From Acidobacteriota bacterium (GTDB taxonomy: Bacteria > Acidobacteriota > Terriglobia > Bryobacterales > JACQDG01): a stretch of 37,355 nt of DNA. The notes beneath the pieces are model-generated. The model searched no databases. It was not told the origin of the DNA and saw only the letters and a list, made by a program, of their open reading frames with translations. Made by a program: the position numbers and the translations under genes. Below, in pieces: positions 1-37,355 of this stretch; within the stretch, counting starts at the first letter, position 1; every line of letters starts with the position of its first letter. The stretch lies in NCBI GenBank assembly GCA_016201185.1, contig JACQDG010000224.1, positions 1-37,355 of the forward strand, given 5' to 3'.

Positions 1-2
1 CG

Positions 3-140
3 GGGCAGATCGTGCTTTCCAGTGTGGGCTTCGTCAAGGCTGACCTGGAAGAGGCGGCGCGTTGGCTGGGCGTTGCGAACCTGTTCCACCGCGACGAAAA
101 GATCGAAGCTTTTCGCGCCGGTTGAGGGTCCAAGAACTAA
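3..140 (+). CDS. C-terminal end (5'-partial) of a probable thioredoxin-fold TlpA/AhpC-TSA-like protein; in-frame TGA at 123-125 read as selenocysteine (…FRAG-U-GSKN*)
   Basis: Open frame from position 3: GQIVLSSVGFVKADLEEAARWLGVANLFHRDEKIEAFRAG, TGA, then GSKN-TAA (138-140). A SECIS-like hairpin follows. The family call rests on my recall of the G[CU]GSKN C-terminus in redoxins. If TGA is a true stop, the CDS ends at 125. Confidence 0.7.
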
Positions 141-156
141 ACTCCGGTCGGAGTTT
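139..156 (+). promoter_or_regulatory. candidate bacterial SECIS element
   Basis: Perfect 7-bp stem AAACTCC/GGAGTTT with loop GGTC beginning 20 nt after the UGA. The E. coli fdhF SECIS has GGUC at a similar distance. Confidence 0.7.
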
Positions 157-163
157 TGATTCC

Positions 164-334
164 ATGCCAAAGAAGCCGGCGCGGCGGCGGAACGTGTTCC
201 GGGCGGCGAAGGAAGTCCGGAAGCTGGCGCGGGAGCGAATCGGCCCGGTGCCGGCGGGCCGAACGATCCAGCCCAAGAGCCGCAAGCCCACGAAGCATCC
301 CAAGAAAGAAAAAGAAAGCTGGCTGGAAAACTAG
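164..334 (+). CDS. small basic hypothetical protein (56 aa)
   Basis: ATG at 164 within ORF 62..334; K/R-rich MPKKPARRRNVFRAAKEVRKLARERIGPVP…; fills the gap before tdk on the same strand. Confidence 0.7.
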   Translation: MPKKPARRRNVFRAAKEVRKLARERIGPVPAGRTIQPKSRKPTKHPKKEKESWLEN

Positions 335-350
335 CGGGGACGAGGGGCGC

Positions 351-962
351 ATGAACATCGTGCAAGGACATACCGGCTGGCTGGAAGTGATCTGCGGGCC
401 GATGTTCTCCGGCAAGAGCGAGGAGCTGATGCGGCGGATGCGAAGAAGCGAGATTGCCCGGCGGCGGGTGCAGATGTTCCAGCCGGCGGTCGACCTGCGG
501 CGTTCCTCCGAGGAGGGCGTCTCCCAGGGCGGCCTGCGCACCCCGCCGCTGCTCGTCTCCTCGGCCAAGGAGATCCTGGATTTCCTGGAAGTGCGGACGG
601 AAGTGGTAGGCATTGACGATGCGCATTTCCTGGGTCCGGACCTGGTGGAGATCGCCAACCACCTGGCCGACATGGGCAAGCAAGTGATCGTGGCAGGGCT
701 TGACACCGATTACATGGGCCGGCCTTTCGAGCCGATCCCGGCGCTGCTGGCGCTGGCCGAAGAGATCACCAAGACGCTGGCCATCTGTGTGCAGTGCGGC
801 GGGCCGGCCAAGTATACCCAGCGGCTGGTGGAATCGACGGAACGGATTGTGATCGGAGCGGCCGGGCTGTATGAGGCCCGCTGCCGCCGTTGCTTCGAGC
901 CCGGTGTACCCCGCCAGCAGCAACTGGATTTTGTGAAGCCGAAGCCGGGAAAGGTGCAGTGA
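351..962 (+). CDS. tdk: thymidine kinase (TK1-like family), atypical Walker B
   Basis: P-loop GPMFSGKS, GLDTDYMGRPF, Zn lasso CVQC…YEARCRRCF. ATG 351 follows GAGG. Walker B reads GIDDAHF. Confidence 0.9.
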   Translation: MNIVQGHTGWLEVICGPMFSGKSEELMRRMRRSEIARRRVQMFQPAVDLRRSSEEGVSQGGLRTPPLLVSSAKEILDFLEVRTEVVGIDDAHFLGPDLVEIANHLADMGKQVIVAGLDTDYMGRPFEPIPALLALAEEITKTLAICVQCGGPAKYTQRLVESTERIVIGAAGLYEARCRRCFEPGVPRQQQLDFVKPKPGKVQ

Positions 963-990
963 TGGCGCCCTTCCTGTCGGCCGGTCCCCT

Positions 991-1923
991 GTGAACGAAC
1001 AACCAACTTCCCCTGAAGAATCCGGAGAGGACAGGAACCCTGTCCCCCGCTGGCTGTCTTCATTCTTGCCTGCCTCGCCCGCCCGGTTCTTCCGCTCCCT
1101 GATCCGGCTTGTCGTTTTTTTTCTTTTTACATGGATCGCGTGGTGGCTCGTCGCCAAGATGATTACACCGCTGGTGGACATGCTGGTGGCCAGCGCCTTG
1201 TCGCTGGCTGTGGCTGTAGTCTCGATCACCGCGGTCATGATGCGCATCTACGAGCTCCAGCCTTTTTATGTGGTGGGATTCTTTTGGAATCGCGTGGCCC
1301 TGGCGCATCTGAAAATGGGGCTGGCGCTGGGGGCCGGCTCTTCCTTGTTGATAGTGCTGATCCAATGGGCCGGCGGGTGGGTCCGCTTGGAGCGCATCGG
1401 GCCGATTCCCAACGCCTGGGCGACCTTCCTTTTCGGCTTCTTCATCCTGGCGGTGGGGGCCACGGGAGAAGAGCTGCTCTTTCGAGGGTATGGTTTTCAA
1501 CACTTGATCTGCGCCTTTGGCCCCTGGTTTTCCATCCTGTTTACCTCCGGGCTGTTTGCCCTCGCGCACACGGCCAATCCTTCTTTTTCGCGCTTAAGCC
1601 TGATCAATACGGGCCTGTTCGGCCTGGTATTTGGTTATGCCTACTGGCGCACGCGGGATTTGTGGCTGCCACTCGGCATGCACTTTGCCTGGAATTTCTC
1701 TCTGACCACTATCGGCGCAACCGTCAGCGGGCTTAAAATTAAATTGACGGCAGTTTCCGTAGTTTCGGCCGGCTCGCGGCTGTGGAGCGGCGGTGATTAC
1801 GGGCCGGAGGCCAGCCTGGTGACCAGTTTTGTTCTGCTGGCGACGATGGGGCTTCTCTGGAAGCGACCCCCGGCCCGGCAGCAGCAGGGGATTGTCGCCG
1901 CCCAGTATGGAGGCCGGACATGA
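991..1923 (+). CDS. CPBP/Abi family intramembrane glutamic endopeptidase
   Basis: Multiple hydrophobic helices; motifs EELLFRG, FALAH, MHFAWN. Start uncertain. Confidence 0.9.
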   Translation: MNEQPTSPEESGEDRNPVPRWLSSFLPASPARFFRSLIRLVVFFLFTWIAWWLVAKMITPLVDMLVASALSLAVAVVSITAVMMRIYELQPFYVVGFFWNRVALAHLKMGLALGAGSSLLIVLIQWAGGWVRLERIGPIPNAWATFLFGFFILAVGATGEELLFRGYGFQHLICAFGPWFSILFTSGLFALAHTANPSFSRLSLINTGLFGLVFGYAYWRTRDLWLPLGMHFAWNFSLTTIGATVSGLKIKLTAVSVVSAGSRLWSGGDYGPEASLVTSFVLLATMGLLWKRPPARQQQGIVAAQYGGRT

Positions 1924-2699
1924 GACGATCAGGAGCGTGGGTGCTCAGCGCCGGCTGGAGCTTGCTGGCTTGCGCTTCGCCTTCGCTGGCTGGCGAGAAG
2001 CTGACTTTTGCGGAGCGTACCGAGATTGTGCTGGGCCTGATGGCGGAATACGCCACGGTGAAAGTGGCCCTGCCGCGCTCGAAGAAGGCGCTGGAAGTCA
2101 CGGCCGCGGGCAAGCACGACAAGGAGAAGTGGGCCGAAGCGATGCAGCAGAACGGCCCGGCCGGCCGCGTCGGCGACCTGGTGCAGATTACCAAAGTGGG
2201 GATCGAAGGCGACCGGCTGCTGTTCGAGATCAACTACGGCATGAAAGGCCGGCGGCGATGGTGGCATAACGTGGAGGTGGGCACCAGCACCAGCGGCCGG
2301 ATGGCGCCCATCGCCCAGGATCAGAACAGCAACGCTCCGAGCGGCACCATGCTGGCATTGGTGTTCGACAAGCAGCTCCCGCCCCTCAAGGCCGCCGAGA
2401 TCAAGAAAATGCTCCAGCCCATTCTGGATTTCGAGAAGCACTCCGCCACGGAACTTTACACCGATACGCTGCCGAAAGAGTTTCAGGAGGCCATCAAGGC
2501 CAAGAAGGTTTTGGTCGGCATGGACCGGGAGATGGTCCTGCTGGCCAAGGGCCGCCCGGAAAACAAGCTGCGGGAGACCAAGGACGGCGTGGAGACGGAA
2601 GACTGGATTTTCGGCAAGCCCCCGGGCACTATCACCTTCGTGACCTTCGAGGGCGATAAGGTGATCCGAGTGAAGGATATGTACGCAGGAGCGCAATAG
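1920..2699 (+). CDS. secreted hypothetical protein
   Basis: Signal-peptide-like N-terminus (…SPSLA); ATGA overlap with the upstream gene; C-terminal GMDREMV…G.P…EDWIF resembles SmpA/OmlA-like small domains. Confidence 0.8.
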   Translation: MRRSGAWVLSAGWSLLACASPSLAGEKLTFAERTEIVLGLMAEYATVKVALPRSKKALEVTAAGKHDKEKWAEAMQQNGPAGRVGDLVQITKVGIEGDRLLFEINYGMKGRRRWWHNVEVGTSTSGRMAPIAQDQNSNAPSGTMLALVFDKQLPPLKAAEIKKMLQPILDFEKHSATELYTDTLPKEFQEAIKAKKVLVGMDREMVLLAKGRPENKLRETKDGVETEDWIFGKPPGTITFVTFEGDKVIRVKDMYAGAQ

Positions 2700-2743
2700 G
2701 CCTCGGCTCCTGGCTTCCAACTTCTCAATCTAATGGAGGAACG

Positions 2744-3754
2744 ATGGCAGCAGTAAAGGTAGGCATCAACGGTTTCGGCCGGATCGGGCGCAATATTTAC
2801 CGGGCCGCGATCGACGCGGACGACGTCAACATCGTGGCCGTCAATGATATTACTGATACTAAGACCCTGGCCCATTTGCTCAAGTACGACTCGGTGCTGG
2901 GCAGCCTGTCGGCGCAAGTCAAGGCGACCGACAACTGCATCCACGTGGACGGCAATTATTTCCAGGTTACGGCGCAGAAGGACCCTGCGCAGATCGACTG
3001 GACCTCGCTGGAGGCCCAGATCGTGGTCGAGTCCACCGGCCGGTTCACCAAGGCCGAGGAGGCACGCAAGCACCTGCGCGGGTCGGTGAAGAAGGTGATC
3101 ATCTCGGCGCCGGCCACCGGGGAGGACCTGACCATAGTGCTGGGGGTCAACGACGACCGCTACGAGCCCGCCAGGCACTCTATTCTGTCTAACGCTTCCT
3201 GCACCACCAACTGCCTGGCGCCGGTGGCCAAAGTGCTGAACGACAGCTTCGGCATCACCAAGGGTGCCATGACCACCATTCACAGCTACACTAACGACCA
3301 GGTCATCCTCGACTTTCCGCATAAAGACCTGCGGCGGGCCCGGGCCGCGGCGCTGAATATGATCCCCACCAAGACCGGGGCGGCCAGCGCCATCGGCCTG
3401 GTGATTCCGGAACTCAAGGGCAAGCTGGACGGCTACGCCATGCGCGTGCCGACTCCCAACGTTTCCGTGGTGGACCTAGTGGCAGTGTTGAGCCGGGACG
3501 TCACGGCCGAGGAGATCAACGCCAAGCTGCGCGCTGCCGCCGAAGGGCCCCTGAAGGGCATTCTGGGGTACACCGAGGACCCCGTCGTTTCAAGCGACTT
3601 CATGCACGATCCGCGCAGCTCGATTGTGGATGCCACCATGACCCGCGTACTTGGCGGCAACCTGGTGAAGGTGCTGGCCTGGTACGACAACGAGTGGGGC
3701 TTTTCCTGCCGGGTCGTCGACCTGATTCGCTTGCTCGAGAAGCGGGGGCTGTGA
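2744..3754 (+). CDS. gap: type I glyceraldehyde-3-phosphate dehydrogenase
   Basis: [25 protein letters not shown]; GGAGG Shine-Dalgarno upstream. Confidence 0.98.
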
Positions 3755-4923
3755 TGCCCCTTTCCCTTCGCGAGCTGGATCTCCGCGGCAAGCGTACCTT
3801 CATGCGGGTGGACTTCAATGTTCCGCTCGATCCCACGGGAAGCCAAATCACCAGCGACACGCGGATCAAGGCCTCTCTGCCCAGCATTCGGTATGCCCTG
3901 GAGAATGGAGCGGCGCTGACCCTGGCCTCTCACCTGGGCCGTCCCAAGGGCAAACCTAATCCAGTGATGAGCCTGAAGCCGGTGGCGGCGCGGCTTTCCG
4001 AACTGCTCGGCCGGCCCGTGACGATGGCGCCGGATTGTGTCGGTCCGGCGGTGCCGCCGGCGGCTCCGGGCGAGGTGGTCCTGCTCGAAAACCTTCGCTT
4101 CCACGCCGGGGAAGAAAGGAACGACGGGGAGTTTTCCCGGCAGCTCGCTTCCCTGTGCGACGTCTATGTCAACGATGCTTTCGGCTCGGCCCATCGGGCG
4201 CATGCCTCCACAGTGGGCATGGTGGAGTTCGTGCCCGTGGCCGCTGCCGGATTCCTGATGGAACAGGAGCTGAAGTATCTTTCCATGGCGGTCAGCTATC
4301 CTGTGCGGCCCTATGTCGGCATCCTGGGTGGCGCCAAAGTTTCCGACAAGATCGAGGTGATTACCAACCTGTTGAAGATTGTGGATCGTCTTTTGATCGG
4401 CGGCGCTATGGCTTACACGTTTCTGAAGTCTCTGGGATTCGGTGTCGGCCGGTCGCTGGTCGAGGATGACAAGCTAGGCTTGGCCAAACAGTTGCTCAAA
4501 GGGGCCTCCGACAAGCTACGGCTGCCACACGATCACGTGGTGGCCGCCGAATTGAAGGCCGACGCGGAGTGGGAGGTTGTGGATGGGGTCAATACTCCGA
4601 TCCCGAACGGCTGGATGGGCGTGGATATCGGCCCGCAGACCGTGGCTGCTTACGCTGAGGAAATCTCCAGCGCGAAAATGATTGTCTGGAACGGACCGAT
4701 GGGCGTCTTCGAGATCCCGCCATTTGCCAGGGGTACCATCGAGCTGGCCCAGGCTGTGGCCGCTTCCGGGGCTACGAGCATCGTCGGCGGCGGTGATTCG
4801 GAAAAAGCCATCAAGACGGCCGGTGTGGCCGACAAGATTACCCACATTTCCACCGGCGGAGGCGCCTCGCTGGAGTATCTCTCCGGCCGCACCCTACCAG
4901 GCGTGGCGGCGCTGGAAAAATAG
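3754..4923 (+). CDS. pgk: phosphoglycerate kinase
   Basis: [56 protein letters not shown] overlaps the gap stop (TGATG). Confidence 0.98.
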
Positions 4924-4939
4924 ACTCTTGCAGCGCGTT

Positions 4940-4961
4940 CTGATCCCACACTGATCCCACA
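4940..4961 (+). repeat. perfect 11-bp tandem duplication (CTGATCCCACA x2)
   Basis: Read directly between the pgk stop and the TA promoter. Confidence 0.85.
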
Positions 4962-4974
4962 GAGAGTGTCTTTG

Positions 4975-5001
4975 TGCTATCATTATGCTAACATGTTGGC
5001 A
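4975..5001 (+). promoter_or_regulatory. FitA-type operator overlapping extended -10 elements of the TA operon
   Basis: TGCTATCA (4975-4982), TGCTAACA (4986-4993), inverted TGTTGGCA (4994-5001). The Neisseria fitAB operator half-site is TGCTATCA. Confidence 0.65.
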
Positions 5002-5237
5002 TGCCTGAAGTGTTAGTCAGGGACTTGGACCCTTTGGTCATCCGGCGGCTGAAGACGCTGGCGCGAGAGCACCAGCGTTCACTGCAGGCCGAGCTGAAAA
5101 CCGTTCTGGAACGTGAGGCCGAGTCTGCGGTCTCGATGGCGGAGTTTCGTAAGGAAGCGGCCCGCCTCCGTCGGCGGCTGGCCGGCCGCAGGCACACCGA
5201 CAGCGCCACATTGCAGGCGGCCGGCCGCCGGCGATGA
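5001..5237 (+). CDS. FitA-like ribbon-helix-helix antitoxin
   Basis: MPEVLVRDLD…LKTLAREHQRSLQAELKTVL is an RHH pattern; ATGA overlap with the PIN gene. Confidence 0.88.
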   Translation: MPEVLVRDLDPLVIRRLKTLAREHQRSLQAELKTVLEREAESAVSMAEFRKEAARLRRRLAGRRHTDSATLQAAGRRR

Positions 5238-5656
5238 CGCGGTACGTCGTCGATGCAAGCGTCGTCGTGAAGTGGTTCGTGCCGGAGATCCATTCGGAAG
5301 CAGCCCTTCAATTCACAGTGTCCGAGTGCGAATTACTGGCTCCGGACTTCCTGCTGACGGAAGTGGGCAATATCCTTTGGAAGAAGATCCGCCGCGCCGA
5401 GCTTACAAGAAATGAAGGACGAGAAGTATTGCGGGTCCTTCGTCGTGCTCCGCTACAGATTCACCCCTCCGAACTCCTGCTCCAGCCGGCGTTTGAAATC
5501 GCGTGCAGCACTGGCCGCAGCGTTTACGACAGCCTTTACCTTGGGCTCGCTGTCCTCAGGCGCTGCCGGGCAGTGACAGCCGACCGGCGACTCTACAACG
5601 CTCTTCAAGGCAGCCCTTTCACCGCCAACGTTCACTGGATTCAAGAGGGGCCGTAA
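5234..5656 (+). CDS. vapC: VapC/FitB PIN-domain toxin
   Basis: VVDASVVVKW, E..N, YDSLYL, VTADRRL PIN motifs; 140 aa. Confidence 0.92.
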   Translation: MTRYVVDASVVVKWFVPEIHSEAALQFTVSECELLAPDFLLTEVGNILWKKIRRAELTRNEGREVLRVLRRAPLQIHPSELLLQPAFEIACSTGRSVYDSLYLGLAVLRRCRAVTADRRLYNALQGSPFTANVHWIQEGP

Positions 5657-5676
5657 AGGAGTGAACCGGCCCTCCG

Positions 5677-6384
5677 CTACTTCCTTCGCAGGGGCTTGAA
5701 GCGGTACTTCAGGATGCACCACAGCGCCCGGAAACCGTCGCGGAGGCCAATCTTTTTGCCTTCCTCGTAGGTGCGGCCGTGGTAGGCGATGCCGACCTCG
5801 TAGATGCGGGCCCGGGAGCGAGCCAGCTTGCAGGTGATCTCAGGTTCGAAGCCGAAGCGATCTTCCTCGAGTACGATCGACTGGATCAGTTCCCGCCGGA
5901 AAACTTTGTAACAGGTTTCCATATCGGTTAGATTCAGGTCGGTGGCCATATTGGACAGCAGGGTCAGCAGCTTGTTGCCCAGTGAGTGCCAGAAATACAG
6001 CACCCGGTGTTCCTGGGTGCCGACGAAGCGGGAGCCGTAAACGGCGTCGGCCTGGCCGCGCTCGAGCGGCTCGATCAGTTTGTAGAAATCTTCCGGGTCG
6101 TATTCCAGGTCGGCGTCCTGCACGATAACGTAATCGCCCCGGGCCTGTGCGAAGCCCGTCCGCAGAGCCTTGCCCTTTCCCATGTTGTGCCGCTGGAGGA
6201 TGACCTTCACGCTGGAGTTTTGCCGCTCGATCTCGGCGAGGCGCTCCCGGGTGCCGTCCGTCGAGCCGTCATCAACGACAATGATCTCCTTGGAAATGTC
6301 GACTCGCTCGACGCGGTTGATAATCTCGGCGATCGTTTCGCGCTCGTTGTAGACCGGGATCACTACCGAGAGCTTGAGGTTCAT
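5677..6384 (-). CDS. glycosyltransferase family 2 (polyprenol-phosphate glycosyltransferase / DPM synthase-like)
   Basis: [39 protein letters not shown]. Confidence 0.93.
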
Positions 6385-6393
6385 AGATCGAGC

Positions 6394-7017
6394 TCAGCCG
6401 CAAGGTGTCAGTATACCGCCCTGGATTTCACCGCCGTGCTTTCGGAGCCACTCGAGCATGGCGCGGAAGGCCTGACCCCGGTGACTATGGAGAAACTTTT
6501 CTTCCGGGTCGAGCTCGGCAAACGTGCGACCGAGCGGTGGAAAGTAAAACAGCGGGTCGTAGCCGAAGCCGCCCGCGCCCCGCGGAGCATCGATGATGTT
6601 GCCCTCGGCCTGGCCGCGGAAGGTGGCTAACAGGCGCCCGGGTAAAGCGAGAGCAACAACACAGACGAAGCGGGCGCGCGGGCAGGAAGGGAAGGCGCCC
6701 GAAACGCGGCGCAAGTTTTCAATCAGCAGAGCGCGGTTCTGCTCGTCGGTCGCGAGCGGGCCAGCGTAGCGCGCGGAGCGAATGCCGGGCTCGCCCCCTA
6801 GCGCGTCCACTTCCAGGCCGGAATCATCCGCAAACAGCAAAGCATTTACGTGGCGGGCGTAGCACAGCGCCTTTTGAATGGCGTTTTCTTCGAAGCTGCG
6901 GCCGGTCTCCGGGCAATCGAACGGCCCGGTCGCCGCGATCTGCAATTCGGGCGGCGCGGCCAGGCGGAATTCAGCCAGCTTGCCCGGATTAGCCGTGGTG
7001 CAACAGAGCGTAAGCAT
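6394..7017 (-). CDS. rdgB: non-canonical purine NTP pyrophosphatase (RdgB/Ham1)
   Basis: T.NPGK..E, ENA..KA, ADDSGL, GFGYDPLF, SHRG; coupled to rph. Confidence 0.95.
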   Translation of the reverse strand: MLTLCCTTANPGKLAEFRLAAPPELQIAATGPFDCPETGRSFEENAIQKALCYARHVNALLFADDSGLEVDALGGEPGIRSARYAGPLATDEQNRALLIENLRRVSGAFPSCPRARFVCVVALALPGRLLATFRGQAEGNIIDAPRGAGGFGYDPLFYFPPLGRTFAELDPEEKFLHSHRGQAFRAMLEWLRKHGGEIQGGILTPCG

Positions 7018-7733
7018 TACCAGGAAGCGATGCGGCGCTGGGCGGCGATCAGTTCCTGGATGCCGGTGGCGGCCAGGGCCAGCATTTCCTGCAACTGCTG
7101 CTGATTGAACAGGGCATGCTCGGCCGTCGCCTGGACCTCGACGAAACGCCCGCCGCCGGTCATCACCACGTTCATATCGACCCCGGCCCGGGCGTCCTCT
7201 TCGTAGCAGAGATCCAGCATCGGCACTCCGTCCAGGATCCCCACGCTGATGGCGGCCAGGTAGTCAGTGAGAGGCATGCGGGAAATAAGCTTCCCCTTGA
7301 TCATTTGCTTCAGGGCAAGGGCCAGGGCCACAAAGGCGCCGGTGATGGAGGCCGTCCGGGTGCCGCCGTCGGCCTGTAGAACGTCGCAATCGATGGTCAA
7401 GGTTCGCTCCCCCAACACGGCGAGGTCGGTCACGGCGCGCAAGGAGCGGCCGATGAGCCGCTGGATCTCGTGGGTGCGGCCGGAGATTTTGCCGCGCACC
7501 GCTTCGCGCGGAGTGCGGGTGAGGGTGGAGCGTGGCAGCATGGAGTACTCTGCGGTCACCCACCCCTGGCCGCTGCCGCGCAGGAAAGCGGGCACGGCGT
7601 CTTCCACCGTGGCGGTCACGACGACTCTCGTGTTGCCCATCTCAATGAGAGCGGAGCCCTCGGCAGTAAGGAGGTACTGCGGCGTGATCCGCACGGGGCG
7701 GCATTGGGTCGGCAGCCGTTGATCGATTCGCAT
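7017..7733 (-). CDS. rph: ribonuclease PH
   Basis: [45 protein letters not shown]. Confidence 0.98.
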
Positions 7734-7758
7734 GGGAGGCTAAACGCCGAAGGGAAGC

Positions 7759-7896
7759 TCAACCGGGCTTCAAGACCGCGTAGAAAAGCAACATGACCAG
7801 CGCCATCGCCAACACCAGCCAGAAAATGCAGCCGATCTGCCGGGCGCGGCTCGTCGCGGTCTTCTTACGGCCCCGAGCCGGCCTCCACTTGGGCAT
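7759..7896 (-). CDS. 45-aa single-pass membrane protein (not in ORF track)
   Basis: MPKWRPARGRKKTATSRARQIGCIFWLVLAMALVMLLFYAVLKPG*: basic N-terminus plus one transmembrane helix. Extended -10 TGcTACGAT lies 7 nt upstream of the ATG. Sits directly upstream of rph. Confidence 0.7.
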   Translation of the reverse strand: MPKWRPARGRKKTATSRARQIGCIFWLVLAMALVMLLFYAVLKPG

Positions 7897-7963
7897 TCAC
7901 CAAATCGTAGCACTTGAGGGGCAGCCGGTGGGCCAAACCTTGCCGTGGTACAACAGGAGCATT

Positions 7964-8674
7964 GTGGCTGCGAAGACCCTGGAGCGAATTGAGAGCGAGT
8001 GGAACCGGCTTTCCGTGATTCGCATTGGAAAAACGGTCGAGCTGCGAAGCACACTGGGCGTCTTCAGCGTCTATCGGCCGGACCGCGTTCTAACCGGTTT
8101 CGCCTGGGATAGCCTGAGCCTGGCTCCTTCTTTGCTGTCCTCGCCGCCCCGGCGAATCCTGCTGCTGGGAATGGGCGGTGGGACGGTGGTTCATCAATGC
8201 CGCGCCTTTTACCACGAGGCGCGGATCGACGCGGTCGAAATCGACGCTACGGTGATCCGGCTGGCCCGAAAATACTTTCATCTGCCGCGCGCCCAGGTGA
8301 GGGCGGTCCGGGCCGATGCGTTGCAGTTTGTCAGAGAGGCCTCGGGCCCCTATGACGCCATCCTGGATGACGTCTGGCCGGAGCAGGGAAGCGCAGCCAA
8401 GCCGCTGTTTGCGGCGCCGGACTACCTGGCCGGGGTTTGCCGGTTATTGGCCCGCGATGGGGTGTATGCGGCGAATTTGTGGGGCGTCGGCGGGCGGGCT
8501 TCGGAAATCCCCCGGGCTGGGAGAATGTTGCGCCCTTTGTTCCGCCGGATGGTATTATTAGTGCCGCCAGAAGGGCCGACCCGGGCCTTGGCGGCCATGA
8601 AAGGCCGAGAAGCGCCCCCGCCGGAGGCCCGCCGCCGGCTTCGCGGGATGGGCCTGCGCGTGAAGATGCTCTGA
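7964..8674 (+). CDS. spermidine-synthase-like class I SAM-dependent methyltransferase
   Basis: LLLGMGGGT, DAVEID, ADA, YDAILDD, G.YAANL. GTG start chosen after AGGAG; the track's longer start overlaps the small membrane gene. Confidence 0.8.
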   Translation: MAAKTLERIESEWNRLSVIRIGKTVELRSTLGVFSVYRPDRVLTGFAWDSLSLAPSLLSSPPRRILLLGMGGGTVVHQCRAFYHEARIDAVEIDATVIRLARKYFHLPRAQVRAVRADALQFVREASGPYDAILDDVWPEQGSAAKPLFAAPDYLAGVCRLLARDGVYAANLWGVGGRASEIPRAGRMLRPLFRRMVLLVPPEGPTRALAAMKGREAPPPEARRRLRGMGLRVKML

Positions 8675-8694
8675 GCGGATGCCGGGGAGACGGA

Positions 8695-9609
8695 ATGCTT
8701 GGTCCTGCTGATCTGGAATTGATTCGCGAGTGCGGCTACTGCACGCTCCACGAACCGCGCACCGTCTCGATGTGCCAGGGTGAGCCGTTTTTGCGCGACG
8801 GCATTTTACGCTTTTTTGACGGCCGGAAGCTGTTGGTTTGCGGCTATTCGCTCGAGCCGGCTTCAGGCGGGATGAGCCGTTCAGTCGAGGCGCTGGTTCG
8901 ACACTGCTTGGCGTCCGATCCCGTCGAGGTCCTGGCCTACTGCGGTCCGGAGGAGGTCGCGCTGCGGCGCCTCTGCCCGTCCAAATTCCGCCGAATATTC
9001 TTCGAGCCGGCCACCCCGGCCCATGCGGAGATGGTCCTCGATTGCCACGAGGAGCCGAAGTCGTCCCGATTGCGGCAGTGGCTGCGGTCGGCCCAGAACG
9101 CGGCTTTCCAGGTCCGTGAGGTGCCGCTGTCAACTTTTCCGCTGGGCGTGGCGCATCTCCGGCTGATCGAGCGTTTTTTTAGCTCCCGGGAAAGTACGCC
9201 TGTTCTGTTAGACATGGCCTTTCTGTTGGGGCCGCTGGCCTTCATGCCTCATGTGCGGTGGTTCGAGGCTTACCGGGAAGGCGCATTGTGCGGGCTTGCG
9301 GCGGTGGTCGACGCCTTCCGCGATATGGACCTGGCTCTTTTTCTGGCCACGGATCCCGCAGCGGCCGGAGCCAGCGACAGCCTGTATGCCGCCATGCGCG
9401 ACTCGACTCGCTCACGCCGCAAGCGGTACTTGAACTTGGGGCCCAGCCCCTCGGCGGGCCATTATTCCTTCAAGGAAAAGTGGGGAGCGAAGCCGCTGGT
9501 TCCTTCTTATTACTACTGCGAGTGGGGGGCGGGGGAGTTGGCGCTCGGGGACTATAACAGTTGGCCGTCGCGCCTGGCGCAGTACGGCTTCCGCCCGGCA
9601 GTGACCTAA
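8695..9609 (+). CDS. hypothetical protein with C-terminal GNAT/FemABX-like fold
   Basis: ATG after GGAG; C-terminal GASDSLY…YLNLG…GHYSFKEKWGA resembles the FemAB/MprF-type GNAT tail. Confidence 0.65.
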   Translation: MLGPADLELIRECGYCTLHEPRTVSMCQGEPFLRDGILRFFDGRKLLVCGYSLEPASGGMSRSVEALVRHCLASDPVEVLAYCGPEEVALRRLCPSKFRRIFFEPATPAHAEMVLDCHEEPKSSRLRQWLRSAQNAAFQVREVPLSTFPLGVAHLRLIERFFSSRESTPVLLDMAFLLGPLAFMPHVRWFEAYREGALCGLAAVVDAFRDMDLALFLATDPAAAGASDSLYAAMRDSTRSRRKRYLNLGPSPSAGHYSFKEKWGAKPLVPSYYYCEWGAGELALGDYNSWPSRLAQYGFRPAVT

Positions 9610-9624
9610 ATCAGGAAACCGCTC

Positions 9625-12600
9625 TTATTTCTCTTTGCTCAGCCGCCGGAAATAATCAGCGACCGCCTTGCGGTACTCTTCCGGGACAGGCTGCTGGGCG
9701 CCTGCGCGGACTTGTGCGCCCTGCTTCTCGTCCAGCTTACGCCGCAGCAAGAGCTCCAGTTGCTCGGCTTCCAGGAGCAGCTTCTGCGCCTCGCGATCGA
9801 GGAGAAGCGGATTGCCGCCAGGGCCGGTCGGCAGAATGCCTACTCTGCCTATTTCACGGCGCAACTCTTCTAAATCACGGGCTAGCGCGGGATCGTTGCG
9901 CAAGGCGCGCTCGATCTGCGATAACTCGCCCTGGCCTTCGCGGTAGACGCGCGCGGGGTCGATTGGAATCGGCGGGACGCGGCCCGGGATGGTCGGCTGC
10001 CAGTCGCCTCGGTTAGAGTAGTCTCTCCCGGCTCTGGCATCGTTTCCTCCGCCCCGCTGCGCGCCCGGAGCGGCCTGCTGGCTCTCCCCGCCAGGCTGGC
10101 CGCCCTGCTGCTCACCCGGCTGCTGGCCTTGCTGGCCGCCACCCTGTTGCCGGGCGCGCTGGGCCGCCTGGGCCTGCTCCAGTTGCCGGCGAAGCTGCTC
10201 CACGCGGCTCAGGGCCCGCTCCAGGTTCTGGTCACCGCCTTGCTGCTCGGCCTGGGCCAGGCGCCGGGTCTCTTTCAGCCCGTCCCGAAGCTGGTTGAAC
10301 CCCTGGGTCACAGCCTCCTCGCGCTGCGCGGCGTAAAGGCCCATGCCTCGCTTCAGCATGTCGGCGCCCCAGCGCAGGCGCGGGCCAAGATCGGCCTCCC
10401 GCATGTTGCTCACCGTTTCGCGAAGCCGGCGGGAAGCGTTCGGCTGGGTGGGGGCTAAGCGCCGGGCGGTCTCCGCCATGCGGCTTTCCATGGAATCGAG
10501 CTGCGACAGCATCTGCTCCTTTTCGCGGGCCATGGCCTGGACCTGCTCGCGCGAGAGGCCCTGTGCGACGAGCGGCCGGCCCGTAATCGGATCGCTGGCG
10601 CCTGGGTTGGCTCTCTGGGTCTCGAGCGCCTGCCGCATCGCTTCCTGGAGCTTGTTGGCCATGGCCTGCTGCCGCTCGGCCATGTCGTTGGCGCGCTTCT
10701 CCAAGTCTTCCATCTCATCCGAGGCGCGCTGCCGACGCTCGCCCGAAAGTAAATCCTCGGCCTCCCGCATTCTCTCCTGCGCCCGTCTCTGTGCTTCGGC
10801 GCCGCCCCCGCTCTGCGCCTGCTGCGGGCTGCCGCTGCTGGCTGCCTGCATGTCGCGGGCGGCTTGTTGCAGCCGGTCCAGAGCCCGCCGGAGATTGGAA
10901 GCGCTCTGGCCTCCCTGTTGCCCGCTCTGGCCGGCTTGCTGCTGTTGCTGCATCTGTTGCAGGCGGCGCGCCAGGTCCTCGGCTTCGCGACGCAGCATCT
11001 CCTGCTGCCAGCGCTGGTCGAACGTGGGCAGTTGCTGGCGGCGCTGCTGCTCGGCGAGCTGCTCCTGGCGGCGGGCCAACTGGCGGAGCTTTTCCAGCGC
11101 TTCGTCCAGCTCCCGGTCGCGCTCCTGCGCGGAAGCTTGGCGGCCGGTCTCGTACTGGTTCTTGGCGGTGTCGAGCTCGAGGTCGAACATCTCGGCCAGA
11201 TCGCGGCCCATGTTGCCGCCGCCCCCGCCCATGTTGCCGAAGGCCACCTGGATGTCGCGGAAAATGGCTTCGGCCCGCAGCAGGTGCTGTAGCGCCTTCT
11301 GTTCCGGCGGAAGGGCATCGGTCCATTTCTGCTGCCCCAGCTTGTCAGACGCCGGCCCCATGGCCTCCGCCGCCTTCTCCATGTTGTCGCCAAACGCTTT
11401 GAAGTCGTCGCTCGCGGTCACCAGCTCCCGTCGCTTCATCCGCTCGGCAAGCGTGCGCGCCTGGTCACGCAGCTTCGACTGCAGGCCGGAGAGCGTCTTG
11501 GCGTGCTCGGCGGCCTTGAGCCTGTCGAGCGAGCGTTCCCGGGCCAGGTTCCAGGTGGCGGCGACGATCTCTTTTTGCCGGCGCGAAATCTGCGCGCTCT
11601 CGTCGTCCCCCCCTTCGCCGCCGCCGCCGCCCGTCTGTTGGGCCTGGCGGTACTCCCGCTCGAAAGGTTGTACCTCGATAAAGTACATATCGGTCTTCGA
11701 CTCGACCTTGGCGTCCCGCGCCACGGCGTAATAAGAGACCACGTCGCCCGGGACCAGCGAGAAATTCTCCAGCGGGAAGGTGTGGGAAGCCGCGCCCTGC
11801 TTTCGCCCGCCGGGGACGAGCGGCACGGTCTTTTCCGGCCCGCCGTTGATCGAGTAACGGAGCTCGAAGCCCTTTAGCCCGAAATCGTCCTCCGCTTCGA
11901 GCTGCGCCGTCACTTCCTCGATCGAGGTGGCCCGATAGTCCCGGCCGGGCCGGGAGAGGCGGACGGTGGGCTCGCGGTCCGGGATGGCCTCGATGAAGAA
12001 ATCATCGGTCAGGCGGACCATCTCGCCGTTATACAGAGCGGCGACGTAATACTGGCCGTCCTTTTCCACGGTCAGGCGGCCGTGGCTCCAGGTGCTCTCG
12101 CCGCTCTGGGTATTACTGAGAGGAATATTCACCTTGCCGTCCAGCCGCAGCACGCCCGCGGGCAAAGGGCGGTCGGTTTCCACCTCGACCTCCACCTCGG
12201 TCGAGGCTACTGCCCGCACGTCTCCTCCGGGCTCCTCGGTGTTTACTGCCAGGCCGGTCCAGGAGGGGTAGTGGTAGGTGAGCCGCAGTTTCTTTACATG
12301 GGGCATTTCCACCACGCGCACTTTGTATTCGGGGCTCTTCACGCCGCCGGCGGCGATGTAATAGCGGAGCGACTCTTCGACCCCGGCAAAGACGAACTCG
12401 AAGCCGGAATCGTCCAGCCGGCGCTGCATAGGCGCCTCTTCCCATTTGGCGCCGCTTGCAAACTTGGCGAACAGGCGGGCGGTCGGAGAGTAAAAACCAA
12501 TGGTCCGGGCGCTGATCAGCAGGTCCGCCTTGCGCCGGATCGTGACCGAGCCGGGCTCGACCACGATCTGGTACAGATTCGAGACGGACGGGCGCAGCCA

Positions 12601-13170
12601 TCCGGCCCACAGCCGCGCCGTCCCGTAACCGAGGTAGCCTGGCCCCGCCACCCCGAGCCAGATGATCACAGCAATAGCAGCCAGGCCCAAACCGGCAAAG
12701 GTCCAGATGGGGCCTGAGGAGGCAACCTCGGTCGGAGGCGCTTCAGCCGCGAGCTTAAGAGTGTCCTCGGCCAGCAGCGCCAGGATGGGGTTTGCACGAT
12801 CGTGCTTCTGGTCGGGCTTGTCCTGGCCGGCCTTGTTTTGATCCACCCAAGTCTGGATGCGCTGCTCGAAGGCGGGGAAGCGCCGCTCCAGCCGCCGGAC
12901 CCAGGGACTGCTTCCACCGGGCCGGCGCATGGCAAGCAACGGCCGCACCAGCACGGCCGCCACAATGGCCGCCAGCGCCCCGAACAGCGCCAGCCGCCCG
13001 AAAATCACACTCCAAGAGGCGAAGGCGAATCGATTCGTGAATAAGACGCACAGCAGGGTGAGAACCAGAGCCGCCGCCCCTGCGACTGCCAGCCCGCGGC
13101 TGGCCACGGTCATCTGCGCCCTCCGCTTCACTTCGCGAAGGTACTGCTCCAGAGCGAGGAAGGGATTCAT
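9625..13170 (-). CDS. large membrane-anchored coiled-coil protein (DUF4175-like) of the MoxR cluster
   Basis: Three N-terminal TM helices, beta-rich middle with AEDDFGL and PGDVVSYY, long Q-rich coiled coil, C-terminal VPEEYRKAVADYFRRL. ATG 13170 overlaps the upstream stop. Confidence 0.85.
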   Translation of the reverse strand: MNPFLALEQYLREVKRRAQMTVASRGLAVAGAAALVLTLLCVLFTNRFAFASWSVIFGRLALFGALAAIVAAVLVRPLLAMRRPGGSSPWVRRLERRFPAFEQRIQTWVDQNKAGQDKPDQKHDRANPILALLAEDTLKLAAEAPPTEVASSGPIWTFAGLGLAAIAVIIWLGVAGPGYLGYGTARLWAGWLRPSVSNLYQIVVEPGSVTIRRKADLLISARTIGFYSPTARLFAKFASGAKWEEAPMQRRLDDSGFEFVFAGVEESLRYYIAAGGVKSPEYKVRVVEMPHVKKLRLTYHYPSWTGLAVNTEEPGGDVRAVASTEVEVEVETDRPLPAGVLRLDGKVNIPLSNTQSGESTWSHGRLTVEKDGQYYVAALYNGEMVRLTDDFFIEAIPDREPTVRLSRPGRDYRATSIEEVTAQLEAEDDFGLKGFELRYSINGGPEKTVPLVPGGRKQGAASHTFPLENFSLVPGDVVSYYAVARDAKVESKTDMYFIEVQPFEREYRQAQQTGGGGGEGGDDESAQISRRQKEIVAATWNLARERSLDRLKAAEHAKTLSGLQSKLRDQARTLAERMKRRELVTASDDFKAFGDNMEKAAEAMGPASDKLGQQKWTDALPPEQKALQHLLRAEAIFRDIQVAFGNMGGGGGNMGRDLAEMFDLELDTAKNQYETGRQASAQERDRELDEALEKLRQLARRQEQLAEQQRRQQLPTFDQRWQQEMLRREAEDLARRLQQMQQQQQAGQSGQQGGQSASNLRRALDRLQQAARDMQAASSGSPQQAQSGGGAEAQRRAQERMREAEDLLSGERRQRASDEMEDLEKRANDMAERQQAMANKLQEAMRQALETQRANPGASDPITGRPLVAQGLSREQVQAMAREKEQMLSQLDSMESRMAETARRLAPTQPNASRRLRETVSNMREADLGPRLRWGADMLKRGMGLYAAQREEAVTQGFNQLRDGLKETRRLAQAEQQGGDQNLERALSRVEQLRRQLEQAQAAQRARQQGGGQQGQQPGEQQGGQPGGESQQAAPGAQRGGGNDARAGRDYSNRGDWQPTIPGRVPPIPIDPARVYREGQGELSQIERALRNDPALARDLEELRREIGRVGILPTGPGGNPLLLDREAQKLLLEAEQLELLLRRKLDEKQGAQVRAGAQQPVPEEYRKAVADYFRRLSKEK

Positions 13171-15209
13171 TCCGACTGCGCCTCTCGCCGCAGACCCAGA
13201 TGCAGGTTGCCCAGCAGCGATTCTATCACCGCTGCGGCCAGGGCTACCAGCATTACCGCCCGCCAGATGTCCTCTGGAGCACTTTGTGGGGCGCCCTTGG
13301 ATCCGGCGGGCGAAGCTGGATTGGGTGAAGTCGGCTCTGTCCGGCCGGTCGCCTTCCACAGCGCCAAGACATCCTCGTCGATCGGGCGCAGGTCGCTCTC
13401 CCGCGGGTCGGGATTGGCCGCTACCAGCTCCGTCTGGCCGGCGCGGCGAATCTCGTAAAAACCTGTACTGGTAAGAGTCATCTCACGGCTGGAAACGGCT
13501 TCTGCCAGGGTCAGGGCGCGGTGGCCGGAAGGGTCAATGACCTCAACCGTGGCCCGCGGGTCCCGCCGCTTGTGCAGCTCGAGGATAGAATCGACCGTTG
13601 CCTGCGTCGTCGTCTCTTCCACGCCGGACAGATAGCGGGCCGATTCGGCCACGAAGGGCACAAACAGCGGATGAATCGGCAGGTCGTTCCAGATGTTGTC
13701 GAGCGGGGAGGCCAGCGCCAGCAACCGCCCGGCGCCGAGCGCTTCTTCGATGAGCAGCGGCGAGCCGTCCGAAAGCCGTGCCAGCACCTTTTCGGCCGGC
13801 GTGTCCCAGCGCGCGTAGCGGAAAAACTTCACGCCCTCGAATCGTTTGGCCCCGCGCAGGGCCGGGTGGCTCGAGTCCATCTCGGCGACCTGCTGGAAGC
13901 GTTCCTTCTCGCGGCCCGTGTACTGAGCGTCGGCCACGCGCAGGCCGAGCACCGGCGCTGCGCCCTCCAGGGTTATGGACGGCCCGATCACCAGCAGGGC
14001 CGCGCCGCCGGCTTCGATGAACGCCTTCAGCCTCTTCTCGAACAAGGCCGGCAAGCGGGGAACGTCGGAGATGACGACGAATGCGAAGCGCTCGAGAGCC
14101 AGCGAGCCGGCGTCGGCCGGCGTGGCCGCCTGCAACATGAACATGGATTGCGCGGAGGACTCCAGGGCCGTGCGGTAGTAGAGCATCTCCCGTGCCCGCC
14201 CGCTCTGGTGGAGAAACAGGATCGGCAATGGGTCGGCGCGCTCGAAGGAAAGCAGACGCACGTCGTCGCCCGGCAGCGGATCGGCCGAATCGATGCGAAC
14301 CTCGCCGCGGCTGTGGCCGTGCGGGACCTCGAAATCCGCAAACTCCACCGTGGTCCGGCCGGACTCAGGCACGTCGGCGTTCTTCGAGGCCACCTGCCGG
14401 CCGTTGATGGCGAGCGTAACCCGGCGCGTGGTGGCCGGAGTGTCGAAGCCGGCCACGGTGACCTCGATCCGCGGCCGGGCTTTTTCATACAGGTGAAAGT
14501 CGCCCTTCACGCTTTCCACACACCAGTTGCGACCGACGCCCGTGGCGACGTTGTGTACCTCGAGCGACGCGTTCGTGGGCAGGCTGAGGTCGGCGAAGCG
14601 CCCCGGCATGGCGGATTGCTGGAAATCGGAGATCACGTGCACATTTGCGAGCGGCGCCGACTCCGGGCCGGCGCCTTGCGTCAGCGCACGCAGAGATTGG
14701 CCCAGCTCGCCATAGGAGTTGCGGGACCAGGTCGGCTCGAGCCCCTCGATGGCGCTTCGCAGCGCGGCGCGATCGCTCGAGGGCGCGTTCATCACGCGAA
14801 CGCCCGGCCCGAAACCAATTACCTGGGCCCGGTCGCCGGATCGCAGCCCGTCCACCAGCGCCAGCGCCTCGGCCTTCGCCTGCCTCCATCGTTCGCCGTA
14901 CCGCATGCTGAACGAGGTATCGATCGCTACCAGGCGGTTGCGGAATCCTCCGGACGAGCCGGTTACCGGGCGATAGAACGCGGGCCGGGCAAACGCCAGC
15001 GCCAGCAATGCCAGCAGCGCCAGCCGCGCCGCCAGCAGCAGCAGGTATCGCAGGCGGCGCTGGCGGATGGAGCGCTCCGTGCGGCGCTCAAAGAACATCA
15101 GCGAGCTGAACGGCACGCGCACGGGGTTCTGGCGCTCCAGCAGGTGCAGCCACAGCGGCAGCCCCAGCGCCACCAAACCCGCCAGGAACCAGGGCGCGAG
15201 AAGCGTCAT
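13167..15209 (-). CDS. BatA-domain / vWA membrane protein
   Basis: N-terminal BatA motif (P.FL.GL..L.LP..LHL…FSSLMF), IDTSFSM MIDAS, VISDFQ, N.DPRESDL, C-terminal TM helix. Confidence 0.9.
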   Translation of the reverse strand: MTLLAPWFLAGLVALGLPLWLHLLERQNPVRVPFSSLMFFERRTERSIRQRRLRYLLLLAARLALLALLALAFARPAFYRPVTGSSGGFRNRLVAIDTSFSMRYGERWRQAKAEALALVDGLRSGDRAQVIGFGPGVRVMNAPSSDRAALRSAIEGLEPTWSRNSYGELGQSLRALTQGAGPESAPLANVHVISDFQQSAMPGRFADLSLPTNASLEVHNVATGVGRNWCVESVKGDFHLYEKARPRIEVTVAGFDTPATTRRVTLAINGRQVASKNADVPESGRTTVEFADFEVPHGHSRGEVRIDSADPLPGDDVRLLSFERADPLPILFLHQSGRAREMLYYRTALESSAQSMFMLQAATPADAGSLALERFAFVVISDVPRLPALFEKRLKAFIEAGGAALLVIGPSITLEGAAPVLGLRVADAQYTGREKERFQQVAEMDSSHPALRGAKRFEGVKFFRYARWDTPAEKVLARLSDGSPLLIEEALGAGRLLALASPLDNIWNDLPIHPLFVPFVAESARYLSGVEETTTQATVDSILELHKRRDPRATVEVIDPSGHRALTLAEAVSSREMTLTSTGFYEIRRAGQTELVAANPDPRESDLRPIDEDVLALWKATGRTEPTSPNPASPAGSKGAPQSAPEDIWRAVMLVALAAAVIESLLGNLHLGLRREAQSE

Positions 15210-15260
15210 TCGCTACCAGTATACAGCCAGGGTCTGATAGGATATCTGGGAGAGAAGGCC

Positions 15261-15827
15261 ATGGCTACCCAGACGCTCGTTACCTTCGACCAGTTCATGG
15301 ATTTGCCGGAGCAAGAGGGGGTGGATCGTGAACTGGACGAAGGCAGAGTCATTGAAATGCCCCATCCAAGCTTTTTGCATGGCGCCATTCAAGGCAGAGT
15401 GTTTCATTTCTTTACGGTTTATCTGGAACGAACCGGGGCCGACTTCCACGCCTCGCTGAACACGGGATTTCGTCTCGGGCCTGAAACCGTCCGAGCTCCG
15501 GACGTCTGCCTGGTTCGCAGGTCGTCTTACGCGGCGATGGAAGCGGTGAAAGGCGCCCTGCTGGGCTTTCCTGACCTTGCCGTGGAGATAGTATCCCCGA
15601 GCGATACGGCTGCCGACATGGACCGCAAGATCGAACAATATCTCCGCGCCGGGGCTGCCGCCGTGTGGGTCTTCTACCCGGAGACCCGGCACGTCATGAT
15701 TCGCCGGCGTTCGGGAGAAACACGCATAGTGACATCCGGGCAGACCCTGGAAGAGCCTGAGCTGCTTCCCGGCTTGAGCATCCTGGTAGATCACGTCTTT
15801 TCAGGAATTGAGGAATTGAAAAAGTAA
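15261..15827 (+). CDS. Uma2 family PD-(D/E)XK endonuclease-like protein
   Basis: EL..G…MP.P..H, RAPDV, PDLAVEIVSPSD, K..Y..AG…VW, LLPG. Confidence 0.92.
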   Translation: MATQTLVTFDQFMDLPEQEGVDRELDEGRVIEMPHPSFLHGAIQGRVFHFFTVYLERTGADFHASLNTGFRLGPETVRAPDVCLVRRSSYAAMEAVKGALLGFPDLAVEIVSPSDTAADMDRKIEQYLRAGAAAVWVFYPETRHVMIRRRSGETRIVTSGQTLEEPELLPGLSILVDHVFSGIEELKK

Positions 15828-15926
15828 AGTAGAGGTTGGCCTTCACATAGGAGCTTCCATATCTTAGTTGGCAACGCCGACGCCCTTATAGATGGAAATT
15901 CTGGTTCCGGCCAGGGAGGCACTGCC

Positions 15927-17582
15927 ATGAAGGCTCTGTGTACATTAATCTGGCTGTTGGGCTCTGCCCCGGTTTTCGCCCAACAGCTAAACCCAGCCGA
16001 CCGTTCCGCGGCTGAGGCCGCCATCAAAACGATCCGGGCGCAGGCCATCCGTGCGCACATGCGTTTTCTCTCCGACAGCCTGCTGGAAGGCCGCGCTCCC
16101 GGCACGCGCGGCTACGACATCGCAGCGCAATACGTAGCCACTCAAATGGAAGCCATGGGTCTGCGGCCCGCCGGAGTCAACGGAACATGGTTCCAGCCCG
16201 TTCCGCTGCGAAAAGCGGTGAATGATGCTTCCCGGAGCTCGTATGTGCTGGTGGGGGACGGCAAGGAACAAAAGCTTGCCGATACTGCGGATTACGTGTT
16301 CGGCGGTGACCTACTGCGTGCCGAGAGCAGCGTCGAGGCCCCGCTCGTCTTCGTTGGCTTTGGTGCGACCGCGCCCGAGATGAACTACGATGATTACGCC
16401 GGCGCGAACGTACGCAACAAGATAGTCGTCCTGATTCAAGGCGCCCCACCAAGATTCCCCTCCACAGTACGCGCCTACTATTCCAGTAGGGTGGTCAAAG
16501 AGCAGAATGCAGTGGCTCATGGGGCTGCGGGCACGACCACAATCCTTTTGCCGGAAGATCAGAAGCGTGTCCGCTGGGATTGGATAGTCCCTCAGATCAA
16601 GGCTGGCCAAGTGCAATGGCTCGACGCCGCGCGTACGCCTCACGATGTGTTCCCCGAATTGCGCGTCGGAGCGCTCTTCAGCCAGCACGGAGCGGAGATG
16701 CTATTCGCTGGCGCGCCCAAGACACTGGACCAGGCTTTTGCAGCGGCGCGCGCCAACCAGCCGCAGGCTTTCCCCCTGGCGTCGAGCGCGCGAATCCACA
16801 GGGTGAGCACCCACACGGAATTTGAGAGTCCGAACATTATCGCTAAGCTTGAGGGCTCCGATCCTGCGCTTCGCGATCAGTACGTGGTGTATACGGCCCA
16901 TGTGGATCATCTCGGCCTGTGTCCGCCCGTCGAAGGGGACAAGGTGTGCCATGGCGCCTGGGACAATGCGTCCGGGACCGCTAGCCTGCTGGAAATCGCG
17001 CGAGCATTCACCAGCTTGCCACGGTCGCCCCGCCGCTCCGTGCTCTTCGTATTCGTCACAGGCGAAGAGATGGGCCTACTGGGTTCTGACTACTTCGCTC
17101 ATTTCCCCGCTGTGTTGATCGAGAACATAATCGCCAATCTCAACATAGATGGGTCTCCTAGCATGCTCACTTCGAGTAAGTATCTTACTGCCTATGGTGG
17201 TGAGCACTCCAGCCTGGGTAAAAATGCCGAATCGGCCGCCCAACAAGTCGGTTACAAGATCAGTCCCGATCTTATGCCTGAGGAGGTCTTGTTCATTCGG
17301 AGCGATCAGTATTCTTTTGTCCTTCAGGGTGTGCCCTCCCTCTTTATTATTGACGGTGCCGACGGCCTGGATGTGGGGCGGAAGTGGCTGACAACCAAAT
17401 ACCACACTCCTCTCGACAACGTGAACCAGCCTCTCGACTACGAATCAGGTGCGCGGGGGGCTCGAATGAATTTTCTGGTGGGATACGAAGTCGCCCAGCA
17501 GGACCAGCCTCCCGCCTGGAATGAGGGAGACTTTTTCGGCTCGAAGTTCGGGCGTGGCCGCGCAGCGAACACGAGAAAATGA
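15927..17582 (+). CDS. secreted M28 family aminopeptidase with PA domain
   Basis: Signal peptide; LEGR.PGT.G, TAHVDHLG, GAWDNASG, GEEMGLLGS, NID, RSDQY, YHTP.D. Confidence 0.93.
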   Translation: MKALCTLIWLLGSAPVFAQQLNPADRSAAEAAIKTIRAQAIRAHMRFLSDSLLEGRAPGTRGYDIAAQYVATQMEAMGLRPAGVNGTWFQPVPLRKAVNDASRSSYVLVGDGKEQKLADTADYVFGGDLLRAESSVEAPLVFVGFGATAPEMNYDDYAGANVRNKIVVLIQGAPPRFPSTVRAYYSSRVVKEQNAVAHGAAGTTTILLPEDQKRVRWDWIVPQIKAGQVQWLDAARTPHDVFPELRVGALFSQHGAEMLFAGAPKTLDQAFAAARANQPQAFPLASSARIHRVSTHTEFESPNIIAKLEGSDPALRDQYVVYTAHVDHLGLCPPVEGDKVCHGAWDNASGTASLLEIARAFTSLPRSPRRSVLFVFVTGEEMGLLGSDYFAHFPAVLIENIIANLNIDGSPSMLTSSKYLTAYGGEHSSLGKNAESAAQQVGYKISPDLMPEEVLFIRSDQYSFVLQGVPSLFIIDGADGLDVGRKWLTTKYHTPLDNVNQPLDYESGARGARMNFLVGYEVAQQDQPPAWNEGDFFGSKFGRGRAANTRK

Positions 17583-17657
17583 CAGCAGTCTTGTCTTTTG
17601 GGCGCATACTAAACAAAACGCTGCGCCTGACCGGGGCCGCCATTTCGGGTTTGCCAT

Positions 17658-18311
17658 TCACATCCTCTTCTGCCGGAACAGCAGGTACTCCTTCAGCGCT
17701 GTGTCCAGGGGCCTGGAAGTATCTAGCAACAGATAATCGGCCCCGGCGCCCCGGGCTTCCGCCTGCAATTTCTGGATGTGGGACTGGATCAGGCGGCGGT
17801 ATTCCTGGCGGGCGTACTCCGGGGCCACCTCCATGCGCTCGCCGGTTTCCATGTCCTCGAGCAGGGCGGCATCGCTCAGTTGCGGGACCAGCTCCGCCGG
17901 GTCCAGAACGTGGACCAGGATGATGTCGTTGCCCACCGCGTCGTGCTGGTGAAGCGCCAGGTAGGCGAGCGAGGCGGCCAGGTAGCGGGCGAACTCGATC
18001 TTGCTCACGCCGCTCGAGCGATAGCCCATGGAGGCGCTGGAATCAAACAAGAGAACCAACTGGGTGTTCGTTTCGCCCAGGTAGCGTTTCAAGTAGGTCC
18101 GCTCGGTGCGGGCGAAGACGTTCCAGTCGACGAAGCGCGGATCGTCGCCCGGGACGTAGGGGCGATACTCGGCGAATTCCTGGCTGAAGCCGAAGTACGG
18201 CGAGCGGTGCAGGCCGGCCACGAAGCCCTCCACCACGGTGCGAGCCACGAGCTCGATGGTCGAGATGCGGCTCAGCACCTGCGGGTCGAGAAGGCGTTGG
18301 GGGGCGGCCAT
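17658..18311 (-). CDS. DUF58 protein of the MoxR operon, apparently with an in-frame internal deletion (possible pseudogene)
   Basis: GLHRS…G.S.EFAEYR.Y.PGDD.R.VDW, DSSASM. Only 217 aa; jumps from DAVG straight to NDIILVHVLDP. Confidence 0.85.
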   Translation of the reverse strand: MAAPQRLLDPQVLSRISTIELVARTVVEGFVAGLHRSPYFGFSQEFAEYRPYVPGDDPRFVDWNVFARTERTYLKRYLGETNTQLVLLFDSSASMGYRSSGVSKIEFARYLAASLAYLALHQHDAVGNDIILVHVLDPAELVPQLSDAALLEDMETGERMEVAPEYARQEYRRLIQSHIQKLQAEARGAGADYLLLDTSRPLDTALKEYLLFRQKRM

Positions 18312-18331
18312 GGCCGTGGCTCCGTTGACGC

Positions 18332-19357
<1,026 letters not shown>

Positions 19358-19365
19358 GGGTAGGT

Positions 19366-21549
19366 TTAACGATTGATTTCCAACAGCAGTTTCTGGGCCG
19401 GTCGATAGCCGGGAGCGGCTTCCAGCGCCTCCAGCAGGTGTTCGCGGGTCTTCTCGCGGTCCTGTAACTGGTAATAGGCACGGGCCAGGTTGTAGTGGGC
19501 CCCTGCCGGATCGATCGGCTTCAGCGCCAGCAGGGATTCGAGCTCGCGCACCGCCCGCTGCGCCTGTTTTTCCTCCAGCAGCAGATCGCCCAGCCGGGCC
19601 AGCAATTCTTCGTCCCCGGGGAAGATCCACAGCAATTGCCCCAGCACATGGATGGCGTCGTCTCGGCGCCCCAGTTCGCTGTCCAGCGCGGCGAGTTTCT
19701 TCAGCGCCCGCGGGCTGCGGCCCCCGGCGACCCGGTAGCGCTCCTGCTCCCGGGCCGCACCCTCCTTGTCGCCGGCGGCCAGCATCGCCTCGGCCAGGAT
19801 CTCGTAAGCGTTGCCCGGCTCGACGTAGTCGGGGTACAGGTCCCGGGCGCGGCGGGCCGGCTCCATCACTTCGGCAAACTTTTTCTCCCGCGCCAGCCGG
19901 ACCACGTTCTCCATCAGCTTGCGCCACTCCGGCTCAAAGGAGGTTACCACCTTTTCCGTGCGGGCGCGCAGGAACTCGGCGAATTCCTTGTCGAACTCGG
20001 CGGCCTTCAGGCCCAGCGCCTGCTCGAACACTTCTTCGGTGCCACGCCCTGCGCTGTAAGCGTCGAGCATGGCCAGCAACTTAGGAAAGCCCCACTTCGA
20101 AGCCACCAACTCGCAAATGGCCCCGGCCTGGAAGTAAGAGACGGGGACCTGCGCGGGGTAGGTGGGCCGCACGAAACCGCGGTCCAGCTCCGCCACGGGC
20201 AGCAGCTTCTTGTTCTTGATGGCCAGAATCACGTCGGGGGTCATGCGATCGCCCCATCCTTCGCCGGCCAGCGTTTCCTCGTAGACCGACAGGCCTTCGC
20301 TCAGCCAGCGCGGCGCTTTGTGGTGCGTTCGTTCCAGAACGAATACGTGGCAAAGCTCGTGCCACAGCGTGCTCCCCCAGTGGAAGCTGCCGGGCGGCCG
20401 CGCCGAAGGGCTATCCATCGCCACTACATAGCCGAACGTCACCCCCAGGGCCCCCAGCCCCGGCATGCCCATGGTGCGCACGGCGAAGTCCTCGTGGTCC
20501 GGGTACATCTCCAATTGCACCGGCTGCGCGGGGGTGAAGCCGTATTTCACCCGGTAGGTCTCGATGGCCTTCCCCAGCAGTTCTTCCACGTAGGGACGCA
20601 GCAGATCGGCCTCCTTCTCTTGCAGCTTGAGTACCATCCGGGGCGAGGAAAAGGTCTTGAAGCGCTTCAGGCTGTCCATCAGGCGCAGGGAGTTGACCGT
20701 GACAGCACTGTAAGGGTCGCCGCGGTAGGCGGTCTCCAGGTGCCGGCGCGCCTCGGCCTCCTCGCCCAGCCTCCACAGGTTCACGCCAAGCTGCGCGTGG
20801 GCGTCCCAGAGCTCCGGGTCGAGCGCGACGGCCTGGCGGTAAAGCCCGACCGCCTCTTTGTATCTCCTGGTGATCACGAAGAAGCGAGCCGGGATGGAAT
20901 AGACCTCGCCGTAGGTCGGGTTGTAGGCTAGCGCCTTGGTCACCCATTCGCTCGAGGAGCGGCCGGCTAAAAAATCGATGGCAGCCTTGAGAGCATAGGC
21001 CTGGAGCGGACAACCTTTGGTGGCCAAAGCGCGGTCCAGGTGCTCGACGGCTTCCTTGGGGTCTTCCTCTTCCAGGGCGAGGGAGGCCAGCAGGTCGTGC
21101 GCCTCAGTGAGGTCGGGCCTGAGTTTCAGCGCCTGATTGGCCTGCTCGACGGCGGCGCTTTCAAAACCTTCCGAGGCAACCAGGGCCAGGCCCAAGTGGG
21201 CTTCGGCGCTTTGCGGGTCGATTCCGAGCGCCTCCTGAAACAATTTCGAGGCCTCGGCTCGGTTGTAGGTCTCGAGAAACAGCCGGCCCCAGGCGACGCG
21301 CGCCGCGGCGTCCTTGGGACGCATCGCCACCGCCGCGCGAAAGCTCTCGTTGGCCCGCTTGCGGTCGCCGAGCTTCCAGTAGGCTTCGGCCTGCCGGCGC
21401 GCATCAGCTTCCGCTTCGAGCATAGCGCGATAGCAGCGGCGGGCCTCGGCCCTGCGCCCGTGCTCCTGGTGTTCGCGGCAGGCTTCGAGCGCCGGCTCGG
21501 CAGTCAGGGGCCAGGCGAGCAGAAGCGCCAGGGGGAGAAATCTTCTCAC
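19366..21549 (-). CDS. secreted TPR protein with central peptidase MA-like (HExxH) domain
   Basis: Signal peptide; TPR repeats at both ends; LWHELCHVF…PRWLSEGLSVYE gluzincin motif. Confidence 0.88.
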   Translation of the reverse strand: MRRFLPLALLLAWPLTAEPALEACREHQEHGRRAEARRCYRAMLEAEADARRQAEAYWKLGDRKRANESFRAAVAMRPKDAAARVAWGRLFLETYNRAEASKLFQEALGIDPQSAEAHLGLALVASEGFESAAVEQANQALKLRPDLTEAHDLLASLALEEEDPKEAVEHLDRALATKGCPLQAYALKAAIDFLAGRSSSEWVTKALAYNPTYGEVYSIPARFFVITRRYKEAVGLYRQAVALDPELWDAHAQLGVNLWRLGEEAEARRHLETAYRGDPYSAVTVNSLRLMDSLKRFKTFSSPRMVLKLQEKEADLLRPYVEELLGKAIETYRVKYGFTPAQPVQLEMYPDHEDFAVRTMGMPGLGALGVTFGYVVAMDSPSARPPGSFHWGSTLWHELCHVFVLERTHHKAPRWLSEGLSVYEETLAGEGWGDRMTPDVILAIKNKKLLPVAELDRGFVRPTYPAQVPVSYFQAGAICELVASKWGFPKLLAMLDAYSAGRGTEEVFEQALGLKAAEFDKEFAEFLRARTEKVVTSFEPEWRKLMENVVRLAREKKFAEVMEPARRARDLYPDYVEPGNAYEILAEAMLAAGDKEGAAREQERYRVAGGRSPRALKKLAALDSELGRRDDAIHVLGQLLWIFPGDEELLARLGDLLLEEKQAQRAVRELESLLALKPIDPAGAHYNLARAYYQLQDREKTREHLLEALEAAPGYRPAQKLLLEINR

Positions 21550-22481
21550 GGGGTGGTTTGCTTCCCTCCAGCCGCCTCGATGGCGTCCTCGACGCGCGCC
21601 AGCTCCAGCAACAGCCGCTCCAGTTCCTTTTTGTACTGCTCGGCCGGCAGCGCGGATTTCTTGTACTTGAGGGCGTCGATCTGCTGCTCCAGGCCCTCCC
21701 GCCGGGCCAGCATCTTCCGGCGGGCCGGGTCGGTGGCCGCCACCGCTGCGCTTCCCAGCCGCGCCAGCACGAAGCTTGCGGCGAGCTTTCCTTCCAGGCG
21801 CGGATGCTCCGTGGCAAGGCGCTTCTGGTCGGCATAGAAGCGTTTCACCTTCTCCTCCGCGTACCGGAATGCCTCCAGCGCGGAAATGCTTTCGTTCTTA
21901 TCGGCGTCCGCCGCCGGGTCCCGCAGCGCTTCCACCCAGTAGCGGGCGAAGACCGTGGCGTTGCGCTCGGTGCCGGAGCGGGTGGCCGTCACCACGATCC
22001 GGTTCTCCCGCGCCAGCACTTCGGCGCACACGCCGCTGGAGCTTGTGGCGTTCACGACCAGTTGGCGGCCGGCCGGGATGCGGTCCAGCAAGCCGCGTAG
22101 CTCCTCCCCGGTCACGTCGGGGCCCGGAATGTTGAACTTGTAGGTAGTCCCGTCGAAAGTACCGTGGCCGATGAGAAAGACCGCCAGAGAATCGGCGGGA
22201 GTGGTCGCGCGGGCCAGGCTATCCAAAGCAGCCTGAATGGCCTGCTTCGTAGCCGTTTTTCCGGAGAGGGTCGTCACCCGCGCCGGATCACCGGCTGCTG
22301 AGCGGCAGATTTGCTCCAGGTCTTTGACGTAGGCCGCAAAACGCTGCTCGTAATCCGGCTCTCCTCCCAGCCCCCCCACGATCAAGAAATAGGTGGCGCC
22401 CGTCTGGGCCCGTAGGGCCGGAGCAACCAGCACAAGGAAAGCTGCCATCAACCACTTATGCTTTTGGACCTCGGTCCTCAC
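21546..22481 (-). CDS. secreted caspase/C13-like-fold hypothetical protein
   Basis: GTG start overlapping the upstream stop (GTGA); signal peptide …PALRA; IVGGLGG, FLIGHG, VNATSSSG, DADKN..IS..EAF. Confidence 0.75.
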   Translation of the reverse strand: MRTEVQKHKWLMAAFLVLVAPALRAQTGATYFLIVGGLGGEPDYEQRFAAYVKDLEQICRSAAGDPARVTTLSGKTATKQAIQAALDSLARATTPADSLAVFLIGHGTFDGTTYKFNIPGPDVTGEELRGLLDRIPAGRQLVVNATSSSGVCAEVLARENRIVVTATRSGTERNATVFARYWVEALRDPAADADKNESISALEAFRYAEEKVKRFYADQKRLATEHPRLEGKLAASFVLARLGSAAVAATDPARRKMLARREGLEQQIDALKYKKSALPAEQYKKELERLLLELARVEDAIEAAGGKQTTP

Positions 22482-24718
22482 ACCGCCCCCCACTTCCGGC
22501 GCAGGAGCCATTCCGCGGCCCGAATGCCCAGGATCAGCAGGAAAACAGCGGGCATATCCCACAGATCTCTTGTCTCCCGCGTCGTGATGCCCGCTGCGGA
22601 GAAGGGCAGCTCCTTGGCCAGCCGGCCCACTTCTTCCAGCTTCCAGTAGCGGCCGCCGGTCTGCTGGGCGATCTTCTGGAGCAGCTCGCGGTTCTGCTCG
22701 GGATGGAAATTTTCCGCCACGCCGTCTTCCCGATGAAACACAAGAGTCTCGCGCCCCAGTTCCTCCTCGGTGCGGTGCGCCACCACTTCCGCCCGATAGG
22801 AACCGGTCTTTTCTGCGGTGAGTTCCCCTTCGTAGATTCCTTCCTGGTCGGGCGAAGGATGGAGCTCGAGTGTCGAGGATCGGCCGTCCTCCCCGGTGAC
22901 GGTGGCCACCACGGTGGCATTGTTGGCTGGCTCGTATGTCTTGGTGCGAACCTCGGCGCGCAGTTTCACTCGCGTTTCATCGGCGTAGACGAGGCGATCG
23001 GACGTCACCGTGACCGGTCCGGGCGTCGAAGCGACCAGGCTGCGCAGCAACTGCTGCCAGAAGGTGGCGTGCGTGGTGTCCTTGTGGTCCAGGCGCATGC
23101 GCCAGCGCCAGCTTCCGCCGGTGGCGAATACCATGGTGAGGCCCCGTCCGTAATTCTCCAGCGCCAGCATGGGAATGGAACGGCTGCCGGGCAGCAGGGC
23201 GTTGACCCAGGCCACGGCGCCGGGCTTCAGGTCGCCGGTCGTTTGGTAATCGGCCAGGTCCGGCAGCTTGGCCCAGCGCGCGGCGTTCTTCTCGGGATCC
23301 TCTTCCAGCCGGCAGACCAGCGACTCCCGCCCCTGTGGGGTCAGCTCGACCTTCACCGGCTGGCGATGGAAGGTCCCGCTGCCGGGCGAGATCCGAACCG
23401 GCAAGATCTCCGCCAGCGAAGAGCTGGCCCACCCGCCGTCGCCGAAAGAGCGCCGGCCGCCCAGAAACAGCACTGCTCCACCCCGCCGGTTTACGAACTC
23501 GCGGATCAGGTCCTGTTGGGCCGGAGTGAAAAAGTTCGCTTCCACCGTGCCGATGATGAGCGCCTGGTAGTCGAACAGCTCGGCAGCGGTGGTGGGAAAA
23601 CCTTCGGCCAGGGTTTTTTCGCTTTCCACGCCCTGGCGGTAGAACTTGTTGCCTGTCGTGCGCAGTAAACTGACGAGGTGGATGCTGGGATCTTCCTCAG
23701 CCGCGCGCCGGATGAATTTGAATTCCCACCGCGGCTCTCCTTCTAGATACAAGATGCGCCGCCTGCCGGAGGGAACCTCGACCAGCCGGGTGAGCACATT
23801 ATTGCCGGTTATCTCTTCGCCCGGCAGCGGATCGACGGCAATGGTGAGGCGGCGCAGCCCTGGATCGCCCGACTGAAAAACGAGAACTTCATTCTGCACG
23901 CCCTGCCGGGCGCGTAACTCGACTTCCCGGGCCGCCAGGATCTTGCTCCCTTCCCGGATCGACAGCCGCGCCTTTTCCCCGTCGAGCCCGTGGTGGCGCA
24001 AGGTGAGCCGGGCGTTCAACCGCGAGCCGGGCAGCGCGCGCGCCGGTATCGCTACTTCAGCCAGTTCCACGTCGCGCGGGATGTCGGTGCGGCCCACGCC
24101 GACCGCGTGCACCGGGATCCGCCGCTGGCGGATCTCGGCCATCAGGGTCCGGTCCACCCCTCCGGCGTTGTCCGAGCCGTCGGAGAACAGCACTACGCCC
24201 CCCACCGGCAGCGTGCTGGTTTCCCGCAGCACTCCGGCCAGAGACTCTCCCAGCCGTGTGGCGTTTCCGCCGGCCGCCAATTGTGAGGCCCCGTCCACCC
24301 GCCCGGCGTGGGAGGAAAAGCCGTATAGTCGCACTTGGAACCGGTTCTGCAGCTCCCGCATCCAGCCGTTGGAGAGGGCCTGCTGCACCTTTTCCAGGCG
24401 CGACTGATCGCTCTCCTTGAGATTCATGCTCTTCGAGGTGTCCACCAGGACAGCGATGACGTTCTGTTGAGGCCGTAGAGCATCCACGCGCACAGCCGGT
24501 CGCCACAACAGCGCCAGCAGCAGCGCCGCTAACGCCGTCTCGAATCCCCAGATCAGAGCGCGTCGCAGCCCTGGAAGCTTCTCCCGCCGCTGCTGGATAT
24601 GCCAGCCCAGCCCTGCCGCCGCGGCGGCGATCAACCCGACCAGCCAGCCCCATCCCCAGCCGCTGAGAAAGACAAATTGCCCCTTTTCAAAAACGGCGGG
24701 CGGATACTTGAACAGGAA
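22478..24718 (-). CDS. membrane protein with vWA and glutamine-amidotransferase-like domains; native start unclear
   Basis: FLFKYP N-terminus, two TM helices, VDTSKSM, LFSDG, YLEGEPRWEFKFIRR, C-terminal EWLLRRKWG. The nearest in-frame ATG (24778) lies inside an opposite-strand ORF. Confidence 0.82.
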   Translation of the reverse strand, partial: FLFKYPPAVFEKGQFVFLSGWGWGWLVGLIAAAAAGLGWHIQQRREKLPGLRRALIWGFETALAALLLALLWRPAVRVDALRPQQNVIAVLVDTSKSMNLKESDQSRLEKVQQALSNGWMRELQNRFQVRLYGFSSHAGRVDGASQLAAGGNATRLGESLAGVLRETSTLPVGGVVLFSDGSDNAGGVDRTLMAEIRQRRIPVHAVGVGRTDIPRDVELAEVAIPARALPGSRLNARLTLRHHGLDGEKARLSIREGSKILAAREVELRARQGVQNEVLVFQSGDPGLRRLTIAVDPLPGEEITGNNVLTRLVEVPSGRRRILYLEGEPRWEFKFIRRAAEEDPSIHLVSLLRTTGNKFYRQGVESEKTLAEGFPTTAAELFDYQALIIGTVEANFFTPAQQDLIREFVNRRGGAVLFLGGRRSFGDGGWASSSLAEILPVRISPGSGTFHRQPVKVELTPQGRESLVCRLEEDPEKNAARWAKLPDLADYQTTGDLKPGAVAWVNALLPGSRSIPMLALENYGRGLTMVFATGGSWRWRMRLDHKDTTHATFWQQLLRSLVASTPGPVTVTSDRLVYADETRVKLRAEVRTKTYEPANNATVVATVTGEDGRSSTLELHPSPDQEGIYEGELTAEKTGSYRAEVVAHRTEEELGRETLVFHREDGVAENFHPEQNRELLQKIAQQTGGRYWKLEEVGRLAKELPFSAAGITTRETRDLWDMPAVFLLILGIRAAEWLLRRKWGAV

Positions 24719-24899
24719 CGAAATGGCCCGCGTCTCGCCGAAGCATTTGTTGAAAGATGGACGTATCGGAAATGACATTGATACGGATTATTTTCTGGCC
24801 TTCGGTGAGGGCCGGTTCACCTTTGTAGGGGTTAACTATTGCCCGTTCTGCGGGCGTGCGCTGTCGCGTGGCCTTTGGAACCAGGAAAAGAAGAAGTGA
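24708..24899 (+). CDS. small hypothetical protein with CPFC motif, possibly 5'-truncated
   Basis: …GVNYCPFCGRALSRGLWNQEKKK looks like half of a Zn site; start is TTG 24708 or ATG 24723. Confidence 0.6.
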   Translation: MNRNEMARVSPKHLLKDGRIGNDIDTDYFLAFGEGRFTFVGVNYCPFCGRALSRGLWNQEKKK

Positions 24900-24935
24900 T
24901 CGCGGGACGCCGCGACGTAGGCTGCGCCCGGCCAT

Positions 24936-25808
24936 CTATGGGGCGCAAGCCTCCACCATTTCCTTTAGCCGCGCCGCGCACATGCGGCTCCCTTCCTCTT
25001 TGCGGCCGCCCGGGCCGCCCCAGTGGGTCTCCAGGCTGATCGCTCCGCGATAGCCATCGCGCGCCAGCGCCTGGATCTGGCCCCTCCAATCTATGTCCCC
25101 TTCTCCCAGCGGTCCCCACGTGACGCGGTCTCCGGCGGGGTCTCGCAACCCGTCCTTCGCGTGGACGTGAATAATCCGGGAGGCGGACAGCAAGGAATAA
25201 CCGTGTGGAAACGGGGACTCGCCGGCCATATAAGCGTTTCCGGGGTCCCAGACCAGGCCTAAGCCCGGTTCGTTGAGCGCGCGCAGCAAGGGCGCCGCTT
25301 CCTCTGCGGTGGCGATGTTGCAGGCGTGCTCGTTTTCCAGCCCGATGCGCAGGCCGTAGCCGGCGGCCCGATCCACCGCCCTGGCCAGAGACTCGACGAT
25401 ACGGCCGAACAGCCGCTGCGGCTCCACGCTCCGCCAAAAGCTGAAGACGCGCACCAGCCCGGCCCCCAGCGCCGCCGCCACCTCGAGGGATCGCTCCAGG
25501 ATGCGCGCCTGATCGGCAAACGCGTGGGCCGAGTGGAACGCGTCCTGCTCAAAGCGATGGTCGATCGCTCCCCCTTCGGGATGCGTGCATTTGAACACCG
25601 GCGAGGCGATGGAGAGGATCCGCAGGCCGGCTTGGTCGGCGGCGCGGCGCAGGCGGGCGGTCTCGTCATCGCTCATGTCCGCGATGTTCTTATCCCACGC
25701 CGTGCGCACCTCCAGGCCCGCGAAGCCCAGTTCGACGGCAATTGCTGCCGCGCGTTCGAAGTCCTGGCAGAATTCGTCGGTGATAAGAGCCAGAGGAAAG
25801 CGTCCCAT
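24936..25808 (-). CDS. sugar phosphate isomerase/epimerase (xylose-isomerase-like TIM barrel)
   Basis: ITDE, LENEH, WDPGN, HVHAKD, G.G.ID, ISLETH metal ligands. Confidence 0.9.
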   Translation of the reverse strand: MGRFPLALITDEFCQDFERAAAIAVELGFAGLEVRTAWDKNIADMSDDETARLRRAADQAGLRILSIASPVFKCTHPEGGAIDHRFEQDAFHSAHAFADQARILERSLEVAAALGAGLVRVFSFWRSVEPQRLFGRIVESLARAVDRAAGYGLRIGLENEHACNIATAEEAAPLLRALNEPGLGLVWDPGNAYMAGESPFPHGYSLLSASRIIHVHAKDGLRDPAGDRVTWGPLGEGDIDWRGQIQALARDGYRGAISLETHWGGPGGRKEEGSRMCAARLKEMVEACAP

Positions 25809-25851
25809 GGGGCAGACAGATCATGATACCAGCGGGGAGGACGGCCTTCTA

Positions 25852-25881
25852 AGCCGCGTTTATCTGTGTTCCTCTGCGGTT
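25852..25881 (-). repeat. degenerate 3x10-bp repeat element forming the 3' end of the activator gene
   Basis: Plus strand AGCCGCGTTT/ATCTGTGTTC/CTCTGCGGTT; same pattern as 33546-33575. Confidence 0.55.
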
Positions 25882-27281
25882 CCCGATTCCTGCCGGATTT
25901 TTTTCAGTTTTTCCAGGAGGGTGGTGCGCTTCAGGCGAAGGATCTGCGCTGCCTGGCTGCGGTTGCCCTGCGTGTGCTCGAGCACCCGCAGGATCAGGTC
26001 CTTCTCAAACTCGTTCATCATCCCCTTGAAGTCCAGTTCCGGGCCGGAACGGGGAGCCGGCCCCGAGAGACCGGGCAGGCCGCGGGACGGCGGGAAGTCG
26101 GCCAACGCCACTTCGCTCTGGTCCTGGCTTCGGATGACGGCGATCTCCACCGCGTGCTCCAGTTCCCGGATGTTGCCCGGCCACGGGCGGGCCATCAGAT
26201 CGGCCTCCGCTGAGTGGGGCAGCCGCTTGGCGGGCAGGTTGTCCCGCCGGCAGAATTTCTCGAGAAAATGCGCAATGAAAAGGGAGATATCCTCCCGCCG
26301 CTCCCGCAGCGGCGGCAAGTGAATGGGGAACACGTTGATGCGGTAAAAAAGATCTTCGCGGAAGCGCCCCTCGGCTACTCGTTTCCACAGATCGACATTC
26401 GTGGCGGCGATCACCCGGACGTCCAGCTTGATGCTCTCCACCCCGCCCACGCGGTGGATCTCCCGTTCTTGCAGCACACGCAGCAGCTTCGGCTGCAACT
26501 CCAGGGGCAGATCCCCGATCTCGTCGAGAAAGATGGTGCTGCGGTGGGCCTGCTCGAAACGGCCCATGCGGGCCTGGTGAGCGTCGGTGAAGGCGCCGCG
26601 AACGTGCCCGAAAAACTCATCTTCGAGCAGCGTCGCCGGGATGCCGCCGCAGTTGACTGAAATCATGCGGAGCTTGCGCCGGTGAGAAAGCAAGTGGATA
26701 GCCTGGGAGATGCGCTCCTTTCCCGTGCCGGTCTCGCCGCTGATAAGCACGGTGGTGTTCTTGGGCGCCACCAGCCGCACCTGCGCCAGCACGCGCTGGA
26801 TGGCAGGGCTCGAGCCGATGATCAAGTCCTGGGGCAGTTGCGGCAAGGGCTGGTCCGGCGCCGGTTCGGCAGGGCCGCCCTGCTCGAGCGCGCGCTCGAT
26901 TTCCCCCAGCAGCCCTTCGGCTCGCACCGGCTGGGAGAGGAAATGGGCTCCGGCGCGCTTCAGGATTTCCACTGCCCGGCCCCAGCGCTCGGGGGAATTC
27001 AGAATGAATAGGGGGGCGGGCCGGTCGCCGTTTTGATCCGGCCGCAGCAGGCCCAGGAAAGCCTGCACCGGGTCCTCGAGGTCCTCGGATCCAAGGTCGG
27101 CTATGACCAGGTCCGGCGACGAGGTGACTAGTTCTTGAAAGGCCTCCTCGAGGGCCGGGGCGCGAAGGATGCGAAATCCCCTAGCCTCCAACTGAGTGTG
27201 CAGATCATCCTGTTGAGGACCAGCCGGACCTACCAACAGTATCTGGTACTGGCCTGTTTGATTCGAAGTGGCGGGAAACAT
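25860..27281 (-). CDS. sigma-54-dependent enhancer-binding protein, FleQ/FlrA-like, with degenerate receiver domain
   Basis: GETGTGKE, GAFTDA, FLDEIG, FREDLFYR, WPGNIREL, HTH KRTTLLEK. Start placed at MFPATS (uncertain). Confidence 0.9.
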   Translation of the reverse strand: MFPATSNQTGQYQILLVGPAGPQQDDLHTQLEARGFRILRAPALEEAFQELVTSSPDLVIADLGSEDLEDPVQAFLGLLRPDQNGDRPAPLFILNSPERWGRAVEILKRAGAHFLSQPVRAEGLLGEIERALEQGGPAEPAPDQPLPQLPQDLIIGSSPAIQRVLAQVRLVAPKNTTVLISGETGTGKERISQAIHLLSHRRKLRMISVNCGGIPATLLEDEFFGHVRGAFTDAHQARMGRFEQAHRSTIFLDEIGDLPLELQPKLLRVLQEREIHRVGGVESIKLDVRVIAATNVDLWKRVAEGRFREDLFYRINVFPIHLPPLRERREDISLFIAHFLEKFCRRDNLPAKRLPHSAEADLMARPWPGNIRELEHAVEIAVIRSQDQSEVALADFPPSRGLPGLSGPAPRSGPELDFKGMMNEFEKDLILRVLEHTQGNRSQAAQILRLKRTTLLEKLKKIRQESGTAEEHR

Positions 27282-27336
27282 TATCGTAGCCAGCTCCGAC
27301 TTTTCGTTCGGACATGACGGAGAATGCACGCCTTTC

Positions 27337-27350
27337 GCCAAAATTTCGAC
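27337..27350. promoter_or_regulatory. candidate FleQ-type box, activator-proximal (GCCAAAATTTCGAC)
   Basis: 14-bp pseudo-palindrome similar to the box at 27569. Confidence 0.45.
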
Positions 27351-27568
27351 GTTTTCTTCACAAAAGAAAAGAAACCACTTGGAAACACCAGCGGAGAAGC
27401 TTCGGCGACGTGTTTCCCGAATTGGAACGCGAAGAGCGGGACGTGCGTTCCAGAATGGAACCGCATTCCCCATTTTGTAACTTCGCCCGGTCGGCAATAA
27501 CACGGGAATGCTAGTCCCGGGTCGCTAGGCCGGACGCTTCGAAAGACATAGATATTCCGGCACTTTGC

Positions 27569-27582
27569 GTCAATTCTTCGAC
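27569..27582. promoter_or_regulatory. candidate FleQ-type enhancer box (GTCAATTCTTCGAC)
   Basis: GTC-N8-GAC with an AT-rich core, like the Pseudomonas FleQ consensus GTCaNTAAAtTGAC; about 100 bp upstream of the predicted sigma-54 start site. Confidence 0.55.
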
Positions 27583-27645
27583 AGGCTGGGCCGTTTTGCC
27601 TTTTCGATCAGCCTGAAAACAAAAGGGTCTATTTCCCTGTCCGAG

Positions 27646-27662
27646 CTGGTCAGTGTCGTGCA
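27646..27662 (+). promoter_or_regulatory. candidate sigma-54 (-24/-12) promoter for fliA
   Basis: CTGGTCAGTGTCGTGCA: GG(27648-49)-N10-GC(27660-61), with TGG and TGCA context; imperfect match to TGGCAC. Confidence 0.5.
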
Positions 27663-27666
27663 AGCA

Positions 27667-27746
27667 GAGCGTGGCGTCGGGTTGAAACTAAGCCAGGCCC
27701 GGCGAAGGCTTACGGGTCTCGGGCAAAAGCGACGGCCCGCCGCACC
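27667..27746 (+). ncRNA. structured leader RNA, candidate c-di-GMP-I (GEMM)-like riboswitch
   Basis: Hairpin CGTCGGG/CCCGGCG, linker AA, second hairpin GGC..ACGGGTCTC…GACGGCCCGCC resembling the GEMM P3 (CGGGUCU…GACAGCC); upstream of fliA. Confidence 0.4.
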
Positions 27747-27813
27747 ATCACCCGTTTGGCGAGCACGAAAGAAAGCGGCTGAGAAATCTCGAGCGGAGGC
27801 AGAGAAACCAGTC

Positions 27814-28605
27814 ATGTCTTGCACAGGCCTTGCAGTGAGAACGGCTCCCACCGGGAGCCTGAATCGAGAACAGCGGGACGCCATTGTGATAGATCACCTG
27901 CCATTGGTGAAAGCTATCGCCGGGCGGGTCCGGGAGAATCTTCCGGTGCAGGTGGAACTGGACGACCTGGTGCACGCCGGGATTCTGGGTCTCTTTGATG
28001 CGGTTCAGAAATACGATCCCACCAAGCGCGTGGCGTTTCACCTGTATGCCAAGCACCGCATCCGCGGGGCCATCCTGGACAGCCTGCGGCAACTGGACTG
28101 GGCCTCGCGCGATTTGCGCAAGCGCTACAAGCGGATCGAAGCCATGACTCAGAAGCTGAGTTACAAGCTGGGCCGGCCTCCCCATGAGACCGAGCTGGCC
28201 CGGGAAATGGGCGTCAGCCTGGCGCGCTGGCGAAAAATGGTTTGGGAGCTGCACTCCGCCGGGCTGGGCCCGGGTCAGAGCCACCTGGGTAGCCAGACCA
28301 GCGACGGTCTGGACCGCTTCTCCGGCCCGGATTCGCCGCGCAGCATGGAAGACCTGCCGGATCGGGCCTGTGCTCGGAAGCAATTGCGCCAGGTTCTGGC
28401 GGCGGTCCTCGAGAGTCTACCGCCCCGCTACCAGCGCGTGGTCGCCCTCTATTACACCCACGGCTCGACCATGAAGCAGATCGGGGCCGAGCTGGGGGTG
28501 AATGAAAGCCGGGTATCGCAAATACACAAGGGGGCGCTGGAGAAACTCAACGCCGCCCTGCGCAACCGGGGCATTCAGACCCCCGGCATCTTTGTGGACG
28601 GCTGA
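27814..28605 (+). CDS. fliA: FliA/WhiG family sigma-28 factor
   Basis: HLPLVK.IA, DDLVHAG.LGL.DA, RIRGAILDSLRQLDW, MKQIG..LGVNESRVSQIH. Confidence 0.93.
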   Translation: MSCTGLAVRTAPTGSLNREQRDAIVIDHLPLVKAIAGRVRENLPVQVELDDLVHAGILGLFDAVQKYDPTKRVAFHLYAKHRIRGAILDSLRQLDWASRDLRKRYKRIEAMTQKLSYKLGRPPHETELAREMGVSLARWRKMVWELHSAGLGPGQSHLGSQTSDGLDRFSGPDSPRSMEDLPDRACARKQLRQVLAAVLESLPPRYQRVVALYYTHGSTMKQIGAELGVNESRVSQIHKGALEKLNAALRNRGIQTPGIFVDG

Positions 28606-28622
28606 CCCCGGTTGGAACCGCG

Positions 28623-30206
28623 CTAGGCTCTGGCTTCCATTCGCCGCCACTTTGCGAGCAGCGCCTGCAACCGCAGATAGGCCTCCTTCGTCCTCAGGTC
28701 TTCGTGCAGAAGCCCGCCGTGCGGGATGAAAGCGGGGTCGACAACGTCCCACCACCCGATGGCGTCGATATACGGCTTACTGTACACGAGCGTATAAAAC
28801 TGCTCGATCCAGTCGGCCTGCGCCGTCTCACTCCAGTGCTCCCCATGCCACGGAAAGCGGACCCCGTGCGGCCACGCGGTGGGAACTTCGACCGAGGAAG
28901 AGGGCAGGCCGAGCTCGGTGATGTGGATCCGCTTGGCAAAGCCCTGAAACGTCTCGATGGACCGTTCAAATTCGAGCAGGTCCCGTCCCAGGTAGTAGTA
29001 CTGCAAACCGATCGCCTCAAACTCCGTCCCCGCGTCCTTCACCATTTGCAAATAGTCATAGACGCTCTGCTCGCCGATTTTTGGCGACCGCGCCATGTAT
29101 TCGCACCAGGTGCAGCAGTTGTTGACGATGCGAAAACAGGTGGGATCGGCTTCCCGCGCCGCCCGGAGCGCCCCCGCCGTCAAATCGATCATGTGTTCCT
29201 TCGTGAACCCTAGCACGTTCTTGTGGTGCAGCTCGTTGACGACGTCCCAGATGTGGATGCTGCCTCGAAACCGGGCGATCGAGCGGCGAATGTGCGTCAG
29301 GCAGACGGCCTTCGCCTGCTCGTAGGTCCTGCCTCTCAGCCACTGCGGCGTGGTGCCGGGATAGAGAAAGATCAGTGGGTGCCCTTTCCGCACGATGGAG
29401 GTCCCGTCGAGCCAGCTCAGGATTTTTTCCACGACGCCATAATCAGGCTTTCCCTCGACACCTTCGACCCCGCGCAGGTAGAAAGGAAGAGTGGCGTAAT
29501 TGAATAGCCCTGCAAACCGCTCGGCATACGGTTTTCCCAGTGCAGGGAAGCCGAACGCATTGGCCCCGAACAGGAAGCCGGGCCGCGCCCCGTGACGGGC
29601 GATGAGCTGCTCGGCCCGCCCGATAACGATCATCTCCCCGGCCCACAGTGATTCGCGCAGGGATTCGATCGACCAGCGGGCCGCTGCCCGCTGGTCGGGC
29701 CTGGCAGCCGTGGCCTTCTTCAACAGCGCCTCGGCCTGCTCCGTCCGGCGCAGCGCAGCGGCGGAGATCTCTATGCCGGAACGCCGGCATTCCTCCGCGA
29801 GCCGGCGCACCGTCGCCAGCCGATCGGCGGCGAACTCGAAGTTGAGAAAGAGCGGCTCCGGTTTGGCGAAAGACTCCGGTGTGTAGCCGCTGCCCCGGTT
29901 GTCGGCGTACACGTACATGTGGCCGAATCCCGGCACCAACAGTGGCGTCGAGATGCGAAACGGCCTTGCGGCAGGCTCAAAAACGACTTCTCCAGGGCTG
30001 AATTGCGGCTCGATCGGGAAGGGACGCAGCAAAAAGTCGCAAATGTGAAAACGGTCCAGCTCTTTCGCCGCAACCGGCTTGCCCTGGTAATCGAGGATCC
30101 GGCAGCGGGCCTGGACGGGTTCCGGAACCGCAACCTGGCCGCCGAGCACGGAAGCGGCGGCGAGCCTCCCGACAAATTCGCGGCGCGTGCTCCCACAGGC
30201 TCTCAT
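28623..30206 (-). CDS. Tat-exported GH10-like glycoside hydrolase
   Basis: STRREF Tat motif; KGHPL, WDVVNE (acid/base), IGLQ, IHITEL (nucleophile). Confidence 0.85.
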   Translation of the reverse strand: MRACGSTRREFVGRLAAASVLGGQVAVPEPVQARCRILDYQGKPVAAKELDRFHICDFLLRPFPIEPQFSPGEVVFEPAARPFRISTPLLVPGFGHMYVYADNRGSGYTPESFAKPEPLFLNFEFAADRLATVRRLAEECRRSGIEISAAALRRTEQAEALLKKATAARPDQRAAARWSIESLRESLWAGEMIVIGRAEQLIARHGARPGFLFGANAFGFPALGKPYAERFAGLFNYATLPFYLRGVEGVEGKPDYGVVEKILSWLDGTSIVRKGHPLIFLYPGTTPQWLRGRTYEQAKAVCLTHIRRSIARFRGSIHIWDVVNELHHKNVLGFTKEHMIDLTAGALRAAREADPTCFRIVNNCCTWCEYMARSPKIGEQSVYDYLQMVKDAGTEFEAIGLQYYYLGRDLLEFERSIETFQGFAKRIHITELGLPSSSVEVPTAWPHGVRFPWHGEHWSETAQADWIEQFYTLVYSKPYIDAIGWWDVVDPAFIPHGGLLHEDLRTKEAYLRLQALLAKWRRMEARA

Positions 30207-30218
30207 GGTCTCCTCATA

Positions 30219-31424
30219 CTAAAAAGACAGCCGGTAGACGTGCGCCCCGAAAGGCTCGAAGCTGTCACGCCAGGCGCCATCTTTAAGGCCGGGCGTTCGC
30301 GACTCGAATAGCGCCTGGCAGCGCCGGAACGCGTCGAGTCCGGAGAACGTCACTTCCACGGGGTTGGGGTCGGCGTTGACTGCCATCAGGATGACGCCGT
30401 GTTCACCGGGCTTGGCGATCCACTCGATGCCCCGGTCCAGGCTATGGCCGACATCGTGATACGTAAGCCCCAGCTTCAACGGCGCCTTTCGCGCCGCCAG
30501 CTCGGTTTTGAGTTCCCGCAACTCGCCGGCCACCGCTCGCACGTCCTCCCACAGGGGCGCGTCGGGCGGGTTGGAATAAAGACCCCAGTAGAGCAGGCCG
30601 TTTAACCCGTGGGCGATCGCCTGGTAGGTCATGAAGCGCATCTGGGAACGGGTGGGATAGAGAATCATCTTCGGGTCGCGGTCCTTTTCGCGCAGGTTTT
30701 CCCAGGCGAAAGCCTGCAGCACGAGGAAGACGGCGCGCGAGGCGCCCGCCACCCGCCGCATCTTGTCGGCGTACTGGCCGACCTGGCTGACAAAGGTGTT
30801 GAGAAAGTCTCCCTGCCGGCCATCAGGCCACAGAGCGTACATCTCGCGAATCCCCGGCGGCGCCACGGGGTAAATGTCGGTGGCCACAATATCGGCCCCC
30901 GGGTTATATCGCTCGAGCGTGCTTTCGAGGTTCGTGGGCGCGTGGTTCAGATAGAGCAGGTGAGCCGGATCGAGGCTCTTGACGAAGCTATAGGTAGCTA
31001 TAATATCTTCTGGCGGCACGCGGGGTTCGGTCTTCTTCCAGATGTAGGACGGTTCGTCCTCCGTTTCCCACAACAGAAGAGCCGGCTCGTTCCGGAAGGC
31101 GGTCACAATCTTCCGGATTCTCTCTTCATCCGCGCTGCGCTTTTTTGGCGAAAGGGAGCCTAGGCCCACCCAGGCGTGCAAGTTGTGCGCCGCGGCCTGG
31201 GCAAAGTCCTCCGCCTTGGCCTGCACGTTGACCAGGTTGAAGCCGGCTTCCTTCGCCTCTTTCCAGGGACTGGCGGTGCGAGGCAACTGATAAAGCCCCA
31301 GAATGAACTCCCGCCGGCCGTCCATGGTGATCATGCCGTCAGAGTCCATCCCGATCTGGCGTACCCCGGCGGGCGCCGCGAGCAAAGGCAGCGGGATGGC
31401 CTTCAGGAATGTCCGCCGGTCCAT
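30219..31424 (-). CDS. Tat-exported TIM-barrel glycoside-hydrolase-like hypothetical protein
   Basis: MDRRTFL Tat motif; AGFN.V, W…DEP, DP.H, DI…DIYP, GLLYW. Confidence 0.75.
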   Translation of the reverse strand: MDRRTFLKAIPLPLLAAPAGVRQIGMDSDGMITMDGRREFILGLYQLPRTASPWKEAKEAGFNLVNVQAKAEDFAQAAAHNLHAWVGLGSLSPKKRSADEERIRKIVTAFRNEPALLLWETEDEPSYIWKKTEPRVPPEDIIATYSFVKSLDPAHLLYLNHAPTNLESTLERYNPGADIVATDIYPVAPPGIREMYALWPDGRQGDFLNTFVSQVGQYADKMRRVAGASRAVFLVLQAFAWENLREKDRDPKMILYPTRSQMRFMTYQAIAHGLNGLLYWGLYSNPPDAPLWEDVRAVAGELRELKTELAARKAPLKLGLTYHDVGHSLDRGIEWIAKPGEHGVILMAVNADPNPVEVTFSGLDAFRRCQALFESRTPGLKDGAWRDSFEPFGAHVYRLSF

Positions 31425-31426
31425 GG

Positions 31427-33545
31427 TCAGCGGGACTCCTTTTTTGCCTGCGCCCGGTCGTATTCGTCGATCAGCCGGCTGCCTTGTTCGAGCGCCCGCC
31501 ACGCTTCCTCTTGTGTGCCTTGTGGAATCTCGATGCTCTTGTTTCCCTTGGCGTCATCGACCAGCCAGTCATAACGGTTGAGCCAATACCCATCATGGAA
31601 GCGACGGCCGGCCATCATCGCGTCCTTCCACTGGGGGATGGGGTAAAGCCCGAGCATCAGCGCCGAGGCATTCAGCATATGCTGGCCGCGCAGCCAGAAG
31701 CGGTCCACGTCGGCCGCCGACAACGCCTGGAAGCTCATCCAAATCATAGGCATGTCCGGGGTGCTCAGGCCGCGGATCAGCCCGCGGTAGAACCAGCTAT
31801 ACGGCAGCCCGGCATGGTAGGCGCCGAAGAGGAAGTTTGGATTGATGGCCCGCACCCGCTGCCGGATCAAGCGGCCAAGCTTTTCGCTTTCTTGCTCCAG
31901 AAGCAAGTAATAGGTTTCGAGCAGGCTGCGATCTCGCAGCCAGGGATAGCGCTGTTCGTAAGAAAGCCGGGCCGCCTCCTCCAGCACCTGGCCATCCAGG
32001 TGGCCCCGGGCGGATCGCAGGAAGGCCTGAAAGGCGGCGTCCTCAAAGCCGATGGCCTCCGGATAAAAAATGATCGGCTCCCAGCCATACATTTCAAAGT
32101 CGATCGTGGCGCCCTTGACAGAAGGATGCGCCCGGCTGAAGCGGGCGACCTCCTCGAGCGAGGGAATCACGATCTCGTTCCACAGCCGGAGATCGAGCGG
32201 GGAGAGAATCTCCAGCACGCGGCCGTCGACGCCCCGGCACCGCTCGTACCGGTCCCGGTCGAAGGCCCCGCCGGGGTAGTTGTAGCCGATGGTCCAGCCG
32301 ACGCTCGATCCATCGAGCTCTTTGGCGAACGTCTCCCAGGCGTGGCGCAGGGCGGCGCGCTGCTCGGCTGAGTATTTGCTCGACACGAAGCGATCCGGCC
32401 ATCCGACTCCCCAGATGTAGTTCAGCCCGGCCTTCTTGAAGCCTGCCGCCAGGCGCTTCAGCCAGTCGTCGTCCCGGTTGGTGTCCCCCCAAGCGGCGCG
32501 GAGGCCGTGATCGAGGTACTGGCCGTAAAGATCCCGGCGGATGGTTGCCCGGTATTGCGCCCGGTAACTTTCGCGGTTCTCGGGCACGCGCTCGATCGCC
32601 CCACCCGGCGGCACGGAGATTAGGCCGCTTTCCGCCGGTGGCGCGGCCGGGAGAGAATGTTCCGCCTGCTCGTCAAAGGCCGCGTCTATGTGAGCCGGCC
32701 CGCTCCAACGAGCCTTGCCGCGCGCCAGGCTCGCCATTTCCGAAAGAATGTTCTGAATGAACCGGTCGCTCGACGGCGCCCAGTCCAGAACATTTGTCGG
32801 CTGCACGCCCACCCGCCCGTTGAAACCGCCGATGTTCAGGTTGAAGCGCTCCGTCACCAGCACGTACCCCTTGCCGTATTGGGCCATGGCCACAACGGGG
32901 AAGGCGCCAGACCCAGGCATGTCAGGAACCCGGGGCCGCCCCAGGCCTACGATGGCAAAGGCCGTCGGCGAAGTTCGCGCCAGTACCAGCGCTGGCGGCC
33001 TTGCTTCGAGAATGGTCGAGCGGTCGAGCACCAGGTTCTGATCCACACCTTGAGCCGCAAATGTGCCGCTCGCCGGCCGGAAATAGCATTGTGGATACAT
33101 GGCCGAAAGATACCGCCCGGAATCATCGTCGGCGATCGCGGGCTTGACCTGAATGCCCGAGCCGAGCGCCGCGAGCAGCCGGTTGTAAGGCCGCAACTGG
33201 TTAAAGGCTTCCGGATCGCCCGGCACGCCAAGGATGAGCAGCCCGCCCCTGGCCACATAAGAAACCACGGCGGGAATCTCAACTTCCGGCAGTTGCAGAC
33301 TGGAGCCGATGCCGCCCGCCGAAGAGAGCAGCACCAGCATGTGGTATCGGGCCAGGTCCGCCCGCGTGAGAACAGGATAGTATTGCCGGAAGTCGACATG
33401 CATGCCGGTGGCGGCCACGCGGCGGATCACTTCGTTCGAAAAATCGGGCGGGTTCATCTCGTAGTCGATAACCAAGGCCCGTTCGTCGGCCCCAGCGCCC
33501 GCGGTGGCCAGAACCAGAAAGAGGACAAACACAGCAGAAGTTTTC

Positions 33546-33547
<2 letters not shown>
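31427..33547 (-). CDS. secreted two-domain hypothetical protein (N-terminal GATase-like alpha/beta domain, C-terminal GH-like barrel)
   Basis: Signal peptide …AGA; YV..GG.LI…N.LL..LG and G.G.V; C-terminal AGLN, LSPLD, G..IDFEMY. Confidence 0.72.
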
Positions 33548-35609
<2,062 letters not shown>

Positions 35610-35611
35610 TC

Positions 35612-36538
35612 ATGGTGCTCTATCGGCAAGGGGTCCTGATCTACAATCCGGCGGCCGGATGGCGGCGTGGGCGGCTGGAACAGCAGGTGCAGCGAGCGGT
35701 TGATGTTCTGCGGTTTCACGTGGAACGAATGGTAATCCGGCCCACTGTCGGGCCCCGTTCGGCGATCGAGCTGGCGCGGCAGGCTTCTGAGCAGGGCGCT
35801 GACCTGGTGCTGGCCTGTGGGGGAGACGGGACCATCAACGAGGTGGTGAACGGCCTGGCCCATGCTGCCGTGCCCCTGGCCGTGCTACCGGCCGGGACCG
35901 CCAACGTGCTGGCACGCGAAATTGGCTTGCCGCGCGATCCCGTGCGGGCCGCGGAAATGCTCGCTTCGCTGGCGCCCCGGCGGATCTCGTTGGGACGGGT
36001 CTCGCCGAGCGGCGCCGCCGCCCGCTACTTTCTTTTGTTGTGCGGAGCCGGCCTGGACGCCCACATCGTCTACCATCTCGACCTGCGGCGGAAAGCCCGT
36101 CTTGGTGTGCTGGCCTATTGGTGGGCCGGGCTGGCCGAGTTTGGTCGGCGGCTGGAAGTGTTCGAGGTCGAGATCGGCCCGCACCGCTACGAGTGCGCGT
36201 TTGCCCTGGCCGCCCAGTCGAGCACCTATGGAGGCAGCTTGCAGATTGCGCGCGACGCCCATCTGCTGTCAGGCGAGTTTCAGGTGGTGCTGTTTCACTC
36301 CCGCTCCACGCTGCGCTATCTTCGGTACCTGGCAGGCGTGCTGACGGGCCGCCTGGAAGGGCTGCCGGATGTGACTTTCGCGACAGCCCGCCGGCTCGAG
36401 ATGCGGGCCGCCGAAAGCGCGCGCGTGTACATTGAGGTGGATGGGGAATCAGCGGGCTGTCTTCCCGCCACTCTCGAAATCGTGCCTGGCGCTCTCACGC
36501 TGCTGATGCCGGCCGCCTACCTGCAAGCCCATGGATAA
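35612..36538 (+). CDS. diacylglycerol/lipid kinase family protein (YegS/BmrU)
   Basis: NPAAG, GGDGTINEVVNG, LPAGTAN, G.GLDA, VDGE. Confidence 0.93.
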   Translation: MVLYRQGVLIYNPAAGWRRGRLEQQVQRAVDVLRFHVERMVIRPTVGPRSAIELARQASEQGADLVLACGGDGTINEVVNGLAHAAVPLAVLPAGTANVLAREIGLPRDPVRAAEMLASLAPRRISLGRVSPSGAAARYFLLLCGAGLDAHIVYHLDLRRKARLGVLAYWWAGLAEFGRRLEVFEVEIGPHRYECAFALAAQSSTYGGSLQIARDAHLLSGEFQVVLFHSRSTLRYLRYLAGVLTGRLEGLPDVTFATARRLEMRAAESARVYIEVDGESAGCLPATLEIVPGALTLLMPAAYLQAHG

Positions 36539-37355
36539 CATCACCCACTCGCTGACCGCGGTACTACTCTCCCGTACCGGCCCGAACCGCGTGATCCCCC
36601 GCGCCACGTGGACCCTGTTTCTGGCGTCCAATGCGCCGGACATTGACTTCATCGCTTTTGCCGGCGGGCCGCTTTCTTATTTGCGCTATCACCGGGGTCT
36701 GACCCACGCCGTGGCGGGGGCACCGCTGGTGGCGGCGCTGGCGACCCTGGTGATGTGGCTGCCCGCTCTGTGGCGCAAGGAGAAATATTCCTGGGGCCGG
36801 ACATACCTGGTGGCGCTGATCGGCGTGGCGCTGCACGCGTTGATGGATTTCACTAACGTCTACGGCATCCGGCCCTGGTATCCGTTTGCGGATACATGGT
36901 ATAGCTGGGATATATCATTCCTTGTGGACGTCTGGCTTTGGGTGGCGATGCTGGCGGCGCTGGCCGCTCCGGCCCTGGGGCGGATGATCAGCGGAGAAAT
37001 CGGCGCGCCGGCGGGCAGCGGCCGCGGCTGGGCCGTGGCGGCGCTGCTGTTTGTGGCGCTCTGGTGGGGCGCCCGGGACGTGTCCCATCGCCGGGCCCTG
37101 GCCATGCTCGATTCCCACCTCTACGGCGGCGGCATCGCGGCCGGCGACGATTCCGATTCTTCCAAGGAAAGGCCCGGCGAGCCTCCCCTGCGCGTCGCCG
37201 CTTTCCCCAATCCCACCAACCCGCTCGAGTGGCGCGGGTTTGTTGAGACCGAGGCCTTCTACCAGATCCTGACCGTCAACGTCCTCCGGCCGCTCGACCC
37301 CACGCGCGGCCAAGTGGTGTACAAACCGGAGCCTTCGCCGGCTCTCGAGGCCGCC
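36531..37355 (+). CDS. metal-dependent membrane hydrolase (YdjM-like), 3'-partial
   Basis: MDNITHSL…SNAPDID…HRGLTH…LH.LMD..N.YG; frame stays open to the window end (absent from the track because it has no stop). Confidence 0.9.
   Translation, partial: MDNITHSLTAVLLSRTGPNRVIPRATWTLFLASNAPDIDFIAFAGGPLSYLRYHRGLTHAVAGAPLVAALATLVMWLPALWRKEKYSWGRTYLVALIGVALHALMDFTNVYGIRPWYPFADTWYSWDISFLVDVWLWVAMLAALAAPALGRMISGEIGAPAGSGRGWAVAALLFVALWWGARDVSHRRALAMLDSHLYGGGIAAGDDSDSSKERPGEPPLRVAAFPNPTNPLEWRGFVETEAFYQILTVNVLRPLDPTRGQVVYKPEPSPALEAA

Follow-up and report, generated by a model that had tools for sequence, protein, structure and literature searches.

A predicted selenoprotein family of Acidobacteriota with selenocysteine on the C-terminal tail of a thioredoxin-fold protein

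Positions 3-140 of the contig JACQDG010000224.1 most likely form the 3'-terminal part of a gene encoding a cytoplasmic TlpA/ResA-like thioredoxin-fold oxidoreductase of ~165 residues, in which the UGA at 123-125 would be decoded as selenocysteine (Sec); we put the probability of this reading at about 0.92. The contig belongs to an acidobacterial MAG (assembly GCA_016201185.1) and the whole of the 37,355 nucleotides analysed is here denoted the window. That selenium is actually inserted is predicted from the conservation of the UGA, the tail, the second stop and the hairpin, from the pairing of Sec with Cys among homologues and from the Sec machinery. The features of the gene end are as follows.

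3..122, plus strand: last 40 codons of a 5'-truncated gene (…EKIEAFRAG), comprising the last part of the thioredoxin-fold domain plus its C-terminal extension.
123..125, plus strand: in-frame UGA, predicted to encode Sec and corresponding to residue 161 in L006, a full-length relative; TGA is invariant in 44/44 aligned members, and Cys is aligned here in 19 fused homologues.
126..137, plus strand: C-terminal tail after Sec, four probably translated codons (G-S-K-N) with a conservation pattern at the amino-acid level.
138..140, plus strand: putative true stop TAA, which shares bases with the foot of the hairpin; all 44 members have a second stop in frame.
139..156, plus strand: candidate bacterial SECIS-type hairpin, with 5' arm at 139-145, GGUC loop at 146-149 and 3' arm at 150-156.

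The original prediction had described a frame ending in TGA, GSKN and TAA with a hairpin loop 20 nt after the TGA, and we find this arrangement at the coordinates above. Window 3-140, translated in frame 3, gives GQIVLSSVGFVKADLEEAARWLGVANLFHRDEKIEAFRAG-TGA(123-125)-GSKN(126-137)-TAA(138-140), and AAACTCC(139-145)/GGTC(146-149)/GGAGTTT(150-156) forms a perfect stem of 7 bp with a UGA-to-loop spacing of 20 nt. The first two bases of the 5' arm are the last two of the stop codon, so that 16 of the 18 hairpin bases lie beyond the coding sequence. TTTT stands directly 3' of the hairpin, the next ATG follows 7 nt on, and GGAG is contained in the 3' arm. The contig begins at window base 1, hence the gene is represented upstream of the TGA by its final 40 codons only, and the 5' part of the gene is absent from all other contigs of the MAG. 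The sole match of this genome to the family model, in the phylum table, is a paralogue on contig C180 (61.6 bits). The window holds just 45 residues of the protein; the fold and the active site were read from relatives.

When standalone relatives were read at the DNA level, an in-frame TGA, a short tail and a second stop were present in 47/47, in support of the original proposal that the UGA encodes Sec five residues from the C-terminus. The tail consensus is G-S-K/R-N, and the conserved C-terminus reads …F-R/K-A/P-G-U-G-S-K/R-N. Loci from related genomes ended in F[RK][AP]G-TGA-G[SA][KRL]N-stop plus hairpin in 15/15 cases, a set that leaves out L010, L015, L020 and L021, which are weak partial matches (E 0.009-0.72) with long frames. 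An even sample of the phylum gave the same TGA-tail-stop-hairpin ending in 28 of 30 further loci, and three more loci tabulated as 'no stop' also have the TGA-tail-stop ending. According to the phylum table, a match runs through exactly one TGA to the end of the model in 46 of 400 other genomes. Homologues of ~160 aa occur in all six genomes of the same family, the window stretch being 65-75% identical to five of them and 50% identical to one. The gene neighbourhood shows no conservation across the phylum. That standard gene callers would truncate the protein, as had been anticipated, is borne out by the best 120 database homologues, of which 119 stop at the residue preceding the UGA; in the remaining one the Sec position is occupied by Arg and the GSKN ending is retained. 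The family is widespread in soil bacteria and its database records are cut short.

Hairpin analysis covered 43 of the 47 standalone relatives, giving 44 members with the window included. Among these the tail is 4-15 residues long and the second stop is TAG (22), TGA (16) or TAA (6). Tail codons in the 44 sequences include all four GGN for Gly, both TCN and AGY for Ser, and AAC or AAT for Asn, and Lys and Arg replace each other via unrelated codons. Third-position entropy in tail codons 1-4 is 1.71, 1.56, 1.58 and 0.81 bits, in each codon above that of the other two positions. This three-periodic variation, with its synonymous and conservative codon exchanges, indicates that the tail is in all probability translated beyond the UGA.

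Taken by itself, the window hairpin is no more stable than shuffled sequence. The 41-nt stretch at 123-163 has an MFE of -9.2 kcal/mol (z = -0.04), with 86 of 200 shuffles folding as well, and a 76-nt stretch gives z = -0.81. The bSECIS model described in section 5 of PMC13188914 allows a loop of 3-9 nt and a stem of 4-16 bp, with a G in the first two loop positions, a distance of 16-37 nt from the UGA and an MFE of at most -7.5 kcal/mol (PMC13188914). The window element falls within the limits given there (loop 4 nt, stem 7 bp, spacing 20 nt, MFE -9.2 for 123-163); the bare hairpin, at -7.2 kcal/mol, just misses the -7.5 threshold and passes once three flanking pairs are counted. A search of Rfam with window 1-400 (E up to 10) returned just two matches, at chance level. 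A fixed SECIS-like test was passed by all 44 members, namely the window and 43 relatives, and by only 3/440 mononucleotide shuffles. Among TGA-terminated open frames of the same genome it was passed by 9/800 of at least 300 codons and by 81/8059 of at least 100 codons. Across the family the hairpin is thus far above chance, though not in the window sequence alone. Together with the tails of the 47 relatives, the 44/44 result bears out the expectation that GSKN and the hairpin would be conserved after the TGA. In one relative, L016, the lowest-energy hairpin is another one, at 29 nt; the canonical hairpin is also there and passes the fixed test.

The position of the hairpin is likewise conserved. 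Its loop lies 18-22 nt past the UGA in every one of the 44 members irrespective of tail length, and this steady distance, against a tail varying from 4 to 15 residues, suggests that the hairpin is positioned by the UGA and not by the stop. The loop keeps G-G/U across the family. The original claim that the SECIS sits in the 3' UTR is correct for the window and for 30/44 members, which have a 4-residue tail; it does not extend to the other 14, where a longer tail makes the hairpin partly or wholly coding.

Stem pairs were counted on the alignment of 31 elements that a 6-seed covariance model matched at E up to 0.2; the remaining 13 of the 44 elements did not attain that E-value and were left out of the counts. 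Compensatory changes were seen at 7/7 stem pairs, and 92.5% of cells were paired vs 62.8% in shuffles. The covariation score was 0.707 vs 0.222 ± 0.028, none of 500 shuffles reaching as high, and slid controls were paired at most to 49.7%. A MAFFT alignment of the 44 elements was out of structural register and was superseded by the covariance model. An alignment at E up to 1, which contained four spurious matches and the true but weak L074, was dropped.

These data bear on the simplest alternative, namely that the TGA is an ordinary stop, that the hairpin is an intrinsic terminator or a regulatory stem-loop (such as one that occludes the ribosome-binding site of the gene that follows), and that GSKN is conserved at the nucleotide level only. 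TGA is indeed the commonest ordinary stop in the source genome, the folding energy of the window element is not above chance, and the TTTT, the nearby ATG and the GGAG around the hairpin are what such an element might show. However, a terminator and promoter scan of window 1-1200 found nothing, no U-tract follows the stem in relatives, and the hairpin keeps its 18-22 nt from the UGA rather than following the real stop 4-15 codons later. The third-position variation and the Lys/Arg and TCN/AGY exchanges are unexpected under nucleotide-level conservation, an in-frame second stop is always close, and homologues that read on in frame have Cys at this position. We therefore consider an ordinary stop highly unlikely.

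Decoding of the UGA as Sec requires the corresponding machinery, and the expected sel genes were recovered in part. The MAG encodes selA (569.8 bits), selB split over two contig ends (176.6 + 184.6 bits) and selD (129.4 bits); tRNA-Sec was not found in this MAG, which is 64.75% complete and has only 30 tRNAs assembled. tRNA-Sec was detected in 4/5 gene-carrying relatives checked and was not found in the fifth, G006 (94% complete). The MAG also encodes FdhA with UGA at the Sec site (1375 bits), a CUAEP-tail radical SAM (seleno)protein and a YciW-related (seleno)protein. Read-through by a standard tRNA (a near-cognate Trp, Cys or Arg tRNA), with the hairpin merely stimulating it, would account for the translated tail equally well, and could draw on the Arg present in one database homologue and on the unassembled tRNA-Sec. 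We give it a very slim chance, since the hairpin geometry and the G-G/U loop are as in SelB-binding SECIS elements like that of fdhF (PMC13188914, section 5), homologues carry Cys, the usual counterpart of Sec, selA, selB and selD are accompanied by several known selenoprotein genes, and most of the relatives checked possess tRNA-Sec.

Homologues with Cys at the UGA position and a similar motif, which the original prediction had anticipated, do exist, and all 19 that we examined are fused to a large uncharacterised domain of ~340 residues. Their motif is …[FL][RK]PG-C-G[AS][KR]N or PG-C-xSRH. The form …RPG-C-GA[KR]N was found at 16 loci, from Acetobacteraceae, other Alphaproteobacteria, Burkholderiaceae, a Chloroflexi MAG and one record titled Bifidobacterium, and PG-C-xSRH at 3 acidobacterial loci. 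No standalone Cys form was seen among the 19, so the Sec/Cys orthology is one of a whole protein to a domain. The C-terminal domain of the fused form belongs to no Pfam or NCBIfam family and has no match among PDB sequences (best E 0.94). Its AlphaFold model is moderate (pLDDT 72.4), and the fold matches are weak (best E 2.1e-4, TM 0.27) and give no identification of the fold.

Since every Cys homologue is fused in this way, one could view the standalone gene as a relic in decay, left when a nonsense mutation severed the N-terminal module from a once two-domain protein. This is scarcely credible, as the short form persists in dozens of genera and both its tail and its hairpin are under purifying selection. 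In addition, no match to the second domain was found within 1.5 kb in the loci of 43 relatives or in the 37-kb window, and two genomes carry both the standalone and the fused form at separate loci. Absence of sel genes, of Cys homologues or of tail and hairpin conservation had been named beforehand as grounds for rejecting Sec; all three were examined, and none of the results refuted the Sec reading.

The suggestion that Sec serves as a redox-active residue on a thioredoxin-fold protein proved right for the full-length relatives, which have an AhpC/TSA fold and a CPTC site. The relative L006 matches AhpC-TSA (PF00578) with 66 bits (cut-off 26) and Redoxin (PF08534) with 50.1 bits. All 14 matches to curated NCBIfam families were under cut-off, the best being a ResA subfamily (62.9 vs 170 bits). 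Across 41 sequences neither Cys43 nor Sec161 varies, and the conservation of Cys46 is at least 90%. The predicted Sec lies on the C-terminal tail, ~118 residues beyond the CPTC active site, and is retained in members whose active site is CxxS or CxxT. The AlphaFold model has a pLDDT of 95.7, and tail residues 151-165 score 91-97, so the model treats the tail as ordered. Among solved structures the nearest folds are of ResA/TlpA type, with a TM-score of 0.72-0.76 on the query and 21-24% identity. Inspection of the sequences revealed neither a signal peptide nor a membrane anchor; the start is ~10 residues before the first strand and there is no hydrophobic segment. The full-length relatives are thus probably cytoplasmic TlpA/ResA-like proteins of AhpC/TSA fold.

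In the mechanism that we propose, SelB with Sec-tRNA(Sec) would bind the hairpin at 139-156, with its GGUC loop 20 nt past the UGA, and deliver Sec; G-S-K-N would be added next and translation would terminate at the TAA at 138-140. The product would have a CxxC site (CPTC in relatives) and Sec five residues from the C-terminus. Sec161 and Cys43, the invariant first active-site Cys, may form a redox relay via a selenenylsulfide; Cys46 would be a third centre, commonly present yet dispensable.

The comparison with E. coli fdhF made in the original prediction holds. In K-12 the GGTC apical loop of fdhF is 18 nt past the TGA, vs 20 nt in the window, and in both a short stem-loop with a GGUC loop comes after an in-frame UGA. 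The fdhF element lies inside a long coding region, whereas 16/18 bases of the window element are beyond the stop codon. The window stem is perfect, while that of fdhF presumably has a bulged U. The redoxin shares with TlpA, ResA and DsbE (CcmG) the fold and the position of the CxxC; it differs in falling below every NCBIfam cut-off, in having no N-terminal anchor or signal sequence, and in adding a C-terminal extension of ~30 residues that ends in the predicted Sec.

Thioredoxin-fold families with Sec that appear in Table 1 of PMC13188914 include a Prx-like thiol:disulfide oxidoreductase (UxxC), a UGC-containing TlpA and a Redoxin (UxxC). Like the present family, those tabulated there are bacterial redox proteins with one Sec that are routinely mis-annotated. 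In families of this kind (UxxC, UGC, CxxU) Sec replaces an active-site Cys, whereas the new redoxin keeps CPTC and would carry Sec161 on the tail. Sec a few residues from the C-terminus, as predicted here, is a feature of the CUAEP/CCAEP-tail radical SAM proteins (NF040546) and of UXX-star and KCU-star (Table 1 of PMC13188914); these are unrelated proteins, and the redoxin (P0001) has no match to their NCBIfam models. With Sec so near the C-terminus, a bacterial SECIS has to sit at or past the stop, and section 4.1.1 of PMC11431864 describes mammalian thioredoxin reductase made in E. coli with a SECIS after the stop, a placement that is functional.

Sec on a C-terminal tail instead of in the CxxC is known from animal thioredoxin reductase and is rare in bacteria. 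The arm of that enzyme has the motif Gly-Cys-Sec-Gly, and its likeness to the redoxin tail is a functional analogy only. The family could serve as a small single-domain model for Cys-Sec relays, and a natural post-stop SECIS with no coding constraint could serve as a template for recombinant selenoprotein expression. Among the 120 closest entries examined, 119 record this common protein of soil and groundwater Acidobacteriota at least 5 residues short and minus what is predicted to be its most reactive residue, and work on the annotated short form would be work on a dead enzyme.

The family was not found among the 119 families of a 2026 review and matched no NCBIfam model. Literature searches returned no paper with a title or abstract describing it; supplementary tables and figures (GOS 'UGSC/Unknown_1', per-genome selenoproteome lists) could already list it. 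The redoxin and the UGSC family (PF24696) have a U-G-S motif in common, which is internal in UGSC proteins and C-terminal in the redoxin. The PF24696 model, which does find true UGSC genes in genomes G006 and G017, gave no match to the redoxin P0001 or to three fused forms at E up to 10.

A broader joint reading is tentative, and we consider it rather unlikely as a whole. It would make the redoxin an uncatalogued, phylum-wide selenoprotein family whose ordered Sec tail folds onto its own active site (a Cys43-Sec161 selenenylsulfide relay, as a single-chain counterpart to the Sec arm of thioredoxin reductase). The standalone Sec protein would be a free version of the N-terminal module of the two-domain Cys protein, and coupling of the fused Cys-form gene to a UGSC selenoprotein gene would place both in one sulfur/selenium redox pathway. 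As the 3' arm of the SECIS holds, in this lineage, the GGAG preceding the next gene, Sec decoding and with it selenium supply could also gate translation of the downstream small basic protein (ORF at 164-334). In two acidobacterial genomes a true UGSC gene (one TGA, AD-U-GSC motif) lies directly 3' of the fused Cys-form paralogue, an arrangement that offers a testable functional lead on two abundant selenoprotein families.

The contig begins where the window begins, leaving only the last 40 codons of the gene before the TGA; the MAG comprises 497 contigs at 64.75% completeness. The TGA-GSKN-TAA frame and the perfect hairpin of the original prediction were confirmed on re-reading window positions 1-600, with the loop starting 20 nt past the TGA:

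Frame 3, + strand, last 40 codons before the TGA: 3' end of the gene, ending …EKIEAFRAG
123-125, + strand, frame 3: in-frame TGA
126-137, + strand, frame 3: tail G-S-K-N (GGG TCC AAG AAC)
138-140, + strand, frame 3: stop TAA
139-145, 146-149 and 150-156, + strand: 5' arm AAACTCC, loop GGTC and 3' arm GGAGTTT of a perfect 7-bp hairpin
164-334, downstream of the hairpin: very basic ORF of 56 residues, no Pfam family
351-962, downstream: thymidine kinase
991-1923, downstream: Rce1-like protease

By single-sequence folding the hairpin is unremarkable (123-163, MFE -9.2 kcal/mol, z = -0.04; 100-175, z = -0.81), and Rfam gave chance-level matches only on the gene-end region.

The 40-residue fragment has homologues in all six same-family genomes, and many genomes of another family in the order have one too. 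We read 15 loci (L003-L009, L011-L014 and L016-L019), leaving out four weak partial matches. In all 15, the encoded protein has ~160 residues, the last of them F-[RK]-[AP]-G; TGA, G-[SA]-[KRL]-N, a stop and a hairpin come next. An even sample of 401 genomes of the phylum, including the MAG itself, was searched with a profile of these proteins. Counted from the resulting table, at least 46 genomes have a match with exactly one TGA that reaches model positions 164-165, and 17 rows without a stop lie in frames of 343-1077 residues. The TGA form was found at 28 of the 30 best survey loci. TGA and a short tail are also present at three "no stop" rows whose alignments ended early, hence 46 is a lower bound. 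Two genomes flagged as unpublished, G192 (locus L084, among the 44 sequences analysed below and also a row in alignment A6) and G064 (among the 46), carry no claim alone. All 47 standalone forms seen have the TGA.

Codon variation past the UGA was tabulated for 44 sequences, the window and 43 relatives.

Codons following the UGA in 44 sequences
Codon +1: Gly GGG 16, GGC 10, GGA 6, GGT 2; Ser 6; Val 2; His 1; Ala 1
Codon +2: Ser TCN 36, AGY 2; Ala 6
Codon +3: Lys 20; Arg 20 (six different codons); Leu 3; Met 1
Codon +4: Asn AAC 29, AAT 10; others 5

The third position has the highest entropy in each codon (1.71, 1.56, 1.58 and 0.81 bits for codons +1 to +4), with 0.27-1.35 bits at positions 1 and 2. 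An in-frame stop follows in 44/44, four codons on in 30 and 5-15 codons on in 14. Variation of this kind characterises a translated peptide and not a motif conserved as RNA or DNA. TGA has not been reassigned throughout the MAG, where it terminates 1252 of the 2682 open frames that are 300 codons or longer.

The bacterial SECIS model described in a 2026 review combines a 4-16 bp upper stem with an apical loop of 3-9 nt that has a G in its first two positions and mostly G or U after it; the UGA-to-loop distance is 16-37 nt and the MFE at most -7.5 kcal/mol (PMC13188914). The window element lies within this model (loop 4 nt beginning GG, stem 7 bp, distance 20 nt, -9.2 kcal/mol including three flanking pairs); the bare hairpin has -7.2 kcal/mol against the threshold of -7.5. 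Escherichia coli K-12 fdhF has the same GGTC loop, 18 nt past its TGA rather than 20. We applied one set of limits to every sequence (5 bp or more in the stem, loop of 3-5 nt with G[GU] within its first three positions, spacing 18-22 nt, dG at or below -5), and 44/44 family sequences pass. TGA, tail and hairpin are all conserved in relatives. The controls passed in 3/440 mononucleotide shuffles, 9/800 TGA-terminated long frames of the MAG and 81/8059 frames of at least 100 codons. In 43/44 sequences the lowest-energy hairpin has its loop 18-22 nt past the UGA, and this distance is kept over tail lengths of 4-15 codons, indicating that the hairpin is positioned relative to the UGA, wherever the stop lies. 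Such a constant distance would not be needed if the hairpin were a terminator or masked a ribosome-binding site; no terminator-like sites were called in window 1-1200. Consistent with a SECIS, the stem sequences differ entirely between lineages and covary. A covariance model was built from six members. In the alignment of its 31 matches, which was fitted to the model and favours the structure (a bias that the slid and shuffled controls share in part only), 92.5% of stem cells are paired versus 62.8 ± 2.4% in shuffles (0/500 as high), both-sided changes occur in 7/7 stem pairs, the covariation score is 0.707 versus 0.222 in shuffles, and sliding the partner by 1-3 columns leaves at most 49.7% of cells paired.

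Cys homologues provided a further line of evidence. A scan for the motif with Cys, in one genome per species, yielded 97 stretches, 16 of them encoding a relative by tblastn. These loci come from Acetobacteraceae, other Alphaproteobacteria, a Burkholderiaceae MAG, a Chloroflexi MAG and one record titled Bifidobacterium. The motif is …[FL]RPG-C-GA[KR]N in all 16, and past it each frame runs on into a domain of ~340 residues with no Pfam or NCBIfam match. Two Acidobacteria in which the Sec form is also present (G017 and G006) have a paralogue consisting of an AhpC/TSA domain, …PG-C-[VS]SRH-LE… and the same ~340-residue domain, and G170 (L091) has a fused Cys form too. The second domain is absent within 1.5 kb of the standalone genes of the 43 relatives and anywhere in the window. 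The expected Cys at the UGA position thus exists in 19 homologues, and in alignment the Sec matches a conserved Cys, the classical criterion, though every Cys form seen (19/19) is a fusion. Together, the tail codon pattern, the covarying hairpin that tracks the UGA and the Cys homologues support the original prediction that this UGA is read as Sec, to which we assign a probability of about 0.92. A metagenomic homologue, P0011 (159 aa, 788-nt contig), reads …FRAG-R-GSKN, where a sense codon replaces the Sec codon and the tail follows unchanged in frame. In G006 and G017 the next gene downstream of the fused Cys form (L060 598-2541, + strand, with L092 ~1489-2010, + strand; L061 1252-2826, - strand, with L093) is a true UGSC selenoprotein gene (PF24696, one TGA, motif AD-U-GSC), and the two may form one redox system; a GOS study mentions a "UGSC/Unknown_1" fusion (PMC2398784).

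The Sec machinery sought in the MAG was recovered in part: selA (569.8 bits), selB as two fragments, each at the end of a contig (positions 1-111, 176.6 bits; 136-579, 184.6 bits), and a partial selD (129.4 bits, above cut-off) are present, and tRNA-Sec (selC) was not found in this 64.75%-complete assembly, where the best Rfam matches are tRNA-Ser and tRNA-Leu. This absence says little, because ARAGORN recovered no more than 30 tRNAs, which leave several amino acids uncovered. A tRNA-Sec with anticodon TCA is present in 4/5 gene-carrying relatives and was not found in the fifth, G006. A genome-wide SECIS-like screen of the MAG gave further UGA genes, known selenoprotein genes among them (L094-L098: C171:9354-12491, C77:13-969, C178:4212-4838, C7:6158-7111 and C289:747-1148). 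Formate dehydrogenase alpha has its UGA within …ARL-U-HGP (TIGR01553, 1375 bits). Two genes are partial: that of a CUAEP/CCAEP-tail radical SAM (seleno)protein (NF040546, 460 bits) is truncated by the start of its contig, and that of a YciW-related (seleno)protein (NF053654, 168.8 bits) by the end of its contig. The other two, below cut-off, are rhodanese-type candidates with UGA and a SECIS-like hairpin. Four genomes of one genus (G235:C67, G333:C59, G158:C11, G225:C32) have TlpA-like matches that stop at model positions 141-143 and lie in frames of 368-382 residues, each with a single in-frame TGA; these may encode a different selenoprotein with Sec elsewhere.

The thioredoxin fold guessed from the gene end was borne out by the full-length relative L006, which shares 70% identity with the window across the 40 residues that precede the UGA (73% including the tail). 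With TGA read as U, its residues 5-132 match AhpC-TSA (66 bits) and Redoxin (50 bits). No NCBIfam family exceeded its cut-off, the best being the ResA subfamily (62.9 vs 170 bits). The AlphaFold model is confident (pLDDT 95.7, pTM 0.91), the tail at 151-165 (pLDDT 91-97) is not predicted as a loose end, and among solved structures ResA and other TlpA-type oxidoreductases come closest (TM-score 0.72-0.76, 21-24% identity, ~140 residues). K40, C43, P51, Q72, V111, P112 and U161 are invariant in 41 aligned members, and C46 is at least 90% conserved. Four members (L077, L079, L090, L099) have CPTS, CGTS or CKTT in place of CPTC and keep the UGA and tail, so the conserved pair is Cys43 and Sec161. 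These two would form a selenenylsulfide relay in which Cys46 serves as a third centre. By eye, the proteins start ~10 residues ahead of the first strand without a hydrophobic segment, and for this reason we take them to be cytoplasmic.

Gene callers do truncate the protein, as predicted: 119 of the best 120 database homologues end one residue before the UGA, and one has Arg there, then GSKN. They are named "TlpA family protein disulfide reductase" or "peroxiredoxin" and come from Acidobacteria, Bryobacterales, Terriglobales and Candidatus Binatus. Table 1 of the 2026 review lists 119 prokaryotic selenoprotein families, including families with a thioredoxin fold whose Sec lies within the active-site motif, and none in that table combines CxxC with a C-terminal G-U-G tail; UXX-star and KCU-star have a C-terminal Sec but are unrelated to the redoxin (PMC13188914). 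The titles, abstracts and text passages searched held no description of this redoxin family, which appears to be uncatalogued. The mechanism is very probably ordinary SelB/SECIS recoding, and the Sec position and post-stop SECIS of the family are unusual. The idea of a bacterial SECIS beyond the stop is not itself new: it is implied by the C-terminal-Sec families and has been engineered for thioredoxin reductase in E. coli (PMC11431864).

The small downstream ORF starts 7 nt past the hairpin, whose 3'-arm GGAG lies 10 nt before the ATG. This arrangement recurs in L003, L006 and L008, suggesting that translation of the ORF could be coupled to Sec decoding; L004 has a potential TTG start that overlaps the stop codon. 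Gene neighbourhood is not conserved in other lineages, with no conserved operon. DNA-repair or nucleotide genes often adjoin the gene in different lineages (L062, L065, L009, L012, L017, L087), among them MutY-like HhH-GPD, DinB-type polymerase and NAD-dependent ligase, with thymidine kinase in the window. At L080 a glutaredoxin/pyridine-nucleotide-disulfide-reductase fusion is next downstream, and at L078 a Pyr_redox_2 enzyme lies upstream.
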